From positions 158,594 to 222,593 of the forward strand of contig SVRK01000003.1 in assembly GCA_015064855.1 (NCBI GenBank): a stretch of 64,000 bases of DNA, written 5' to 3'. The notes beneath the pieces were generated by a model. It did not search any database and had not been told where the DNA came from. It saw only the letters and a program-made list of their open reading frames with translations. The stretch comes from Oscillospiraceae bacterium (lineage in GTDB: Bacteria > Bacillota > Clostridia > Oscillospirales > CAG-272). Shown here piece by piece: positions 1 through 64,000 of this stretch (position 1 is the first letter of the stretch; each line of letters starts with the position of its first letter). The position numbers and the translations under genes were made by a program.

Positions 1-163
1 TGCAAAGTTCTCTGTAAGAATTGCAAAGCTTCCGGCTAATCAAACACTTAACTGCTGCGGCTATGTAATAGAAAATGACAAGGTAACCTACCTTGGACAC
101 AATAAAACAAGCGCAGAAGCTGAAATAATCGACCACGCAGGTGTTATCGAGCTCACAAAATAA
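1..163 (+). CDS. 3' end of an unidentified CDS (gene begins upstream of the window)
   Basis: Frame 2 is open from nt 2 to TAA at 161-163 (..GYVIENDKVTYLGHNKTSAEAEIIDHAGVIELTK*) and is followed by a terminator hairpin. The fragment is too short to name the product. Confidence 0.45.
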   Translation, partial: AKFSVRIAKLPANQTLNCCGYVIENDKVTYLGHNKTSAEAEIIDHAGVIELTK

Positions 164-170
164 AAATTAA

Positions 171-202
171 AAGAACCGCTTCGGCGGTTCTTTTGTTTTT
201 TT
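171..202 (+). terminator. Rho-independent terminator
   Basis: Hairpin AGAACCGC-TTCG-GCGGTTCT followed by a T-run (TTTTGTTTTTTT). Confidence 0.8.
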
Positions 203-254
203 GAAAAATTCCTTCATTAGATAATAATTATATAATAATATTTTATAAAATATA

Positions 255-283
255 TTGCAAAAGCAAATCTGAAATGTTATAAT
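255..283 (+). promoter_or_regulatory. Sigma-A type promoter for the oxidoreductase/coaE operon
   Basis: TTGCAA (255-260), 17-nt spacer, TATAAT (278-283), preceded by TGt (extended -10). Confidence 0.6.
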
Positions 284-351
284 AAAGTGTAAAAATATGT
301 TAAAAATTCAATTTTTGACACAAGATATTGTGAAAAAGTGAGGAAAAAGGT

Positions 352-1473
352 ATGAAAATCGGAATTTTGGGCTTTGGCTCAATGGGTAAGACTCACCTAT
401 ATTCTATAAAGAATATTCCCTTCTTTTTCAGTGAAAAAATTGATTTAGAGGTTGTTGCCGTTTGCACGAAAAATATTGAAAATGCGCGCAAAGCATCTGA
501 CCAATTCAACATCCCGTTTTTTACGGACAACGAGGACGATATTATTTATAATGACGAAATAGATGTTGTCGATATATGCACACCTAATATATATCATTAT
601 AATACCGTCAAAAAAGCAATCTTAGCGGGCAAGCACGTCTATTGCGAAAAGCCACTTGCAGTAACCTACGAGGAAGCCAAGGAGCTAGCAGCATTGGCAA
701 AAGAAAAGGGCGTTATATGTGGAATTGTATTTAATAATCGCTTTCTTTCTCCTATCTTAAAGGCAAAGGAGCTTGTTGATAGCGACAAAATTGGTAGGGT
801 TCTTTCGTTTAGCATAAAATATCTTCACTCCAGTGCGCTTGACACAGTGAAAAAAGCCGGCTGGAAGCAAGATAAGGATATTTGTGGAGGTGGCGTGCTT
901 TTTGACCTCGGCTCTCACGCAGTTGATTTAATTTACTATTTGTGTGGAGAATTTGACTCGGTTCTTGGAAAAAGCCAAATCGCATATCCTGTACGCACCG
1001 GTGTTGACGGAAGCGTGTGGCAAACAAATGCCGATGAAGCGTTTTATATGCTAGCAACCCTTAAAAACGGAGCGCACGGCACAATAGAGGTTTCAAAAAT
1101 CACAACTGGCGCAAATGATGATTTACGCTTTGAAATCCATGGGGAAAAGGGCTCTATTGCTTTTGACTTAATGCAGCCTAACTTTCTTGAATATTATGAT
1201 GCTACATTGCCCGATGGTACACTCGGCACTCGTGGATATACAAAAATTGAGTGTGTTAATCGTTACCCGGCTCCGGGTGGTATTTTCCCGGGCGTAAAGG
1301 CGCCTATCGGTTGGCTAAGAGGACATGTTGGCTCATATTTTGAGTTTTTATCAGCTATCAAGAACAAAAAGCGCTTTAGCCCGTCATTTGACGAAGGTGC
1401 GTATGTGCAGAAGGTACTAGAAGCGGCATATAGCTCCAATAAAAGCGGTGTATGGGAGAGGGTGCAGCTATGA
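352..1473 (+). CDS. Gfo/Idh/MocA family NAD(P)-dependent oxidoreductase
   Basis: N-terminal Rossmann motif MKIGILGFGSMG and the ..HVYCEKPLA.. motif typical of this family. RBS GAGGAAAAAGG upstream. 373 aa. Confidence 0.85.
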   Translation: MKIGILGFGSMGKTHLYSIKNIPFFFSEKIDLEVVAVCTKNIENARKASDQFNIPFFTDNEDDIIYNDEIDVVDICTPNIYHYNTVKKAILAGKHVYCEKPLAVTYEEAKELAALAKEKGVICGIVFNNRFLSPILKAKELVDSDKIGRVLSFSIKYLHSSALDTVKKAGWKQDKDICGGGVLFDLGSHAVDLIYYLCGEFDSVLGKSQIAYPVRTGVDGSVWQTNADEAFYMLATLKNGAHGTIEVSKITTGANDDLRFEIHGEKGSIAFDLMQPNFLEYYDATLPDGTLGTRGYTKIECVNRYPAPGGIFPGVKAPIGWLRGHVGSYFEFLSAIKNKKRFSPSFDEGAYVQKVLEAAYSSNKSGVWERVQL

Positions 1474-2072
1474 AAATAATAGGACTTTGTGGCACAAGCG
1501 GGTCTGGTAAGGGCTATGTTTCGCGCGTGTTTTTAAAATACGGAGTGCCTACAATCGACACTGACCAAATTTATAGGGAAATAACAATAAAAAAAGGTGC
1601 GCCGTGCCTTCGTGAGCTTGTCACCCAGTTTGGCGAACAAATTCTTGACGAAAATGGTGAGCTGGATAGAAAATCGTTAGCTAGCATTGTTTTTGAGGGC
1701 TATGGCTCGAAAAAACGCCTTGAAAAATTGAATGTGATAGCGCACAAATATATAAAATCAGATACTGAAGCTATTCTAGAAAAATATAAAAAGGAAGGCA
1801 AGCGCGCAGCTATAATAGATGCGCCAGTTCTATTTGAAAGCGGATTTGACACAATGTGTGATTTCACTATTGCCGTCACAGCACCATATGAGTTGAAGCT
1901 TGAAAGAATTATTTCACGTGATGGCATTTTGAAGGAAAAAGCGGAAGCACGCTTGAAAAATCAATTAAACGATGACGAGCTTGTCCGCCTTACAACCTAC
2001 CAAATTGACAATTCAAATTGTGAGCTGGACTTACAAATCGAGAATATTCTAAAAAAAGAAAATATTATCTAA
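1470..2072 (+). CDS. coaE: Dephospho-CoA kinase
   Basis: MKIIGLCGTSGSGKG P-loop at the N-terminus and CoaE-like length (200 aa). I chose the ATG at 1470, which overlaps the upstream stop (ATGA), rather than the longer track ORF. Confidence 0.85.
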   Translation: MKIIGLCGTSGSGKGYVSRVFLKYGVPTIDTDQIYREITIKKGAPCLRELVTQFGEQILDENGELDRKSLASIVFEGYGSKKRLEKLNVIAHKYIKSDTEAILEKYKKEGKRAAIIDAPVLFESGFDTMCDFTIAVTAPYELKLERIISRDGILKEKAEARLKNQLNDDELVRLTTYQIDNSNCELDLQIENILKKENII

Positions 2073-2085
2073 AAGGAGTAAAAAT

Positions 2086-3501
2086 ATGAAAAAGAACGCA
2101 AAAAAGATTGACAAAAATGAAGAGCTTAAAGATCTAAAAAAGAAGCTTTTTTATAAAAAAGAAAACGTTTATGACGTACGCACAAAGAAGGGTGCAAAGG
2201 AAACTGAAAGATATGCAAAGGGCTATATGAAGTTCCTTGACAACGCAAAAACCGAGCGTGAGGCAGTACGTGAGGGCATTAAAATGCTTGAGGCAAATGG
2301 TTTCGTGCCATATACTCTCGGTGGCGAAATTGTGGCAGGCGGAAAATACTATTACAACAATCGTGACAAGAGCTTGTTTGCTTTTGTTGCAGGTACTGAG
2401 AATATCGAAAATGGTATTAGAATTTGCGCCGCACATATAGACTCCCCACGTCTTGACCTCAAGCAACACCCAATGTTTGAAAACGAGGGCTTTGCTTACC
2501 TAAAGACACACTACTATGGCGGAATCAGAAAATATCAATGGGTTACAATTCCTTTGGCGCTCCACGGTGTAGTTACTACAATGGACGGACAAAACGTTGA
2601 AATCGTAATTGGTGAGGACGAGGGTGACCCAATCTTCTGCATTACCGACTTGCTCCCACACTTGGCAAGAGAGCAATCACAAAAACCTTTAGGCACAGCT
2701 ATTACAGGCGAGGGACTTAACCTTCTTATCGGCTCTGAGCCAATCGACGGCGACATTGACGAAAAGGTTAAATTCAATATGCTAAAGATTCTCAACGAGA
2801 AGTATGGAATTACCGAGAACGATTTTGTAAGTGCAGAGCTTACAGCTACTCCTGCTGGCAAGGCAAGAGATCTTGGACTTGACCGCTCAATGATTGGTGC
2901 TTATGGACACGACGACAGAGTTTGTGCATATCCATCACTTACAGCAATTATCGAAAATAAGGACAGCGAGCACACAATTATGTGCGTTCTTGCCGATAAA
3001 GAGGAAATCGGTTCAGAGGGCGTTAGCGGTATGAGATGCCGTCTTATCGTTGACCTAATCGACGAAATTTCAAAGAACCTCGGTGGTAATCCTAATGTTG
3101 TAAGAGCAAATTCAATGTGCTTATCCGCCGACGTTAGCGCCGGCTATGACCCAATGTATCCTGAAGTTTACGAAAAGAGAAACAGCGCAATAGTAAACTG
3201 TGGCGTTGTTATGAACAAATACACAGGTGGTGGCGGAAAGAGCTCCACAAACGATGCAAGCGCAGAGTACGTTGGCAAGATTAGAAAAATATTCCAGGAT
3301 GCAAAAATTACATGGCAAACAGCTGAGCTTGGCAAAATCGACGTTGGCGGTGGCGGAACAGTTGCTATGTACATTGCAAATCACAATATAAACACAGTTG
3401 ACCTCGGTGTTCCTGTTCTTTCAATGCATGCACCGATGGAGGTTATCTCAAAGAACGACCTATACGAAACTCACAGAGCGCTTTGTGCATTCTGCAAATA
3501 A
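2086..3501 (+). CDS. M18 family aminopeptidase
   Basis: 471 aa. Motifs AAHIDSPRLDLK, GHDDRVC, ADKEEIGS and SMHAP are characteristic of M18 (aspartyl/aminopeptidase I-like) enzymes. RBS AAGGAG upstream. Confidence 0.8.
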   Translation: MKKNAKKIDKNEELKDLKKKLFYKKENVYDVRTKKGAKETERYAKGYMKFLDNAKTEREAVREGIKMLEANGFVPYTLGGEIVAGGKYYYNNRDKSLFAFVAGTENIENGIRICAAHIDSPRLDLKQHPMFENEGFAYLKTHYYGGIRKYQWVTIPLALHGVVTTMDGQNVEIVIGEDEGDPIFCITDLLPHLAREQSQKPLGTAITGEGLNLLIGSEPIDGDIDEKVKFNMLKILNEKYGITENDFVSAELTATPAGKARDLGLDRSMIGAYGHDDRVCAYPSLTAIIENKDSEHTIMCVLADKEEIGSEGVSGMRCRLIVDLIDEISKNLGGNPNVVRANSMCLSADVSAGYDPMYPEVYEKRNSAIVNCGVVMNKYTGGGGKSSTNDASAEYVGKIRKIFQDAKITWQTAELGKIDVGGGGTVAMYIANHNINTVDLGVPVLSMHAPMEVISKNDLYETHRALCAFCK

Positions 3502-3514
3502 TTAGGAGACTACT

Positions 3515-4477
3515 ATGGATATTATTAAAGAACTTCGTGATTTTGGACTTGTTCCCGTAATAAAAATAACAAAGGTGGAAAATGCATTGCCACTTGCAAA
3601 GGCACTAGCTGCCGGTGGACTTAACTGTGCGGAAATTACATTCCGTACCGAATGTGCGGCTGAGGCAATCGCTGTAATCACAAAGGAAATGCCAGATATG
3701 CTTGTTGGCGCAGGAACAGTTTTAACACCCGAGCAAGCTGACAAGGCAATTGAGGCCGGCTCAAAGTTTATCGTTAGCCCTGGCTTTAACCCAAGAGTTG
3801 TTAAGCATTGCCTTGAAAAGGGTATACCTGTGCTTCCCGGCTGTGCAACACCTTCAGAGGTAGAGGCAGCTATGGAGCTTGGCTTAAAGGCAGTTAAATT
3901 TTTCCCAGCCGAGGCGGCAGGTGGACTTAATATGATTAAGTCTATGTCCGCACCTTATGGTGGCATTGAGTTTATGCCAACAGGTGGTATAAACGACGAA
4001 AATATGCTTGATTATCTCGCATTTGGCAAGATTATCGCATGTGGCGGCAGCTTTATGGTTAAGGACTCATTAATTGAGGCTGGCAACTTCGAGGAAATCA
4101 CTCGCTTAACAAAAAATGCAGTTATGAAAATGCTCGGCTTTAAGCTTGCTCACGTTGGCATCAACTGTGAAAACAAGGATGAGGCTACAAAGGGCGCAAA
4201 ATTGCTTTGCACACTCTTTGGTCTTGAATATAAGGAAGGAAATTCTTCTACATTTGTAGGCTCCGAATTTGAGCTTATGCACGAGCCATACCTTGGCAAA
4301 AACGGACACATTGCAATTTCAACAAACTTTGCATCCCGTGCAAAGGCTTATCTTGAAAAGCAAGGCATCGAGTTTAATGATGCAACCGCAAAGTATGATG
4401 CAAAGGGTAACTTGAAGGTTATATACTTGAAGGAAGAAATTTGCGGCTTTGCAATTCACCTAGTGGAGAAAAAATAA
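3515..4477 (+). CDS. eda: KDPG/KHG aldolase (Eda) with a C-terminal VOC/glyoxalase-fold domain
   Basis: The first ~205 aa match Eda (VPVIKI.., GLNCAEITFRT, KFFPAE, MPTGGI). The last ~110 aa (HVGINCEN..GHIAIST..GFAIHLVEK) look like a vicinal-oxygen-chelate domain. Confidence 0.8.
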   Translation: MDIIKELRDFGLVPVIKITKVENALPLAKALAAGGLNCAEITFRTECAAEAIAVITKEMPDMLVGAGTVLTPEQADKAIEAGSKFIVSPGFNPRVVKHCLEKGIPVLPGCATPSEVEAAMELGLKAVKFFPAEAAGGLNMIKSMSAPYGGIEFMPTGGINDENMLDYLAFGKIIACGGSFMVKDSLIEAGNFEEITRLTKNAVMKMLGFKLAHVGINCENKDEATKGAKLLCTLFGLEYKEGNSSTFVGSEFELMHEPYLGKNGHIAISTNFASRAKAYLEKQGIEFNDATAKYDAKGNLKVIYLKEEICGFAIHLVEKK

Positions 4478-4480
4478 TTT

Positions 4481-5551
4481 ATGTTTAATAGATTAAACGA
4501 GGCTGAAAAGCGCTACCTTGAAATTGAGGGTGCGCTTGCCGACCCCGAAATAACGGGCAACCAAGCGGAATTCACAAAAACAATGAAGGAGTATAAAAAT
4601 CTAACTCCCATAATTGAAAAATACCGCGAGTATAAAAAAACCGCATCCGACCTTGAGGGCGCAAAGTCCATAATGGAGGAGGAAAGCGGAGAAATGTATG
4701 ACCTCGCCGTTGAAGAATATAAGGATTGTAAGGAAAGACTTGCAGTAATTGAAGAGGAATTAAAGTTCCTTTTGATACCAAAAGACCCTAACGATGACAA
4801 AAACGTTATCGTTGAAATAAGAGCAGGTGCCGGTGGCGAGGAAGCAGCCTTGTTTGCCTCTGTCCTTTATCGTATGTATTCGATGTATGCAGATTCAAAC
4901 GGCTTTAAAACCGAGCTTACAGGCTTTAATGAAACCGGTCTTGGTGGCTTTAAGGAGGTTACCTTCTTAATTTCAGGTGAAGGAGCATATTCTCGCTTCA
5001 AATTCGAAAGCGGAGTACACAGGGTTCAAAGAGTTCCCGAAACAGAAACGCAGGGTAGAATCCATACATCAACAGCAACAGTTGCAGTGCTTCCCGAGGC
5101 TGAGGACGTTGAGGTTGAGCTCAATATGAGCGATGTTACAGTTGAAACCTGCAAGAGTAGTGGCGCAGGTGGTCAGCACGTAAATAAAACAGAAAGTGCT
5201 ATTCGTCTTATACACAAGCCAACTGGCATAGTTGTTGAGTGTCAGGACGAGCGTAGCCAGTTTAAAAACAAAGACAAGGCGTTTAAGATTCTTCGCGCAA
5301 AGCTTTATGATATGAAGCAACAGGAGCAAAGCGATAAAATCGCATCCGAGCGTAAGAGTCAGGTTGGAACAGGCGACCGTAGTGAAAGAATCAGAACCTA
5401 CAACTACCCACAGGGCAGAGTTACCGACCATAGAATCGGATTTACAATCTATTCACTTGAAGCATTTTTGAATGGCGACATCGGTGAAATGCTTGAGAAA
5501 TTAGCAACTGCAGATGCTGCAGAAAAATTAAAGGGCGAACAAAATAACTAA
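4481..5551 (+). CDS. prfA: Peptide chain release factor 1
   Basis: GGQ motif (SSGAGGQHVNKTESA) and an RF1-type tripeptide region (RVPETETQGRIHTS). 356 aa. Confidence 0.95.
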   Translation: MFNRLNEAEKRYLEIEGALADPEITGNQAEFTKTMKEYKNLTPIIEKYREYKKTASDLEGAKSIMEEESGEMYDLAVEEYKDCKERLAVIEEELKFLLIPKDPNDDKNVIVEIRAGAGGEEAALFASVLYRMYSMYADSNGFKTELTGFNETGLGGFKEVTFLISGEGAYSRFKFESGVHRVQRVPETETQGRIHTSTATVAVLPEAEDVEVELNMSDVTVETCKSSGAGGQHVNKTESAIRLIHKPTGIVVECQDERSQFKNKDKAFKILRAKLYDMKQQEQSDKIASERKSQVGTGDRSERIRTYNYPQGRVTDHRIGFTIYSLEAFLNGDIGEMLEKLATADAAEKLKGEQNN

Positions 5552-5565
5552 AAACGGAGAGGAAA

Positions 5566-6612
5566 ATGGAAACTAAAATTTTCAAGGTTACAAAAGATAG
5601 CTTGAATATTTTAAAGGAAGCAAGTGAACTACTAAACAGCGGTAAGCTTGTGGCTTTTCCCACCGAAACAGTTTATGGATTAGGCGCAAATGCCTATGAT
5701 AGTGAGGCTTGCAAAAGCATATTTTTAGCAAAGGGCAGACCAAGTGACAATCCTTTGATTGTTCATATTTCAAAGCCCGAGGATGCCGAAAATATCGCAT
5801 ATACCTGCCCACTTTATTATGAGCTGGCAAAAGCCTTTATGCCGGGACCCTTGACAGTTATTTTACCTAAAAAGGACGTAATACCATATGAGGTGACGGC
5901 AGGACTTAATACAGTCGCTATAAGATGCCCCAAAAACGAGGTGGCAAACAAGCTTATAGAGATTGCAAAAATTCCGATAGCCGCACCGTCAGCCAATTCC
6001 TCGGGCAAGCCGTCGCCTACAAGCGCAAAGCACGTATACGACGACTTAAATGATAAAATCCCTATGATACTTGACGGAGGAGATTCCGAGTTTGGTGTTG
6101 AGTCCACAGTTATCACAATCAAGGACGATACAATTACTATTCTTCGCCCAGGCTCGGTTACACCTAAAATGCTTGAGGGAGTGTCTAAAAACGTTAAAAT
6201 AGCATCTGCAGTTAAGGAAGAATTAAAGGCGGGTGAAACGGCACTGTCCCCAGGTATGAAATATAAGCATTATGCCCCAACGGCAAACTTATATTTGATT
6301 GATGATAAATATATTAACTTTATAGATTTTGTAAAAGAAAAGCAAAAAACCGAAAACTGCGCGGTAATGTGTTATGATGAGGAAATTTCCTCGTTTGATA
6401 ACAAAAATTTATTGCCCGTAGGAAAAAAGAAGGACATAAAGAAGCAGACAAAAAGGCTGTTTAATCTTTTGCGACAGGCGGACGACCTAGGGGTCGATAC
6501 CGTTTATGCTCATCTGCCAAGCGATGACGGAGAGTCCTTAGCAATTTATAACAGAATGATTCGTGCTTGTGCACATCGTGTGATAGGAGGTAAAAATGGC
6601 GAAGACAGCTAA
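5566..6612 (+). CDS. tsaC: L-threonylcarbamoyladenylate synthase (Sua5/YwlC type)
   Basis: YrdC domain (VAFPTETVYGLGANA, KGRPSDNPLIVH) plus a Sua5 C-terminal domain. 348 aa. Confidence 0.9.
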   Translation: METKIFKVTKDSLNILKEASELLNSGKLVAFPTETVYGLGANAYDSEACKSIFLAKGRPSDNPLIVHISKPEDAENIAYTCPLYYELAKAFMPGPLTVILPKKDVIPYEVTAGLNTVAIRCPKNEVANKLIEIAKIPIAAPSANSSGKPSPTSAKHVYDDLNDKIPMILDGGDSEFGVESTVITIKDDTITILRPGSVTPKMLEGVSKNVKIASAVKEELKAGETALSPGMKYKHYAPTANLYLIDDKYINFIDFVKEKQKTENCAVMCYDEEISSFDNKNLLPVGKKKDIKKQTKRLFNLLRQADDLGVDTVYAHLPSDDGESLAIYNRMIRACAHRVIGGKNGEDS

Positions 6613-8848
6613 AAAGCAAGAAAAGAAAAAGTACGTTGAAAGTGAGCCAATGCTTCAACCGATAACGGAAACTATAGAAACAAACTATATGCCGTATGCG
6701 GTTAGCGTTATGGTTTCGCGTGCTATTCCTGAAATTGACGGCTTTAAGCCCGCACACAGAAAGCTTCTTTATACGATGTATAAAATGGGACTTTTGCACG
6801 GCAGACGTACAAAGAGTGCGAACATCGTTGGTGCAACGATGAAGCTTAACCCACACGGTGATGCCTCAATTTATGAAACAATGGTTCGTCTAACCTCTGC
6901 AAACGAGTCGCTTTTGCATCCGTTTGTTGATTCAAAGGGTTCATTTGGTAAGCAGTATAGCCGAGATATGGCGTTTGCCGCATCAAGATATACAGAGGCA
7001 AAGCTTGACACCTTCTGCCAAGAAATTTTCTCAGGTATTGACAAGGATGCCGTTGATATGGTGGATAACTACGACAGCACAACGAAGGAGCCACGCCTTT
7101 TGCCAACAACCTTCCCCAATATTTTGGTTTCCTCAAACCTTGGTATTGCCGTTGGTCTTGCATCCTCCATTTGTTCATTCAATCTACAAGAAATTTGCGA
7201 TGCGACGATTGCTCTTTTGCGCTCTCCTCGCACAGATATTGAAAAAATACTCGACATAGTTAAAGCACCTGATTTTCCGGGTGGCGCATCCGTTGTTTAC
7301 GACCGTGAGCAAATTAAAAAGGTTTACGAAACAGGAAAAGGACCGATTAAGCTCCGCGCAAAATACGTATACGACTCTGAGGAAAACTGTATAGAGATAC
7401 TTGAAATTCCTTATTCCACCTCAATAGAGGCGATAATTAAGGATATAAACGACCTCTTTAAGGCGGGAAAATTGAAGGAGGTTACAGGCGTTCGCGATGA
7501 AATTGATTTGAACGGCTTCAAGCTTACAATCGACTTAAAGCGCGGAACAGACCCCGACCAATTAATGCAAAAGCTTTATAAATTTACTCCGCTTGAGGAT
7601 AACTTCCCGTGTAACTTTAACGTTTTGATAGATGGCTCACCAAAGCAGCTCGGCGTTAAGGACATACTTACTGAATGGATTAAGTTTAGAACTAATTGCT
7701 TGCGCCGTGAATATATCTTCGACCTTGATAAAAAGAGTCACAAGCTTCATCTCTTACTTGGCCTTGGTAAAATTCTACTTGATATTGACAAGGCTGTTAA
7801 AATAGTGAGAGAGACAGAGAAGGATGAGGACGTTGTTCCAAACCTTATTAAGGGCTTCGAGGTTGACAAGGAGCAGGCAGAATATATAGCTGACATCAAG
7901 CTCCGTCATTTAAATAGAGAATATATTATGAACCGTCTTGAGGATATTGACAATCTTCAAAAGGAAATTGCAGAAATTAAAGCAATTCTTGATGACGAGC
8001 TTAAAATGAAGGCGGTAATAATAAAGCAACTGAACGATATAAAAAAGAAATATGGAAAGCCAAGAAAAACTCAAATCATTGATTCCGATGATATTAAAGA
8101 ATTTTCAAAGGAAAGCTTGATTGAGGATTATTCAGCGCACCTATTCTTCACAAAGGATGGTTACTTAAAGAAAATCACACAGCAATCCTTGCGCGGTAAC
8201 TCCGAGCAGAAGATAAAGGAAGATGATGAAATAATTTTCGAGGGTGAGATAAGAAACAAGGATGAAATAATTTTCTTTACAGATAAAGCACAGCTTTATT
8301 TTGCAAAGATGTCTGATTTTGCTCTCTGTAAAGCTTCAGAAATGGGAGATTACGTACCAAAGCACTTGAATTTTGACAACAACGAAAGAGTTGTTTTTAT
8401 GAAGGTCAACCCTTCGTATGATGAAAATCAAAACGTTATTTTCTTCTTTGAAAACGGCAAGGCTGTAAGAGTGCCGATGAGCCAATATCAGACACAGGGC
8501 TCAAGGAAAAAACTCAAAAAGGCATTTTCTGATGCTTCAAAAATAGTGAAAATCATTTACGAAACAAGTGATGATTACATTATGATGATAAACTCTGAAT
8601 CTAAAGCAATACTAATTAAACCATCGTTCATTCCTGTAAAGACAACCAGAACCTCAATAGGTACTGTTGCTTTTGCAATGAATTTAAAGAAAAACCAAAA
8701 AATCAAAAAGGTTTTAACCGATTATGAAAAGAAATATCCCGAGGCAAAAGAAACGTATAGAAAAATAAAAATTCCTGCAACAGGGGTTTTGATTTCTAAA
8801 AAGAAGCCAAAGGACCCACAACTAAAAATAAAATTTGAGGAGAATTAA
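6596..8848 (+). CDS. parC: Type IIA topoisomerase subunit A (ParC-type)
   Basis: N-terminal MPYAVSVMVSRAIPEIDGFKPAHRKLLY and the catalytic-Tyr region AASRYTEAKL. 750 aa. I did not spot a GyrA box in the C-terminal domain. GGAGG RBS 6 nt before the ATG. Overlaps the tsaC stop by 17 nt. Confidence 0.8.
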   Translation: MAKTAKKQEKKKYVESEPMLQPITETIETNYMPYAVSVMVSRAIPEIDGFKPAHRKLLYTMYKMGLLHGRRTKSANIVGATMKLNPHGDASIYETMVRLTSANESLLHPFVDSKGSFGKQYSRDMAFAASRYTEAKLDTFCQEIFSGIDKDAVDMVDNYDSTTKEPRLLPTTFPNILVSSNLGIAVGLASSICSFNLQEICDATIALLRSPRTDIEKILDIVKAPDFPGGASVVYDREQIKKVYETGKGPIKLRAKYVYDSEENCIEILEIPYSTSIEAIIKDINDLFKAGKLKEVTGVRDEIDLNGFKLTIDLKRGTDPDQLMQKLYKFTPLEDNFPCNFNVLIDGSPKQLGVKDILTEWIKFRTNCLRREYIFDLDKKSHKLHLLLGLGKILLDIDKAVKIVRETEKDEDVVPNLIKGFEVDKEQAEYIADIKLRHLNREYIMNRLEDIDNLQKEIAEIKAILDDELKMKAVIIKQLNDIKKKYGKPRKTQIIDSDDIKEFSKESLIEDYSAHLFFTKDGYLKKITQQSLRGNSEQKIKEDDEIIFEGEIRNKDEIIFFTDKAQLYFAKMSDFALCKASEMGDYVPKHLNFDNNERVVFMKVNPSYDENQNVIFFFENGKAVRVPMSQYQTQGSRKKLKKAFSDASKIVKIIYETSDDYIMMINSESKAILIKPSFIPVKTTRTSIGTVAFAMNLKKNQKIKKVLTDYEKKYPEAKETYRKIKIPATGVLISKKKPKDPQLKIKFEEN

Positions 8849-8849
8849 A

Positions 8850-8960
8850 ATGAACAATAAGATTTTTGTAAGAATTATGTGTGTAGTGCTTGGCGTTTTA
8901 ATGCTAGCTAGTGCAGTTGCACTTATTGCATCAGGCTTTATAACCTCTTGTGCAGCATAA
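8850..8960 (+). CDS. 36-aa hydrophobic peptide (small membrane protein candidate)
   Basis: ATG 2 nt after the parC stop, with a GAGGAG RBS 8 nt upstream. Sequence MNNKIFVRIMCVVLGVLMLASAVALIASGFITSCAA has one TM span and is followed by a strong terminator. Not in the ORF track (under 60 aa). Confidence 0.45.
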   Translation: MNNKIFVRIMCVVLGVLMLASAVALIASGFITSCAA

Positions 8961-8979
8961 CTTGAAAATTTGTAATAGA

Positions 8980-9016
8980 AAACGGGCATCAGCAAAAGGT
9001 TGATGCCCGTTTTTTA
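8980..9016 (+). terminator. Rho-independent terminator
   Basis: ACGGGCATCA - loop - TGATGCCCGT followed by TTTTTT. Confidence 0.85.
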
Positions 9017-9035
9017 TAGTAATGAATTGAATGGC

Positions 9036-9219
9036 GGTTCTTCATTATTTTTCATGATAAACAAAAGCAGCAGGCTGAAGTAGGGGCGACCATTGGTCGT
9101 CCGAGGTAACCGTAGAAACGGGAAGGCTCGACAAGCGAGCTATTTCTGCTCACCTTATGCTCGCGAGCGGCAACAGTTTCGACAGAAATGCGAACCCAAT
9201 TTGTGCAAAGCACAAAGAC
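9036..9219 (+). ncRNA. Candidate structured RNA, unit 1 of the tandem array
   Basis: Hairpins GGCGACC-ATT-GGTCGTC and GCTCG-ACAAG-CGAGC, long-range stem ATTTCTG..CAGAAAT, and terminal hairpin GAACCC[..TTGTGC-AAA-GCACAA..]GGGTTC plus a T-rich tail. The transcript is not demonstrated. Confidence 0.4.
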
Positions 9220-9403
9220 GGGTTCTTCGTTATTTCTCATGATAAACAAAACAGCAGGCTGAAGTAGGGGCGACCATTGGTCGTCCGAGGTAACCATAGA
9301 AACGCGAAGGCTCGACAAGCGAGCTATTTCTGCTCACCTTATGCTCGCGAGCGGCACCGGTTTCGACAGAAATGCGAACCCAATTTGTGCAAGGCACAAA
9401 GAC
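9220..9403 (+). ncRNA. Candidate structured RNA, unit 2 of the tandem array
   Basis: Same helices as unit 1, with only a few substitutions. Confidence 0.4.
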
Positions 9404-9594
9404 GAGTTTTTCATTATTTCTCATAATAAACAAAACAGCAGGCTGAAGTAGGGGAGACCATTGGTCGTCCGAGGTAACCGTAGAAACGCGAAGGCTCGAC
9501 AAGTGAGCTATTTTCATCTAGCCTTTTGTGAGCAAGCTCCCGTCGGCTTTAGCTGAAAATGCGAACTCGATTTAAATCACAGATTTAAAGACGG
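9404..9594 (+). ncRNA. Candidate structured RNA, unit 3 (diverged 3' half)
   Basis: Stems are kept through compensatory changes: ATTTTCA..TGAAAAT, GAGCAAGCTC, and AACTCG[ATTTAAATC-ACA-GATTTAAA..]CGGGTT followed by TTTTCGTT. Confidence 0.4.
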
Positions 9595-9620
9595 GTTTTT
9601 CGTTATTCCTCGCGATAAAC

Positions 9621-9656
9621 AAAAACAGCAGACACTTTGGTCTGCTGTTTTGTTTA
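9621..9656. terminator. Bidirectional terminator (3' of tRNA-Leu and end of the repeat array)
   Basis: CAGCAGAC-ACTTTG-GTCTGCTG is flanked by A-run/T-run on both strands. Confidence 0.8.
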
Positions 9657-9740
<84 letters not shown>

Positions 9741-9769
9741 ATATATCGGTTTTTCAACCTTGCCAACAT

Positions 9770-9798
9770 ATTATACTAAAACATTATCGGTTTGTCAA
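9770..9798 (-). promoter_or_regulatory. Sigma-A promoter for tRNA-Leu
   Basis: On the minus strand: TTGACA, 17 nt, TATAAT, about 30 nt upstream of the tRNA 5' end. Confidence 0.7.
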
Positions 9799-9861
9799 TA
9801 CTTTTTTTATATTTTTTTAAAAAAGTTTTATATGTCGTTTCCATAGCGAAATTTAATTATA

Positions 9862-9894
9862 AAATACAAAAGGGCCGATATTATCGACCCTTTA
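9862..9894 (-). terminator. Rho-independent terminator of the 81-aa membrane protein gene
   Basis: Minus strand: AGGGTCGAT-AAT-ATCGGCCCT (one mismatch) followed by TTTTGTATTTT. Confidence 0.65.
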
Positions 9895-9899
9895 TGTAA

Positions 9900-10145
9900 T
9901 TAGTCAGCTAGTACTGTAACTTTGTCAGATGTGAGCTCTGTGATAGCGTCTACAATACCGAGAACCCAAGACAAACCGAAAACGAAAGAAACGATAGCAA
10001 CAACAAGTGTTACAGTGTTCTTTGTTTCGAGGTAGCGGAATACACGGTAAAGTGGACTCATAATACCACCAACGAGAAAGAAGATGAAGAACTTAAGAAC
10101 CTTGTTAAGACCTTCAATCTTAGCTGTGATTGATTCGTTAGCCAT
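9900..10145 (-). CDS. Small integral membrane protein (2 predicted TM helices), function unknown
   Basis: 81 aa with two hydrophobic spans (FFIFFLVGGIM.. and LVVAIVSFVFGLSWVLGIV). RBS AAGGAG 8 nt upstream and its own terminator. Confidence 0.7.
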   Translation of the reverse strand: MANESITAKIEGLNKVLKFFIFFLVGGIMSPLYRVFRYLETKNTVTLVVAIVSFVFGLSWVLGIVDAITELTSDKVTVLAD

Positions 10146-10328
10146 GATAAACTCCTTAAAATTTATTCACATCATACGATGCTACGCGTAATTATAGCAC
10201 AGTCATTTCTAAAATGCAAGTAATTTATAAAAATTTTAATTAAAGATGCTGAAATTTTCATTTTAACTTGAATATTTAATAATATTATGATAAAATTATA
10301 TAGATACAAAAATAATAAAGGAGCTAGT

Positions 10329-11726
10329 ATGGGAAATTTTGTTGATTTTAAAGAAATCGAAAAGCAAAATGAATATGTAAACAAAGTCAAGCTCCTTGTG
10401 AATGGTAAGGGAAAAAAGGCTTTTGTATATACATTGGGATGCCAGCAAAATGAGGCGGATAGTGAAAAAATAATGGGCACCCTCAATAAAATGGGGTATC
10501 AAATAACAGAAAATGAAAAAGAAGCCGACGTTTTAATGGTAAATACCTGTGCAATAAGAGATCACGCAGAAAAGCGCGCGCTCTCTATTATCGGGAGATT
10601 TAAGCACTATAAGGCAGTAAATCCTGATATAATAATAGGTGTTTGCGGTTGCATGAGTGCACAGGAGCATCAAAGAGAAAAGCTTAAGCATTCTTATCAC
10701 TATGTTGATTTCACATTTGGCACAGGCGCACTTCACCGTCTACCCGAATTTATATACAACGCACTAAATAAGAAAAAAAGATATTTTGACATAGATAGCG
10801 ATAAGCCTCAAATAGCAGAGGGCATAGAGACCTTGCGTCAAAGCACATATCGTGCTTGGGTTAGCATTATGTATGGGTGTAACAATTTTTGCACCTACTG
10901 CATTGTTCCGTATGTAAGAGGCAGAGAAAGAAGCCGTAAAATGGAGGATATTCTTTGTGAGATAAGAGATTTAGTCGAAAAGGGCTATAAGGATATAACC
11001 CTACTCGGACAAAATGTAAACTCCTATGGCAAGGATTTAGATGAGAAAACAAATATCTCTGCACTGCTTAATGAAATTTCTAAAATAGAAGGCGATTTTT
11101 GGATTCATTTGATGACCTCACATCCAAAGGACGCGTCAATTGAAATGATAGAGGCAATAAAATCATCCCCAAGGACAAGCGGACATTTCCATTTGCCACT
11201 TCAAAGCGGCTCGGACGAAATTCTTAAGAAAATGAACCGACACTATGACCTTGAAAGATACTTGTCAATTATTGCCAAATTAAGAGAAAATAATGAAAAT
11301 ATCACACTGACAACCGATTTGATAGTGGGCTTCCCGGGAGAGAGTGAAGAGGACTTTAACCTAACCCTTGATGTGATAAAAAAGGTGAAATACGATTCAG
11401 TATTTAGCTTTATCTATTCGCCAAGAAAGGGCACTCCTGCTGCAGCTATGGAAAACCAAATTCCAAGTGAGGAGCAGCATAGAAGGTACGATATCCTTTG
11501 CGATGCTCAAAACGAAATATCAAAGAAAATCAACGAGTCTTATATAGGCACCGCTCAAAAGGTTTTGGTTGATGGTAAAAGTAAAAACAATGAGGGCGTA
11601 TACACCTCTCGCACACAAGGAAATAAGATAGTTCATTTTGAATGCGAAAAGGATTATACAGGACAGTTTAAAACAGTAAAAATCACACGTGCAGACACTT
11701 TTGCTCTGTATGGTGAAATTATATAA
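10329..11726 (+). CDS. miaB: tRNA-i6A37 methylthiotransferase MiaB
   Basis: Radical-SAM CxxxCxxC (CNNFCTYCIVP), N-terminal UPF0004 cysteines (GCQQN, NTCAIR, GCM) and a TRAM C-terminus. I chose the ATG at 10329, which is preceded by AAAGGAG. Confidence 0.9.
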   Translation: MGNFVDFKEIEKQNEYVNKVKLLVNGKGKKAFVYTLGCQQNEADSEKIMGTLNKMGYQITENEKEADVLMVNTCAIRDHAEKRALSIIGRFKHYKAVNPDIIIGVCGCMSAQEHQREKLKHSYHYVDFTFGTGALHRLPEFIYNALNKKKRYFDIDSDKPQIAEGIETLRQSTYRAWVSIMYGCNNFCTYCIVPYVRGRERSRKMEDILCEIRDLVEKGYKDITLLGQNVNSYGKDLDEKTNISALLNEISKIEGDFWIHLMTSHPKDASIEMIEAIKSSPRTSGHFHLPLQSGSDEILKKMNRHYDLERYLSIIAKLRENNENITLTTDLIVGFPGESEEDFNLTLDVIKKVKYDSVFSFIYSPRKGTPAAAMENQIPSEEQHRRYDILCDAQNEISKKINESYIGTAQKVLVDGKSKNNEGVYTSRTQGNKIVHFECEKDYTGQFKTVKITRADTFALYGEII

Positions 11727-11744
11727 TTCTAGGAGGAAACAAAA

Positions 11745-12137
11745 ATGGAAATTATGGAGTTAGCAGCACAGCTTGGACAAGCAATTAAGGCTGATGCTCG
11801 CGTAGCAAAAATGGAAGAGGCAAAGGTAGCTTACGAGAAGGATGAACAAATCCAAAAGCTTATGCTCGAGTACAATGCACAACAAATTGCTATGGCAGAG
11901 GAGTATAAGAAGGACCCTGTTGACGAAAAGATTATCGAGGCTATTGAAAACAGACTCAACCAAATCGTTGAAGAGGTTACAACCAATGCAACATTTATCG
12001 CAATCAATGAGGCTCAAGAGGCTGTACAAGCTCTTATGACCGAGGTTAATGCAGAGATTGAATTCCAAATCACAGGTCAACGCCCATGCTCACACGACTG
12101 CTCAAGCTGCGGCTCTGACTGTGGTCACCATCACTAA
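11745..12137 (+). CDS. YlbF/YmcA (RicF/RicA-like) family protein with a Cys/His-rich C-terminal tail
   Basis: 130-aa helical protein in the conserved miaB-ylbF-mutS position. Tail CSHDCSSCGSDCGHHH. AGGAGG RBS 8 nt upstream. Confidence 0.65.
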   Translation: MEIMELAAQLGQAIKADARVAKMEEAKVAYEKDEQIQKLMLEYNAQQIAMAEEYKKDPVDEKIIEAIENRLNQIVEEVTTNATFIAINEAQEAVQALMTEVNAEIEFQITGQRPCSHDCSSCGSDCGHHH

Positions 12138-12189
12138 TTGATAGCGTTTCAAAACGCACAAATTCACTGATTTTAGGAGGTAAGACGGT

Positions 12190-14772
12190 ATGACGTCTAT
12201 GATGCTTCAATACCTTGAAATAAAGGAACAATACAAGGATTTTATACTGTTTTACCGTCTCGGTGACTTCTATGAGATGTTTTTTGGCGACGCAATTACC
12301 GCCTCTCGTGAGCTTGAGCTTACCTTGACAGGCCGTGATTGCGGTGAGCCGGAAAGAGCGCCAATGTGTGGTGTTCCATATCATAGTGTTGAGCCATATA
12401 TTGGCAAGCTTATTTCTAAGGGCTACAAGGTAGCTATTTGTGAGCAAATGGAAAACCCGCAGGAAACAAAGGGTATAGTAAAGCGTGAGGTAGTAAGAGA
12501 GATTACTCCCGGCACAGTTGTTGAAGCATCACTTTTAAACGAAACAAAAAATAATTTTCTCTGCTCGCTTTATTTTGAAAGAGGCAGAGTAGGGCTTTCA
12601 TTTGCCGACGTCTCGACTGGCGAGATTTTGGCAACCTCGATTAATGCTGAAACAAGCAAAATTTTAAACGAGCTTGGAACATATGCACCAAAGGAAATTA
12701 TAACTAATATTGACAAGGAAAATGGTTCTTTCCTTTATGATTTCGCCAAGGAAAAGCTTGGCGCACTTGTCGAATTTGATATGGAGAGCTACTATAATTA
12801 TCAAAAATGCACAGAGAGAGTAATTTCCCAATTCGGCAAGGACTATTACGATAAAAATTTGAATGAAACAAGCATTGTGCTGGCAACCGGTGCAATTCTT
12901 GATTATATAATTAAAACGCAAAAAACGGATATATCTTATATAAATGCCTTAAACGTTTATAGCGAGGGACAATATCTTGAAATGGACTTGAATACACGTA
13001 GAAACCTAGAGCTTTGCGAGTCCATGAGAAACAAAGAAAAAAAAGGCACGCTTTATTGGGTTCTTGATAAGACAAAGACCTCAATGGGTGCAAGAATGCT
13101 TCGTAGCTATATAGAGCATCCGCTTCTCGACGTTAAAAAGATTCTTGAAAGACAGGGCGCGGTTGCAACCCTATCCGAAAACATAGTTTTAAGAGGCGAA
13201 TTATCTAATCTTCTTTCTTCCGTGCTTGATTTGGAAAGGCTTATGACGAAGGTTGTTTATTCAACCGCTAATGGCAAGGATTTAAAGGCGATAGCATCAA
13301 CTCTTTCCGTTATTCCGGAGGTCAAAAATCTACTTTATACAGCCGAAGCTCGCGAGCTTATTAATATTCGCGAGGGTCTTGATAATTTAGATGATATAAC
13401 GTCGTTAATCAACGATGCATTTGTTGATTTACCGCCGTTTTCAATACGAGAGGGTGGCTTTATAAAGGACGGATATAGTGCCGAGGTTGACCGTTTGCGT
13501 GATATAATGACTGACGGTCAGGGCTGGATTCACAGAATCGAAGAGGACGAAAGAGAAAAGACAGGCATTAAAACCTTAAAAATAGGCTACAATAGGGTTT
13601 TTGGATATTATATAGAGGTTACAAAATCATTAATTTCTCAAGTGCCCGAGAGATACATAAGAAAGCAAACACTATCCAACTGTGAAAGATACATAACCGA
13701 GGAATTAAAGGATATGGAGTCCGCAGTTCTTGGCGCAAAGGATAAGCTTGCCGCACTTGAATTTGAGCTCTTTACTGAAATCAAAGATAAGGTAGCAGAT
13801 GAGCTTAAGCGCATTCAAAGAAGTGCCAATATGCTTGCGCGACTTGATGTATACCTCTCACTTGCCGAGGTTGCGGTTAAAAACTCATATGTTTGTCCTG
13901 ATGTTGACTTTAGTGACGTTATCGATATAAAGGACGGACGTCACCCTGTTGTTGAACAATTTGTAAGAGATAGCTATTTTGTTCCAAACGACACATATCT
14001 TAATACTACAACCGATAAAATGGCGCTTATAACCGGTCCTAATATGGCGGGTAAATCAACATATATGCGTCAGAGTGCGCTTATTGTTTTGATGGCGCAA
14101 ATCGGATCGTTTGTTCCTGCCAAGAGTGCAAGAATTGGCATTGTTGACAAGCTTTTCACTCGCGTTGGAGCATCAGACGACCTAGCATCAGGTCAATCAA
14201 CCTTTATGCTTGAAATGACCGAGGTTGCTTATATTCTTGAAAACGCAACAAAGAAAAGCTTTATAATTTACGATGAAATCGGAAGAGGAACATCAACCTT
14301 TGACGGTATGAGTATTGCTCGCGCAATAGCCGAATATACAGCAGGCAAGAAAATTGGCGCACGCAGTATGTTTGCAACACATTATCACGAGCTAACCGCA
14401 CTAGAGGACGAAATTGAAGGTATTGTAAATTACAATATTGCTGCTAAAAAGCGCGGAGATGAAATCACCTTCCTACGCAAAATAGTTAAAGGTCCAACAG
14501 ACGATAGCTATGGTATTGAGGTTGCTAAATTGGCAGGCGTTCCAAATGAGGTTGTTAAGCGTGCAAAGAGCGTTTTATCTGAAATGATAGAAAACGGCAC
14601 AGTAGAACCAAAGATTATAAAAAAAGCGCCCGAGGCTGATCAAATGATGAGCTTTGAGGATATGGCTATATACGAAAGTGCTGATAAAATAAAGAAGCTT
14701 GATTTAAATACTATAACCCCAATTGAGGCTATGAACTTTATATTTGAGCTGAAAAAATTATTTAATAACTGA
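12190..14772 (+). CDS. mutS: DNA mismatch repair protein MutS
   Basis: 860 aa. N-terminal TPMMQQY-like MMLQYLEIK, Walker A GPNMAGKST, and a ..STFMLEM.. motif. Confidence 0.97.
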   Translation: MTSMMLQYLEIKEQYKDFILFYRLGDFYEMFFGDAITASRELELTLTGRDCGEPERAPMCGVPYHSVEPYIGKLISKGYKVAICEQMENPQETKGIVKREVVREITPGTVVEASLLNETKNNFLCSLYFERGRVGLSFADVSTGEILATSINAETSKILNELGTYAPKEIITNIDKENGSFLYDFAKEKLGALVEFDMESYYNYQKCTERVISQFGKDYYDKNLNETSIVLATGAILDYIIKTQKTDISYINALNVYSEGQYLEMDLNTRRNLELCESMRNKEKKGTLYWVLDKTKTSMGARMLRSYIEHPLLDVKKILERQGAVATLSENIVLRGELSNLLSSVLDLERLMTKVVYSTANGKDLKAIASTLSVIPEVKNLLYTAEARELINIREGLDNLDDITSLINDAFVDLPPFSIREGGFIKDGYSAEVDRLRDIMTDGQGWIHRIEEDEREKTGIKTLKIGYNRVFGYYIEVTKSLISQVPERYIRKQTLSNCERYITEELKDMESAVLGAKDKLAALEFELFTEIKDKVADELKRIQRSANMLARLDVYLSLAEVAVKNSYVCPDVDFSDVIDIKDGRHPVVEQFVRDSYFVPNDTYLNTTTDKMALITGPNMAGKSTYMRQSALIVLMAQIGSFVPAKSARIGIVDKLFTRVGASDDLASGQSTFMLEMTEVAYILENATKKSFIIYDEIGRGTSTFDGMSIARAIAEYTAGKKIGARSMFATHYHELTALEDEIEGIVNYNIAAKKRGDEITFLRKIVKGPTDDSYGIEVAKLAGVPNEVVKRAKSVLSEMIENGTVEPKIIKKAPEADQMMSFEDMAIYESADKIKKLDLNTITPIEAMNFIFELKKLFNN

Positions 14773-14775
14773 CAG

Positions 14776-14826
14776 GGCCTCCTTTGCAAAGGGAGGTGTC
14801 GCGGTATCGCGACGGAGGGATTTTAA
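14776..14826 (+). repeat. 51-nt double-hairpin intergenic element, copy 1
   Basis: GGCCTCCTTTGCAAAGGGAGG-T-GTCGCGGTATCGCGAC-GGAGGGATTTTAA lies between the mutS stop and the mutL RBS. A second copy is at 30776-30826. Confidence 0.85.
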
Positions 14827-14855
14827 AGCATATTTGAACGAAGGAGGATACGGCA

Positions 14856-16859
14856 GTGGGAAAAATTAATGTGCTTGGCTTTGACGTTGCAAACTTAATA
14901 GCTGCCGGGGAGGTTGTTGACCGTCCATCTTCAGTTGTTAAGGAGCTTCTTGAAAACGCAATAGATTCAGGGGCTACAAGCATTATAATTGAAATAAAAA
15001 AAGGCGGAAGTGCCTTTATAAGAATTACAGATAACGGATGCGGTATTGCATATGACGATCTTCCTGTGGCAATTTTAAGACACGCCACAAGCAAAATAAA
15101 GGATGCCGATGATCTTGAGTCAATAATGACTCTTGGTTTTAGAGGTGAGGCGCTTGCCGCTATCTCGTCGGTTTCTAAAATTCGTATTATGACAAAGCAG
15201 AGGTCGGATAAATTCGGCTCGCTTTTAGAGGCTCATGCAGGCACCGTAGTAAATCACATAAAAACAGGCTCACAGGATGGTACAACCGTTATAGTTGAGG
15301 ATTTGTTCTACAATGTTCCTGCAAGAAAGAAATTTTTAAAGCAGGATAAAACAGAGGCTCTTGCAATTTCTGGGATTGTTGAGAAGGTGGCTCTTTCTCG
15401 TCCTGATATATCGTTTAGATATATTATTGATGGTGAGCTTAAATATTTGACTGCAGGGGATGGAAGCCTTTCAAACGTAATTTATGCAATTTTAGGCAGG
15501 GACGTGTCTAAAAAAACCATAAAGGTTGACCGCGAGGACGGTGGAATTAAGGTTAGAGGCTTTATCTCAACGCCTGAATTAAATAGGGCAAATCGTAACC
15601 TTGAAAACTTCTATATAAATTCAAGATTTGTAAAGAGCAAAACAGCTTCAGCTGCGCTTGAGCAAGCGTATAAATCATACATACCGGATGGTAAGTTCCC
15701 ATTCTGTGTTCTTGATATTATAATTGATCCTTCACAGGTTGACGTTAACGTTCATCCCGCAAAATTAGAGGTTAAATTTTCAAACGAAAATGTGATTTTT
15801 AATGCGGTTTATTACGCAGTTCGTACAGCACTTTCAAATTCTATAACCACTCCTAGCTTGTATAACGAGGAAAAGCCGAAAAATGAAGTAAGTCCATTAA
15901 ATACGCTTTTTCAAGTGCAGGACAAGGAAAATAACGAATATAAGGCAAGTAGAATCGTGTTTGATTCAAAGGCTAACGTAGCTGTTGTGCGTCAAAACAA
16001 CACTCTTGATTATTCTTCGTTTGAAAAGAAGGATACAACCAAGGTAGAAATTAAGGATACCCCTAAAAGCACCTATGCAGACGAGGATGCTTTTTCCCTG
16101 AAATTCCCCAAAAGAGAAGCAAGGGTTGAAGAAAAAAACAGTATCCAATTTGATGCTCAAGAAATAAAAATGGATGTTCAATACAATGTCCAACTCCCTA
16201 AAACAGTTACCCCTGTGGCTGAAAATGAGAAGAAAATCGATGTGGCCGAACCCAAAACAACTATACAAAGCAAAATAGTTCCCGATTATAAAATAATTGG
16301 AGAGCTATATAACTCATACGTTATAGTTGAGCTTGGTGAAATTGCTTACGTAATTGATAAGCATGCAGCACACGAGCGCATTATTTTTGAAGATTTAAAG
16401 GCTAAAATCAACCAAACCGAGCCAAGCTCACAAATTTTACTTTTTCCAATAGAAATTAATCTTACAAAAGATGAAGAAATAGCCATTTGCGAGTGGGAAG
16501 AGGATATTAAGAAAACAGGCTTCGGCTTTTCTCTTGAAAATGGCGTGGTAAGCGTATCGGAAATTCCATCTGAAATTTCGCCAAGTGCCGTTGAGGACAC
16601 ATTTGTAACCTTGCTTGACAAGCTTGCAAGCGGAGAGGCGGATGCCGAAAACTCAAGATACCAAAAATTTGAAAGAGCGCTTTACCAATGCTCCTGTAAG
16701 GCAGCAATTAAAGCCGGCAGAGTGTATGATAAAGAGCATATTAAGTGGATTTGTGACAGAGTTTTAACTCTTGACAATATAAAGTACTGCCCACACGGCA
16801 GACCTATTGCATTTGAAATAACAAAGCACTTTCTTGAAAAGCAATTTGAAAGGAAATAA
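14856..16859 (+). CDS. mutL: DNA mismatch repair protein MutL
   Basis: GHKL ATPase motifs (VVKELLENAIDSGA, DNGCGI, GFRGEAL) and C-terminal endonuclease motifs (DKHAAHERI, ..CPHGRP). GTG start with an AAGGAGGA RBS. Confidence 0.95.
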   Translation: MGKINVLGFDVANLIAAGEVVDRPSSVVKELLENAIDSGATSIIIEIKKGGSAFIRITDNGCGIAYDDLPVAILRHATSKIKDADDLESIMTLGFRGEALAAISSVSKIRIMTKQRSDKFGSLLEAHAGTVVNHIKTGSQDGTTVIVEDLFYNVPARKKFLKQDKTEALAISGIVEKVALSRPDISFRYIIDGELKYLTAGDGSLSNVIYAILGRDVSKKTIKVDREDGGIKVRGFISTPELNRANRNLENFYINSRFVKSKTASAALEQAYKSYIPDGKFPFCVLDIIIDPSQVDVNVHPAKLEVKFSNENVIFNAVYYAVRTALSNSITTPSLYNEEKPKNEVSPLNTLFQVQDKENNEYKASRIVFDSKANVAVVRQNNTLDYSSFEKKDTTKVEIKDTPKSTYADEDAFSLKFPKREARVEEKNSIQFDAQEIKMDVQYNVQLPKTVTPVAENEKKIDVAEPKTTIQSKIVPDYKIIGELYNSYVIVELGEIAYVIDKHAAHERIIFEDLKAKINQTEPSSQILLFPIEINLTKDEEIAICEWEEDIKKTGFGFSLENGVVSVSEIPSEISPSAVEDTFVTLLDKLASGEADAENSRYQKFERALYQCSCKAAIKAGRVYDKEHIKWICDRVLTLDNIKYCPHGRPIAFEITKHFLEKQFERK

Positions 16860-16862
16860 TTG

Positions 16863-17999
16863 ATGTTCGAGGTAATAAAAAAGGACGGAAGAGCCAGACG
16901 CGCAAGACTTGAAACCGTTCACGGCACAATAGAAACTCCTGTTTTTATGAATGTTGGTACTTGTGCCGCAATCAAGGGTGGAGTTTCCACCACCGATTTA
17001 AAGGATTTAAAATGTCAGGTTGAGCTATCAAATACTTATCACCTACATTTGCGCCCGGGTGACAAATTAATTCACGATCTTGGCGGTATACATAAGTTTT
17101 TTAATTGGGATAAGCCGGTTTTAACCGATAGTGGTGGATTTCAGGTTTTCTCACTTTCTCAGCTTCGTAAAATAACCGAGGAGGGCGTTAAATTCGCTTC
17201 TCACATTGACGGCAAGCGTATATTTATGGGACCTGAGGAATCAATGCAAATTCAGTCGAATTTAGCTTCAACTATCGCTATGGCTTTTGACGAGTGTATT
17301 GAAAATCCGGCACCATATGAATATACAAAAAAGTCCTGCGACCGTACGGTTAGATGGCTTGTTAGATGTAAAAACGAAATGGCAAGACTTAATTCCTTGC
17401 CCGAAACCATAAACAAAAATCAAATGCTTTTCGGCATTAACCAAGGCAGTACGTATGAGGATTTACGTATTGAGCATATGAAACAAATCGCACATCTTGA
17501 CCTTGACGGATATGCCATCGGTGGTCTTGCGGTTGGTGAATCCACCGAGGAAATGTATCGTATAATTGATATAGTTGAGCCGTATATGCCCGAAAACAAG
17601 CCAAGATACCTAATGGGTGTTGGAACACCTTGTAATATTTTGGAGGCTGTTCACCGTGGTATTGACTTTTTTGACTGTGTAATGCCGTCAAGAAATGCAA
17701 GACACGGAAACCTCTTTACTTGGCATGGCAAAATGAATATAATGAACGAGAAATATCGTGACGACTCACGTCCAATTGACGAGAACTGCGGCTGCCCTGC
17801 CTGCCGTGATTATTCACGCGCGTATATTCGCCACTTAATAAAGGCAAAAGAGGCACTAGGTATGCGTTTGGCGGTTCTTCATAACCTTTATTTCTATAAT
17901 GATTTAATGGAAAAAATAAGGACGGCGCTTGACGGCGACTATTTTGAGAGCTTCTATCAAAAATATAGAAATATTCTTGGCGAACGCAGTCAAAATTAG
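16863..17999 (+). CDS. tgt: Queuine tRNA-ribosyltransferase (tRNA-guanine transglycosylase)
   Basis: TPVFMNVGT, LTDSGGFQV and the zinc site CGCPACRDYSRAYIRHL. ATG at 16863 (a TTG at 16860 is also possible). Confidence 0.95.
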   Translation: MFEVIKKDGRARRARLETVHGTIETPVFMNVGTCAAIKGGVSTTDLKDLKCQVELSNTYHLHLRPGDKLIHDLGGIHKFFNWDKPVLTDSGGFQVFSLSQLRKITEEGVKFASHIDGKRIFMGPEESMQIQSNLASTIAMAFDECIENPAPYEYTKKSCDRTVRWLVRCKNEMARLNSLPETINKNQMLFGINQGSTYEDLRIEHMKQIAHLDLDGYAIGGLAVGESTEEMYRIIDIVEPYMPENKPRYLMGVGTPCNILEAVHRGIDFFDCVMPSRNARHGNLFTWHGKMNIMNEKYRDDSRPIDENCGCPACRDYSRAYIRHLIKAKEALGMRLAVLHNLYFYNDLMEKIRTALDGDYFESFYQKYRNILGERSQN

Positions 18000-18028
18000 A
18001 CACATGACAAAATTTTTTGGAGGATTTT

Positions 18029-18865
18029 ATGTTTATGAATAATGATTTTATGCTTTATCCTAATTTTAAGATGAAGGCGCTGACATTTAGCTATGATGAT
18101 GGCGTTAAAGAGGATAGAGCATTCGTTGCACTTTTAAATAAATACGGATTAAAAGGCACCTTCAACCTAAATAGTGGCTTGATGGCTAAAGAAAAAAGGA
18201 TTGACGACAAGATTTGCCCGGAGGAAATAGCTGATTTATATAAAGGACACGAGGTTGCCGTTCACACAGTTCACCACCCATTCCTTGAAAAAATGCCCGA
18301 AAGCGTTATTGCAACAGAGGTGCTTGACGACAGACGAAACCTTGAAAAATATGTTGATTATCCTGTTCGTGGTATGGCATATCCATTTGGCACTTATGAT
18401 GAGCGCGTAATTAATGTTTTAAAGGCTGTTGGCATTAAATATTCAAGAACAACCGAGGTTCACCATAACTATATTTTGCCAACTAACTGGCTCAAAATGC
18501 CATCAACCTGTCACCATGCAGATGGTCGCCTTTTCGAGCTTGCTGAAAAATTTGTAAATAGCGAGCCAAAGAAAGAAAGCCGCTTCACAACTCATGGATG
18601 GCTATTCTACGTATGGGGACATACCTACGAATTCAGAACCAAAGAGGATTGGGACAGAATTGAGGAATTTTTCAAGCTTGTTTCAATGAGAGATGATGTT
18701 TGGTATGCAACCAATATCGAAATTTACGATTATATTGAGGCTTATAGAGCCCTCGAATATTCAGTAGACCTAACGAAGGTTTATAACCCAACAGGTATAG
18801 ATGTTTATCTTATTCACAATGAGAAAAATTATAAAATTCCAGCCGGACAAGTGGTTAAATTCTAA
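18029..18865 (+). CDS. Polysaccharide deacetylase (CE4) family protein, no signal peptide
   Basis: FSYDDG.. and HTVHHP motifs of the NodB homology domain. I chose the ATG at 18029, 5 nt after GGAGG, over the TTG at 18017. Confidence 0.75.
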   Translation: MFMNNDFMLYPNFKMKALTFSYDDGVKEDRAFVALLNKYGLKGTFNLNSGLMAKEKRIDDKICPEEIADLYKGHEVAVHTVHHPFLEKMPESVIATEVLDDRRNLEKYVDYPVRGMAYPFGTYDERVINVLKAVGIKYSRTTEVHHNYILPTNWLKMPSTCHHADGRLFELAEKFVNSEPKKESRFTTHGWLFYVWGHTYEFRTKEDWDRIEEFFKLVSMRDDVWYATNIEIYDYIEAYRALEYSVDLTKVYNPTGIDVYLIHNEKNYKIPAGQVVKF

Positions 18866-18898
18866 TAAAAAAGGAACGGAAATCCGTTCCTTTTTTTA
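18866..18898. terminator. Bidirectional terminator between convergent genes
   Basis: AAAAAGGAACGG-AAAT-CCGTTCCTTTTTTT. Confidence 0.85.
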
Positions 18899-19753
18899 TT
18901 AGATTGTGCCAGTTACTATTAAAGTGCTGGTTCCGGGAGTTATTGAAATTACGCCAGTTATCGGGTCTTGAGTATAGGTTGCTGCAGGAACTGTAATGTT
19001 TGATGGAACTGTTTCAAAAAATCCTGTTGTTTGATTGTAGTTATATTCTGTACCTTCTGACCAAGGTGTACCATTAAAGATAACCTGTACGTTTGTTAAA
19101 ATTGGGTCAAATAGGTCGGTAATAATTGCATTGTCGGTTGCCACTAAAGGTGTATTACCTGTGTTTTGGATTAAGAAGGTGTAGGTTACAGTTTCGCCCT
19201 CGGCAACAGGAACAGGACTGATTGATTTAGTGATAGATAGATTTGGACGAGTTTCAGCATTAACTGTTTCTTCAACAGAAACAGGAGTAACGCCCATACC
19301 GCTTATTGCCGCTTGATTCGTAATTTCTCCGTCAATGCCTAAAGGAGCAAAGCCGTTTGTAGAAACCTCGTAAACAAGAATTGCATTACCGTTTGCAGGA
19401 ACAGTAATTCCACTTACCGTAAGTGAATTTGCAGTAGTTGTAACTATTGGACTTGGCTGCAAAACGCCATTAACATAATAGCGAAGAGTTCCATCTGTAT
19501 AGTCGAGAGGAGTTAGTGTACCCGTGCCAAAGGTGTAAGTGCCTAGGTTGTCGGTTATTGTTAAATTATTAAAGGCAGAAGAGCCTGAATTTAATATGCT
19601 AACTATATAGGTTATATTGTCGTCTTGTCCGTAGGTTGCATTTATCGCAGTCTTGGTTGCTGAAAGCACTTCTAAGATTTCGCCAACAGCAACATTTGAA
19701 TTCGTTACTGTGTTTCCGTAGGACAAGGTAGCTTGATTAGTAAATTGTGCCAT
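18899..19753 (-). CDS. DUF11 (conserved repeat domain) protein, leaderless
   Basis: 284 aa, T/N/V/G-rich beta-type sequence. The segment LSITKSISPVPVAEGETVTYTFLIQNTGNTPL is a typical DUF11/TIGR01451 repeat start. No signal peptide or TM span. RBS GAAAGGAA upstream. Confidence 0.7.
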   Translation of the reverse strand: MAQFTNQATLSYGNTVTNSNVAVGEILEVLSATKTAINATYGQDDNITYIVSILNSGSSAFNNLTITDNLGTYTFGTGTLTPLDYTDGTLRYYVNGVLQPSPIVTTTANSLTVSGITVPANGNAILVYEVSTNGFAPLGIDGEITNQAAISGMGVTPVSVEETVNAETRPNLSITKSISPVPVAEGETVTYTFLIQNTGNTPLVATDNAIITDLFDPILTNVQVIFNGTPWSEGTEYNYNQTTGFFETVPSNITVPAATYTQDPITGVISITPGTSTLIVTGTI

Positions 19754-19892
19754 ATTATATTCCTTTCAAAATTAGAGGACTTCTATCTACAGCGAACTGT
19801 GATAGGCCTCAATATTATAATATGATAATATTAGAAAAAAGCTACAATTTTATAAAATATATATGAACATATGTGCATAATATAATGGATTG

Positions 19893-19924
19893 TAAAAAAG
19901 AAAAAGGGAGAAATTTTCTCCCTT
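19893..19924 (-). terminator. Terminator of the atp operon
   Basis: Minus strand: AAAAGGGAGAA-AAT-TTCTCCCTTTTTCTTTTTT, immediately after the atpC stop. Confidence 0.85.
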
Positions 19925-20188
19925 TTAGTCTTTAAATTTAAATGAACCACTAATTAAGGTCGCTCCGTTTTTGTCAACCGTTAGAAGTCCGCCGTCTGTG
20001 GTTGCTTCTTTTGCGTTGTCATCGTCAAGCCAAACCTTACAAGGTGCGCTTTTTATAGACGTTACAAACGGAACGTGTCCTGCCATAATGGCAAGGTCGC
20101 CCATAACTCCACGCACATCAAGCTTGTATATTTCGCCGTCAAAAATATTTCCGTCAGGCGATGATACTGTTAAATGGAAGGTTTTCAT
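19925..20188 (-). CDS. atpC: F1 ATP synthase subunit epsilon (short form, beta-sandwich domain only)
   Basis: Last gene of the atp operon. Sequence ..SPDGNIFDGEIYKLDVRGVMGDLAIMAGHVPFVT.. matches the epsilon N-domain. Only 87 aa. ATG at 20188, 2 nt after the atpD stop. Confidence 0.85.
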   Translation of the reverse strand: MKTFHLTVSSPDGNIFDGEIYKLDVRGVMGDLAIMAGHVPFVTSIKSAPCKVWLDDDNAKEATTDGGLLTVDKNGATLISGSFKFKD

Positions 20189-20190
20189 AA

Positions 20191-22426
<2,236 letters not shown>

Positions 22427-22429
22427 ATA

Positions 22430-23920
22430 TTACACCTTCATTTCTTGCAAAATGGATTTAAGCTCATTTATATCTGTTTCGTCAAAATATCCATCTTCAA
22501 TGCGTTTTAGCCACCCTGTGTATGAATTTTCAAGCTTTGCATATAGATTATTCTCATACTCGTGTACGTTTTTAACGTCAACGTTATCAAGATAACCGTT
22601 GATAACGGCATATACAATAGCAACCTGACAACCAACGCGAACAGGTGCATTTCTGCCTTGTTTTAAGACCTCAACTATTCTTTCACCAAGTGCCAAACGC
22701 TTCTTTGTGTCTGCATCAAGGTCACTGCCGAATTGAGCAAAGGATTGAAGCTCTCTGTATTGTGAATAGAGAAGCTTAAGCTCACCTGCTACCTTTTTCA
22801 TACCTTTAAGCTGAGCAGAGCCACCAACACGGCTAACTGAAATACCCGGATTAATAGCAGGCATGATTCCCGCATGGAAAAGCTCGGTTTCAAGGAATAT
22901 TTGTCCGTCTGTGATTGAAATTACGTTAGTTGGGATATAAGCTGAAACGTCACCTGCTTGAGTTTCGATAATAGGTAGAGCAGTGATAGAGCCACCACCA
23001 TATGCTTCGTCAACACAAGCTGCGCGTTCAAGAAGTCTTGAGTGTAGATAGAAAACGTCACCTGGGTAAGCCTCACGGCCCGGTGGACGGCGGATAAGCA
23101 AGGACAGAGCTCTGTAAGCTACCGCATGCTTACTCAAATCATCATATATAATTAATACATCTTTACCTTGCTCACGGAAATATTCTGCCATAGCGCAACC
23201 GCTATATGGTGCTATATATTGAAGTGGAGCACTCTCGGCAGCAGTTGCTGAAACTATAATCGTATAGTCCATAGCTCCGTTTGCTTGAAGCTCGGAAACG
23301 AGCTGTGCAACAGATGTACTTTTTTGTCCAATAGCAACGTAAATACAGATAACGTCGGTGTTTTTTTGATTTATAATTGTGTCAATGGCAATTTCGGTTT
23401 TACCCGTTTGACGGTCACCGATAATAAGCTCACGCTGACCACGTCCGATAGGAATCATACTGTCAATAGCTTTAATTCCCGTTTGTAAAGGAACGCATAC
23501 GCTCTTTCTTTCGATAATTCCGGGTGCTTCGGATTCAATAGGACGGAAGCCGTTATTTTCAATAGGACCCTTGCCGTCAATAGGCTCACCAAGGGCATTT
23601 ACAACTCTGCCGAGGAACTTATCTCCTACAGGAACGGACAAAACGTTACCCGTCCTCTTAACTATAGAGCCTTCCTTTATATTGTTTTTGTTGGACAAAA
23701 CGGCAACCGAAACGGTTTCCTTTTCAAGGTTTTGCGCCATTCCAAAGCTTCCGTCATCAAATTCAAGAAGCTCGTTTGCCATGCAGTTTTCAAGTCCATA
23801 AACGCGTGCGATACCGTCGCCAACAAGGATAACCTTGCCGGTTTCGAGCATCTTGGCACGTTCTTTGTAGTTTTCAATTTGTAATTTAATTACGTTACTG
23901 ATTTCTTGGGGTGTACTCAT
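22430..23920 (-). CDS. atpA: F1 ATP synthase subunit alpha
   Basis: Walker A GDRQTGKT and alpha-type sequence throughout. ATG at 23920, 1 nt after the atpH stop, with a GGGAGTG RBS. Confidence 0.97.
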
Positions 23921-23921
23921 T

Positions 23922-24446
23922 TTAACCAATCACTCCCTTAATGTTATTTAAACGGCTTGAAAGTGAGCCGTCAAGCACCTTGCCGTCAAGCTCGATTTTA
24001 ATTCCGCCAATCAAGTCCTTATCTTCAATGTATATAGGGTCAATTTCTTTATTTGTTATGCTCTTTAGCTTCTTAATAAGCTTTTCTTTTTGAGCATCGG
24101 TTAGCTGAAATGCATAGTAAATCTTTGCTACTGTTCTGTTTTCAAGCGCGGTGATGAGTAAAAAGAACTCATTAATGCATTCGGAAAGAGTAGCAATGTT
24201 TCTGCTTTCGCAAAGAAGCTTTAAAAACGAAATAACATATTCGTTTTTTTCGCCAAACGCCTCGTCAATAAGAGAAAGCCTATTTGATAGCGTAAGCGCA
24301 GGGGAAGACAAAACATCAAGATATTCAGGGTTTTCCTTTATAACCATATGAACATCTCCTATATCCGCTTTAATTTCATTGATTATACCCTTTTCACAGG
24401 CAAGCGAAAATAAGGCAGAGGCGTATTCCTTACTCAAATCTGCCAT
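23922..24446 (-). CDS. atpH: F1 ATP synthase subunit delta (OSCP)
   Basis: 174 aa. Operon position between b and alpha. OSCP-like N-terminus YASALFSLA. Confidence 0.9.
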
Positions 24447-24955
24447 TATTCTTCACCTATTTCATCAATAAAAGAGTCAACAAGGTCTTTGTTTGTTTCC
24501 ATATTGATTTCTCTTTCAAGCAGCTTTTCTGTTAGCTTTGTTGAAACGTCAACGATTTCATCCTTGATAGTTTCTTGTGCCTTTTTAATTTCAAGCTCGG
24601 CATTTTCCCTAGCTTGCTTTACAATATGCTCGGATTCCTCTTTAGCATCGGCGATAATATCCTTTTCGCGAGCTTTAGCGGTGGATACGGCATTTTTTAT
24701 AATGTCATCAGCCTCTTCCTTGGCATTTTCAAGTCTTTTTTCATATTCTTCCTTGTTCCTTTGAGCAGCCTTTTCGGATTCTTCAGCCTTCTGATAGCTA
24801 GCATCAATGGTTGCTTGGCGGTCGGCGAGCATCTTTTTTACAGGCTTATAAAGGAATTTCTTTGCAAGCAAGAAAAGTATAACAAGGTTTAAAAGTGAAA
24901 AAAGAATAGACCAGAAGTTTAAAGAGATGACACCTAAGGTGGTTTCTGTAAACAT
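24446..24955 (-). CDS. atpF: Fo ATP synthase subunit b
   Basis: 169 aa with one N-terminal TM helix followed by a long charged coiled coil. Operon position. Confidence 0.9.
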   Translation of the reverse strand: MFTETTLGVISLNFWSILFSLLNLVILFLLAKKFLYKPVKKMLADRQATIDASYQKAEESEKAAQRNKEEYEKRLENAKEEADDIIKNAVSTAKAREKDIIADAKEESEHIVKQARENAELEIKKAQETIKDEIVDVSTKLTEKLLEREINMETNKDLVDSFIDEIGEE

Positions 24956-24966
24956 CTTTTAATTCC

Positions 24967-26214
<1,248 letters not shown>

Positions 26215-26222
<8 letters not shown>

Positions 26223-26634
26223 TTTTGTTCCTCCTTTGCTTTATTTTCGAAGCCAAAGGGCGGAAGGTGATTGCAATTCTTGGGAAAATAAACGGAATTA
26301 CAACCGCTATAATGTTGAAAGCAGGAATAAAGTACGCAATCAAGGCGGCAACGAATAGCATAAGCAAACGAAGCATTTGTGATAGCCTTAAAATGTTGGC
26401 TGCATCCTTTTGTTCCTTGCCAAGCGCCTTTTGAATAGATAGGCACATTAAGAAAAAGTTTAAAACCGCAAAGAAATATCCGTATAGATTGCCAAGAATA
26501 ACTGTGTAGTTCCAAGCATCTTCAACCCAATTACTAACGATTAAGAAAATGGATTGCATAAAGACACTAAATGTAAAGGAAACAGCAGCAATAAAGCCGG
26601 TTTCTTTCCAAACAATAGGGTCGATTTTTTTCAT
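26215..26634 (-). CDS. atpI: ATP synthase protein I (AtpI-like membrane protein)
   Basis: First gene of the operon. 139 aa with 4 hydrophobic segments. Overlaps the atpB start by 8 nt. Confidence 0.7.
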
Positions 26635-26668
26635 AATTGCCCCCCTTTCAAAAGCATCAATTAATATT

Positions 26669-26697
26669 ATTATATAATATTAGCTTTTCAATGTCAA
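26669..26697 (-). promoter_or_regulatory. Sigma-A promoter of the atp operon
   Basis: Minus strand: TTGACA, 17 nt, TATAAT, about 30 nt upstream of the atpI ATG. Confidence 0.6.
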
Positions 26698-26723
26698 GTA
26701 AAATAAATACTTTTGGTAAGGTA

Positions 26724-26752
26724 TTTACATTTTTGAATAAAAATGATAAAAT
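26724..26752 (+). promoter_or_regulatory. Sigma-A promoter of pepD
   Basis: TTTACA, 17 nt, TGaTAAAAT (extended -10). Confidence 0.5.
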
Positions 26753-26786
26753 AATCATAGAAAGTATTACTAAAAGAGGTAACGAA

Positions 26787-28220
26787 ATGCTACAAACAAT
26801 CAAAGGCGTGAAAAATGAAAGACCGTTTTATTATTTTGAAGAAATTTCAAAAATTCCACACGGGTCAAGAAACGAAAAGGAAATAGCAAAATATATAGTT
26901 GATTTTGCGACAAAGCATAATATTGAATGCTCAATTGATGAAGCAAATAATGTTTTTATAGTGAAAAAAGCGACACAGGGTAGGGAAAATGAGCCCACAG
27001 TTATGCTTCAGGCACATACGGATATGGTTTGCGAGAAAAACATATCTACAAAGCATAATTTTGAAACCGACTCCATCAAGCTAATTCAAGAGGGCAACAT
27101 TTTAAGGGCTGATGGCACAACTCTTGGTGCTGATGACGGCTTTGGCGTTGCTATTATGCTTGCGATTTTAGAAAATGAAGAATTGTCACATCCAAAAATT
27201 GAATGTCTTTTTACCTCAAGTGAGGAAATAGGTCTTGTAGGGGCAAGCAAATTTGATTATTCCCGCGTCACCGCTACCCAAATGATAAACCTTGATTCTG
27301 CCGAAGAAAACACAGTAATTATCGGTTGCTGTGGAGGTCTTAGAAGCGATATGACGCTTCCGTGCGAAATAGAAGAAAACAAAAAGCCTGCATACAAAAT
27401 AACAATAGGCGGTCTTATAGGTGGTCACTCTGGCGAGGATATTGACAGAAAACGACTAAATTCTCATATCCTTATGGGTAAAATTTTAAAATCAATAAAG
27501 GAAGTAACCGATTTTAAAATTGCTTATATTTCAGGCGGAGATAAGGACAACGCTATCCCTCGTGAGTGTGAGACTGTAATTTCCGTTGATAATTCCAATG
27601 CGCTTGATGCTCGTCTAGAAAAAATAATAGAAACAGCACACGCTTGTGTTCAAGCAAGAGAAGACGAAGGCTTATTTGTAAAATTCGAAAAAACAGACAC
27701 ATCCTCGACTTTTTCAGCTCTTGACACCGATAAAATACTAAAAATACTCTCTCTCCCCAACGCGGTTTTGAAATATCGCGAGGTAGCACCGATTTTGCCG
27801 TCAATGTCAAGAAATTTGGCAAGAATAAGGACAATAGGCAACAAGGTCGAAATTGGCTTTTCCTCTCGCGCATATAATGAGGCAGGACTTAACGAGTCAG
27901 CGTTCGAGCTTGAAAATGTAGCAAATGAAATAGGGGCAGAGATTTACCACCACGAGGGTTATCCCGCATGGCAAGACGAAACTGATTCCCCTCTTGTTTT
28001 GAAATATCAAAAAGCATATAACGAGGCAACAGGCAGAAAAACAGAGCCGACCTTAATCCACGCAGGGCTTGAATGTGGCGTTATCACCTCGAAGGTTAAA
28101 GGACTACTGGCTATCTCCGTTGGCGCAAACGTACACGATTTACATACTCCAAAGGAAATAATGGAAATTGACTCAATGGATAGAATTTACGACACTGTGT
28201 GCACGTTTTTAGGAAAATAG
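26787..28220 (+). CDS. pepD: Aminoacyl-histidine (Xaa-His) dipeptidase, M20 family
   Basis: FEEISKIPHGSRNEKE, QAHTDMV, GADDGFGVA and SSEEIGL are PepD/M20C hallmarks. I chose the ATG at 26787 (RBS AAGAGG) instead of the 50-codon-longer track ORF. Confidence 0.88.
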   Translation: MLQTIKGVKNERPFYYFEEISKIPHGSRNEKEIAKYIVDFATKHNIECSIDEANNVFIVKKATQGRENEPTVMLQAHTDMVCEKNISTKHNFETDSIKLIQEGNILRADGTTLGADDGFGVAIMLAILENEELSHPKIECLFTSSEEIGLVGASKFDYSRVTATQMINLDSAEENTVIIGCCGGLRSDMTLPCEIEENKKPAYKITIGGLIGGHSGEDIDRKRLNSHILMGKILKSIKEVTDFKIAYISGGDKDNAIPRECETVISVDNSNALDARLEKIIETAHACVQAREDEGLFVKFEKTDTSSTFSALDTDKILKILSLPNAVLKYREVAPILPSMSRNLARIRTIGNKVEIGFSSRAYNEAGLNESAFELENVANEIGAEIYHHEGYPAWQDETDSPLVLKYQKAYNEATGRKTEPTLIHAGLECGVITSKVKGLLAISVGANVHDLHTPKEIMEIDSMDRIYDTVCTFLGK

Positions 28221-28223
28221 CGA

Positions 28224-28254
28224 AAAAACACTTGCTTTTGCAGGTGTTTTTTTA
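28224..28254 (+). terminator. Rho-independent terminator
   Basis: AAAAACACTTGC-TTTT-GCAGGTGTTTTTTT. Confidence 0.8.
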
Positions 28255-28435
28255 TCTTAAATGTGTTTGTTTTCTGAAAAAATTGCGAGAACGATTGAAA
28301 TATAAAATAGTCGCCATGACATTATTAAAATTCAAATGGTAAAATATAATTGGAAAAAGAAAATTTTCCATACAATGTAACCCTTTCAAATAAAAATTCG
28401 TCTTTATAGGTGAGAAATCAAAAGGAGGAAATCAT

Positions 28436-30721
28436 ATGAAAAAGATAATATTGATTAACGTTTTAACCTTGGTTCTTACTTTACTGTTATTATGCGGATG
28501 TCACGCTCCTTTGAATACCGATACTGAAACCGATACTGAAACGGAAGATGCAACCGATACCTTGGATGGGAGTGATACCGAAAAGGACTCAAGCAGCGAG
28601 ACGGAAACGGCGACTGATGAATCCGCGAGTGATTCAAGCACTGAAACATCAAAGGATGAGCCGATTCCTGATGTTGAAGATGCCATTATTGAAATGAATA
28701 ATTTGCTTGTAACATATAATGGCGAATATACGGTTACTATATGTGATGGGCAAAGAAAAGTTGTTTTTGATAAGGATGGCAACGTTACAAAATGCGTTAA
28801 CATCACCTTGATTGAGGATATTAAATTTGATTATACCTATCGCATAAAAAGCATTGATCAAATCAAAGCAGAGCTTGGAGAGCCGCACGTTGATATAGGC
28901 AAATCCGGCGAAGATTATATCTATACTCCATCATATGTAACCAACGACGGATTTTTGATTTCGTTTATATTGGATGAAAGAAACAACGCCAATAGTGCTG
29001 AAAAAATAGATTTGTTCTCTGGTGATATAGTCGACTGGATAGAAATAGATTATACTCCAGTTGAAACAGATACCTCAACCGACACAAGCACAGAAATTGA
29101 AAATCCCAAAACACCATCAGAAAATACACAAACAGTAACATGGCAATTTAACTACGATTACGGATTCCATCACGAAAACTCCGCAACCTTGCTTATTGAC
29201 TATGGAAGGCTGATACATGGCTTTGAAAATGTTATTATCCCCGATGATATAGTAGCGGGCGATTCTATTACTATTGAATACACAGGCGGAATAAGTATAG
29301 CGGAGAGTTATCCCAGTGGTATATACTTACATGACGGTGAGGTAATATCTTATTCCTTTAAATATGCAAGCGTTGTTCCGTTTTCTCTTACTAAAACAAG
29401 TATTGAAAGACTAAGGGAAGAATATGATATAGCTGAAGAATATGTCATCGTTGATAGATCCGGTAAGTATCAAACCTTAGAGGAGTCCATAGGAAAAACA
29501 ATATATTTAGTTACCGACCAAAAAAAGGTGAGTGAGCACCCGAATAATTGGGGATTCCCTGCGGACAAATATCCAATATCATCTATGTTTGCTTTCAATC
29601 CTCGCGACCTAAAGGTGGGGATATCTCCTGTTGAACCAAGGAATGAAAAGGTTGTTTTTGACCTTGATTATCACCATCTCAGCAATGAGCTTATAGAAAA
29701 GGAAGAGGACAAAACGGATCCAACCAAATTCTATTGCGGATATATTTGCAAGGACGAAAACGGAAACGAATTTATCGCGTATGCGCCGAATTTGTATAGC
29801 TACACAGTTCTAATAGAGTGCACGGAGGATAAAAGCCTAGCGTACGATTGGATAAACAATGTTTTAACTCAGTTTAATCCGTGGTATAGCACGGGTAGGT
29901 GCGATGTAGAAATTGACACACAAGATCTTCCAAACGATATGATTTTAATCACATTTCCGGATTTTGATACCTATTTTACCTGTCAAAACGATTTACTTAA
30001 CAAGCTGAGCGTGCTTGAATGTGTCAAAAAAATCCATATCACTTATGTAGATGCTCAAAACGGAACGTATTTTCCTAAAAACCCTTATGTGGTTTATGCA
30101 GATGTAGGAAGCAAATATTATAAAAACGACGTATTTACTACCTATGATGAATTTACAAGCGCACTTGGCTCCTGCATAGAAAGTAGTCTGGGATTACAAG
30201 CAATAACAGAAAGTACATTTGAAAACAACTATGTGTTTGTTGTAACAAATTGGCATTGGCGTGAGCTTAAAATAAGTGATGCAAGAGCCGTAGGAGATAC
30301 AGTTTATTTTACAAATAATGAATTTCAAGGCAAGGGCGAGCTGCACGATATGCTGGCATATGAAAACTCGTGTGTTATAGTTGTACCAAAGGATGAAATA
30401 GGCGAGCTTCCGGAAAATGTATCGGTCAAGACAGTTAATACTACAATCTATGTTGACGGATTCGCAGATTATGGGGACGCAGAGGGCGCTATTATAATTG
30501 CGTTAGAGCATTTTTCTTCAAGCGACAAGCAAGCTTTGCCAGAGGGCTATATATATAAAGCTAAAGCCGTAGACCGTAAGTACGATTATTGCCATTACGT
30601 GCTTATTTATCCCGAATATGTAGGCGATTCAGATAGTATTGTTGATGTATGGGGCGGTGGCTATCTTTACGCAATAGATAAATTCACCAAGGAAATTGTC
30701 AGTGTAGAAATTTTAGAATAA
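28436..30721 (+). CDS. Large lipoprotein of unknown function
   Basis: Signal peptide plus lipobox (LLLLCGC), an acidic TDTETDTETED.. linker, a second TDTSTDTST linker near aa 210, then ~530 aa with no motif I recognise. AGGAGG RBS. Confidence 0.8.
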   Translation: MKKIILINVLTLVLTLLLLCGCHAPLNTDTETDTETEDATDTLDGSDTEKDSSSETETATDESASDSSTETSKDEPIPDVEDAIIEMNNLLVTYNGEYTVTICDGQRKVVFDKDGNVTKCVNITLIEDIKFDYTYRIKSIDQIKAELGEPHVDIGKSGEDYIYTPSYVTNDGFLISFILDERNNANSAEKIDLFSGDIVDWIEIDYTPVETDTSTDTSTEIENPKTPSENTQTVTWQFNYDYGFHHENSATLLIDYGRLIHGFENVIIPDDIVAGDSITIEYTGGISIAESYPSGIYLHDGEVISYSFKYASVVPFSLTKTSIERLREEYDIAEEYVIVDRSGKYQTLEESIGKTIYLVTDQKKVSEHPNNWGFPADKYPISSMFAFNPRDLKVGISPVEPRNEKVVFDLDYHHLSNELIEKEEDKTDPTKFYCGYICKDENGNEFIAYAPNLYSYTVLIECTEDKSLAYDWINNVLTQFNPWYSTGRCDVEIDTQDLPNDMILITFPDFDTYFTCQNDLLNKLSVLECVKKIHITYVDAQNGTYFPKNPYVVYADVGSKYYKNDVFTTYDEFTSALGSCIESSLGLQAITESTFENNYVFVVTNWHWRELKISDARAVGDTVYFTNNEFQGKGELHDMLAYENSCVIVVPKDEIGELPENVSVKTVNTTIYVDGFADYGDAEGAIIIALEHFSSSDKQALPEGYIYKAKAVDRKYDYCHYVLIYPEYVGDSDSIVDVWGGGYLYAIDKFTKEIVSVEILE

Positions 30722-30733
30722 TCAAACTAAACC

Positions 30734-30766
30734 AAAAAGCACTTGCTTTTCGCAAGTGCTTTTTTC
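30734..30766 (+). terminator. Rho-independent terminator
   Basis: AAAAAGCACTTGC-TTTTC-GCAAGTGCTTTTTT. Confidence 0.85.
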
Positions 30767-30775
30767 TATATTTGT

Positions 30776-30826
30776 GGCCTCCTTTGAAAAGGGAGGTGTC
30801 TGCGATAGCAGACGGAGGGATTTTAA
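30776..30826 (+). repeat. 51-nt double-hairpin intergenic element, copy 2
   Basis: GGCCTCCTTTGAAAAGGGAGG-T-GTCTGCGATAGCAGAC-GGAGGGATTTTAA. The flanks are identical to copy 1, and the second stem is rewritten with full complementarity. Confidence 0.85.
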
Positions 30827-32194
30827 TTAAAACCCAAAATAACTATTTGCATTTTCGTACGAAATACCCTTGATAATCTTTTCAAGCATAGCCTTGTCGT
30901 TTGGATATAGACCCTTTTCAACCCATTCGCCTATTAAATTACAAAGGATTCTACGGAAGTAATCGTGTCTTGTGTAAGAAACAAAGCTTCGTGAGTCGGT
31001 GAGCATACCAACAAAAGCACCTAGAACACCGAGGTTGCCAAGAGCCTTTAATTGCTCCTCCATACCGTCCTTTTGGTCGTTAAACCACCAACCTGAGCCA
31101 AGCTGAATTTTGCCTCTTGCCTCGGCTCCTTGGAAGCAGCCCATAAGGGTAGCAAGAACATAGTTGTCCTTTGGATTTAAGGAGTAGAGAATAGTTTTAG
31201 GAAGAGCATTGTCCATTTCTAAGGTGTCAAGTAGTTGTGCAAGATTCTCACCTAGGTTCGTTTCAGCAATGCTGTCGTATCCTGTGTCAGGACCGAGCTT
31301 TTTATACATTTTTGTGTTGTTGTTTCTAATAGCACCAACGTGGATTTGCATACACCAGCCACGCTTTGCGTATTCCTTGCCAAAGAAAACAAGCAAGTCT
31401 GTCATATATGCATCGATTTCTTCCTTTGTAAGTGCTTCACCCTTTAGTGCCTTGTCAAATATAGCTGACGCATCTCCGAGAGTATAAGGCACAAAATCAA
31501 GACCGTGGTCTGAAAGACGACAGCCCTTTTCGTGGAAGAAATCAAGACGGGAGATAAGCCAAGATTTTAACTCCGCGTATGATTTAACACCCGCCTTTTC
31601 GATGTAAGGCAAAAATGTTTCCTTGTGAATGTTTACAGCCTTGTCGGGACGGAATGCAGGGAGCACCTTCACCTCATAACCACTTTCTTTAATTTGGTCG
31701 TGATATTCAAGTGAGTCAACAGGGTCATCAGTTGTGCAAACAACCTTAACGTTTGAATTTTTGATTAAATTACGGCAAGAAAACTCGTCCGTTCTTAACA
31801 TTGCCGTGCATTTTTCGTAAATTTCGTCAGCATTTTCTTCGGTCAAAGCCTCGTCAATACCGAAATATGTCTTTAATTCTAGATGTGTCCAATGGTAAAG
31901 AGGATTTCCAATAGCGTATTGAAGAGCTGTTGCAAACGCCTTGAATTTCTCTTTAAACGTAGCATTACCCGTTACGTATTTTTCGTCAATGCCAAATGAA
32001 CGCATCATACGCCACTTATAATGGTCACCGCCAAGGAAAAGCTCACCAAGGTTGTCAAACTTGTAGTCAATAGCGATGAGCTTGGGGTCTAAATGGCAAT
32101 GGTAGTCAATAATTGGCATATCCTTTGCTATTTTGTAAAGCTCTTTAGCTGTTTCAGAGTCGAGTATAAAATCATCATTAATAATAGTTTTCAT
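30827..32194 (-). CDS. uxaC: Glucuronate isomerase
   Basis: 455 aa. Motifs PIIDYHCHL and ..GMLTDSRSF.. are typical of UxaC. Confidence 0.93.
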   Translation of the reverse strand: MKTIINDDFILDSETAKELYKIAKDMPIIDYHCHLDPKLIAIDYKFDNLGELFLGGDHYKWRMMRSFGIDEKYVTGNATFKEKFKAFATALQYAIGNPLYHWTHLELKTYFGIDEALTEENADEIYEKCTAMLRTDEFSCRNLIKNSNVKVVCTTDDPVDSLEYHDQIKESGYEVKVLPAFRPDKAVNIHKETFLPYIEKAGVKSYAELKSWLISRLDFFHEKGCRLSDHGLDFVPYTLGDASAIFDKALKGEALTKEEIDAYMTDLLVFFGKEYAKRGWCMQIHVGAIRNNNTKMYKKLGPDTGYDSIAETNLGENLAQLLDTLEMDNALPKTILYSLNPKDNYVLATLMGCFQGAEARGKIQLGSGWWFNDQKDGMEEQLKALGNLGVLGAFVGMLTDSRSFVSYTRHDYFRRILCNLIGEWVEKGLYPNDKAMLEKIIKGISYENANSYFGF

Positions 32195-33558
32195 AGTGTA
32201 ACACCATCCTTGAAAATTGAAATTTCACGATATCCGTTTTCTTCGTTTTTGGTTTCCTTGCCGTTTGCAACTGAAATAATGTAGTTGAAAAATTCGCTGT
32301 CGAGGTCTTTGCCCGAAAGGGTAGGCGAAGCATCAAAATCAATCCAACCGGATTTCTTTGCTGCAAGGCTCGAATTAGTTGAAATCTTAACAGTTGGCAC
32401 AGGCGCACCAAGAGGAGTACCACGCCCGGTAGTAAATAAAATCATATGTACGCCACAAGCAGTTAAATTGGTAATAGCCACAATATCATTACCCGGACCG
32501 TTTAAAAGAGAAAGCCCGTTTGTTTTTAGTGTGTCACCGTAGTCAAGCACGTCACGTACAACGCAAGCGCCACCTTTTTGAACACAGCCAAGTGACTTTT
32601 CTTCAAGCGTTGTAATTCCACCAGCCTTGTTACCCGGAGATGGGTTTTCATAAACCACTTGATTGTGTGAAACGTAGTAATTCTTAAAGTCATTTATAAG
32701 CGAAACACATCTATTAAAAACGTTCTCGTTTTCCGCACGCTCCATCAAAAGATGCTCAGCCCCGAACATTTCAGGTACCTCTGTAAGCGCAACAGTTCCA
32801 CCAAATGACGTTAGCGTATCACTAAATCTTCCAAGCAAAGGATTTGCCGAAATTCCGCTGTATCCATCACTGCCGCCGCACTTGAGTCCTATGCGTAATT
32901 TAGACACAGGTACAGACGTTCTTTCGAATTTCGAGGCATATTCCTTTAATTCGTTTATGATCTTGACGCCTTCGTCTATCTCATTTTCAAAGTCTTGGCA
33001 GTTTAAAAATTTAACTCTTTCGTCGTCCCACTCGCCAAGAACCTTTTTAAATTCGGCTATATTGTTGTTCTCACATCCAAGTCCAAGCACCAAAACACCG
33101 CCTGCGTTTGGGTGATTTACAAGACCGCGCAAAACTAACTGCGTTGTCCTTTGGTCATCGCCAAGCTGTGAACAGCCAAACGGATGAGTGTAAGCATAAG
33201 CGCCGGTTAAGGATGCTAGCTTTTCGGCAATTTTGTTTACGCAACCAACTGTTGGAATAACCCAAATCTCGTTTCTGATTCCGATATCACCATTTGGGCG
33301 TACGTATCCGAGAAAGGTTGTGTTTGTTTCATTATATTTATATGTAGTTCCACCCGAATATTTATATACAAGCTCGCCTGATAAATTTGTTTTCATATTG
33401 TGCGTGTGCACGTGATCACCTTTTTTTATATCGGCTGTTGCGTGTCCTATTGGGTTTCCGTATTTTATTACGTTTTCGCCCTCTTTTATATCGCGTAGCG
33501 CATACTTGTGTCCGTTTTCAAGATTGATTGAAACGTTGTCAAGCTTGTTAATTATCAT
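32191..33558 (-). CDS. uxaA: Altronate dehydratase (UxaA family)
   Basis: N-terminal SAF domain (ALRDIKEGENVIKYG..IKKGDHVHTHN) plus a UxaA C-domain. Overlaps uxaC by 4 nt. Confidence 0.88.
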   Translation of the reverse strand: MIINKLDNVSINLENGHKYALRDIKEGENVIKYGNPIGHATADIKKGDHVHTHNMKTNLSGELVYKYSGGTTYKYNETNTTFLGYVRPNGDIGIRNEIWVIPTVGCVNKIAEKLASLTGAYAYTHPFGCSQLGDDQRTTQLVLRGLVNHPNAGGVLVLGLGCENNNIAEFKKVLGEWDDERVKFLNCQDFENEIDEGVKIINELKEYASKFERTSVPVSKLRIGLKCGGSDGYSGISANPLLGRFSDTLTSFGGTVALTEVPEMFGAEHLLMERAENENVFNRCVSLINDFKNYYVSHNQVVYENPSPGNKAGGITTLEEKSLGCVQKGGACVVRDVLDYGDTLKTNGLSLLNGPGNDIVAITNLTACGVHMILFTTGRGTPLGAPVPTVKISTNSSLAAKKSGWIDFDASPTLSGKDLDSEFFNYIISVANGKETKNEENGYREISIFKDGVTL

Positions 33559-34814
33559 TCCATATCTCCTAAAAGGTCGCTAAGATCCTGTCCCCAAAGT
33601 GATTCGTTTGATAAAATCTCGGCAGTTGTAGCATTCTTCATAAATGCACAAACTGTTGGGTCGTCATTTGTCATATCTGTTTTATAGAACTCAATGAGCT
33701 TTTTAAATGCAAAGATAAGTGTTTCGGGATAAGTGCCAAAGCGCTTTTTATATTCAAGAACAGATGGTAAAACTCTTACCTTAAACTTGCTAACGGAGTT
33801 TAGCGCTATTGAAGAAAGATAATGCTTAATATATGGGTTAGAGAAGCGTACCAAAACGTCGTTTGCGTAAGAAATAAGCTCGTCCTTTGGCAAATCAAGT
33901 GTTGGAATAATCTCATCAAAGACGCATTTTCTAATGTAAGCGTTCATTTTTTCATCATCAACGCAGGATTTAACTGTATCAAAGCCACATAGAAGTGCAT
34001 AAGGCACAAGTGAGGTGTGTGCACCGTTTAAAATGCGTACCTTTCTTGTTCTATACTTTTCAAGAGCATTGGGAGTCAAAATTACATTTAGTCCTGCCTT
34101 TTTAAATGGCAACTCTGCCTCTAAATCGTAGTTTGTTTCGATTACCCAAAGGTGGAAAAACTCAGATGTATTTACCATCTTGTCATCAAAAGTAAGCTCA
34201 ATATCCTCACCCTTTGGATAGCCTGTGTTTATGCGGTCAACCAAGGTGTTAGTAAATATGTTTTCATTTTCTATCCAAGCCTTAAATTCCTCGGAGTATC
34301 CCCAAAGCTCGGCATACTTTAAAATGCATTTTTTTAGGTTGTCACCGTTTCTGTCTATAAGCTCACAGGGTAGGAAAACAAATCCGTCAAGACCTAAATC
34401 AAATCTTTTCTTTAATAAAAGAGTAACCTTGGCGGGGAAGGAAGACGGTGGAGTGTCTGTATCCTTGTCTGTATCTACAAATGTAATTCCCGATTCGGTT
34501 GTGTTGGAGACAATATACTTTAATTCAGGCTGGCTAGCAAGTGCAAGATATGAATCAAAATCATCATATGGCTTTACGCATCTGGATATAACGTCAATAA
34601 CACTTGATTCGTATCCTTCCTCACCGCGTACAAGATGCGTATATTTGCACTCTTGGGCAGTTAAAACGTCGCAAAGCCCTTCTTTAATTGGTTGGACAAC
34701 AACAACGCTACCCTCAAAATCAGTTGTATCATTAATTTTTTGAATCATCCAATCGGCAAATCCACGCAAAAATCCGCCTTCGCCAAATTGTATAAATTTT
34801 TCCGTTCTTTTCAT
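33555..34814 (-). CDS. uxaB: Tagaturonate reductase (altronate oxidoreductase), mannitol dehydrogenase family
   Basis: The N-terminus IQFGEGGFLRGFADWMI is the UxaB signature. It is the first gene of the uxaBAC operon. 419 aa. Confidence 0.85.
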   Translation of the reverse strand: MKRTEKFIQFGEGGFLRGFADWMIQKINDTTDFEGSVVVVQPIKEGLCDVLTAQECKYTHLVRGEEGYESSVIDVISRCVKPYDDFDSYLALASQPELKYIVSNTTESGITFVDTDKDTDTPPSSFPAKVTLLLKKRFDLGLDGFVFLPCELIDRNGDNLKKCILKYAELWGYSEEFKAWIENENIFTNTLVDRINTGYPKGEDIELTFDDKMVNTSEFFHLWVIETNYDLEAELPFKKAGLNVILTPNALEKYRTRKVRILNGAHTSLVPYALLCGFDTVKSCVDDEKMNAYIRKCVFDEIIPTLDLPKDELISYANDVLVRFSNPYIKHYLSSIALNSVSKFKVRVLPSVLEYKKRFGTYPETLIFAFKKLIEFYKTDMTNDDPTVCAFMKNATTAEILSNESLWGQDLSDLLGDME

Positions 34815-34892
34815 AATAAACCTCGCAAAAATTAAACTATTTATATTCTAATATAAATTGCAGAAAAAAGGTAGTACTATTAGTGAAAAATT

Positions 34893-34953
34893 TTGAAAAA
34901 TTTTCAATATTTTGCGCCATATTCAAAAAACTGTGATATAATTATCATATCAC
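34893..34953. promoter_or_regulatory. Divergent uxaB/GH4 control region with two palindromes (candidate operators)
   Basis: TTGAAAA-A-TTTTCAA (34893-34907) and GTGATAT-N7-ATATCAC (34933-34953). The second overlaps a TATAAT at 34937-34942. Confidence 0.3.
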
Positions 34954-34972
34954 TTAACAAGGAGATAAAAAA

Positions 34973-36358
34973 ATGATATACGAAAACGGCAAAGCCAATG
35001 GTGTGAAAATTGCATACGTTGGCGGTGGCTCGCGCGGTTGGGCGTGGGGACTTATGAGCGACTTAGCAGCTAACGAGGATATGAGTGGTGATGTTTACCT
35101 ATACGATATAGATTATGAGGCTGCACAGGCAAATGAGATTATAGGAAACAAATATAACTCTTGCGAGGGCACAAAATCAGAGTGGAAGTATCACGCAGTA
35201 AAGACGCCAAAGGAAGCGTTTACAGGTGCTGATTTTGTCGTAATTTCGATACTCCCCGGCACTTTTGACGAAATGGAGAGCGACGTACATACCCCTGAAA
35301 AGTACGGAATTTATCAGTCAGTAGGTGATACAACAGGCCCCGGTGGAATTGTAAGAGCTATGCGTACAATTCCTATGTTCGAGGAAATTGCAAACTACAT
35401 AAAGGAATTTTGCCCAAACGCTTGGGTTATAAACTACACCAACCCAATGACACTTTGCGTAAAAGCACTTTACAAGACATTCCCTGAAATTAAGGCGTTT
35501 GGATGCTGTCACGAGGTTTTTGGAACACAAAGACTGCTTACGTGGGTGGTTGATGAGTATCTTGGCAAGAAGGCTACAAGAGAAGAAATTAAGGTAAATC
35601 CTGTTGCTGTAAACCATTTTACTTGGCTAACAAGTGCTACTTATCAAGGCATTGACCTGTTCCCATATTACGCAAAATACTGTGATAAATACGCTGACGG
35701 ACTTCCTGCGAAGCCTGATAACAACTGGATGAACAACTCCTTTGCATGTGCAGGTAAGGTAACGTTTGACCTGTTCAAAAGATTTGGCTATATTTCCGCG
35801 GCGGGTGACCGTCACTTGGCTGAGTTCTGCCCTGGCAAATGGTATCTTGAAAGTCCGGAGAGAGTACGTGAAATGAAATTTGGTTTAACCCCAGTTTCAT
35901 GGCGTAAAGAAGACCTTAAAAACCGCCTTGAAAGAAGCCGTAAGCTTGTTTCGGGTGAAGACAAGGTCGAAATTTGGAAAACAGGCGAAGAGGGCGTTAA
36001 CCAAATGAGAGCGCTCCTTGGTCTTTGCGACTTGGTTACAAACGTTAATATTCCAAATGTCGGTCAAATTCCAAACTTGCCACTCGGCGCAGTAGTTGAA
36101 ACTAATGCTATATTCCGTACAAACGAGCTAAAGCCGGTTCTCGCAGGCAATATTCCAAATTCGATTTATCCATTAGTTTCAAAGATTTGCACCGAGCAGG
36201 AGGCACTTGCTGAGGCAATCGCCAACCGTGATATTGATGCTATATTCAGCGCATTTATAGGCGACCCACTCGTTACTTGTAATATAGCCGATGCAAGAAA
36301 GCTCTTTGATGAAATGGTAGAGAACACTAAAAAATATCTAACCGACTACAACCTATAA
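34973..36358 (+). CDS. Glycoside hydrolase family 4 (alpha-galacturonidase/alpha-glucosidase-like, LplD-type)
   Basis: N-terminal NAD site KIAYVGGGSRGW and a GH4 core (INYTNPM, CHE). Context next to uxaBAC. Confidence 0.8.
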   Translation: MIYENGKANGVKIAYVGGGSRGWAWGLMSDLAANEDMSGDVYLYDIDYEAAQANEIIGNKYNSCEGTKSEWKYHAVKTPKEAFTGADFVVISILPGTFDEMESDVHTPEKYGIYQSVGDTTGPGGIVRAMRTIPMFEEIANYIKEFCPNAWVINYTNPMTLCVKALYKTFPEIKAFGCCHEVFGTQRLLTWVVDEYLGKKATREEIKVNPVAVNHFTWLTSATYQGIDLFPYYAKYCDKYADGLPAKPDNNWMNNSFACAGKVTFDLFKRFGYISAAGDRHLAEFCPGKWYLESPERVREMKFGLTPVSWRKEDLKNRLERSRKLVSGEDKVEIWKTGEEGVNQMRALLGLCDLVTNVNIPNVGQIPNLPLGAVVETNAIFRTNELKPVLAGNIPNSIYPLVSKICTEQEALAEAIANRDIDAIFSAFIGDPLVTCNIADARKLFDEMVENTKKYLTDYNL

Positions 36359-36360
36359 TA

Positions 36361-36388
36361 AAAAGCGCCCAATCGGGCGCTTTTTTAT
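36361..36388 (+). terminator. Rho-independent terminator
   Basis: AAAAGCGCCC-AATC-GGGCGCTTTTTT. Confidence 0.88.
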
Positions 36389-36428
36389 TACAGAATATTA
36401 ACTGTCGCGTTTTTGCGACACTATATTA

Positions 36429-36457
36429 TTGACATTATAACAAAATTATGGTACAAT
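36429..36457 (+). promoter_or_regulatory. Sigma-A promoter
   Basis: TTGACA, 17 nt, TACAAT. Confidence 0.6.
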
Positions 36458-36489
36458 AATACAGTAGAATTAACAAAGGAGATATATTT

Positions 36490-37395
36490 ATGGCACTTTC
36501 ACTTGATGATAAATTGGTTGTTGGTATTTCCTCACGTGCGCTTTTTGACTTGGAGGAGGAGAACAAAATATATGAGGAAAAAGGCTTAAAGGCATATTCT
36601 GAATATCAAATCGAGCACGAAAATGATATTTTAAAGCCTGGCACAGCGTTTCCTCTTGTTAAGGCTTTACATAATCTTAATTGTGATAACAAGCATATGA
36701 CCGAGATAATAATTATGTCAAAAAACAGTGCCGACACAAGCTTGAGAATTTTTAACTCAATTAAGCATTATGGTCTTGATATTTCACGTGCGGCACTAAT
36801 AGGTGGAAATTCCATAACCCCATATCTAAACACCTTTAAAACCGACCTTTTCTTGTCCGCAAACGAGGATGACGTGCAAGAGGCAATCAATGCAGGGATT
36901 GCCGCGGGTATAATCTGCTCACACGCTAATTTACCTATAAATCCAAATGAAGAATCCCCCCAAATCAGAATCGCATTTGACGGAGATGCCGTTATTTTCT
37001 CCGATGAATCCGAAAAAATATATAAAGAAAAAGGGCTTGATGCCTTTGCTAAGCACGAGGAGGAAAACGCAAAAAAGCCACTTCCCGAAGGACCATTTGC
37101 AAAGCTTTTAAAAACCATTTCCCTAATTCAAAATCAATTTAAGGACGCGGAAAAAATGCCAATTAGAACCGCACTGGTAACCGCTCGTAATACCCCAGCA
37201 CACGAAAGAGTTATAAGAACCTTGCGTGCGTGGGATGTAAGAATTGACGAGGCATTTTTCCTTGGTGGAATAGAAAAAAGCGAAATTTTAAAATCCTTTG
37301 GTGCAAACATCTTTTTCGACGACCAAAGCGTACATACCGATAAAGCATCAAGACTTGTTCCATCAGCAAGAGTACCATATAAGCAAGAAAAATAA
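36490..37395 (+). CDS. 5'-nucleotidase (cN-IA-like, PF06189-type)
   Basis: VVGISSRALFDLEEEN.., IRIAFDGDAVIFSDESE.. and ..TARNTPAHERVIRTLR.. resemble the bacterial cytosolic 5'-nucleotidase family. Confidence 0.7.
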   Translation: MALSLDDKLVVGISSRALFDLEEENKIYEEKGLKAYSEYQIEHENDILKPGTAFPLVKALHNLNCDNKHMTEIIIMSKNSADTSLRIFNSIKHYGLDISRAALIGGNSITPYLNTFKTDLFLSANEDDVQEAINAGIAAGIICSHANLPINPNEESPQIRIAFDGDAVIFSDESEKIYKEKGLDAFAKHEEENAKKPLPEGPFAKLLKTISLIQNQFKDAEKMPIRTALVTARNTPAHERVIRTLRAWDVRIDEAFFLGGIEKSEILKSFGANIFFDDQSVHTDKASRLVPSARVPYKQEK

Positions 37396-37420
37396 AAAGG
37401 TGTCATTTGACACCTTTTTT
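37394..37420. terminator. Bidirectional terminator
   Basis: AAAAAGGTGTCA-TT-TGACACCTTTTTT. Confidence 0.85.
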
Positions 37421-37421
37421 C

Positions 37422-38621
37422 TTATTTATTCTTGTATTCCAGAGCCAATGCCTTAAATGCAGGTAAAGCGCCAACAACTGTGCTTTTTGATGTGCAATAA
37501 GCTATTCTTACATATCCACTTACACCAAAATCATCACAGGGAACGACTAAAATTTCGTGCTTTTTTGCCGCCTCGTAGAACTTATATGCATCAGGCTCTA
37601 AAGCCTTTACAAATAGATAGAATGCACCATCAGGCTTTACACATTCATAGCCGTACTCGGTTAAATTGTCGTAAAGTAAATCGCGGTTTTCCTTATATGC
37701 CTCAATATTAACCTTTGCATTTAAGCAATTCTTAATAACTTGTTGGAAAAGGCTAGGTGCACAAACGTAGCCTAGGCTTCTTCCTGCACCACATACGCAT
37801 AGATATACATTTTGTGCATCCTGCATTTTGGGGTTAACAGCGATATATCCAATTCTCTCACCAGGCAAGGAAAGGGACTTTGAATATGAGTAGCAAACTA
37901 AAGTGTTGTCATAATAGTTCATAAGATAAGGAACGTTAACACCGGAATAAACAAGCTCCCTATACGGCTCGTCGGCAATTAAATAAATTACCTTGCCATA
38001 TTCCAGGCTCTTTTTCTTTAAAACCTCACAAATTGCCTTTATAGTTTCTTCTGTATAAACAACTCCGCTTGGGTTATTCGGTGAGTTTACTATAACCGCC
38101 TTTGTGTTTTCGTTAATTTTGCTTTCGAAATCGTTAATATCAACTTGGAATGTTTTTTCCATTGGTGTGCTTACAACAATTTTTCCGCCTGCATTTTCAA
38201 TGAAAACTCTATATTCGGTGAAGAACGGAGCAAAAACTATACACTCCTCGCCACCTTTTTCATCAAACACAGCCTTTAGGCATATGGAAAGCGAAGCGGC
38301 GGCACCGCATGTCATATAAATTAAATTTGGGTTAATATCTGCGCTAAATCTTTCGTTTATGTTATTTGCAATAGCTGTTCTTACACCTAAATCACCTTGA
38401 GCGGATGTGTATCCGTGCAGAAGAACAGAGCTTTCAGTAGATAAAAGATTTTTTATTGTTTCATTTACCTCGGCAGGGGCGGGCACACTTGGGTTACCAA
38501 GGCTAAAATCGTATACGTTTTCAGCGCCGATTTCTGCCCCGCGTGCTTTACTGTATTCAAATATTTCTCTAATTATGGACCTTTTGCTACCTAGTCCATA
38601 CATTTTTTTATTATATCCCAT
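37422..38621 (-). CDS. PLP-dependent aminotransferase, class I/II (aromatic/aspartate type)
   Basis: 399 aa with the SYSKSLSLPGERIGY Lys-PLP motif and NNPSG. Last gene of the ior/paaK operon. Confidence 0.88.
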   Translation of the reverse strand: MGYNKKMYGLGSKRSIIREIFEYSKARGAEIGAENVYDFSLGNPSVPAPAEVNETIKNLLSTESSVLLHGYTSAQGDLGVRTAIANNINERFSADINPNLIYMTCGAAASLSICLKAVFDEKGGEECIVFAPFFTEYRVFIENAGGKIVVSTPMEKTFQVDINDFESKINENTKAVIVNSPNNPSGVVYTEETIKAICEVLKKKSLEYGKVIYLIADEPYRELVYSGVNVPYLMNYYDNTLVCYSYSKSLSLPGERIGYIAVNPKMQDAQNVYLCVCGAGRSLGYVCAPSLFQQVIKNCLNAKVNIEAYKENRDLLYDNLTEYGYECVKPDGAFYLFVKALEPDAYKFYEAAKKHEILVVPCDDFGVSGYVRIAYCTSKSTVVGALPAFKALALEYKNK

Positions 38622-38629
38622 AATAATAC

Positions 38630-39430
38630 CTATATATTAAGTAGTTTTTTTGCGTTTTTGTAAAAGATTTTATCCTCTGTTTCCTTGTCAAGAGCGTAAG
38701 ATTTTAAAATTTTAACGTCTTTTTTTATGTCACTCCAAGGCGAGTCGGTGGCAAATAAAATTTTGTCCTCTCCGTGGCGCTTGATTATTTCTTTAAATGT
38801 TTTTTCATTCGTTTCTCTTAAAACGTAAGCAGTATCAAAATAAACGTCCTCGCCAGAAAGATGGATAAGAACCTCGTCGGTCATTTCGTTCCCGCCAAGA
38901 TGTGCAAGCACAAGCTTAGAGTGCGGAACCTTTTTAATAAGCTCCTTAGCAAGAATAGGGGGACATTTAATAGGCTCGCCCAAGAATCCACAGTCAACAC
39001 CGGCATGGGTAACGACAATTAAATCTAAATCCCTTGCGCACTCCAAAATCTTAATGTATCCTTCGTGTGTTATATATTCACCTTGATAGTCAGGATGTAT
39101 TTTTACGCCCTTAAAGCCTGATTCCTTTAAAAAATTCATTTTTCCATAAATATCCTCGCAAAGAGGATGAATACCACCGAAGGAAATAAGCTTACCTTCA
39201 TATAGCCTGTTTATTTCACAGGCAAAACGATTTATGCTATCAAACTGATGAGGGCTCGTAACAACAGGCAAGGTAACAGAAATATCAACTTCTGCCTCAT
39301 TCATTTTAGAAACGAGTGACTCGCTTGTGCCCTCGGCAAAGGGTGGAATACCACCCTTGCCTGAAAGAAATTCAATAGTTTTATTTGCGATTTTGTCCGG
39401 AAAAATGTGCGTGTGAAAATCGATAATCAT
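38630..39430 (-). CDS. Amidohydrolase-fold (TIM-barrel metal-dependent hydrolase) protein
   Basis: Starts MIIDFHTHIF (HxH metal motif). I chose the ATG at 39430, 4 nt after the ACT gene stop, over the longer overlapping ORF. Confidence 0.75.
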   Translation of the reverse strand: MIIDFHTHIFPDKIANKTIEFLSGKGGIPPFAEGTSESLVSKMNEAEVDISVTLPVVTSPHQFDSINRFACEINRLYEGKLISFGGIHPLCEDIYGKMNFLKESGFKGVKIHPDYQGEYITHEGYIKILECARDLDLIVVTHAGVDCGFLGEPIKCPPILAKELIKKVPHSKLVLAHLGGNEMTDEVLIHLSGEDVYFDTAYVLRETNEKTFKEIIKRHGEDKILFATDSPWSDIKKDVKILKSYALDKETEDKIFYKNAKKLLNI

Positions 39431-39434
39431 TTTA

Positions 39435-39863
39435 TTAAAGCTTTGCAAGCTCCTCACAGGTTAAGGTTTTAACACCGTTTGCATCAAGAATTTCATCTAC
39501 CTTTTGTGTGTCTGATGCTTTTAGAACAACGTGCGCCTCGTTTGATTCAATCGAGAGACCGTACATATATTCAATATTAACGCCATTATCGTCAATAATC
39601 TTTAAAAGTGCTTGTAGACTTCCTGCCTTGTGTGGAATTTTGATAATTGAAACGTCGGAAAGAAGAGAAGAAAATCCGTTTTCTTGTAATTTTTCCTTGC
39701 CGAGTTTTGCATTATCAACAATAAGACGGAGTAGACCGAATTCTGTTGTGTCAGCCAAGCTGAGAGAGAGAATATTTACGTTATTGTCCTTTAAAACGCC
39801 CAAAACCTCTGAAAGACGGCCTGAACGATTTTCAATAAATACAGTTAGTTGTTTAGCAAACAT
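39435..39863 (-). CDS. ACT domain-containing protein
   Basis: 142 aa with two ACT-like beta-alpha-beta-beta-alpha-beta halves. This is a usual companion of the PaaK/IOR genes. Confidence 0.75.
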   Translation of the reverse strand: MFAKQLTVFIENRSGRLSEVLGVLKDNNVNILSLSLADTTEFGLLRLIVDNAKLGKEKLQENGFSSLLSDVSIIKIPHKAGSLQALLKIIDDNGVNIEYMYGLSIESNEAHVVLKASDTQKVDEILDANGVKTLTCEELAKL

Positions 39864-39879
39864 AATAGTTCTCCTTTAA

Positions 39880-41178
39880 TTAATATAATTTACGCTTATC
39901 AATTACGTGAACGGCCTTGCCCTCACTTCTAACGAGAGTTTGAGGCTCAACAATCTTAACCTTTGCGTTAATTCCAAGTGCTTGGAGTATAACGTGTGAA
40001 ATTTTCTTTGTAAGTGCTTCAATAGCTCTTATTTCGTCTGTATAGTATTTAGGGTTCATTTCAACTTGAACCTCAAGAGTATCGAGATTGTTTACACGGT
40101 CAACTATCATCATATAGTGAGGGGTTACCTCTTCAACCTCGCAAAGAGCAGCTTCAATTTGGCTTGGGAATACGTTAACGCCTCTGATAATGAGCATATC
40201 GTCAACTCTACCCTTGAATCTTGAAATACGCGCACTAGTTCTACCACATTCACAAGGTGAGTGGTCGATGCTTGTTAAATCCTTGGTTCTGTATCTAATC
40301 ATAGGGATACCCTCTTTGGTAAGAGTGGTAAATGCAAGCTCACCCGTTTCACCATCGGCAATAGGCTTTAATGTAGCAGTGTCAAGAATCTCAGGGAAGA
40401 AATGGTCCTCACAAACGTGAAGTCCACGATGGAATTGACAGTCACAGGCAACACCTGGACCCATAATCTCGGAAAGACCATAAATATCATAAGCCTTGAT
40501 ATTTAATTTTTCCTCAATTTCCTTGTGCATCTTTTCAGTCCAAGGCTCAGCACCGCAAATAGCAGCCTTTAATTTAATTTTATCAAGAAGCCCCTCGTTT
40601 TCAAGAACCTCTGAAATATGTAAAAGATATGATGGTGTACAAGCAATAGCAGTAGCACCGAAGTCAACCATCATAGTGGTTAGCTTTTTAGAGTTACCTG
40701 TGCTCATAGGAACAACGGTTGCACCAATCTTTTCAGCACCACCATGTGCACCGAGACCACCAGTAAATAAGCCGTAGCCGTAAGCAATTTGGATAATATC
40801 ATCCTTGCCAAGATCTGCCATAGAGAAGCATCTTGCAACGCATTCAGCCCAAATATCAAGGTCATATCTTGTATATCCTACAACAGTTGCTTTACCCGTT
40901 GTACCGCTTGATGCATGAATTCTTACAATTTCAGAGTTAGGCACAGCGAAAAGTCCAAATGGGTAGTTATCACGAAGATCATCCTTTGTCATAAAAGGAA
41001 GCTTTGTAATATCCTCAATAGACTTAATATCACCGGGCAATAGTCCTACTGCCTGCATCTTTTTTCTGTAAAATTCAACGTTATGGTAAACGTAATCAAC
41101 GAGCTTAACAAGTCTTGCGCTTTGCAAATTTGTCATTTGGTCGCGCGACATACATTCTTTTGTTTCATTCCAAATCAT
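39880..41178 (-). CDS. Phenylacetate-CoA ligase family protein (PaaK paralog 1)
   Basis: SSGTTGK AMP-binding motif. The MIWNETKE start is homologous to the MIWSKEE start of paralog 2. GGAG RBS. Confidence 0.88.
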   Translation of the reverse strand: MIWNETKECMSRDQMTNLQSARLVKLVDYVYHNVEFYRKKMQAVGLLPGDIKSIEDITKLPFMTKDDLRDNYPFGLFAVPNSEIVRIHASSGTTGKATVVGYTRYDLDIWAECVARCFSMADLGKDDIIQIAYGYGLFTGGLGAHGGAEKIGATVVPMSTGNSKKLTTMMVDFGATAIACTPSYLLHISEVLENEGLLDKIKLKAAICGAEPWTEKMHKEIEEKLNIKAYDIYGLSEIMGPGVACDCQFHRGLHVCEDHFFPEILDTATLKPIADGETGELAFTTLTKEGIPMIRYRTKDLTSIDHSPCECGRTSARISRFKGRVDDMLIIRGVNVFPSQIEAALCEVEEVTPHYMMIVDRVNNLDTLEVQVEMNPKYYTDEIRAIEALTKKISHVILQALGINAKVKIVEPQTLVRSEGKAVHVIDKRKLY

Positions 41179-41207
41179 AAAAATTTTCTCCAAATATCAA
41201 AATAAAA

Positions 41208-41780
41208 TTATTTTGTCGCTTCGAAGCCTTCTACAAATGCTTTTTTATTGATTTCGATTGTTTTAGGAGGAACGGTAGCCTCAACGACAGAAAGCCAATC
41301 CTCCTTCGTAAACCCGATATATGGAGCAGCAAAACCAAGTACAACGGAGTTTAAAACCTTTGAGTTACCAAGAGAAAGGGCGATTTTTTGTCCGTCAATG
41401 GAGTAAACCTTGTGATTTTTCTTTAGATTTTCTAAAATTCCTTCCGGATATTCCTTTGCACCTATAACAACAGTCATAGGGTCAATTCTACAGTCGTTAA
41501 CGATTAAAACGCCGTCTTTTTTTAGGAAGTGTGAGTATCTTTGAGCCTCAAGTCGTTCAAACGCGATAATAACGTCTGCTTGACCCTCCTCAACAACAGG
41601 CTCAGCTACCTTTTCACCGTAGCGAACGAAAGTAACAACGCTACCACCACGCTGTGCCATACCGTGCACCTCGGAAATTTTAACGTCGTATCCTGCTTCA
41701 AGAGCAGTTTTACCGATAATTCTACTGGTGAGAAGTGTACCTTGTCCACCCACACCCACAATCATTATATTCTTTGTCAT
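41208..41780 (-). CDS. iorB: Indolepyruvate:ferredoxin oxidoreductase subunit beta
   Basis: 190 aa. IVGVGGQGTLLTSRI and pyruvate/ketoisovalerate oxidoreductase gamma-like fold. Immediately downstream of iorA. Confidence 0.88.
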   Translation of the reverse strand: MTKNIMIVGVGGQGTLLTSRIIGKTALEAGYDVKISEVHGMAQRGGSVVTFVRYGEKVAEPVVEEGQADVIIAFERLEAQRYSHFLKKDGVLIVNDCRIDPMTVVIGAKEYPEGILENLKKNHKVYSIDGQKIALSLGNSKVLNSVVLGFAAPYIGFTKEDWLSVVEATVPPKTIEINKKAFVEGFEATK

Positions 41781-41782
41781 AA

Positions 41783-43522
41783 TTATCTTTCCACCGTTTC
41801 AATAGCATTGAATTTGCAATAGCTTTTGCAAAGACCGCAACCGTTACACATGGTTTGGTCAATTTTGATTGTGCCGTCTTGGTTCCTTGTAATAGCAGGA
41901 CAGCCAATCTTTAAGCACATACCGCACTTTTTACAAGCCTCAGGGTTAGCCTTGCATACGCTTGGGAACTTTTGTCCCTTCAAAAGAACACAAGGAGCTT
42001 TTGTAATAATAACAGTTAATTCATCACTTTGTGTGCTTTCCTTAACTATTCTTTCGAGCTCTTTTACGTCAAAGGCGTTAACCTCAATTACGTTAGGTAC
42101 GCCGATAGCACGGCAAAGCTCAGCTAAATCTATTGCGTAAGTTTCCTCACCTTTTAAGGTTTTACCTGTTGCTGCGTGGTCTTGATGTCCTGTCATACCG
42201 GTTGTTCTGTTATCAAGAATCATAACAGTTGCAGTTGACTTATTATATACCATATTTACAAGTGAGTTAATACCTGTATGTAAGAACGTAGAGTCGCCAA
42301 TAACCGCAACCCAGTTCTTTATGTAATCCTTGCCCTTGCCCTTTTCCATACCGTGAAGTGCAGAAATTGATGCACCCATACAAACACAGGTGTCAACAAC
42401 TCCAAGCGGTGGAACAGCACCGAGTGTATAGCATCCAATATCACCAGATGCGTGAATTTTTAATTTATTAAGAACGGAATATACGCTTCTGTGCGGACAA
42501 CCTGGGCAGAGAATAGGAGGGCGGTTTGGTGATTCCTGCTTTTCAAACACGCAGTCATCGTTGCCAAAAAGAACTCTCTTTAATAAATTTGCGCTATATT
42601 CACCTTGACGGGTAAACACTTCTTTTCCCTTTACGTCAAAGCCCCAAGCTCTTACTTGCTCCTCAATAACAGGCTCAAGCTCCTCAAATACGTAAACAGT
42701 TTCAACCTTGGAGCAGAAGTCAGCAATTAATTCCTTTGAAATTGGGTTAACAAGACCAAGCTTTAATACGCTTGCATTTGGGCAAACCTCTTTTACATAT
42801 TGATATGCAATACCGGATGTGATAAAGCCAACCTTTGTGTCACCCATTTCCATTTTGTTGATGGAAAGCGTAGCGGCATCCTTTGCCAAGCGGTTTTCTC
42901 TTGCCTCAACAACCACGTGTCTTGCAATAGCTGATGCTGGCATCATAACGTATTTTCCAACGTTTCTTGAATATTCCTTATCAGTTACCTCAACTCTATC
43001 GTAAAGCTCAACAGCACTTTGTGAGTGTGCGAGCTTTGTAGTTGTGCGGAAAATTACGGGCGTGTCATATTCCTCACTTATTTCATAAGCGATTTTCATA
43101 AAGTCCTTAGCCTCTTGGCTGTCGGAAGGTTCAATAACGGGAACATGTGCTGAACGTGCAACCATACGTGTGTCTTGCTCATTTTGAGAGGATGCAAGAC
43201 CAGGGTCATCAGCAACAACGATAACGGAGCCGCCGTTTACACCTGTATAAGCAAAGGTGTATAGTGGGTCAGACGCTACGTTTAAGCCAACGTGCTTCAT
43301 ACAAGCAAGGCTACGTACGCCCGAGAAGGATGCACCGATAGCAACCTCGGTAGCTACCTTTTCATTAGGTGCCCATTCTGTATATATTTCATCATATTTT
43401 GCTAAATATTCGCTAATTTCAGTGCTTGGGGTTCCGGGGTAAGCACTTGAAAGCTTAACTCCTGCCTCGTATGCACCTCTTGCAATAGCCTCGTTACCGA
43501 GCATTATAGTTTTCTTTGCCAT
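41783..43522 (-). CDS. iorA: Indolepyruvate:ferredoxin oxidoreductase subunit alpha
   Basis: 579 aa. TPP site (GDSTF..), CPGCPH, and C-terminal 2x[4Fe-4S] ferredoxin motifs (CKKCGMC..C and CNGCGLCKSYC). Confidence 0.9.
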   Translation of the reverse strand: MAKKTIMLGNEAIARGAYEAGVKLSSAYPGTPSTEISEYLAKYDEIYTEWAPNEKVATEVAIGASFSGVRSLACMKHVGLNVASDPLYTFAYTGVNGGSVIVVADDPGLASSQNEQDTRMVARSAHVPVIEPSDSQEAKDFMKIAYEISEEYDTPVIFRTTTKLAHSQSAVELYDRVEVTDKEYSRNVGKYVMMPASAIARHVVVEARENRLAKDAATLSINKMEMGDTKVGFITSGIAYQYVKEVCPNASVLKLGLVNPISKELIADFCSKVETVYVFEELEPVIEEQVRAWGFDVKGKEVFTRQGEYSANLLKRVLFGNDDCVFEKQESPNRPPILCPGCPHRSVYSVLNKLKIHASGDIGCYTLGAVPPLGVVDTCVCMGASISALHGMEKGKGKDYIKNWVAVIGDSTFLHTGINSLVNMVYNKSTATVMILDNRTTGMTGHQDHAATGKTLKGEETYAIDLAELCRAIGVPNVIEVNAFDVKELERIVKESTQSDELTVIITKAPCVLLKGQKFPSVCKANPEACKKCGMCLKIGCPAITRNQDGTIKIDQTMCNGCGLCKSYCKFNAIETVER

Positions 43523-44823
43523 TATTTTATACCTCTTAAATCCTTAACTCTTTTTGCTTTACCCTCAAAACGTTGAAGTGTATTGGGAGACTCAAGCATT
43601 ACCTTGGCATCAAGTCCAAGAATTATCTTTAATTTATTTTGTACCTCGCGCTTAATCTTCTCAAGCTCACTGAATGAGTCGGTTGAATGTGCAAGCTCAA
43701 CCTTAACAGTTAGCTTGTCAAGGTATCCATCGCGCTCAAGAATAATCTCGTAGTGCGGACCAAGCTCGTTAACAGAGAGAATAACCTCTTCAATTTGGCT
43801 CGGGAACACGTTAACACCGCGAATTTTAAGCATGTCGTCGCTTCTGCCTGAAAGGTTTTCCATACGGCAGAAGGTTCTGCCACATTTACACTTTTCATAG
43901 AAAAGACGTGTAATATCCTTGGTTCTATATCTGATAAGAGGAATACCCTCTTTCTTTATACAGGTAATAACAAGCTCACCTTGCTCACCCTCGGGTAGCA
44001 CCTCGCCTGTTTGCGGATTTATAATTTCGGGAATAAAGTAGTCCTCGTTTATGTGCATACCACAGTGCTCAAGGCACTCGCCTGAAACACCCGGACCCAT
44101 TAACTCACTCATTCCGTAGTTTGTAGTAATTAAAATATCCTTGCCCCAGAATTTATGCATTTCCTCACGCATAGCATCAGTTAAAAGCTCACTTCCAACA
44201 AGAGCAATTTTAACCTTCAAATCGCGTTCAGGCTCAACACCCATTTCGCGTGCAACCTCGGCAAGACGGAGAGCATATGATGGAGTTGCAACCAATAGAG
44301 AGGTTTCAAAGTCTTGCATATACATAATTTGCTTTTGTGAGTTACCTGTTGATGACGGAACGATAGCCGCACCTATGTTTTCAAGACCGTAGTGAAGTCC
44401 TAGAGCACCGGTAAACATACCATAACCGAAGCAAATTTGAGCAATATCCTTATCGGTTGCTCCACCCATACAGGCAATTCTTGAAACACATTCAGTCCAA
44501 GACTCAATATCGCCCTGTGTATATCCAACAACTGTTGGCTTTCCTGTCGTTCCGCTGGATGCATGGATTCTGACAAGCTTATCCTTTGGCACTGCAAAAA
44601 GTCCAAATGGATAATTATCTCTCATATCCTGCTTTGTAACGAATGGAAGCTTTGATAAATCCTTGAGTGATTTAATATCCTCGGGCTTAACACCAGCCTC
44701 ATCCATTTTCTTTCTATAAGCCGGCACCTTTTCGTAAACGCGATTAACAGTTTCCTTTAGGCGCTCAAGCTGTAATTTTTCTAATTCCTCTCTTGGTAGA
44801 GTTTCTTCCTTTGACCAAATCAT
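43522..44823 (-). CDS. Phenylacetate-CoA ligase family protein (PaaK paralog 2)
   Basis: SSGTTGKPTVVGYT. 433 aa, collinear with paralog 1. Confidence 0.88.
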   Translation of the reverse strand: MIWSKEETLPREELEKLQLERLKETVNRVYEKVPAYRKKMDEAGVKPEDIKSLKDLSKLPFVTKQDMRDNYPFGLFAVPKDKLVRIHASSGTTGKPTVVGYTQGDIESWTECVSRIACMGGATDKDIAQICFGYGMFTGALGLHYGLENIGAAIVPSSTGNSQKQIMYMQDFETSLLVATPSYALRLAEVAREMGVEPERDLKVKIALVGSELLTDAMREEMHKFWGKDILITTNYGMSELMGPGVSGECLEHCGMHINEDYFIPEIINPQTGEVLPEGEQGELVITCIKKEGIPLIRYRTKDITRLFYEKCKCGRTFCRMENLSGRSDDMLKIRGVNVFPSQIEEVILSVNELGPHYEIILERDGYLDKLTVKVELAHSTDSFSELEKIKREVQNKLKIILGLDAKVMLESPNTLQRFEGKAKRVKDLRGIK

Positions 44824-44856
44824 AATAAGTTCATCCTAAAATTATTTTATTTAAAA

Positions 44857-46404
44857 TTATTTTATTTCGCCTTCAATTGGCTTATCAAATGCCTCGTATA
44901 ATATCTCGTCGTTTGGCTTCCTTGTGCATAGACTAACAATAACTGTAACAATAACAGAGAATACCATACAACAAACACCAATAAGTGGGGAGCAGGAAAC
45001 ACCCATTTTTATTGCGTTTCCAAATTCGCCAGTAGCATCTGGGTGGTTGTAGCCAAGTATCAAAATCAAGCTAACGGTTAAAACAAGTGAGCTGATAATT
45101 GATGTCCAAACAGCGGGAGTAGTAACCTTTTTCCAAATAACACCAAGCACATAAGGACCCATAAAGCAACCAGCCAAGGTGCCCCAGCTAATACCCATCA
45201 TATAAGCAATAGCAGCAAGTCCAAATTCTTCGTTTAAAATTGCTAACACAACCGAAATAATTATAAATACAAGGCAAAGCCCTCTCATTACCCAGTTTAC
45301 CTTTTTGTCGTTAGCCTTTTTATCAATTGCCCCTTTATATAGGTCAACTGCAACAACTGAAGCACTGGCAAGTGAAACAGAGGAAAGCGTTGACATACTA
45401 GCCGACAATATAAGAACTGCAATAATTCCCATAAGTCCAACAGGAATGACAGCCTTTAGCATAAGAGGAATAAATCTGTCCGGATTTGTTCCAATAACAT
45501 CTGGGAAGAAATAGCTTAAAGCTCCCGAAAAATATGCAATAAAGCCGATAAGCAAAGCAAAAGCAGTGCTTACAATAATTCCTTGATAAATTGCCTTTTT
45601 ATCGCGAATTGCGTAATATTTATGTATTGTTTGAGGTAGCGCCCAAACACCAAAGGATGTAAGACCAATTAGCGCAAGAAGAGAGGTTGTATTACCGTAA
45701 ATAATATGGTTGTTATCTGCCCCGAATGTAAACCAAGTGAGGTTATTATTATTAACAAGCTCGGAAATGTTCCAATTAATTCTATCACTATTCATAAAGA
45801 ATATAATCATAAGCACAACGCCTATAATCATAATAATTCCTTGAATAAAATCGGAAAGCGCAGTTGCAAAATATCCACCAAAGAATAGATAAACCGCTGT
45901 TATAACTGCTAAAACAAGCATAACAACCCAACCAGGAATTCCGTAAACTATTTCAAACAGGCTACTAATACCACTGTAAACGGATGCCGAATAAGGAATT
46001 AAGAAAATAAAGATAACAATAGCACTGACAATCTTTAATTTAGACGAGCCATATCTTTTCTCAAAGAACTCAGGCATCGTTTTAGCGCTAAGCCTTCTTG
46101 TCATATTTTTTGTGCGCTTTGCAAGGACTAGCCAAGCAATAAGAGTACCAATTATTGCGTTTCCAATTCCAATCCAAACCGATGCAAGACCAAAGGAGCT
46201 ACCGAATTTTCCTGCATAGCCAACGAAAATTACAGCAGAGAAATAAGTAGTACCATATGCGAAAGCTGTCATCCAGCCGTTGAGTCCCTTTTTGCCCGCT
46301 AACAAAAAGTCATTAACTGATTGTGAGCGGCTCCTTGTGTAAATTGCTATTCCCACCATAGAAAGTGCAAATAGCGCCATAATAACATAATCAATCCATT
46401 CCAT
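44857..46404 (-). CDS. Sodium:solute symporter family transporter
   Basis: 515 aa with ~13 TM segments and SSF-like sequence. First gene of the operon. Confidence 0.8.
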   Translation of the reverse strand: MEWIDYVIMALFALSMVGIAIYTRSRSQSVNDFLLAGKKGLNGWMTAFAYGTTYFSAVIFVGYAGKFGSSFGLASVWIGIGNAIIGTLIAWLVLAKRTKNMTRRLSAKTMPEFFEKRYGSSKLKIVSAIVIFIFLIPYSASVYSGISSLFEIVYGIPGWVVMLVLAVITAVYLFFGGYFATALSDFIQGIIMIIGVVLMIIFFMNSDRINWNISELVNNNNLTWFTFGADNNHIIYGNTTSLLALIGLTSFGVWALPQTIHKYYAIRDKKAIYQGIIVSTAFALLIGFIAYFSGALSYFFPDVIGTNPDRFIPLMLKAVIPVGLMGIIAVLILSASMSTLSSVSLASASVVAVDLYKGAIDKKANDKKVNWVMRGLCLVFIIISVVLAILNEEFGLAAIAYMMGISWGTLAGCFMGPYVLGVIWKKVTTPAVWTSIISSLVLTVSLILILGYNHPDATGEFGNAIKMGVSCSPLIGVCCMVFSVIVTVIVSLCTRKPNDEILYEAFDKPIEGEIK

Positions 46405-46454
46405 AAAATTGCCTCGCGAAATACTTTAGTGTGTTAAAAGAATAAATTATTAAA

Positions 46455-46484
46455 ATTATATCATATAATATTATAGCTTGTCAA
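46455..46484 (-). promoter_or_regulatory. Sigma-A promoter of the symporter-paaK-ior operon
   Basis: Minus strand: TTGACA, 18 nt, TATAAT. Confidence 0.45.
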
Positions 46485-46503
46485 CATTTGCCCGTCAAAA
46501 ATA

Positions 46504-46532
46504 TTGAATATATCGAAAAAATATGATATAAT
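46504..46532 (+). promoter_or_regulatory. Sigma-A promoter of the alpha/beta hydrolase gene
   Basis: TTGAAT, 17 nt, TATAAT. Confidence 0.55.
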
Positions 46533-46560
46533 ATTGAGCATCGGGTGAGAGGAGTTTGTT

Positions 46561-47295
46561 ATGACAAGAAAAAATCGAATAATTTTAATTTCCACATTAA
46601 GCACAATGGCGATTATTTTGTTATTGGCTATTGCTGGAATTCTAATATATTTAAATACATATTATCACGCTGATAGAGAGGCGGTTGATGCGTTTTTGGA
46701 GCAAAGTCAAGTAGAAACAGTCGAAATAGATAGTGGCATAGTCGCATTTGTACCAAGAATGGCGAACGCGGGATTTATTTTTTACCCTGGTGGAAAGGTC
46801 GAGGCGGAAGCATACTATCCTTTAATGGCGGAATGTGCGAAAAACGGAGTTTTATCCGTAATTGTTGAAATGCCCTTTAATTTAGCTGTATTTAATATTA
46901 ATGGTGCAGATGGGATAAAAGAAGAGTTTCCAGAGGTTGAAAATTGGTACGTGGGTGGTCACTCCCTCGGTGGTTCAATGGCGGCAACTTATCTTGATAA
47001 TCACAGAGAGGACTATGAAGGGCTGATTCTTTTAGGCTCATATTCGACCATTGATTTTAGGGATAGCGACATTCGTGCTTTGTCGATTTATGGTGAAAAT
47101 GATAGGGTAATGAATAGAGAAAAATACGATGAGTGTAAAGCGAATTTATCGACACTTTCCGAGCACGAAATAGTAGGAGGCAACCACGCCGGCTTTGGTA
47201 TGTATGGAAGGCAGGACGGCGACGGAATAGCCTTAATTACAAGCGAGGAACAAATAAAAAAAGCAGCTTCAATAATTATTGAGTTTGTAGAATAA
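46561..47295 (+). CDS. Membrane-anchored alpha/beta hydrolase
   Basis: N-terminal TM helix and the nucleophile elbow GGHSLGG. 244 aa. Confidence 0.75.
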   Translation: MTRKNRIILISTLSTMAIILLLAIAGILIYLNTYYHADREAVDAFLEQSQVETVEIDSGIVAFVPRMANAGFIFYPGGKVEAEAYYPLMAECAKNGVLSVIVEMPFNLAVFNINGADGIKEEFPEVENWYVGGHSLGGSMAATYLDNHREDYEGLILLGSYSTIDFRDSDIRALSIYGENDRVMNREKYDECKANLSTLSEHEIVGGNHAGFGMYGRQDGDGIALITSEEQIKKAASIIIEFVE

Positions 47296-47310
47296 GATAA
47301 TACTTTATGC

Positions 47311-47352
47311 AAAAAATCAGAGCGGACAATCAAATGTCCGCTCTGATTTCGT
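47311..47352. terminator. Bidirectional terminator
   Basis: ATCAGAGCGGAC-AATCAAAT-GTCCGCTCTGAT is flanked by an A-run and a T-run. Confidence 0.85.
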
Positions 47353-47369
47353 TTATCATAAAATAAATT

Positions 47370-47783
47370 TCATTTCATCAGCTCGTCGGTAAGGCGAATA
47401 ATTTCAGGTGCTATCTTCTTGCGCTTTTTCTTTAGAATAATAGTGTATATTGGATATGCAAGACTAGCAATAGCACCGCCAAGAATGCCGATAACTATTC
47501 CTATTGTCATTGCCATATTTTGAAAATCGCCGAGAATTTTTGAAAGCTCTGTCATAATAAGGCTCATTCCAAAGCCGAGAATAAGAGTGCCTACTATACC
47601 CAACGCTAAAGAAACTATTTGTGCAGCCTGTGTGGAGCTGGCATCAAGACGACGCAAACGAGCCATTTTATCCTCTGGTTCTGTCGAAGGTGTATATTTT
47701 TCGCGAATTCGTTTTATTTCTAACTGTTCCTTTGCGGAGTAGGTGTAAGTGAATCCGCCATTTCCTTGGTTATTGTTTTCCAT
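47370..47783 (-). CDS. Small 2-TM membrane protein, paralog A of a three-member family
   Basis: 137 aa. Cytoplasmic N-region FTYTYSAKEQLEIKRIREKY..LRRLD, a TM hairpin, then KKKRKKIAPEIIRLTDEL. Overlaps the upstream gene by 14 nt. Confidence 0.75.
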   Translation of the reverse strand: MENNNQGNGGFTYTYSAKEQLEIKRIREKYTPSTEPEDKMARLRRLDASSTQAAQIVSLALGIVGTLILGFGMSLIMTELSKILGDFQNMAMTIGIVIGILGGAIASLAYPIYTIILKKKRKKIAPEIIRLTDELMK

Positions 47784-48666
47784 TTTTAACCTCTGTTTTT
47801 AATTTTTTCAGTTTTTTCGTGCCTACGACTATCATATAAATTGCCGTAGCAACGATTAGTACGGAAATAGCGCCGCCCGTTGCACTGAGCATCAATTTCC
47901 TTGTAGTAGCAGTCATCGTTTCATCGCCGAAGGTCGTGAGCATCGTGGATTCAAGTGTCAGCATGGACACGAGTGCCGCTGTCAAGCTGATTGTTTTTGA
48001 TGCCGAGTAGACAGGACTGTTATACTTTTTATATTTTATGACATTGATAATTGCCGTTGTGAGCGCCGTAAAGGTGTACGCTGCCATCGCAATTGCTGTG
48101 ATCATGTGATGCTCGAAGGTTCTGTTCCAATAAACCATAAAGAAGATTATTAGCGCAAGCGCTAAGTTCATCACAAGGAATACGATACCGCAGGCACGGT
48201 ATTTTTTTAGCTCGGTTTGCATTCTCTCACCAGGAGCATATCTCGTTGTGTGACGAGCCAAAAAGAATCGCGTCACACTAAGGCAAACATAGTATGCGCC
48301 GAGCGAGTAGAACCAGAAGGTGTGGTGGTAAAATCCAAGCCATAGCTGAAAGATTCCGTACAAGGCATTCCAAGCAAGCGAGACGTAGAGTGACACGTTT
48401 ACGCGCAGACGAGCATCCTCCTGCCATCGTCGCGCATACTTGTTTTCGTTCTTGAACGTCTTGAAAAATTTGATTAAATACGGAATTTTGAAGCACCAAA
48501 CTGTTAACGTGTACGATGCTATCACGTAAGATACAATAGCGATCGGAGACTCCGTTCCAACAAACACCATTGAACCGATAAGCAAAACTGCTGCAATTGG
48601 AACAAGGATGATCATAATCGCGATATGCGGAAACAAAAGAGCTTTACCTATTTTCTTCCAACTCAT
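47770..48666 (-). CDS. Polytopic membrane protein of unknown function, co-operonic with the HK/RR
   Basis: ~298 aa from MSWKKIGKALLF with 6-8 hydrophobic helices. The ATG at 48666 overlaps the end of the HK gene by 23 nt. Confidence 0.7.
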   Translation of the reverse strand: MSWKKIGKALLFPHIAIMIILVPIAAVLLIGSMVFVGTESPIAIVSYVIASYTLTVWCFKIPYLIKFFKTFKNENKYARRWQEDARLRVNVSLYVSLAWNALYGIFQLWLGFYHHTFWFYSLGAYYVCLSVTRFFLARHTTRYAPGERMQTELKKYRACGIVFLVMNLALALIIFFMVYWNRTFEHHMITAIAMAAYTFTALTTAIINVIKYKKYNSPVYSASKTISLTAALVSMLTLESTMLTTFGDETMTATTRKLMLSATGGAISVLIVATAIYMIVVGTKKLKKLKTEVKNGKQ

Positions 48667-49735
48667 TTTTATTTCTCCTGATTTTAACGGTGAAGGTAGA
48701 GCCGACGCCGACTTCACTTTCCACAGCAATTTCCCCTTGCATAATATCAACTACGCGTCTGACAAGAGCAAGACCGAGACCATTTCCTTGCGTAGCACGC
48801 GACGTGTCGCCTTGATAGAATTTTTCAAAGATGTGTGCACCTACCTCGCTGCTTATACCACAACCTGTGTCCGATATTTTAACAATAGCGTGCTTTTCAT
48901 CTGATGCTAATGAAAGAGATACCTTTCCACCCTCATCCGTGAACTTTAAGGCGTTAGAGAAAAGATTGCTCCAAACAAGGGAAAGAAGCTCTGCATCGGC
49001 AGAAACAAACACGTTCTCGGCAATATCGGTTTCAATCTCAATATTCTTTCTTTCCCACGTGCTTTCATACTGCAAAAGGCTTTCGCAAAGCTGTTCTCCG
49101 AGATCAAAGGTGGTGGGATTCGGGTAAATCTGCTGATTTTCAAGTCGGTTGAGCTTTAATATATTCGTCATCATACCCGCAAGACGGCGCGAGGCATCGG
49201 TGATTGCCTTTGCATATTCAAGTCGCTTTTCTTCGGACAGGTTGTTGGTCTGCAAAAGCGTTCCGTAGTTCTGCATCACGGCAAGCGGAGTTTTCATCTC
49301 GTGAGACACGTTGGCTATAAAATCAGTGCGTAAGGTTTCTACACCGGATAATTCCTCTGCCATAGCATTGAGTGATTCACCTATTTGATTAAAGCCATCC
49401 ATACCTGAACCGCGCATATGCTTAACACGGGCAGAAAAATTTCCGTTCGTCATTTTTTTAGCTGCGTTTGTGATCATTTTTACAGGTCTTTCCACCATGA
49501 TTTTTCGACGAATGAAATCGGCGGTTTTAAAAAGAACGGTAATAATTACAACGTTGAGAAAGGTGATCTTTGCCGCTTCAGCGATATTTTCGGAAGTATA
49601 GGTAAGCCCCATTTCTTTGGATAGTACGTTGAGGAAGAGCATCATACAGCAGGAGACCACAAAGCCAACCGTCAAAAAGAACAAAAGAAAACTGCTGAAC
49701 TCCCGAAGCACTCTATGGAATGCCGGCTTTTTCAT
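48644..49735 (-). CDS. Sensor histidine kinase (2 TM, HAMP, HisKA, HATPase_c)
   Basis: H-box SHEMKTPLAV, N-box NLFSNALKF, G-boxes DTGCGI and GNGLGLAL. Confidence 0.92.
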   Translation of the reverse strand: MKKPAFHRVLREFSSFLLFFLTVGFVVSCCMMLFLNVLSKEMGLTYTSENIAEAAKITFLNVVIITVLFKTADFIRRKIMVERPVKMITNAAKKMTNGNFSARVKHMRGSGMDGFNQIGESLNAMAEELSGVETLRTDFIANVSHEMKTPLAVMQNYGTLLQTNNLSEEKRLEYAKAITDASRRLAGMMTNILKLNRLENQQIYPNPTTFDLGEQLCESLLQYESTWERKNIEIETDIAENVFVSADAELLSLVWSNLFSNALKFTDEGGKVSLSLASDEKHAIVKISDTGCGISSEVGAHIFEKFYQGDTSRATQGNGLGLALVRRVVDIMQGEIAVESEVGVGSTFTVKIRRNKNELEENR

Positions 49736-50403
49736 TTGATCACCGCCTTGTATCCTAGACCATGGACGGTCTGTATTTCAAATGAGTCGCAATCGCATAG
49801 CTTTGAGCGAAGCTTAGTCATATATACGTCGACTGTTCTTGTGCTTGATTGTGTGTCTACGTCCCAAAATTCATCCATTAGCTGAGTGCGGGTGAATGTC
49901 TTTTTGGGATAAGATAACAGCTTATATAGAATATCAAACTCTCGTGCCGTTAAGGAAATTTCTTCTCCATTTAAAGATGCGCTTCTTTCGTCTGCATCCA
50001 TAACGAAATTGCCAACCTCAAGTCGGCGGCTAGAGGCAATTTTAGAGCGTCGAAGAAGTGCACCAATTCTAAGGAAAAGCTCATCAAGATCAATAGGCTT
50101 AGTCATATAGTCGTCAATCCCAATGCGATATCCTCTTTGCTTTGATGCAAAGTCGTCGCGCGCAGTCATAAACAGTATAGGAATGTCATTGTTTATAGAG
50201 CGCACAGTTTTCGCAAATTCAAAGCCATCAATTTTGGGCATCATTATATCCGAAACGATAAGATCGAAAACGGTTTTATACATTTCGTCGTAGGCACTTT
50301 CCGCATCAAGACATCCAATCGCTTCGTATCCGCTGCTGTTCAAAAACGAGCAAACGGAGCGATTTAAATCTCTGTCATCCTCTACAACTAAAATTTTGAA
50401 CAT
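49732..50403 (-). CDS. OmpR/PhoB-family response regulator
   Basis: Receiver domain (ILVVEDD, ..DLIVSDIMMPKIDG) plus a winged-helix C-domain (..VDVYMTKLRSKL..GLGYK). Confidence 0.93.
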   Translation of the reverse strand: MFKILVVEDDRDLNRSVCSFLNSSGYEAIGCLDAESAYDEMYKTVFDLIVSDIMMPKIDGFEFAKTVRSINNDIPILFMTARDDFASKQRGYRIGIDDYMTKPIDLDELFLRIGALLRRSKIASSRRLEVGNFVMDADERSASLNGEEISLTAREFDILYKLLSYPKKTFTRTQLMDEFWDVDTQSSTRTVDVYMTKLRSKLCDCDSFEIQTVHGLGYKAVIK

Positions 50404-50444
50404 TTTTCATCCCTCCAAGGGTAGATTTTGTTTTTTGCATCTCT

Positions 50445-50474
50445 ATTATAACATGGAAATGTTAAAGTTTTGTT
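50445..50474 (-). promoter_or_regulatory. Promoter of the RR-HK operon with an AACAAAAC box at -35
   Basis: Minus strand reads AACAAAAC, 16 nt, TATAAT (with TGt extended -10). Confidence 0.45.
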
Positions 50475-50498
50475 TACATTTTCCCTTTTTCAAAAAAT

Positions 50499-50535
50499 TA
50501 TAAAAAATAAGGCAACGCAAAATAGCGTTGCCTAA
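50499..50535 (-). terminator. Rho-independent terminator
   Basis: Minus strand: AGGCAACGC-TATTTT-GCGTTGCCT followed by TATTTTTTA. Confidence 0.8.
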
Positions 50536-50538
50536 ATT

Positions 50539-51024
50539 TTATTCTGTTATGGAAACAGTGTATTGACCGTCAAGCCCCTTCATCTTTAAAAATTCATTAA
50601 ATTCTTTTGTTAAAGATTCGGCACTGCAAACAATATTGGAACTGGAAGAGGAGGCATACGCATTTGCGCGAGCAACCCCTGCTTGCGCTTGTGCCTGAGC
50701 CCTTGCAATTTGTTTTGCGGTGTCGGCAGGCGCATTTTTTGCTCCATTTTTTATGTTATTAACTACGAGATGGAATTTTGCCTTGATGCCTTTTGTGTGA
50801 AGAAACTCGACAAATTCCTTGTTTTCCTCTGCCGATTTCGTTTTTACTGCCTCAAAGCTTGCCACATCCTTTTCGTGTTGCTTGCGAGCAGATTCTCCCA
50901 TATTGTTAAATGCGAGTTTGAATTTAGCTATTATTCCCTTCGTATGCAAAAATTCGCTGAATTGATTGTTAAGCTCAAGCATTTCTTGTTCTATTTCTTG
51001 TTCTGTTTTGAATTGATTTTCCAT
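50539..51024 (-). CDS. Soluble helical protein with three internal EF(L/V)xxKG(I/L) repeats, unknown function
   Basis: Repeats are NNQFSEFLHTKGIIAKFKLAFNN, NKEFVEFLHTKGIKAKFHLVVNN and TKEFNEFLKMKGLDGQYTVSI. I prefer the ATG at 51024 (GGAG RBS 9 nt upstream). The track ORF starts at 51039. Confidence 0.65.
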   Translation of the reverse strand: MENQFKTEQEIEQEMLELNNQFSEFLHTKGIIAKFKLAFNNMGESARKQHEKDVASFEAVKTKSAEENKEFVEFLHTKGIKAKFHLVVNNIKNGAKNAPADTAKQIARAQAQAQAGVARANAYASSSSSNIVCSAESLTKEFNEFLKMKGLDGQYTVSITE

Positions 51025-51040
51025 TTTAAAAATCTCCATT

Positions 51041-51406
51041 TTAGTCGTTAGTTATATTTTCACTTAATGTAATAATTTTGTCAGCGTATTTTTTCTTGCG
51101 CTTGCCGAGAATTCCTTTATATATCGGATAATTAACACTTGCCATTGCCATACCTACAATTCCAATAATTATGCCTGGAACAAGTGGCGAGCCTATACCG
51201 ATAGTAGCACCGATATCAGTCATAACAAGGCTCATTCCGGCACCCATAACGAGCGCTGAAATACCGCCAAATACATAAGCAAAAATGTTAGCGGGACGCT
51301 TCACCTTGGAGTCTAGCTTGCGAAGAACATCAAGCTCTGACGGCTGCTTTTCCATATACTGTGTGCGAATTTTTTGTGCCATAAATTGTTGGTCTTTTTT
51401 GTTCAT
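51041..51406 (-). CDS. Small 2-TM membrane protein, paralog B
   Basis: 121 aa with the same architecture as 47370-47783 and 51508-51888 (..LRKLD.., TM hairpin, YPIYKGILGKRKKKYADKIITLSENI). Confidence 0.72.
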   Translation of the reverse strand: MNKKDQQFMAQKIRTQYMEKQPSELDVLRKLDSKVKRPANIFAYVFGGISALVMGAGMSLVMTDIGATIGIGSPLVPGIIIGIVGMAMASVNYPIYKGILGKRKKKYADKIITLSENITND

Positions 51407-51507
51407 AATAATTACCTCTCATTTTTTGTATTGTTTTGTTTTGTGACTTTATCATATCAAGCGTTTGTTTTTGAATTTTTTAGAAAATGTTTTTGTTTTG
51501 TTAATCT

Positions 51508-51888
51508 TTAAGAATTTTGAGAATTTATTATTTCTTCAGATAGGCGAATAATCTCTGGCGTTAGCTCGACTTTTCTTTTTTTCGCTATCCATCTATATAG
51601 TGGATAGGCAGGTATCATCAAAAGAGTACCTATAATCATAAATAGAGCAGTGAGCCACCAGCCTCCTGCAAATACCTCAAGAAAAAAGCACATTCCGATG
51701 CCAAAGATAAGCAGGCCCACAATTCCAAGACAAAGCGCTTCGATTGTTCCTGCCGTTTGAACGCGCAGATCAAGTCGTTTTAATTTTTCGAGCTTGTTTT
51801 CTTCTTCGGGCACATATTTTTTTCTTATGTTTTCGACCTCTTTGTTTCTTGTTACCGAATAATTGTAGCTGAAAGTGTTGTTTTCCAT
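51508..51888 (-). CDS. Small 2-TM membrane protein, paralog C
   Basis: 126 aa: FSYNYSVTRNKEVENIRKKY..LKRLD, a TM hairpin, then YPLYRWIAKKRKVELTPEIIRLSEEI. Confidence 0.72.
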   Translation of the reverse strand: MENNTFSYNYSVTRNKEVENIRKKYVPEEENKLEKLKRLDLRVQTAGTIEALCLGIVGLLIFGIGMCFFLEVFAGGWWLTALFMIIGTLLMIPAYPLYRWIAKKRKVELTPEIIRLSEEIINSQNS

Positions 51889-51923
51889 GATACTCCTGTT
51901 TCTTTGTTTTTCATTGTGTCATT

Positions 51924-51953
51924 ATTGTACGAAACCGATTTTTGAGTTTTGTT
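51924..51953 (-). promoter_or_regulatory. Promoter of paralog C (and probably B plus the repeat protein) with an AACAAAAC box at -35
   Basis: Minus strand reads AACAAAAC, 16 nt, TACAAT. The spacing is the same as at the RR-HK promoter. Confidence 0.4.
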
Positions 51954-51988
51954 GGCGATTTGTTTCTAAAATGTTATAAAATGAATTT

Positions 51989-53554
51989 TTATAGCATCGG
52001 TGCAAAAATTCTGACTACCGAGCGGATAAAACGGGTGAAGAGCCCTGTTTTTAACATATCGGGATTTATTTCTATGGATTTTGCCATAGTTTCATCAATA
52101 TCACTTTTTAAATCCTTTATGGACTCACAGCGATACATCCAAACGCCGTTTTCAAAGTGGTGCACAAGACTTCGGTAGTCAAGATTGATCGTGCCGATCA
52201 TAGCATACTCGTCATCTGCAATATAGCTTTTAGCGTGAATGAATCCAGGCTTATATTCGTAAATTTTCACGCCTGATTTCATCAAACGGTGATAAAAGCT
52301 TCTCGTCATACTGAAGACGAGCTTTTTATCGGGAATATGCGGAACAATGATACGCACATCCACGCCACGCAAGGCAGCATTTTCAATGCTTTGACACAAG
52401 TCATTATCAATGATAAGATATGGCGTTGTTATGTACATATAGCGCGTGGCGGAGTTTAACATATTTTGAATAACGCTCTTTCCGACTCTGCGCTTGTAAA
52501 GTGGATATGGACCGTCACCAAACGGAATTACATATCCTTCAGCAGATATATCGTTTTGCTTTGGATATAATTCGTAATTTGTTTCGGGCAGCTTCTTTAC
52601 GTTTATGCCGTAATCTGTAAGGAACAGTCTTGTAAGCTCCCATACCGCCTCTCCCTCAAGGCGAATAGCAGTATCCTTCCAATGTCCAAAGCGTTCTACT
52701 TTATTTATATATTCATCGGCAATATTTACACCGCCTGTATATCCTATTTTGCCGTCAATTACGCATATTTTGCGGTGGCTTCTGTTGTTGAATTCACCGT
52801 CTGCTTGTCCGCGTAAACGTGAGAACGGTTTGGCTTCAATATCAAATTTACCGAGCTGCTTGTGATAGTCGCCGGGGAGCGTACTCATACAACCTATATC
52901 GTCATATAATACTCGAACGTTAACTCCCAATGTGGCCTTGCGCTTTAAGATGTCGAGTATTGAGTTCCAAAACACTCCTTCTTCTATGATAAAGTATTCC
53001 ATAAATATAAACTTCTCTGCTTTTTCAAGATCGGTAAGCATTGCCTTCCACATATCCTCGCCAAGTGGATAATAGGTTTGTGTCGTGTTCTTAAACACTC
53101 GAGCACTCGATATGGAGCATAGCATTCTTGCCTGAGCTGCGGCGTGAGCGTTCTCGCAATCCAATTTGTCAAGGATTTCTTCATGCGTTTTCTCGTACTG
53201 ATATTTTTTTAACTCGTCAAGACGGCGAATGAATTTCTTTTGGAGCTTTCGCGAGTAAAAAAGAAAGTATAACATAAATCCGGCAATTGGTAAGATGAGA
53301 ACAAACAATAGCCATGGAACTTTATAATCAGGGTTGTCGTCTGAAGCAATAATTTTTATTACGCAGAAAAACTCCGTAACAAAAGCAGCAATATAAAAAT
53401 AGGGAATATAATAGCAGCACGCAACAACGATACTAATGATGGCAAGTATTTCAAGAATTGTAATAAAAACCGCTAGAATATAACGGAAGGGAATGTAGTT
53501 GTATTCCCGCTCTATCGTTTTTTCACCGGTTGTAACCTTATATTTCTTTTTCAC
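51989..53554 (-). CDS. cls: Cardiolipin synthase (two PLD/HKD domains)
   Basis: HKD motifs HRKICVIDGKIGYTGGVNI and IHAKSYIADDEYAMIGTINLD, plus N-terminal TM helices. I prefer the GTG at 53554 (GAGGTG RBS) over the TTG at 53572. Confidence 0.9.
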   Translation of the reverse strand: MKKKYKVTTGEKTIEREYNYIPFRYILAVFITILEILAIISIVVACCYYIPYFYIAAFVTEFFCVIKIIASDDNPDYKVPWLLFVLILPIAGFMLYFLFYSRKLQKKFIRRLDELKKYQYEKTHEEILDKLDCENAHAAAQARMLCSISSARVFKNTTQTYYPLGEDMWKAMLTDLEKAEKFIFMEYFIIEEGVFWNSILDILKRKATLGVNVRVLYDDIGCMSTLPGDYHKQLGKFDIEAKPFSRLRGQADGEFNNRSHRKICVIDGKIGYTGGVNIADEYINKVERFGHWKDTAIRLEGEAVWELTRLFLTDYGINVKKLPETNYELYPKQNDISAEGYVIPFGDGPYPLYKRRVGKSVIQNMLNSATRYMYITTPYLIIDNDLCQSIENAALRGVDVRIIVPHIPDKKLVFSMTRSFYHRLMKSGVKIYEYKPGFIHAKSYIADDEYAMIGTINLDYRSLVHHFENGVWMYRCESIKDLKSDIDETMAKSIEINPDMLKTGLFTRFIRSVVRIFAPML

Positions 53555-53651
53555 AATACACCTCGAAAACAAATATGTTAATTATACGCTATAATTGTAG
53601 AAAAGCATTGTTTTTGAAAAATTTTTATTTTGTTTAAGTTTTGTTAATGTT

Positions 53652-53687
53652 AAAAAATAAAAGGGATAGGCATTCTGCCTATCCCTA
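53652..53687 (-). terminator. Rho-independent terminator
   Basis: Minus strand: AGGGATAGGCA-GAA-TGCCTATCCCT followed by TTTATTTTTT. Confidence 0.85.
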
Positions 53688-53706
53688 TTCAATATTAAAT
53701 TCATTG

Positions 53707-55188
53707 TCAAAATGAGAGCATACCATATGCCTGACCATTATAATTCCATAAAAAATCTTCAGCGGTTTTATAGAAGGTAACTGTAATTTTGTCCCTGTTA
53801 AATCCAAAGCACATAGATACATTCCCTAAATATCTGTCGATAATTTGGGAAAAGAGCATTATTTTGTTGTCGCATAGCCAAGCACCGGATGTTGCACAGT
53901 CGTATTTTGAACCATCGGTTGTACGCTCTCCACCAACATCGCTCGAATAGCCAAGCTCGGGGAACTTGCCAAAATAGTTTTCATTTAATTTAAAAGGCAA
54001 CTCCATCATTCCGTTTCCGTTTTCGTAATATAGCGTTCCACCATCTTCATTAAATTTAAAGGTTAAATTTTTCAAGCCAATATCATTTTTTTCAAAAATG
54101 TATTTTCTGCCATCAATTTTTTCTTGCCAAGGCGAAAAAGCTTCTCCCTTTATAGCAAAAAGTGAAAGGTTATTTGTTGAATTTAACAGATCATTGTATG
54201 CATCATTATCCTCATTTAGAGGCTTATTTTCAAGGTTTTCAACGATAATGTCAAAGAAATATGAAAGAATAATCTCACTTGCAAAGGAAGAACCTTGATT
54301 ATCCGCCGTGCATACGAAAATAAGGTCGTAATCTGGCAAGCAAATTGTCAGTTGATCTCCCATTCCAACAAAAGCAAAGCCATTTTTCTCTGTTCGCCAA
54401 ATTTGATATCCGTAGCCGTGAGAGAGCACGTCATCAAATGCTGTTTCTTGGTTATCAACAAGCTTTGAGGTCGCTGTTTTTAAGTAGGCCTCGCTTAAAA
54501 TGCGCTTGCCGTCCCATTCACCATAGTTCATAATAAATCTGCCGAACGAAAGCATATCGCGTGAGGTGCAGAGAAGTGCAGAATCTCCCCAGCTTTCGCC
54601 TGTTGGAGTTTTTAAAATGGTTGCATTTTTAAATGTACCAAGATGTGAGAAAATTTTTTCATTTAAATAATCAAAAAGTGGCTTGCCAGCTAGCTTTTCA
54701 ACAAGGCAACACAAAACCTGTGAGCCTTGGCTGTCATATTCCCAAATAGTGCCGGGGGATCTTAAATTTTGGGGTCTTTTGTTGAAGTATACCTTGCATC
54801 TGTCTCTGCATTCATGGTCAAACCATCCTTCGCCATATCCGACGGTTGTCATTTTCAGCATGTCCTCAATCGTCTGCATTTTAAGTGATTCATTAAGGGG
54901 AGTGTCTGTTTTTTCTGGAAAATAATCGACTATTTTGTCCTTAAGCGAAATTTTGCCCTCATCAATTAATAGCCCTATGGCAATAGACACAAAGCTTTTT
55001 GTTTGGGAGTACATTCTATGTAGAAAGCTTTTATCAAACGGAGTCCAATAAAATTCGCCGAAAATATCATATCCACGGCATAAAATAACGCTGTGCATAC
55101 GCATTTTTCTTTTTTCAAGCTTTGAAATAAATTCCTTTACGTATTTTGATTTTATACCGATTGATTCGGGGGTAACGTTTCTAAACAT
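53707..55188 (-). CDS. Serine hydrolase, beta-lactamase (class C/PBP4*-like) fold with an extra C-terminal domain
   Basis: SxxK motif (YSQTKSF) near aa 60. 493 aa. No signal peptide. Confidence 0.75.
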   Translation of the reverse strand: MFRNVTPESIGIKSKYVKEFISKLEKRKMRMHSVILCRGYDIFGEFYWTPFDKSFLHRMYSQTKSFVSIAIGLLIDEGKISLKDKIVDYFPEKTDTPLNESLKMQTIEDMLKMTTVGYGEGWFDHECRDRCKVYFNKRPQNLRSPGTIWEYDSQGSQVLCCLVEKLAGKPLFDYLNEKIFSHLGTFKNATILKTPTGESWGDSALLCTSRDMLSFGRFIMNYGEWDGKRILSEAYLKTATSKLVDNQETAFDDVLSHGYGYQIWRTEKNGFAFVGMGDQLTICLPDYDLIFVCTADNQGSSFASEIILSYFFDIIVENLENKPLNEDNDAYNDLLNSTNNLSLFAIKGEAFSPWQEKIDGRKYIFEKNDIGLKNLTFKFNEDGGTLYYENGNGMMELPFKLNENYFGKFPELGYSSDVGGERTTDGSKYDCATSGAWLCDNKIMLFSQIIDRYLGNVSMCFGFNRDKITVTFYKTAEDFLWNYNGQAYGMLSF

Positions 55189-55259
55189 ATTTTTCCTCGC
55201 ACAAAACTTATTGTAAAAATTTTAACATAAAATGATAAAAATTACAACAATTTTGGCAA

Positions 55260-55297
55260 TAATAATTCTTGAATTATTAGAGACAATATGATAAAAT
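55260..55297 (+). promoter_or_regulatory. fprA promoter with an overlapping 20-bp palindromic operator candidate
   Basis: TAATAATTC-TT-GAATTATTA (55260-55279) overlaps the -35 TTGAAT (55269-55274). 17 nt further on is the -10 TAAAAT (55292-55297). Confidence 0.45.
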
Positions 55298-55321
55298 TAT
55301 ATTGATATGAAAGGAGCTAAT

Positions 55322-56482
55322 ATGAAGATAACTAGTGATATAAGATATATTGGTGTAAATGACCATAAAATAGATTTGTTTGAGGGACAGTATGACGTTC
55401 CAAACGGCATGGCATATAACTCATACGTGATAATTGACGAAAAGATTGCGGTTTTTGATACCGTTGATGCTCGCTTCGGTGATGAGTGGATGTCAAATTT
55501 AAAAAACGTACTTGACGGACGCACTCCCGATTATTTAGTAGTTCAGCATATGGAGCCTGATCACTCGTCAAATATAACCACATTCAAAAACGAATATCCG
55601 AGTGCAACAATTGTCGCAAGCGATAAGGCGTTTCTTATGATGAAACAGTTTTTCGGTAACGACTATATAGAAAATAGAATGGTGGTTAAGGAAAACGATA
55701 CATTGTCACTTGGCAAGCATACTCTTACCTTTGTTACCGCTCCAATGGTACACTGGCCGGAGGTTATTGTAACCTATGATAGCTATGATAAGGTTCTTTT
55801 TTCTGCCGATGCCTTTGGAAAATTCGGAGCACTTGATATAGAGGATGAGGACGGCTGGGCATGCGAAGCGCGCAGATACTATTTCGGAATAGTTGGAAAG
55901 TATGGTGTGCAAGCGTCGAACCTCTTAAAGAAAGTAAGTACGCTTGAAATCAATACCATTTGTCCACTTCACGGTCCTGTATTGAACGAAAATTTAAGCT
56001 ACTATATTGATTTATATAAAACTTGGACCAGCTATTCGGTTGAAAGCGAAGGAATTGTAATTTCATATACGTCAGTATATGGCAACACAAAAAAGGCGAT
56101 TGAGCTTTTAAAGGAAGAGCTTATGAAAAATGGATGTCCGAAGGTTGTTTTAAACGATTTAGCAAGAGTTGATATGCACGAGGCTGTTGAGGACGCATTT
56201 AGATATGGCACTATGGTTTTAGCAACAACGACCTATAATAACGACGTTTTCCCTTTTATGCGTGAGTTTTTATATGAGCTTCTTGAAAGAGGCTACAAAA
56301 ACAGAAAAATCGCCATTATTGAAAACGGATCTTGGGCGCCAAGCGCAGGTAAAAAAATAAGAAGCATGCTTGAAGAGGCAAAAGGTCTTGACATTCTTGA
56401 AAAGGGTGTAACTATTCGTTCTGCAATGACCGAACAAAACAGAGAAGAAATAAAGGAGCTCGCAAGGGAGCTATTGAATTAA
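55322..56482 (+). CDS. FprA-type flavodiiron protein (metallo-beta-lactamase plus flavodoxin domains)
   Basis: Di-iron motif HMEPDHSS and a C-terminal flavodoxin-like domain (VISYTSVYGNTKK). ATG at 55322, after AAAGGAG. Confidence 0.88.
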   Translation: MKITSDIRYIGVNDHKIDLFEGQYDVPNGMAYNSYVIIDEKIAVFDTVDARFGDEWMSNLKNVLDGRTPDYLVVQHMEPDHSSNITTFKNEYPSATIVASDKAFLMMKQFFGNDYIENRMVVKENDTLSLGKHTLTFVTAPMVHWPEVIVTYDSYDKVLFSADAFGKFGALDIEDEDGWACEARRYYFGIVGKYGVQASNLLKKVSTLEINTICPLHGPVLNENLSYYIDLYKTWTSYSVESEGIVISYTSVYGNTKKAIELLKEELMKNGCPKVVLNDLARVDMHEAVEDAFRYGTMVLATTTYNNDVFPFMREFLYELLERGYKNRKIAIIENGSWAPSAGKKIRSMLEEAKGLDILEKGVTIRSAMTEQNREEIKELARELLN

Positions 56483-56500
56483 AATAATAAGGAGGGTAAA

Positions 56501-57256
56501 GTGGAAATAGTATTATTGACAGCGCTAGGCGTCGGTGGTGCGACAGTTATTGGCTCGCTAATCGGTTTTATTTTTAAAAGACCCTCTCAAAAATTTAACG
56601 ATGTAATTTTGTCATTTGCCGCAGGCGTTATGCTTTCGGCTGCGGTCATTGGTCTTATAGTTCCGTCAATTCAAGATAAAAACGGCTCACTTTTTATTAC
56701 AGTAATAGGTGTTTTGGCGGGCGCGGTTTGTCTGAATATAATTGATAAATTAGTACCACACCTTCATAAAATGACAGGTGTTGATATTGAAAAGCACCCA
56801 CACAAAACCGAAAGGCTAAATAAGGTTTTGCTTTTTGTAATAGCGATAGCGATACATAATCTACCGGAGGGAATTGCGGCAGGAGTTAGCTTTGGCTCGG
56901 AAAATACAGCTCACGCCCTTACAATCGCAGGCGGTATAGCTCTGCAAAATATTCCGGAGGGTATGGTTATAATAGCGCCTATGATTTCTTCGGGAATATC
57001 AAAAAAACGCACGCTTTTAATTGCTATGATGACGGGTGTTGTCGAGGTAATAGGAACGCTTATTGGATACTTTGCCGTTAGTATTTCCCAGGCAATATTG
57101 CCGTTTGCTCTTGCTTTTGCCGGTGGAACTATGCTTTACGTTGTCAGCGATGAAATGATACCTGAAACCCATTCACACGGCAACGAAAGAATAGCAACGT
57201 ATTCCTTGCTTATCGGCTTTATATTGATGATGGCTTTTGACTATCTTTTAGGGTAG
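56501..57256 (+). CDS. ZIP family divalent metal transporter (ZupT-like)
   Basis: 251 aa, polytopic, with HNLPEGIA and QNIPEGM motifs. GTG start after AAGGAGGG. Confidence 0.85.
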   Translation: MEIVLLTALGVGGATVIGSLIGFIFKRPSQKFNDVILSFAAGVMLSAAVIGLIVPSIQDKNGSLFITVIGVLAGAVCLNIIDKLVPHLHKMTGVDIEKHPHKTERLNKVLLFVIAIAIHNLPEGIAAGVSFGSENTAHALTIAGGIALQNIPEGMVIIAPMISSGISKKRTLLIAMMTGVVEVIGTLIGYFAVSISQAILPFALAFAGGTMLYVVSDEMIPETHSHGNERIATYSLLIGFILMMAFDYLLG

Positions 57257-57356
57257 AGAAAACCATAAAACGACCGCCCTGTGTCGCATTTTATTGAAAA
57301 AGTGTTTATAAAACACCCGAAAGGGTTAAAATAAAATTTAAACGGAGGAAAAGAAA

Positions 57357-57518
57357 ATGAAATACGTATGTGATGTATGCGGATACGAGTACGACGAAGC
57401 AGTAGGTGATCCTGATAATGGTATCGCCCCCGGCACAAAATGGGAGGATTTACCCGAGGATTTTGTATGCCCACTCTGCGGAGTTGGAAAAATCAGCTTT
57501 ACTAAAGAAGAAAACTAA
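57357..57518 (+). CDS. Rubredoxin
   Basis: 53 aa: [48 protein letters not shown].. with two CxxCG knuckles. GGAGGAAAAG RBS. Not in the ORF track (under 60 aa). Confidence 0.9.
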
Positions 57519-57524
57519 ATAGCT

Positions 57525-57562
57525 AAAACAGCCACAAGGATTAATTTTGTGGCTGTTTTTTA
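57525..57562 (+). terminator. Rho-independent terminator
   Basis: AAAACAGCCACAA - loop - TTGTGGCTGTTTTTT. Confidence 0.85.
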
Positions 57563-57574
57563 TTGCTTAAAAAC

Positions 57575-57603
57575 TTGACAAAATTATTTAAGTGCGATAT
57601 AAT
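57575..57603 (+). promoter_or_regulatory. Sigma-A promoter
   Basis: TTGACA, 17 nt, TATAAT. Confidence 0.65.
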
Positions 57604-57635
57604 AATATTATATACTATATTTTGAAGGAGCTTTT

Positions 57636-60600
57636 ATGAAAAAAAGATTAACACTATTTATCTTGCTTGTGTTGTTACTTGCAGTTGCTTTTGCTTTTTC
57701 CGTAAACGCAGCAACTCAGGTTGCGGACGATGGCACAAACCTTACATTAGGCGCTTGTACTATTGAAGGACTTGATGGGGTTACCATTCCATCACCGACA
57801 AGCGGACTTGTTTATACGCTTGATGAAAAAACGGGCAAGGCGTATGTTTCTGGCAGAGGCACGTTTGCAGGCGGCGACCTTGTTTTCCCATCAAGTGTAA
57901 CGTATGAAGGCGTAACCTATCCGCTTACAAAAATCAATTCGGGACTTTTCCAAAATCTTACTTATAATATTTACGTTCCCGATAGCGTTACCTTAATTGC
58001 AGGTGGTCCAAGTTCCGGTACCTTTGGTAACTCGACAATTTCCAAGGTGTATATCGGCTCGGGTCTTACGTCCTTTGAGCAGGAAACCTTTAGCGGTTCA
58101 AAGGGATACGAGGTTTTTATTTGTAAATCACAGCTAACCTATATTGGAGTTAATGCGTTCAATGAAAACAGACCCTCAGATAACGGCACTACCATTGAAA
58201 TAGATTTTTCAAAGGTAACCCGTTTTGAGGATCGCGCTTGCGCCGGTGCTTCGTTTTTGAAGTACACAAGCATTACTCTTTCTCCAAACGTTGAATATAT
58301 TGGCTCTAATGCGTTTGTTGAAACAAGGGTTAAAGGCTCTGTTATCGTTCCCGAAAATTGTCAGTTGGGCGACCGCTGCTTCAACGGCACAAGCTTTGAG
58401 CAGGTTGTTATTAAGGTTGCAAAGGGAACAACTCGACAACTTCCGCTAGAGCTATTTAGCGGTGCAACGGCAGGCTTGACCGTTATCTTTACAGGTACGG
58501 TTGAGGCAAATCAAGACCACGTTTTCTCAGGAAACAGTATGTCTGTTTATATGCAATCATATGACGATATCAATACACTCGTTTCAACCGCGGCAGAGAA
58601 AAGCGGTAACGAAAGAATTGCATCAGCGACATTCTATGCATGTAAAGAGGGCAAGAGCTATACAGCTGCAAAGGACGGTACAATTACCGAAAATGGCGTA
58701 GGTCAACACGCATATGATACCGTTCCTACTCATTTCCCCGCAGACTGCTCAAACTATGAAAAGGACTCATACATTTGCTACGTATGCGGATACGAGGACG
58801 TTGTTTTTGAGGGCACGGAATATGGTGACCACGTAATAAAAACGACTGTAAAAGAGCCAACCTGTCAGTCAAACGGCTATTACGAGTACGTATGTACTGT
58901 CTGCGGATATTCCGAGTCAGCGCATATCGTGCCAAAGAACAATCACAGCGCAACTGTTATTACGTATAAATCAAACGGTACACAATATTTAACTGTTACA
59001 AAGAGCTGTGAATTTTGTAACGAGGTCGTAGAAACCGAGCGTGTTGACCTTGTTAACAAGTGCTACATCGATGGATACGGCTTCTTTGATGCAACAATGG
59101 ACTACGTTTCAGTTGATGCAAACGGTGTTGCAACTCCGGGCGCTGCTGGATTTGATAATGCTGTAATTTACTTCCCATCATATGCTATGGTTGATGGTAG
59201 GGCAGTAGAGGTAAAAACAGTACAAGGCTTTAAGGCTAAATCAATAAAAGGCATCTATATTCCCGATACAGTTACAAGAATTGCAGGCGGAGGCGGTGCA
59301 GGATGCTTTGGCGATATTAGCGTTCTTAAAAACGTAGTTGTCGGCAAGGGTGTCACAGCTATTGAGCAAGAAACCTTCTGCATGGGTAACGGCGCAACAC
59401 TTGATGAGTTTATCTTCAAGGGCACAATTACAAGAATTGAACCCTATGCCTTCAAGGATTTAAGACAAGCATCTGGCGATATCCCATATGAATTTAATAC
59501 CGCACTTACATATGTAGGTACCCAAGTAAACTCTAAGGGTAGCGTTATAAGAGAGGCGAAGATTGAAAAGAACTGTCAAATCGCCGCAAAAGCATTTAAT
59601 GATGCCAATGCTCTTTTAACTGTATATATAGAGGGTGGCGACACCCCCGAAACCGCACTTGACCTCGGTCAAGAGTTTACAAGTAACACTTGCACGAAAT
59701 ATTGGTACATCAAGGGCTATGTTACAGTATCCGGTCAAGCTGTTCTTTCAGGACAAGACAATTCAAGAATCTATATGGAAAGCACAGCCGCTATTGATTT
59801 ATTTGCTAATGCTATCAAAGCGCAAGGATATAACGATAGAATAAATAAGGCTGTTTTTATGGACTGTGGAGAAGATAAAGCTTGGTATGTATCAAATAGT
59901 GCTGACAGAGTTGCTTCAAGCGTAGCATATAGTCATAACGGTGTATTTACCGAAACTAATTCTACCTGTACACAAGAGGGTATAAGAGAAGAAATTTGCT
60001 TTGTTTGTGGCGAAACTGTTTCAAGCGAAGTAGTTGAAAGGAAAGAGCACGTATTTGACGGTGGCGTTATTACAAGCATGCCAACCGACAGCGAGGCTGG
60101 CGAAATTGTTTATACCTGCTTGATTTGCTATCAAACAGAAACAAAAGAAATCGCTCCAATTTCCGGTGAGCATGGTCTTGAGATTTTCTTGGCGTATGAC
60201 AATGGATTTGGAAGCAAGGGATTAGAAACGAGCGTGTGTCATGATTGCGACTGCGTTCTAACAAGAGAGCTTGAACCGATATTTATCGTTCTTGGTTACT
60301 CGGTAAGTGAAGAAAAAACAAGCATAATCTCTCGCTCCAAAATCAATAGTGAAGCACTCAAATATTATGAAGCATATTCAGGTGAAATGGAAATCGGCTT
60401 CATAGTAGCAGGCGCAAGCGATGTGATGAGCAAAGGTTTGGTTGATGAGGACAACAGACTTGTTTCAGGTATTGTCGGATGTCAAATTATAATGCAAGAC
60501 AGAGACTTTATGAATTTGGAAATCAAGCTTTTTGGCATCACAACAGAAGCTAGCCGTGCATATAACTTCATTTTTGCTGCTTATGTTGTTGATAAAGATA

Positions 60601-60701
60601 AGATTTCATATATTCAATATCAAGAAAAATCAAGCCTTGACGTAGTCGTTGGAGATTACACACTAAAAGCAATTAACGTAAATACAGCATACGAAGAATA
60701 A
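57636..60701 (+). CDS. Secreted protein with two BspA-type leucine-rich-repeat blocks and two Cys-rich (CxxC) modules
   Basis: Signal peptide ..AFAFSVNA. LRR_5-like stretches (..LTYIGVNAFNEN.., ..VEYIGSNAFVET.., ..IEPYAFKDL..). CxxCG clusters around aa 370-460 and 770-870. No LPXTG or SLH anchor seen. Confidence 0.75.
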   Translation: MKKRLTLFILLVLLLAVAFAFSVNAATQVADDGTNLTLGACTIEGLDGVTIPSPTSGLVYTLDEKTGKAYVSGRGTFAGGDLVFPSSVTYEGVTYPLTKINSGLFQNLTYNIYVPDSVTLIAGGPSSGTFGNSTISKVYIGSGLTSFEQETFSGSKGYEVFICKSQLTYIGVNAFNENRPSDNGTTIEIDFSKVTRFEDRACAGASFLKYTSITLSPNVEYIGSNAFVETRVKGSVIVPENCQLGDRCFNGTSFEQVVIKVAKGTTRQLPLELFSGATAGLTVIFTGTVEANQDHVFSGNSMSVYMQSYDDINTLVSTAAEKSGNERIASATFYACKEGKSYTAAKDGTITENGVGQHAYDTVPTHFPADCSNYEKDSYICYVCGYEDVVFEGTEYGDHVIKTTVKEPTCQSNGYYEYVCTVCGYSESAHIVPKNNHSATVITYKSNGTQYLTVTKSCEFCNEVVETERVDLVNKCYIDGYGFFDATMDYVSVDANGVATPGAAGFDNAVIYFPSYAMVDGRAVEVKTVQGFKAKSIKGIYIPDTVTRIAGGGGAGCFGDISVLKNVVVGKGVTAIEQETFCMGNGATLDEFIFKGTITRIEPYAFKDLRQASGDIPYEFNTALTYVGTQVNSKGSVIREAKIEKNCQIAAKAFNDANALLTVYIEGGDTPETALDLGQEFTSNTCTKYWYIKGYVTVSGQAVLSGQDNSRIYMESTAAIDLFANAIKAQGYNDRINKAVFMDCGEDKAWYVSNSADRVASSVAYSHNGVFTETNSTCTQEGIREEICFVCGETVSSEVVERKEHVFDGGVITSMPTDSEAGEIVYTCLICYQTETKEIAPISGEHGLEIFLAYDNGFGSKGLETSVCHDCDCVLTRELEPIFIVLGYSVSEEKTSIISRSKINSEALKYYEAYSGEMEIGFIVAGASDVMSKGLVDEDNRLVSGIVGCQIIMQDRDFMNLEIKLFGITTEASRAYNFIFAAYVVDKDKISYIQYQEKSSLDVVVGDYTLKAINVNTAYEE

Positions 60702-60710
60702 AATTCAAAT

Positions 60711-60750
60711 AAAAAAGCCGGTATGGTAAAATCCCATATCGGCTTTTTAT
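60711..60750. terminator. Bidirectional terminator between convergent genes
   Basis: AAAAAGCCGGTATGG-TAAAAT-CCCATATCGGCTTTTT (one mismatch). Confidence 0.75.
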
Positions 60751-62033
60751 TATTTGTTTTCGGTTTCTTTTTTGCTAAGATTTTCTTTAGCAACAACAAG
60801 CATAAGCTTGATTCTGTTTTCTTGGTTAACTCTTGTCGCACCAGGGTCATATTCAATATCTACGATATTGAGTCGTGGGTCAACACGTCTAACCTTGTTC
60901 ATCATACCTTTTGCGGCAACGTGACAGGGTAGGCAGCCGAATGGTTGAACAATAACGATATTTTCATATCCGTGGTCGGCAAATTCTAGCATTTCAGCGG
61001 CTAAATACCAGCCCTCACCCATACTGTTTCCGACATTTATAACGCCCTCGGCTCTTTTCTTTAGGTCGTTTACCCTTTCAGGTGGAACAAAATTAGGGTT
61101 TGCTTCAATGGCGGATATTAAAATGTCCTCCATCTTGAACATATATTTCATAGCAACCTCTAAAATCGCTTTTTTTGCCTTGTTTCCGCCATAAAGCCTT
61201 AAGTCCTCAAGTGCACCGTTTGTTTTGTATATACCAAATCCTAGAATGCTTGGAACGTAAACCTCGCAGTCTTGTTCTGCCAAAAATTCTTCCAAATGGT
61301 TGTTGCCGGGGGCTGAATATTTTAAGAATAATTCGCCAATAACCGCAACCTTAACCTTTGGAGTTTTTTCTATTTTAATAGAAGCAAAATCATCGGCTAT
61401 TTCTTTTAAATTCTTTTTTATAGCTCTTTTTGAGAAACCGCGTCCCTTCAAAAATGTATTGCCAAGCCTTTCAGTCCACTTGTTAATCATCTGGTCGGTT
61501 TCGCCCTTGTTTACCTCATAAGGACGAACTTGATTGCTGACAATCATAATCATATCGCCATAAATAAGACCGGCTAAAGCCATAAGAAGCGATCTTGGTG
61601 TTAAATCTACGCCTGAATTAAGCTCAAGTCCCCAAATATTTGCAGAAATAAAAGGAACGTTTGGATAACCTGCTTTTTCAAAAGCCTTACGCATTAGATT
61701 GATATAGTTACTGTCACGACAGCCACCGCCCGACTGAGTAATTACCATTGCAACCTTGTCAGGGTCGTATTTTCCGCTTTTCATTGTGGCAAGCATTTGT
61801 CCTGTTGTCAACATAGCTGGATAGCACATATCGTTGTTTACGTATTTAAGCGCAAGCTCAAGTACCTCTGGCCCGTCGTTTTCCATAATTTCAATCTTAA
61901 AGCCCTGTCTTAAAAGAATTGGCTTTAAAATCTTAAAATGAATAGGAGCCATGCTTGGAGAGAGGATAGTGTAGTCCTTTTTCATTTTTCGAGTGAATTT
62001 TATTCTATCTCTATGATGTGAATTCTTACTCAT
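60750..62033 (-). CDS. 2-hydroxyacyl-CoA dehydratase-related (HgdB/D-component-like) protein
   Basis: 427 aa. ..NNDMCYPAM.. and ..QSGGGCRDSNY.. resemble the dehydratase/activase-related family. Overlaps the upstream activase gene by 8 nt. Confidence 0.7.
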   Translation of the reverse strand: MSKNSHHRDRIKFTRKMKKDYTILSPSMAPIHFKILKPILLRQGFKIEIMENDGPEVLELALKYVNNDMCYPAMLTTGQMLATMKSGKYDPDKVAMVITQSGGGCRDSNYINLMRKAFEKAGYPNVPFISANIWGLELNSGVDLTPRSLLMALAGLIYGDMIMIVSNQVRPYEVNKGETDQMINKWTERLGNTFLKGRGFSKRAIKKNLKEIADDFASIKIEKTPKVKVAVIGELFLKYSAPGNNHLEEFLAEQDCEVYVPSILGFGIYKTNGALEDLRLYGGNKAKKAILEVAMKYMFKMEDILISAIEANPNFVPPERVNDLKKRAEGVINVGNSMGEGWYLAAEMLEFADHGYENIVIVQPFGCLPCHVAAKGMMNKVRRVDPRLNIVDIEYDPGATRVNQENRIKLMLVVAKENLSKKETENK

Positions 62034-64000
62034 TTCCTACCTCCTTGCTTTGTTGCTCAATAGCCGCAATAAGGCTTCTTAAACGTATTTTAATAGCGCC
62101 GAGGTTTGTTACCTCGTCAATTTTAATTTGTGTATATAAATTGCCGTGATATTCAAGAAGCGTACGCACCTCATCTGTTGTTAACGCATCAAGACCGCAA
62201 CCAAAGGAAACAAGATGTACAAGATACATATCGTCTTGCTCAGCAACGTATCTGGATGCAGAGAAGAGTCTTTGGTGGTATGTCCATTGGCTCAAAAGAT
62301 TAACCTTGAATTTAGGAGACAAATGAGCTACCGCATCCTCTGAAATTACAGCAAAGCCAAGAGCACAAATAAGCTTGTGAATTCCGTGGTTGATTTCAGG
62401 GTCTGCGTGGTAAGGACGACCGGCTAAAACAATTATCTTTTTGCCCTCGCGTCTTGCCTCGTCAACAATACGCTTGCCCTCGTTCTTAACGTCAGCCATA
62501 TAGCTGTCATATGCTTCGTACGCCTTTTTACAAGCGCGTTTGATTTCGCTAGACTTGAACTTGCCAAAATGCTTTTCCATCACTAGCTTTATGCGCGAAG
62601 GGAAGGCACGGCGGTTGTGAGGGCCGACATAATCGTTTATATATTTAATATTACCAAAATTGAGCGTGTTAGCCTCAATAACCTCTGGGTATCCGGCAAT
62701 TACTGCACAGTTGTAGCAGTTTTTTGCTTTTTTCTCGTTAAAATTGTATGTAAGACAAGGATAGAAAATAGCGTCAACATCCATTTCAATGAGCTTTTGA
62801 ATGTGTCCGTGTACCATTTTTGCCGGGAAACAAACAGTGTCTGATGGAATAGTTCCTTGACCCTTTAAATAGAGCTTTCTATTTGAAAAGCCACTCATCT
62901 TAACTGTAAAGCCAAGCTCTCTAAAGAAAGCGTTCCAAAATGGATATAGCTCGTACATATTAAGAGCCATAGGAAGACCAATGATACCGCGCTTACCGTC
63001 ACCCTCTGGAAGAGTGGCGAGCTTTTTCAGCTTGTATTCATAAAGGTTTAAGGAGTCATCCTGTGCTTTATTTGTAACAGGCTTTTCACAACGGTTACCG
63101 CCAATAAACCTTCTTCCGTTACCGAAGTCGTTTATTGTAAGGTTACATTTGTTGTTACATCCCTTGCAGGTAACGGTTTTTATTGTATATGAGAAGTTTT
63201 TGAGTTCCTCGTAAGAGAGAATAGAAGAATAGCCCTCGTGCTTTTTCATTTGATTTGCATAAAGAGCCGCGCCATATGCGCCCATCATACCCGCAATATC
63301 AGGGCGGATAACATTAACACCGATTTCTTGCTCAAAGGCACGCAAAACTGCATTATTTAAGAAGGTTCCACCTTGAACTACAATCTTTTTGCCAAGCTCG
63401 TCAGCGGAATGAACTCTTATAACCTTATAAAGAGCGTTTTTAACAACGCTTATAGATAAGCCTGCTGAAATATTATCAACAGTAACGCCTTCCTTTTGTG
63501 CTTGCTTAACAGATGAATTCATAAATACAGTACATCTGGAGCCTAGGTCTACAGGCTTTTTGCCAAAGAGACCAAGGTTGGCAAACTCATCAATCGGATA
63601 ACCAAGCGAGCTTGCAAATGCTTGTAAGAACGAGCCACAGCCGGATGAGCATGCCTCATTCAAGAAGATATTGTCGATTGCCCCATTGCGGATTTTAAAG
63701 CATTTCATATCTTGTCCGCCGATGTCGATGATAAATTCAACGTCTGGCATGAAGTATTTAGCCGCTGTAAAGTGAGCAACCGTTTCAACCACACCAATAT
63801 CAATACCCAGTGCGTTTCTCATCATATCCTCGCCATAGCCTGTTACAGCACTGGATACAATTTTTACATTAGGATATTTTTCATACATTTCAAGCAAGGT
63901 GTCCTTGACAACATCAATGGGCTTGCCTTGGTTTGATTGATATTTCGAGAAGATTATAGCGCCGTCCTTGTCGGTTAAAACAACCTTTAAGGTTGTAGAG
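62026..64000 (-). CDS. BcrAD/BadFG-type CoA-enzyme activase fused to a DUF2229-like domain (5' end outside the window)
   Basis: ATPase motifs DIGGQDMK and ACSSGCGSF, then a Cys cluster CKGCNNKC and a C-terminal DUF2229-like region. The reading frame stays open past 63897 to the window edge (..TTLKVVLTDKDGAIIFSKYQSNQGKPIDVVKDTLLEMY). Confidence 0.8.
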   Translation of the reverse strand, partial: STTLKVVLTDKDGAIIFSKYQSNQGKPIDVVKDTLLEMYEKYPNVKIVSSAVTGYGEDMMRNALGIDIGVVETVAHFTAAKYFMPDVEFIIDIGGQDMKCFKIRNGAIDNIFLNEACSSGCGSFLQAFASSLGYPIDEFANLGLFGKKPVDLGSRCTVFMNSSVKQAQKEGVTVDNISAGLSISVVKNALYKVIRVHSADELGKKIVVQGGTFLNNAVLRAFEQEIGVNVIRPDIAGMMGAYGAALYANQMKKHEGYSSILSYEELKNFSYTIKTVTCKGCNNKCNLTINDFGNGRRFIGGNRCEKPVTNKAQDDSLNLYEYKLKKLATLPEGDGKRGIIGLPMALNMYELYPFWNAFFRELGFTVKMSGFSNRKLYLKGQGTIPSDTVCFPAKMVHGHIQKLIEMDVDAIFYPCLTYNFNEKKAKNCYNCAVIAGYPEVIEANTLNFGNIKYINDYVGPHNRRAFPSRIKLVMEKHFGKFKSSEIKRACKKAYEAYDSYMADVKNEGKRIVDEARREGKKIIVLAGRPYHADPEINHGIHKLICALGFAVISEDAVAHLSPKFKVNLLSQWTYHQRLFSASRYVAEQDDMYLVHLVSFGCGLDALTTDEVRTLLEYHGNLYTQIKIDEVTNLGAIKIRLRSLIAAIEQQSKEVGNE

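Follow-up and report, generated by a model that had tools for sequence, protein, structure and literature searches.

The question raised by this stretch of DNA (the window, 64,000 nt in all) is what a tandem array standing beside a tRNA gene and regulating no downstream gene can be. The array consists of three units of 184 nt at positions 9036-9587, next to tRNA-Leu(GAG), and its sequence is identical in two independent assemblies. A single array was detected by TRF (9036-9513; period 184, 2.6 copies, 94% matches, 0 indels), and the 38-mer GCTGAAGTAGGGGCGACCATTGGTCGTCCGAGGTAACC, for which dinucleotide shuffles give 0 expected matches, is present at 9074, 9258 and 9442 with 0, 0 and 1 mismatches; CAGGCTGAAG is found at 9071, 9255 and 9439. 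These results bear out the 184-nt tandem repeat that an earlier note on this DNA had described, as well as its remark that the units have no gene downstream to control. The core of unit 2 is 94% identical to that of unit 1. Alignment of the units showed that unit 3 agrees with the others in its 5' half but has diverged in its 3' half, where ATTTCTG/CAGAAAT is replaced by ATTTTCA/TGAAAAT, a compensatory swap, and the terminal hairpin is also exchanged, just as the note had read it. Unit 3 is a mosaic, since its long hairpin is nearest to the units of the related loci L102 and L103, and its last hairpin to those of L021_2 and L109. A peptide-coding array was ruled out: the period is no multiple of 3, a 36-aa ORF of the + strand loses its ATG in unit 3, and the variation tracks the helices. 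The features of the locus are collected in Table 1.

Table 1. Features of the repeat array and of its borders, in window coordinates.
Feature	Position	Strand	Evidence or sequence
Left border of the array (T2): intrinsic terminator of the operon with the parC-like and 41-aa peptide genes	8981..9018	+	GGGCATCAGCAAAAGGTTGATGCCC then TTTTTT
Repeat unit 1 (TRF phase)	9036..9219; conserved core 9108-9225	+	TRF, alignment, covariance model R1 (115 bits)
Repeat unit 2	9220..9403; conserved core 9292-9409	+	TRF, alignment, covariance model R1 (108.5 bits)
Repeat unit 3	9404..9587; conserved core 9476-9598	+	TRF, alignment, covariance model R1 (121.8 bits)
Box 1, CCGTAGAAACGGGAA(GG)	9110..9124; again 9294, 9478	+	identical to the tRNA 3' end over 11 nt
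Hairpin H1, GGCTCG-ACAAG-CGAGCT	9125..9141; again 9309, 9493	+	terminator-like scan; covariation CG/UA, columns 20-32
Long hairpin H2/H3 (ATTTCTG ... CAGAAAT) with small apical hairpin	9142..9189	+	folds; double changes in 7/13 pairs
Outer stem GAACCC/GGGTTC around hairpin H4 (TTTGTGC-AAA-GCACAAA)	9192..9225	+	double changes in 6/7 inner pairs
Unit junction GACGGGTTCTTCGTTATTTCTCATGATAAACAAAACAGCAG	9217..9257; again 9401-9441, partial 9040-9073	+	match to tRNA-Leu end and trailer
Spacer module, GTAGGGG + hairpin GGCGACC-ATT-GGTCGTC	9080..9103; again 9264, 9448	+	junctions of this genome
"Fourth partial unit": inverted copy of the tRNA 3' end (9590-9621) + bidirectional terminator T1 (9622-9651)	9590..9651		alignment, terminator scan
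tRNA-Leu(GAG), from which the boxes derive and which is conserved beside the array	9657..9740	-	ARAGORN; Rfam tRNA, 49.2 bits
Promoter of tRNA-Leu, TTGACA-17-TATAAT, 12/12 consensus matches	9770..9798	-	promoter scan; cross-species alignment

Homologous units were found in about 10 related uncultured Clostridia of the ruminant gut. In related loci totalling 316 kb, covariance model R1 recovered 19 units, all of which adjoin tRNA-Leu(GAG); the question of the earlier note whether the linkage is conserved is thereby answered in the affirmative. The orientation of the units relative to the tRNA is constant, and in two species (L024 and L025) the promoter, the tRNA and the array are inverted as one block with this orientation unchanged; linkage and orientation are thus fixed across species, inversion of the entire block included. 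The association persists among relatives with 71-81% ParC identity, and a similar one was absent from the four other tRNAs sampled. The number of units ranges from 0 to 3 or more per locus, with one in L109, L112, L105 and L106, two in L103, and three in the window and in L025, while in L111 the unit core was removed by an untidy internal deletion. In the single-copy relatives the unit begins 6-30 nt past the terminator of the neighbouring operon (6 nt in L112), and the gap between units of L025 is only 8 nt. L105 and L106 carry a 45-nt box-like piece at the apex of the long hairpin, and the gene content beside the array differs between relatives. A module resembling the GTAGGGG-hairpin spacer is present in L027 and absent from the junctions of L024, L025 and L103. 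A core profile used with nhmmer reached the close clade only and did not join the window-type units to those of the L027-L035 type; a weak match of model R1 in L030 was rejected as spurious. No further copy of the unit was detected in the 64-kb window or in approximately 250 kb of related flanks.

Three covarying hairpins in a row make up the unit. In 19 distinct units, paired cells amount to 93.2%, versus 79.9% in shuffles, and none of 500 shuffles reached as high a value; slid controls gave 28-52%. In the alignment fitted to the model, double changes were observed in 20 of the 35 pairs. The unit is therefore genuinely structured, as the earlier note had proposed, and all its helices covary. 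The outer stem of H4 appears in L102 as the compensated variant GAACAC/GTGTTC, and the apical hairpin of H2/H3 surrounds a near-palindrome, GCTCGCGAGC in the window and GCTTGCAAGC in most relatives. A cloverleaf-like closing helix, formed by the 5' box and a 3' tRNA-like tail, was also considered: it is strong in L028, L031 and L035, and weak and without covariation in the clade of the window. The failure to place the element in a known RNA family was confirmed, given that Rfam 15 at the gathering threshold matched only the tRNA in the window, no match over the units appeared at E <= 10, and nothing but tRNA was matched in seven related loci at E <= 1. The resemblance to the ykkC core that had been mentioned in passing found no support, with zero ykkC matches even at E <= 10.

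A feature that goes beyond the earlier note is that the conserved boxes copy the 3' end of tRNA-Leu in both orientations and are tied to this tRNA across species. At their conserved feet, the hairpins consist of copies of the final 25 or so nt of tRNA-Leu, inverted and direct in alternation. Box 1, nearly invariant in 14 units, includes AGAAACGGGAA, the reverse complement of TTCCCGTTTCT in the tRNA, and the outer stem of H4 contains T-arm copies, inverted in GAACCC and direct in GACGGGTTC. The units of L025 terminate in ...CGTTTCTCGCACCA, and one copy retains 22 of the last 26 bases of the tRNA in inverted orientation; the boxes are freshly tRNA-like in this species and decayed in its sister L024. 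Ten of 16 species-level loci have a significant direct copy of the tRNA end (11-21 nt exact, 138-208 nt beyond the tRNA), which in seven of the ten lies 161-174 nt after the tRNA, and about eight have a significant inverted copy, at 42-62 nt with one exception. In L029 and L035 the direct repeat extends for 53-65 nt, trailer included. The boxes also follow a difference in the T-loop of the tRNA, AAGTCCC versus GATTCCC corresponding to GGGACT versus GGGAA. The junction between units is a decayed copy of the T-arm, the acceptor 3' strand, the trailer and the 5' arm of the terminator (38 nt at 89%, E = 5e-9, plus a 16-nt exact match to the trailer), and each unit of L103 contains a full copy of T1; these homologies uphold the idea, already put forward in the note, that the array grew by duplication at the 3' flank of the tRNA. 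The partial fourth copy noticed at about 9590-9633 is real and, together with T1 and the tRNA 3' end, forms a single long imperfect palindrome. These matches show that the boxes stem from the 3' end of tRNA-Leu. The unit interior bears no similarity to the region upstream of the tRNA, and the idea that the entire tRNA gene was duplicated together with its promoter was therefore rejected.

The degree of conservation is relevant to whether these copies matter to the cell. Fourfold sites of parC show 45-57% identity between species, and neither the spacer upstream of the tRNA promoter nor the T2 terminators can be aligned; an A/T-rich stretch upstream of the promoter and the leader are kept. The units show 70-96% identity inside the species group of the window, and 61-78% when compared with L024 and L025 (74-78% for matching types). 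The units thus exceed neutral DNA in conservation by a wide margin, and something selects for them; moreover, all species share the same departures of the boxes from the tRNA, so that the boxes are conserved in their own right. These data bear directly on the view that the array is a functionless by-product of template switching at the terminator hairpin, with its arms kept matched and its boxes refreshed by gene conversion from the tRNA. Several features agree with this view: the locus is made of mirror-image copies chained around hairpins, the long hairpin carries at its apex, where L105 and L106 have the 45-nt insertion, a perfect or near-perfect palindrome, folding energy has no strand bias, and the contrast between the L025 and L024 boxes suggests conversion. 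It is nevertheless hard to reconcile with the near-identity of unit parts not derived from the tRNA across species that have reached saturation at neutral sites, with the shared departures of the boxes, and with a tie to one tRNA that lasts at the ParC divergence given above and is missing from the other tRNAs sampled, and we consider it improbable.

A different proposal is that the units are miniature or decayed integrative elements that used tRNA-Leu as attachment site, the boxes being recombinase sites and the tandem copies the outcome of repeated insertion. Repeats of a tRNA attachment site are left by integrative elements such as ICEBs1, which resides at a tRNA-Leu gene with flanking repeats of the same size as those of L029 and L035, and by remnants of cis-mobilizable elements in streptococci. 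The array is similar in having direct copies of the tRNA 3' end downstream of an intact tRNA, sometimes in tandem, that bracket a segment of about 165-190 bp, and in its variable flanking genes; its boxes of both orientations, its variable copy number, the modules shuffled among species, and a folding energy without strand bias together with the lack of a promoter also speak for the proposal. The array differs in that the flanked segment is only about 170 bp, in its inverted copies, in its covarying hairpins, a feature that tRNA attachment sites are not known to require, and in its conservation across species. Pfam scans of the array neighbours in the window, L027, L028 and L031 revealed no integrase or recombinase, and L103 shows nothing more than a fragment of IS3 type, without relation to the tRNA. 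No precise empty site (attB) was seen, the unit-less loci L026 and L036 being too distant to compare and the L111 deletion imprecise, and copy-number steps are equally well accounted for by unequal recombination. The array had no BLAST match in phage and plasmid collections; a strict pattern of the 5' motif specific to the window had zero matches in 185,579 species genomes and chance matches only, within coding regions, in viral and metagenome contigs; and of two core patterns searched in viral contigs, one gave a single chance match and the other none. This proposal seems to us rather unlikely. The earlier note had instead favoured transcripts of the + strand; on this view the units would be three free-standing small RNA genes, each transcribed and terminated separately and acting in trans. 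Whole units of the window do fold better on this strand (z = -4.2 and -2.6 versus -2.7 and -1.0), covariation is strong, the 5' box is rich in purines, the closing pairs of H1 and the apical hairpin are conserved G-U, and a scan of the + strand finds H1 terminator-like. However, the same scan does not pick the terminal hairpin, which is followed by TTCTTCGTTATTTCTC in the window and by GAGATTCCTYG, without a U-rich tail, in L024 and L025, so that these sequences do not bear out a conserved terminator cap. A promoter scan of the + strand from 8960 to 9600 found no sigma-70-like site, and the short spacings in L112 and L025 as well as in the other single-copy relatives also argue against separate transcription. 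Over 15 distinct units the opposite strand folds equally well or better (mean MFE -41.6 versus -40.0 kcal/mol), and the G-U counts are balanced in H2 (14 v 15), reversed in H4 (8 v 15) and favourable to the + strand only in H1 (16 v 0). The G-U pairs from which the strand had been deduced thus exist in the window, but neither strand folds better over the wider set; some lean to the + strand remains, given that G-U exceeds A-C by 53 to 14 in the model-fitted alignment, or 23 to 14 when two near-invariant positions are removed. Known tandem multi-copy small RNAs (LhrC1-4, NsiR1, Qrr) are likewise near-identical structured units of 100-200 nt, each with a promoter and a terminator, whereas no promoter was found in the array and its terminator-like tail is not kept in L024 and L025. 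Separate genes of this kind strike us as distinctly unlikely, and the array looks like an accessory of the tRNA-Leu gene.

The explanation that we tentatively favour is that the array may well be a lineage-specific, tRNA-derived, cis-linked hairpin-repeat module of the tRNA-Leu(GAG) locus, with a putative role in cis. Read in the direction of the tRNA, the locus is ordered F0, T1, R1, H4, F1, H2/H3, R2, H1 and F2, where F0 is the tRNA 3' end, F1 and F2 are direct copies, and R1 and R2 inverted ones. Adjacent F and R boxes would pair to form the hairpin feet, and the tops would be free to vary as long as they stay paired. We infer that the tRNA 3' end was first duplicated as a mirror image about the palindromic terminator T1, a stage represented by L041, which has F0-T1-R1 alone. 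Later, the array could have grown and shrunk by unequal recombination of its tRNA-like direct copies with the tRNA gene, an event that would leave tRNA trailer or terminator at the junction.

The least certain part of this explanation is that the module would work in cis as a folded single strand. The units sit between two strong convergent terminators, T2 and T1, the latter with a 12-bp stem and a U-tract that begins 1 nt past the CCA, and the strand would most probably be RNA produced by transcription through either of them; because both look strong, such read-through RNA may be scarce. The boxes would pair with the 3' strand of tRNA-Leu or mimic it, and the hairpins would serve as a two-way backstop or a processing platform behind the tRNA gene. 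In predicted folds of the tRNA with T1 and the inverted copy, the inverted copy displaces the acceptor and T-arm pairing in the window and in three of four relatives (L041, L031 and L112); in the fourth, L103, it is predicted to pair only with the acceptor 3' strand and the CCA. In the predicted fold of the read-through transcript of the window, the 9590-9621 copy pairs with the tRNA 3' strand. The strong conservation of sequences that do not come from the tRNA, such as CCTTTTGCTTGCAAGCAGA and AAATGCGAACCC, is left unexplained by a role as backstop or terminator, and the missing strand bias fits a DNA-level role equally with a two-way RNA role. A more specific possibility, which we regard as speculative and of low probability, is an undescribed class of tRNA-derived regulatory RNA that combines an anti-tRNA box, complementary to tRNA-Leu(GAG) in its T-stem and acceptor 3' strand, with a mimic of the same 3' end. 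If so, it would sense or control the folding, processing or supply of this tRNA, or alternatively serve as a decoy for a factor with specificity for the acceptor and T-arm, and copy number would tune its effect.

Two other known systems are similar to the module in part, and no described equivalent was found in the literature. The 3'ETS-leuZ of E. coli is an RNA from the 3' external transcribed spacer of a tRNA, located before the terminator, functional and dependent on the tRNA-Leu promoter; the array, too, adjoins a tRNA-Leu gene at its 3' side, but its units lie past a strong terminator and their transcription is putative. REP/BIME and MITE-like elements are short non-coding imperfect palindromes, sometimes clustered, placed between convergent genes. 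The units answer to the same description, and the window spacer resembles REPs in starting with GTAG and continuing with a palindrome; in contrast, one locus was seen per genome, always at one tRNA and with no other copy in the window, the boxes are tRNA-derived, and target-site duplications are missing. Should the module have a function, and its conservation suggests that it does, the bacterium would have turned the terminal part of a tRNA gene into a structured, conserved element still attached to the gene, an arrangement absent from the Rfam catalogue. The array is also a clear test case for separating the sources of compensatory evolution in hairpins, i.e., RNA function, recombinase sites and palindrome-driven mutation. 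From a practical standpoint, it was also observed that the array breaks metagenome assemblies at the tRNA-Leu locus, and that gene callers place a spurious 95-aa gene over it.

The repeat unit of the array is built from pieces of the 3' end of the adjacent tRNA-Leu(GAG), and this make-up is the principal new finding of the analysis. The junction between units (GACGGGTTCTTCGTTATTTCTCATGATAAACAAAACAGCAG) is a decayed copy of the T-arm and acceptor 3' strand of tRNA-Leu, together with the tRNA trailer and the 5' arm of the terminator; it matches the tRNA-Leu region over 38 nt (E = 5e-9), and a further match is exact over 16 nt. The copies in the related locus L025 are fresher, i.e., the unit ends in ...GACGGGTGAGATTCCTCGTTTCTCGCACCA, and one copy matches 22/26 of the last tRNA bases. 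In every unit the conserved 5' box carries AGAAACGGGAA, which is the exact complement of tRNA TTCCCGTTTCT, and CAGAAATGCGAACCC is a shorter complement to that region. In the direction of the tRNA, the locus consists of F0 (the tRNA end), T1 (the bidirectional tRNA terminator), R1 (an inverted copy of the tRNA end), hairpin H4, F1 (direct), H2/H3 (the long hairpin), R2 (inverted), hairpin H1 and F2 (direct), and the bases of the hairpins are formed by pairing between adjacent boxes.

Tandem Repeats Finder detected one array only (period 184 nt, 2.6 copies, 94% matches, zero indels), and a 38-nt stretch of the unit occurs at three positions with 0, 0 and 1 mismatch where chance predicts none; the 184-nt period described in the earlier note is thus borne out. 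Alignment likewise agreed with its account of unit 3: the 5' halves are near-identical in all three units, while the 3' half of unit 3 is diverged and carries the helix replacements listed there. The partial fourth copy is also present, leading into the tRNA-Leu terminator. Two metagenome assemblies made independently agree on the array at every base, which rules out an assembly artefact. A 95-aa ATG ORF that spans units 2 and 3, and that the JGI assembly (L002) annotates as a gene, is almost certainly spurious, since the period is not divisible by 3 and the variation tracks the helices.

Features of the array, its surroundings and related loci
Feature	Locus	Position	Strand	Remark
Hydrophobic peptide ORF, 36-41 aa (MNNKIFVRIMCVVLGVLMLASAVALIASGFITSCAA)	window	8851-8960	+	begins at stop codon of parC-like gene
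Tandem array (Tandem Repeats Finder)	window	9036-9513
38-nt stretch of unit	window	9074, 9258, 9442
GTAGGGG spacer and GC-rich hairpin	window	9080-9103		just upstream of AGAAACGGGA box
GTAGGGG spacer and GC-rich hairpin	L027	8420-8450		just upstream of AGAAACGGGA box
95-aa ORF	window	9230-9517	-
95-aa ORF, gene call	L002	3629-3916
tRNA-Leu(GAG)	window	9657-9740	-	array neighbour
tRNA-Leu promoter region	window	9741-9835	-	perfect TTGACA-17-TATAAT
761-aa ORF	window	28436-30721	+	no Pfam match at E <= 1e-5
Apical insertion, ~45 nt	L105	3600-3660		same place in L106
Unrelated array behind tRNA-Leu(GAG)	L032	9525-9760		other species
Array-to-parC-operon interval, MAG RGIG4685	L103	4026-4971
Array-to-parC-operon interval, MAG RGIG4685	L023	6360-6531

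Related loci were gathered with two queries, the topoisomerase protein and homologues of the 81-aa protein. Among them, BLASTN, nhmmer and a covariance model of the unit core built here (also named R1) found the unit only immediately beside tRNA-Leu(GAG); none of the four other tRNA genes within the fetched loci shows a comparable arrangement (0/4). The number of copies is 3 in the window and L025, 2.5 in L024, 2 in L103, at least 2 in L021 (where the array lies at a contig end), and 1 in L109 and L112, as well as in L105 and L106, whose single copy has a 45-nt insertion inside the long hairpin; in L111 the core is deleted. The insertion in L105 and L106 sits exactly at the palindromic apex and is itself composed of tRNA-box-like sequence (GGGGTCCTCGAAACGAAGAATGAG...GGGGTTCTCGGG). 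In L024 and L025 the block of promoter, tRNA, terminator and units is inverted as a whole with respect to the flanking genes, yet the orientation of the units relative to the tRNA is unchanged.

In five more distant loci (L027, L028, L029, L031 and L035) the internal sequence of the unit differs but the plan is the same: a terminator, an inverted T-arm copy, ~100 nt of hairpins and an exact direct copy (12-21 nt) of the tRNA end, which in L029, L031 and L035 is duplicated together with trailer and terminator. The boxes of these loci track the T-loop of their own tRNA (GGGACT with tRNA AAGTCCC, versus GGGAA in the window). L041 has F0-T1-R1 alone, with an inverted copy of 17 nt. The direct copy is significant at 10 of 16 species-level loci, in 7 of these 10 at 161-174 nt past the tRNA end; that of the window is weaker and lies at 169 nt. 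The inverted copy is significant at about 8 of the 16, at 42-62 nt in all except L025, where the best one sits in a later unit. Both copies are absent at 4/16. A spacer module of GTAGGGG plus hairpin, reminiscent in form of REP sequences (GTAG and a palindrome), is common to the window and the otherwise unlike units of L027, and absent in L024, L025 and L103.

From these data, we firmly regard the array as a hairpin-repeat module that derives from the tRNA-Leu 3' end, is linked in cis to this tRNA gene, and gains and loses whole units. Growth by unequal recombination of the tRNA with its direct, tRNA-like copies is well supported, because the junctions contain tRNA trailer and terminator sequence, most clearly in L103, L029, L031 and L035. 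The first step may have been a mirror-image copying of the tRNA end over the palindromic terminator, as L041 and the alternating chain of boxes would indicate. Behind the same tRNA, L032 has an array of another kind, with three variable GC-rich hairpins each followed by GCATATCATC, and then three inverted boxes GATGATATRC with a hairpin or a short variable segment after each; this suggests that the tRNA-Leu flank draws hairpin-plus-box repeats.

RNAalifold on ten units predicted H1, H2, a small apical hairpin and H4, with 13 of 26 pairs maintained by double changes. In a model-based alignment of 19 distinct units, pairing reaches 93.2% of cells versus 79.9% in column shuffles (0/500 as high), double changes occur at 20/35 pairs, and sliding the partners reduces pairing to 28-52%. 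The outer stem GAACCC/GGGTTC is fully compensated in L102 as GAACAC/GTGTTC. Sequence is conserved at the bases of the helices and in the boxes (AACCGYAGAAACGGGAAGG, CTATTT, TTGCAAGCAG at the apex, AAATGCGAACCC-N-ATT and AGACGGGT), and variation falls in loops and distal stems.

In the topoisomerase gene next to the array, fourfold-degenerate sites of the window are 45-49% identical to those of L024/L025, and identity inside its own group is 53-57%; neither the terminators of the parC-like operon (T2) nor the spacer that precedes the tRNA promoter can be aligned among these genomes. Identity among the units, non-tRNA stretches included, is 70-96% inside the group and 61-78% with L024/L025 (74-78% for matching types). 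Compared with those sites and spacers, these values exclude plain neutral decay. The units are also mosaics: unit 3 of the window has H1 as in units 1 and 2, the long hairpin as in L102/L103 and H4 as in L021/L109. The pattern reflects either purifying selection or genome-to-genome exchange, and this level of conservation contradicts the view that the units are a by-product of palindrome-driven template switching.

A rival view is that the units are free-standing + strand sRNAs, each capped by a terminator, as the earlier note proposed. A U-rich tail follows the terminal hairpin in the window clade and is missing in L024 and L025; the full units of the window fold better on the + strand, a pattern that is not general among relatives. 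The argument for + transcripts from G-U pairs is not decisive: over 15 distinct cores the mean MFE is -40.0 kcal/mol for that strand versus -41.6 for the opposite one, which folds better in 10/15, and G-U pairs are balanced in H2 (14 versus 15) and reversed in H4 (8 versus 15), with 16 versus 0 at the invariant closing pair of H1. G-U exceeds A-C by 53 to 14 in the fitted alignment (23 to 14 without two near-invariant positions), a count biased because this alignment was built on the + strand. No sigma-70-like promoter was found on the + strand inside or before the array; in single-copy relatives the unit starts 6-30 nt past the terminator of the neighbouring operon, and only 8 nt separate successive units in L025. 

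On the minus strand, the units come after T1, a terminator that has a 12-bp stem and starts right after CCA. The A/T-rich upstream stretch of the tRNA promoter and its ~35-nt leader (GGCAAGGTTGAAAAACC...) are nearly identical in all relatives, whereas the adjacent upstream DNA is unalignable. As strong convergent terminators bound the array on both sides, RNA from it would be a read-through product. For what selection acts on, a function in cis is favoured, exerted by a folded single strand within such transcripts, since the location, missing promoters, fixed linkage and weak strand asymmetry fit it; the boxes would mimic the 3' strand of the tRNA or pair with it, and the hairpins would act as a two-way backstop. 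In thermodynamic predictions of read-through tRNA+T1+R1, R1 displaces the acceptor/T-arm pairing in the window and 3/4 relatives tested; in L103 it is predicted to pair with the acceptor 3' strand and CCA only. This role does not explain the conserved non-tRNA sequences.

In another rival reading, the units would be non-autonomous or decayed integrative elements and the boxes recombinase sites; no integrase was found next to the arrays scanned (window, L027, L028 and L031), and neither an empty site among the relatives compared nor a viral match was seen. The unit has some traits of tRNA attachment-site repeats, of REP-type palindromic units, of tandem sRNA genes and of tRNA 3' trailer RNAs, but lacks at least one defining feature of each. 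The comparison with Rfam proposed in the earlier note places the units in no family (Rfam 15, zero matches even at E <= 10), phage and plasmid collections contained nothing resembling the array, and the literature search yielded no described equivalent.

The neighbours of the array are housekeeping genes, in the order Sua5, GyrA/ParC-type topoisomerase subunit, 41-aa hydrophobic peptide, array, tRNA-Leu, 81-aa membrane protein, MiaB, YlbF, MutS and MutL; no integrase, transposase or reverse transcriptase was present among the window ORFs scanned (352-8960 and 9900-32194). A 761-aa ORF among otherwise well-annotated housekeeping genes has no Pfam match at E <= 1e-5. The strongly hydrophobic peptide ORF is kept at the same position in L021, L023, L024, L025 and L030, and looks like a real small membrane protein. 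The nearest genomes are uncultured Clostridia/Eubacteriales MAGs from the gut of goat, deer, sheep and yak; one source assigns the 81-aa protein to a Ruminococcaceae MAG.

Three close-relative MAG contigs stop at or shortly before the expected array position. These belong to the three closest species-representative MAGs (L021, L022 and L023), and their ends fall somewhere from the start of the small-peptide gene to ~530 nt past the parC-like gene, so that the locus is systematically under-assembled; this suggests that repeats break assemblies here. In the L023 genome the break coincides with an IS3-type insertion. In this MAG, RGIG4685, the interval between the array and the parC operon holds a gene for a 262-aa HTH_3/membrane protein and an IS3-family insertion (an rve_2 fragment; transposase start MAKKGSKQKRYSTEFK), and its contig breaks are attributed to this insertion because the same ~20-nt flanking sequence is common to both contigs.

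Follow-up and report, generated by a model that had tools for sequence, protein, structure and literature searches.

A putative autoregulated membrane-stress regulon of hairpin proteins, a helical repeat protein, and a cardiolipin synthase in an Oscillospiraceae bacterium

Eight consecutive minus-strand genes lie in one part of the window, the 64-kb stretch of Oscillospiraceae DNA (from a gut or rumen Clostridia genome) analyzed here, as described in an initial annotation; gene calling gave the same eight on each of two independent metagenome contigs. Four of them, encoding a response regulator (RR, 49732-50403), a histidine kinase (HK, 48644-49735), a polytopic membrane protein (47770-48666), and a small membrane protein (parA, 47370-47783), overlap successively by 4, 23, and 14 nt, in agreement with the overlaps noted earlier. 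Upstream lie cls (51989-53554), parC (51508-51888), parB (51041-51406), and a repeat-protein gene (50539-51024). The two terminators previously placed at 50499-50535 and 47311-47352 correspond to terminator-like hairpins: an intrinsic one at 50510-50533 (minus strand), at the end of the repeat-protein gene, and a bidirectional one at 47314-47349, common to the end of the RR-HK-polytopic-parA operon and a convergent alpha/beta-hydrolase gene. With four box-bearing promoters, preceding cls, parC, parB, and RR, the layout differs from the two or three transcription units first estimated.

Recognizable functions were confined to cls and the two-component system, as first thought. The cls gene has a GTG start and encodes a ClsA-type cardiolipin synthase of 521 aa (TIGR04265, 334.7 bits, cutoff 290; PLDc_N and PLDc_2 domains), with two predicted N-terminal transmembrane (TM) helices and two HKD motifs, HRKICVID and HAKSYIAD, in its translation. 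RR (223 aa) belongs to the OmpR/PhoB family (Response_reg and Trans_reg_C domains) and is unusually conserved, with a mean identity of 86% across loci. HK (363 aa) contains HAMP, HisKA, and HATPase_c domains; its predicted topology comprises two TM helices joined by an outer loop no longer than 23 aa, with no extracellular domain, and by sequence it is an intramembrane-sensing kinase. The other five proteins gave nothing above the curated cutoffs in Pfam or NCBIfam and no match in PADLOC or PDB families, although their families are large; the hairpin family alone comprises ∼1,830 clusters at 50% identity.

ParA (137 aa), ParB (121 aa), and ParC (126 aa) are each predicted to form a two-TM hairpin, N-in/C-in, with an outer turn of 5 to 9 aa. 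The suggestion that they are paralogues was confirmed by BLASTP (ParC versus ParA, 3e-28; ParB versus ParA, 7e-23; ParB versus ParC, 3e-15). In ParA, TM1 and the two cytoplasmic ends, N- and C-terminal, are the best-conserved segments across loci. Of the top 150 representative clusters, 51 are of the ParC type. The repeat protein (161 aa) has no TM segment and consists of an x98 core with three copies of an EF(L)xTKG(I/L) motif. Its internal repeat is genuine (copy 1 versus copy 2, 5e-10; copy 1 versus copy 3, 0.002). It matches the x98 protein of locus L059 (BLASTP, 3e-9), and on sequence similarity it is an expanded member of the short, charged, helical x98 family (82 to 161 aa), whose gene lies directly 3' of parB in other genomes. 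A proposed amphipathic membrane-binding helix in the helical protein did not score above shuffled controls, an observation that we count against a regulon. Aligned with E. coli PspA by hhalign, x98 gave a probability of 0.2%.

The polytopic protein (298 aa, ∼8 helices) has 5,485 homologues and no family match in the searches described above. It may serve the kinase as a co-sensor or accessory protein; since structure prediction reached a pLDDT of only 57 and 53, this role is drawn solely from gene order, frame overlap, and the natural polytopic-hairpin fusions seen in P0374, P0417, and L039. Alternatively, the polytopic protein and ParA could be outputs, either effectors or transport-like, with the kinase sensing alone and the operon merely co-expressing regulators and effectors. 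Consistent with such a role, ParA is paralogous to ParB and ParC, whose genes follow output promoters, and loci L065 and L083 lack the polytopic protein while retaining RR-HK-hairpin. We nevertheless consider it unlikely, given the frame overlaps, the near-invariant adjacency to the kinase, and the conservation of the polytopic protein, which equals that of the kinase and is highest in helices 5 to 7. Intramembrane-sensing kinases, moreover, generally rely on accessory membrane proteins.

At most loci, RR is preceded by a promoter whose -35 position coincides with a direct-repeat box, CAAACAAAAC-TTTAACATTT. Its (T/C)(T/A)AACA half-sites, repeated with an 11-bp period, are the presumed regulator site, and related boxes, single or two in tandem, precede cls, parC, and the parB-repeat protein unit. 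All four promoters in the window are on the minus strand. That of RR (50445-50476) has the box TAAACAAAACTTTAACATTT (50476-50457) at -35 and an extended -10, TGTTATAAT (50453-50445); the box has no mismatches to the pattern and is the best matrix match in the window (33 bits). With a loose anchor pattern, the box together with TGnTATAAT was found upstream of RR in 61 loci, including this genome. The parB promoter (51451-51504) consists of box 1, TTAACAAAACAAAAACATTT (51504-51485), again without mismatches, box 2, TTCAAAAACAAAC (51475-51463), and the -10 TATGAT (51456-51451), an architecture kept in ∼40 loci. It can be aligned without gaps, and in the same register, with the cls promoter (53594-53647), which has box 1, TTAACAAAACTTAAACAAAA (53647-53628), at two mismatches to the consensus, box 2, TTCAAAAACAATG (53618-53606), and the -10 TACAAT (53599-53594); TTTAACAAAA-N-AAACA is kept upstream of cls in L022, L035, L038, L048, and L051. 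In the parC promoter (51924-51977), AACA occurs three times at 11-bp intervals (ATAACATTTTAGAAACAAATCGCCAACAAAAC), ahead of the -10 TACAAT (51929-51924). Its site in the window does not match the strict consensus pattern, which we count against a regulon; the architecture recurs in L007, L014, L019, L022, L024, L028, and L051, ahead of the first hairpin gene that follows cls.

Upstream regions were scored with a matrix trained on RR sites only, with controls as the percentile reference. By this measure the regions that exceeded the 99th percentile of the controls were 62% of those preceding parB, 55% of those preceding cls, and 25% of those preceding parC; 83% of the parC regions exceeded the 95th. 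Across the 64-kb window, perfect pattern matches occurred only at the RR and parB promoters, and these were also the only sites at or above 8 bits with the RR-trained matrix (parB, 10 bits); the latter result we count against a regulon. The functional link that had been drawn from synteny and shared promoter motifs is supported by the box being kept at orthologous RR, parB, parC, and cls promoters. We take the box to resemble the B. subtilis PhoP repeat, TT(A/T/C)ACA, and the best NCBIfam matches are PnpS and PhoR for the kinase, and the RprY and then the PhoB models for the regulator. A PhoPR-like nutritional (phosphate) system whose regulon includes membrane genes by chance is nonetheless very unlikely: the scores fall far under the cutoffs (207 versus 400 and 172 versus 270), a Pfam domain search found no PAS domain in the kinase, pst and pho genes were found at none of the loci, and the genes that make up the regulon encode exporters, lipid enzymes, and membrane proteins.

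Conservation of the locus was surveyed in 80 species-representative genomes. Because loci were collected via ParA homology, the near-perfect synteny of the core (RR in 70/71, HK in 73/74, and the polytopic protein in 76/77 loci, where the contig allows) describes ParA orthologues rather than the hairpin family at large; hairpins of a distant subfamily are likewise found 3' of an RR-HK pair, without a polytopic protein. In 37 of 43 loci the 5 kb upstream of RR include a ParB- or ParC-type paralogue, and in 27 of 43 an x98 protein. Linkage of the small-protein family to a two-component system holds across the 80 species genomes; cls is linked in a minority of loci (7/38), usually at the upstream end, which we count against a regulon. 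A hairpin paralogue lies directly 3' of cls in 9 of 12 cls-bearing loci. The sparse linkage of cls, and the separate promoter of each unit, would also fit a coincidental adjacency of cls-parC, parB-repeat, and the TCS operon as unrelated neighbors. This reading is already disfavored, and we regard it as very unlikely, since all four promoters have boxes in common that are phylogenetically conserved, gene order is kept across 80 species, and paralogy ties the units together. None of the three outcomes that the initial annotation had named as contradicting it (lack of synteny, lack of co-regulation, and assignment of the unknown proteins to characterized families with unrelated roles) was found.

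Cassettes of varying content fill the slot that separates the upstream hairpin/helical genes from RR; they comprise two ABC-2 exporter pairs, PlsY, or a glycosyltransferase accompanied by two acyltransferases. The last of these, a GT8 cassette with PlsC-like and CrtO-like acyltransferases, carries the box in L005. These lipid enzymes lend independent support to the earlier idea of lipid remodeling. The exporters, two ATPase/ABC-2 permease pairs co-transcribed behind parB-x98, occur in 13 of 43 loci; the ATPases best match the lantibiotic-protection ABC family (203 bits), and also PmtA and PmtC. They are absent from the window, a further point counted against a regulon.

The exporters raise the question of whether the locus is instead a module dedicated to resistance against bacteriocins or lantibiotics, like LanRK/LanFEG or Pmt, in which exporters would be the effectors and hairpins small immunity proteins, the window holding a reduced version that lost its exporters. 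The ATPase score falls short of the family cutoff (310), however, the permeases matched no NCBIfam model, most loci lack exporters, no bacteriocin biosynthesis genes were found near the locus, and lipid enzymes fill the same slot in other genomes; we judge this explanation improbable. The likeness to Bce (BceRS-AB), LanRK/LanFEG, and PmtABCD lies in an OmpR-type regulator and an intramembrane-sensing kinase that drive exporters against membrane-active peptides, and relatives of the locus mirror the F-E-F-E gene order of PmtABCD. On the other hand, the kinase here carries a HAMP domain, BceB is an FtsX-type permease whereas those of the relatives are of ABC-2 type (PF12730), and the ATPases, as noted, fall below the lantibiotic-protection cutoff.

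We consider it somewhat more probable than an even chance that the region forms a single regulon, in which an autoregulated two-component system governs a response to membrane or cell-envelope stress. In its best reading this regulon would remodel lipids under membrane stress or attack by antimicrobial peptides, with a signal and a biochemistry that we infer. The kinase, the polytopic protein, and ParA would jointly sense a perturbation inside the membrane, the latter two as input or feedback devices of the kinase; likely signals would be membrane-active peptides, ionophores, lipid II-binding compounds, or altered lipid packing. Phosphorylated RR would then activate its own operon and the output promoters. 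Cardiolipin synthase would supply more cardiolipin, and the ParB and ParC hairpins and the soluble helical repeat protein may stabilize or organize the membrane, in the manner of a small anchor paired with a helical effector. Relatives would use these promoters to express two ABC-2 exporter pairs, PlsY, or a glycolipid-type cassette. The proposed circuit, which recurs in at least 80 species, appears to be previously undescribed; its logic resembles that of Lia, Bce, and EdsRS-ClsT, but it belongs to none of them.

Such logic has experimental precedents. In B. anthracis, EdsRS responds to envelope damage by inducing itself, an ABC-2 type transporter, and clsT, a dedicated cardiolipin synthase gene, and the extra cardiolipin restores barrier function (PMC7157781). 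EdsRS-EdsAB/BAS1661-1663-ClsT parallels the envelope-responsive circuit proposed here; the Eds genes described there are the two-component system, the ABC transporter, and clsT, with no mention in those parts of a polytopic, hairpin, or helical counterpart (PMC7157781). EdsRS is NarL-type (HisKA_3 and GerE) whereas the system here is OmpR-type (HisKA and Trans_reg_C), and cls is here an optional cassette, unlike in Eds. Also comparable, by description, are C. difficile DraRS and HexRK, which govern a glycolipid that daptomycin and bacitracin resistance requires, and B. subtilis YrkPQ, as clostridial or Firmicute systems that set resistance to these two drugs through small regulons of lipid and membrane-biogenesis genes; the portions consulted mention no hairpin or polytopic partners (PMC10128005, PMC10601699). 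The HexSDF output is a glycolipid, as against cls, PlsY, or GT8-acyltransferases here.

The resemblance to Lia/Psp-type systems proposed initially stands as a matter of logic, as does the absence of canonical components. In LiaFSR/LiaIH and Psp, as in the circuit proposed here, a kinase lacking any extracellular domain is paired with an accessory protein of the membrane, autoregulates, and induces a small two-TM anchor together with a soluble helical protein. Membership, however, does not stand, since the defining LiaF, PspA/IM30, and PspC domains were not found at the locus; the Lia regulator is, moreover, NarL-type, and the helical protein here is short, at 82 to 161 aa. S. aureus SaePQRS, compared by description, comprises an intramembrane-sensing kinase, an OmpR-type regulator, and two kinase-modulating accessory proteins in one autoregulated operon. 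SaeP and SaeQ differ from the candidate accessory proteins here in size and operon position, and the Sae binding site, GTTAAN6GTTAA, is, like the box at this locus, a direct repeat with an 11-bp period.

The module consists of eight consecutive minus-strand genes, as the initial annotation had described, and our ORF list agrees with the genes called independently on two metagenome contigs bearing the identical locus. Read in the direction of transcription, these are cls (51989-53554, 521 aa), the hairpin genes parC (51508-51888, 126 aa) and parB (51041-51406, 121 aa), a repeat-protein gene (50539-51024, 161 aa), and the genes for a response regulator (RR; 49732-50403, 223 aa), a histidine kinase (HK; 48644-49735, 363 aa), a polytopic membrane protein (47770-48666, 298 aa), and a third hairpin protein, parA (47370-47783, 137 aa). 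The last four reading frames overlap, by 4 nt (RR/HK), 23 nt (HK/polytopic), and 14 nt (polytopic/parA). Terminator hairpins lie 3' of the repeat-protein gene (50510-50533) and at the end of the operon (47314-47349), the latter being bidirectional and shared with a convergent alpha/beta hydrolase gene (46561-47295, plus strand). A beta-lactamase-family serine hydrolase gene (53707-55188, minus strand) flanks the other side, with a terminator (53662-53686) between it and cls. The regulator box, a direct repeat of AACA-type half-sites presumed to be bound by RR, was sought at both flanking genes and is absent from them. Judged from its sequence, the locus is a putative envelope-stress and detoxification module, controlled by a two-component system (TCS) and made of three uncharacterized protein families.

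Recognizable functions had been claimed only for cls and the TCS, and domain searches bear this out. Cls scored 334.7 bits against the equivalog model for ClsA-type cardiolipin synthases (TIGR04265, cutoff 290); it has PLDc_2 in two stretches together with PLDc_N, two HKD motifs (HRKICVID and HAKSYIAD), and an N-terminal membrane anchor of two predicted transmembrane (TM) segments. RR has the receiver (PF00072, 8e-25) and Trans_reg_C (PF00486, 3.7e-22) domains of the OmpR/PhoB family, and HK is of the matching TCS type, with HisKA (PF00512, 1.7e-13) and HATPase_c (PF02518, 1.9e-27) in the order HAMP-HisKA-HATPase_c. A hydropathy scan places the TM helices of HK at residues 9-27 and 51-69, so that the outer loop is no longer than 23 aa, with HAMP directly after. 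Intramembrane sensing is here taken to mean an input of two TM helices with a linker under ~25 aa and without an extracytoplasmic domain; HK appears to have this layout, as judged by a crude hydropathy method. Intramembrane-sensing kinases generally depend on partner membrane proteins, and two membrane partners are encoded within the single conserved TCS operon.

The five other proteins, previously left nameless, stayed below every curated cutoff of Pfam and NCBIfam and had no match in PADLOC. ParA, ParB, and ParC are true paralogues, as had been proposed (BLASTP E values of 3e-28, 7e-23, and 3e-15). The hydropathy scan predicts an N-in/C-in hairpin with an outer turn of 5-9 residues; the TM helices are Gly-rich and the cytoplasmic ends lysine-rich. 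When the three paralogues served as query in an exhaustive profile search (E ≤ 0.001), about 1,830 clusters were returned at 50% identity, and the best 150 of these split evenly into ParA-like (51), ParB-like (48), and ParC-like (51) sequences, so the three are old subfamilies. Homologous clusters at 90% identity number 6,738 for ParA, 5,485 for the polytopic protein, and 491 for the repeat protein; wherever the sources give these homologues a name, it is "hypothetical protein." Searches by tblastn against plasmids gave zero matches, Rfam returned only sub-threshold chance matches, and a single distant hairpin used as a metagenome query found two loci only. Profile searches of the PDB returned nothing for the polytopic protein or for x98, the family of the repeat protein, and for the hairpin gave colicin A as the sole, nonsignificant match (E = 0.05). 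One hairpin homologue (P0367, 516 aa) joins a hairpin domain (residues 1-135) to a truncated D-Ala-D-Ala carboxypeptidase (Peptidase_S11 and PBP5_C); this fusion may be real and hint at a cell-wall link, or may be an artefact of assembly or gene calling.

The repeat protein contains an EF(L)xTKG(I/L) motif three times and zero TM segments predicted from hydropathy. By sequence comparison it is a divergent, repeat-expanded member of x98, a family of short, charged, helical proteins whose consensus starts MGIKAFFKKAFxDMKESAKAQHEVDKA. For x98 and the repeat protein, we considered the N-terminal helix as an amphipathic anchor and found this unsupported, its hydrophobic moment being no greater than that of shuffled sequences. 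Eight or nine helices are predicted for the polytopic protein, and its AlphaFold2 models fell below usable confidence (pLDDT of 57 from the single sequence and 53 from a 20-sequence alignment). Natural polytopic-hairpin fusions occur in two representative homologues (P0374 and P0417) and at one locus (L039). In ParA, conservation peaks at TM1 and the cytoplasmic ends, and in the polytopic protein at helices 5-7, which suggests cytoplasmic and intramembrane contacts and speaks against extracellular ligand binding.

Gene order was compared across species by scanning one genome per species, which gave 80 loci recruited by ParA similarity and annotated by phmmer with the window proteins as queries; the figures hold for ParA orthologues, and each denominator counts the loci whose contig extends far enough. 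All 80 are metagenome-assembled genomes, assigned to Oscillospiraceae, Lachnospiraceae, Acutalibacteraceae, Ruminococcus, Clostridium, or Faecousia or labeled just Clostridia or Eubacteriales, and many come from ruminant gut samples. The polytopic gene lies immediately 5' of parA in 76/77 loci, HK is present in 73/74, and RR is present in 70/71. Within 5 kb upstream of RR, a second hairpin paralogue is found in 37 of 43 loci and an x98 gene (82-105 aa, charged, helical) in 27 of 43, directly after the upstream hairpin gene where seen. ABC-2 permeases occur in 13/43 loci and cls, up to 7 kb upstream, in 7/38. We conclude that the conserved unit is RR-HK-polytopic-ParA plus parB-x98, and that cls is one among several interchangeable lipid cassettes. 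Thus the proposed synteny of the small-protein family with the TCS stands, but that with cls is confined to a minority of loci; regulated lipid remodeling, earlier argued from the linkage of cls, persists as a theme of lipid enzymes, with cls itself an optional cassette. A hairpin paralogue lies directly 3' of cls in 9 of the 12 cls-bearing loci. One locus (L066) has a second cls with a ParA-like hairpin gene directly 3' of it; the pair (16907-19036) lies 6.5 kb beyond the TCS operon on its downstream side, so that cls-hairpin pairing occurs away from the regulator genes too. A distant hairpin gene on a high-GC metagenome contig (P0498) follows a like RR-HK pair without a polytopic gene, and the same arrangement is seen at L065.

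The cassettes between parB-x98 and RR have phospholipid or glycolipid enzymes and exporters as their recurring theme. One type has two ATPase/ABC2_membrane_4 permease pairs, with permeases of ~270 aa; a second is PlsY (L059); and a third combines a GT8 glycosyltransferase with PlsC-like and CrtO-like acyltransferases (L005 and L027). In the window, no ABC genes of the cassette kind were found. The closest family of the cassette ATPases is the lantibiotic-protection ABC model TIGR03740, whose cutoff of 309.75 lies above the 203 and 200 bits scored by the two ATPases at L022; the permeases beside these have no NCBIfam match. LanFEG is defined by an ATPase over that cutoff and MutE/EpiE or MutG-type permeases, and the cassettes may be related to it. 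The cassette ATPases also resemble PmtA and PmtC. We considered producer immunity, rank it low, and retain an envelope-stress module with optional exporters. The ABC genes appear to be part of the parB operon, because only a stem-loop, and no promoter box, divides them from x98. This GC-rich, conserved stem-loop (AAGCGAGGCG...GCCTCGCTT, without a clear T-run) follows x98 and precedes the first ABC ATPase gene in L022 (about 3700-3750), L024, L038, L059, and others; acting as an attenuator or as a site of RNA processing, it might set the small-protein:exporter ratio. Ahead of the GT8-acyltransferase cassette lies a leader of ~170 nt (L005, 4560-4770; L027, 1500-1740), with the parts CGCCTTTTT..ATTCTAC.AAAC.GAGAA in common and no Rfam match; the L005 leader carries a regulator-type box, TAAACAAAAGTAAACATTT.

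The RR site was found with a loose anchor pattern in 61 loci, this genome counted. It is a direct repeat with an 11-bp period at the position of the -35 element, within an RR promoter consensus of ACG-n-AAACAAAACTTTAACATTT-nnG-TG-n-TATAAT. Across loci, the parB promoter reads TTAACAAAAC-GCAAACATTT, a second A-rich box ending AAAAACAAAC, and then the -10 element; the cls promoter reads TTTAACAAAA-N-AAACA; and the promoter of the first hairpin gene 3' of cls has the AACA repeat three times, like the window's parC promoter. A matrix built on the RR sites alone was applied to the other upstream regions, with percentiles set by controls. The control 99th percentile was exceeded by 62% of parB, 55% of cls, and 25% of parC upstream regions, and the 95th by 83% of those of parC, which upholds the earlier report of shared promoter motifs. 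In the window, perfect consensus matches occur solely at RR (50457-50476) and parB (51485-51504). At cls the site differs from the consensus pattern by 2 mismatches, and over the stretch from box 1 through -10 the cls promoter gives an ungapped alignment with that of parB. Four promoters in the module are predicted to bear the box, so that of the two or three transcription units first proposed, the terminators stand but the count does not. The mean identity of RR, 86% across loci whose ParA proteins are 51-73% identical, fits a near-invariant site. Taken together, these results are good comparative evidence for what is probably one autoregulated regulon. Its putative output promoters, which bear the box, lie 5' of cls, of the hairpin paralogues and the helical protein, and in other genomes of exporters and lipid enzymes.

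A resemblance to Lia- and Psp-type circuits, suggested earlier, holds insofar as a small anchor is paired with a helical effector; it does not extend to membership, as the defining domains of both systems are missing. LiaFSR/LiaIH is defined by the accessory protein LiaF and by LiaH, a PspA/IM30 protein, and has a NarL-type LiaR and a HisKA_3 LiaS, whereas the module has Trans_reg_C and HisKA. In Psp, PspA/IM30 is the effector and its membrane partners are of the PspB or PspC type; no PF04012 or PF04024 match was obtained. In agreement with the stated absence of canonical LiaF, LiaI/H, and PspA, neither the five unnamed proteins nor 34 x98 homologues contain a PspA_IM30 or LiaF-type domain. 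We rejected x98 as a PspA homologue (hhalign probability of 0.2%, no Pfam match). The sole Psp-related signal comes from 4/52 polytopic homologues, L040 4843-5727 among them, which match the Rv2743c family of Pfam below threshold over two TM helices (best E value of 0.005; 17 bits, where the cutoff is 27.7). In mycobacteria, Rv2743c is the membrane partner of the PspA-like system; the match is kept only as a lead. Bce modules have BceAB beside the TCS, with an FtsX-type BceB permease bearing a large extracellular loop; this assignment fails because such permeases are absent, the window being without ABC genes and the relatives' permeases being ABC2_membrane_4.

PhoPR/PhoBR calls for a PhoR kinase with a PAS domain, scores over the equivalog cutoffs, and a pst/pho regulon, and the module departs from it on all three counts. 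HK scores 207 bits against PnpS (cutoff 400) and 182 against PhoR (334), and RR scores 172 and 161 against PhoB models (270 and 296; all NCBIfam); Pfam finds no PAS domain in HK, and no pho genes were found at the loci. We rank a Pho regulon low and favor an envelope-stress circuit. Closest in logic is EdsRS-ClsT of Bacillus anthracis, in which, according to the portion of the source drawn on here, envelope damage leads EdsRS to induce itself, an ABC-2 transporter, and clsT (PMC7157781). The two are nonhomologous: as given in that portion, EdsRS is NarL-type (HisKA_3 and GerE), with EdsAB and an ABC-2-clsT operon, whereas the module is OmpR-type, and the same portion mentions no counterpart of the three families (PMC7157781). 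Small TCS regulons of lipid genes likewise set daptomycin and bacitracin resistance in Clostridioides difficile (DraRS/HexRK) and Bacillus subtilis (YrkPQ), as far as the excerpted accounts describe them (PMC10128005, PMC10601699).

Overall, the initial description and interpretation hold, with refinements to the conserved unit, the cls cassette, and the promoter count. In the mechanism we propose, HK would read the membrane state jointly with the polytopic protein and ParA, and RR would activate its own promoter in class II fashion, plus the outputs. These would be more cardiolipin, together with hairpin and helical proteins that stabilize or organize the bilayer; exporters, where carried, would expel the offending compound. 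It is possible, though we think it rather doubtful, that the loci represent an unrecognized, widespread membrane-stress class in gut and rumen Clostridia, with an HK fed by 8-helix and hairpin proteins, hairpin-helical outputs that replace Lia/Psp without homology, and interchangeable lipid cassettes (cls, PlsY, glycolipid acyltransferases). If that were true, the architecture of the sensor would be new, as would three protein families. None of the hairpin, polytopic, and helical families has a name, and each is linked to the same highly conserved regulator and DNA box in many uncultured gut and rumen Clostridia. Should the circuit sense membrane damage and remodel lipids, it would give these anaerobes a main route of tolerance to bacteriocins, host peptides, bile, or feed ionophores, and it would bring a new kind of accessory input device for kinases without a sensor domain. 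The conserved box offers an immediate handle on the regulon in any carrier genome. In the window, the regulator matrix picks out a lone extra site of at least 8 bits, at 10005-10024 on the minus strand (9.8 bits, 3 mismatches), a score about equal to chance expectation.
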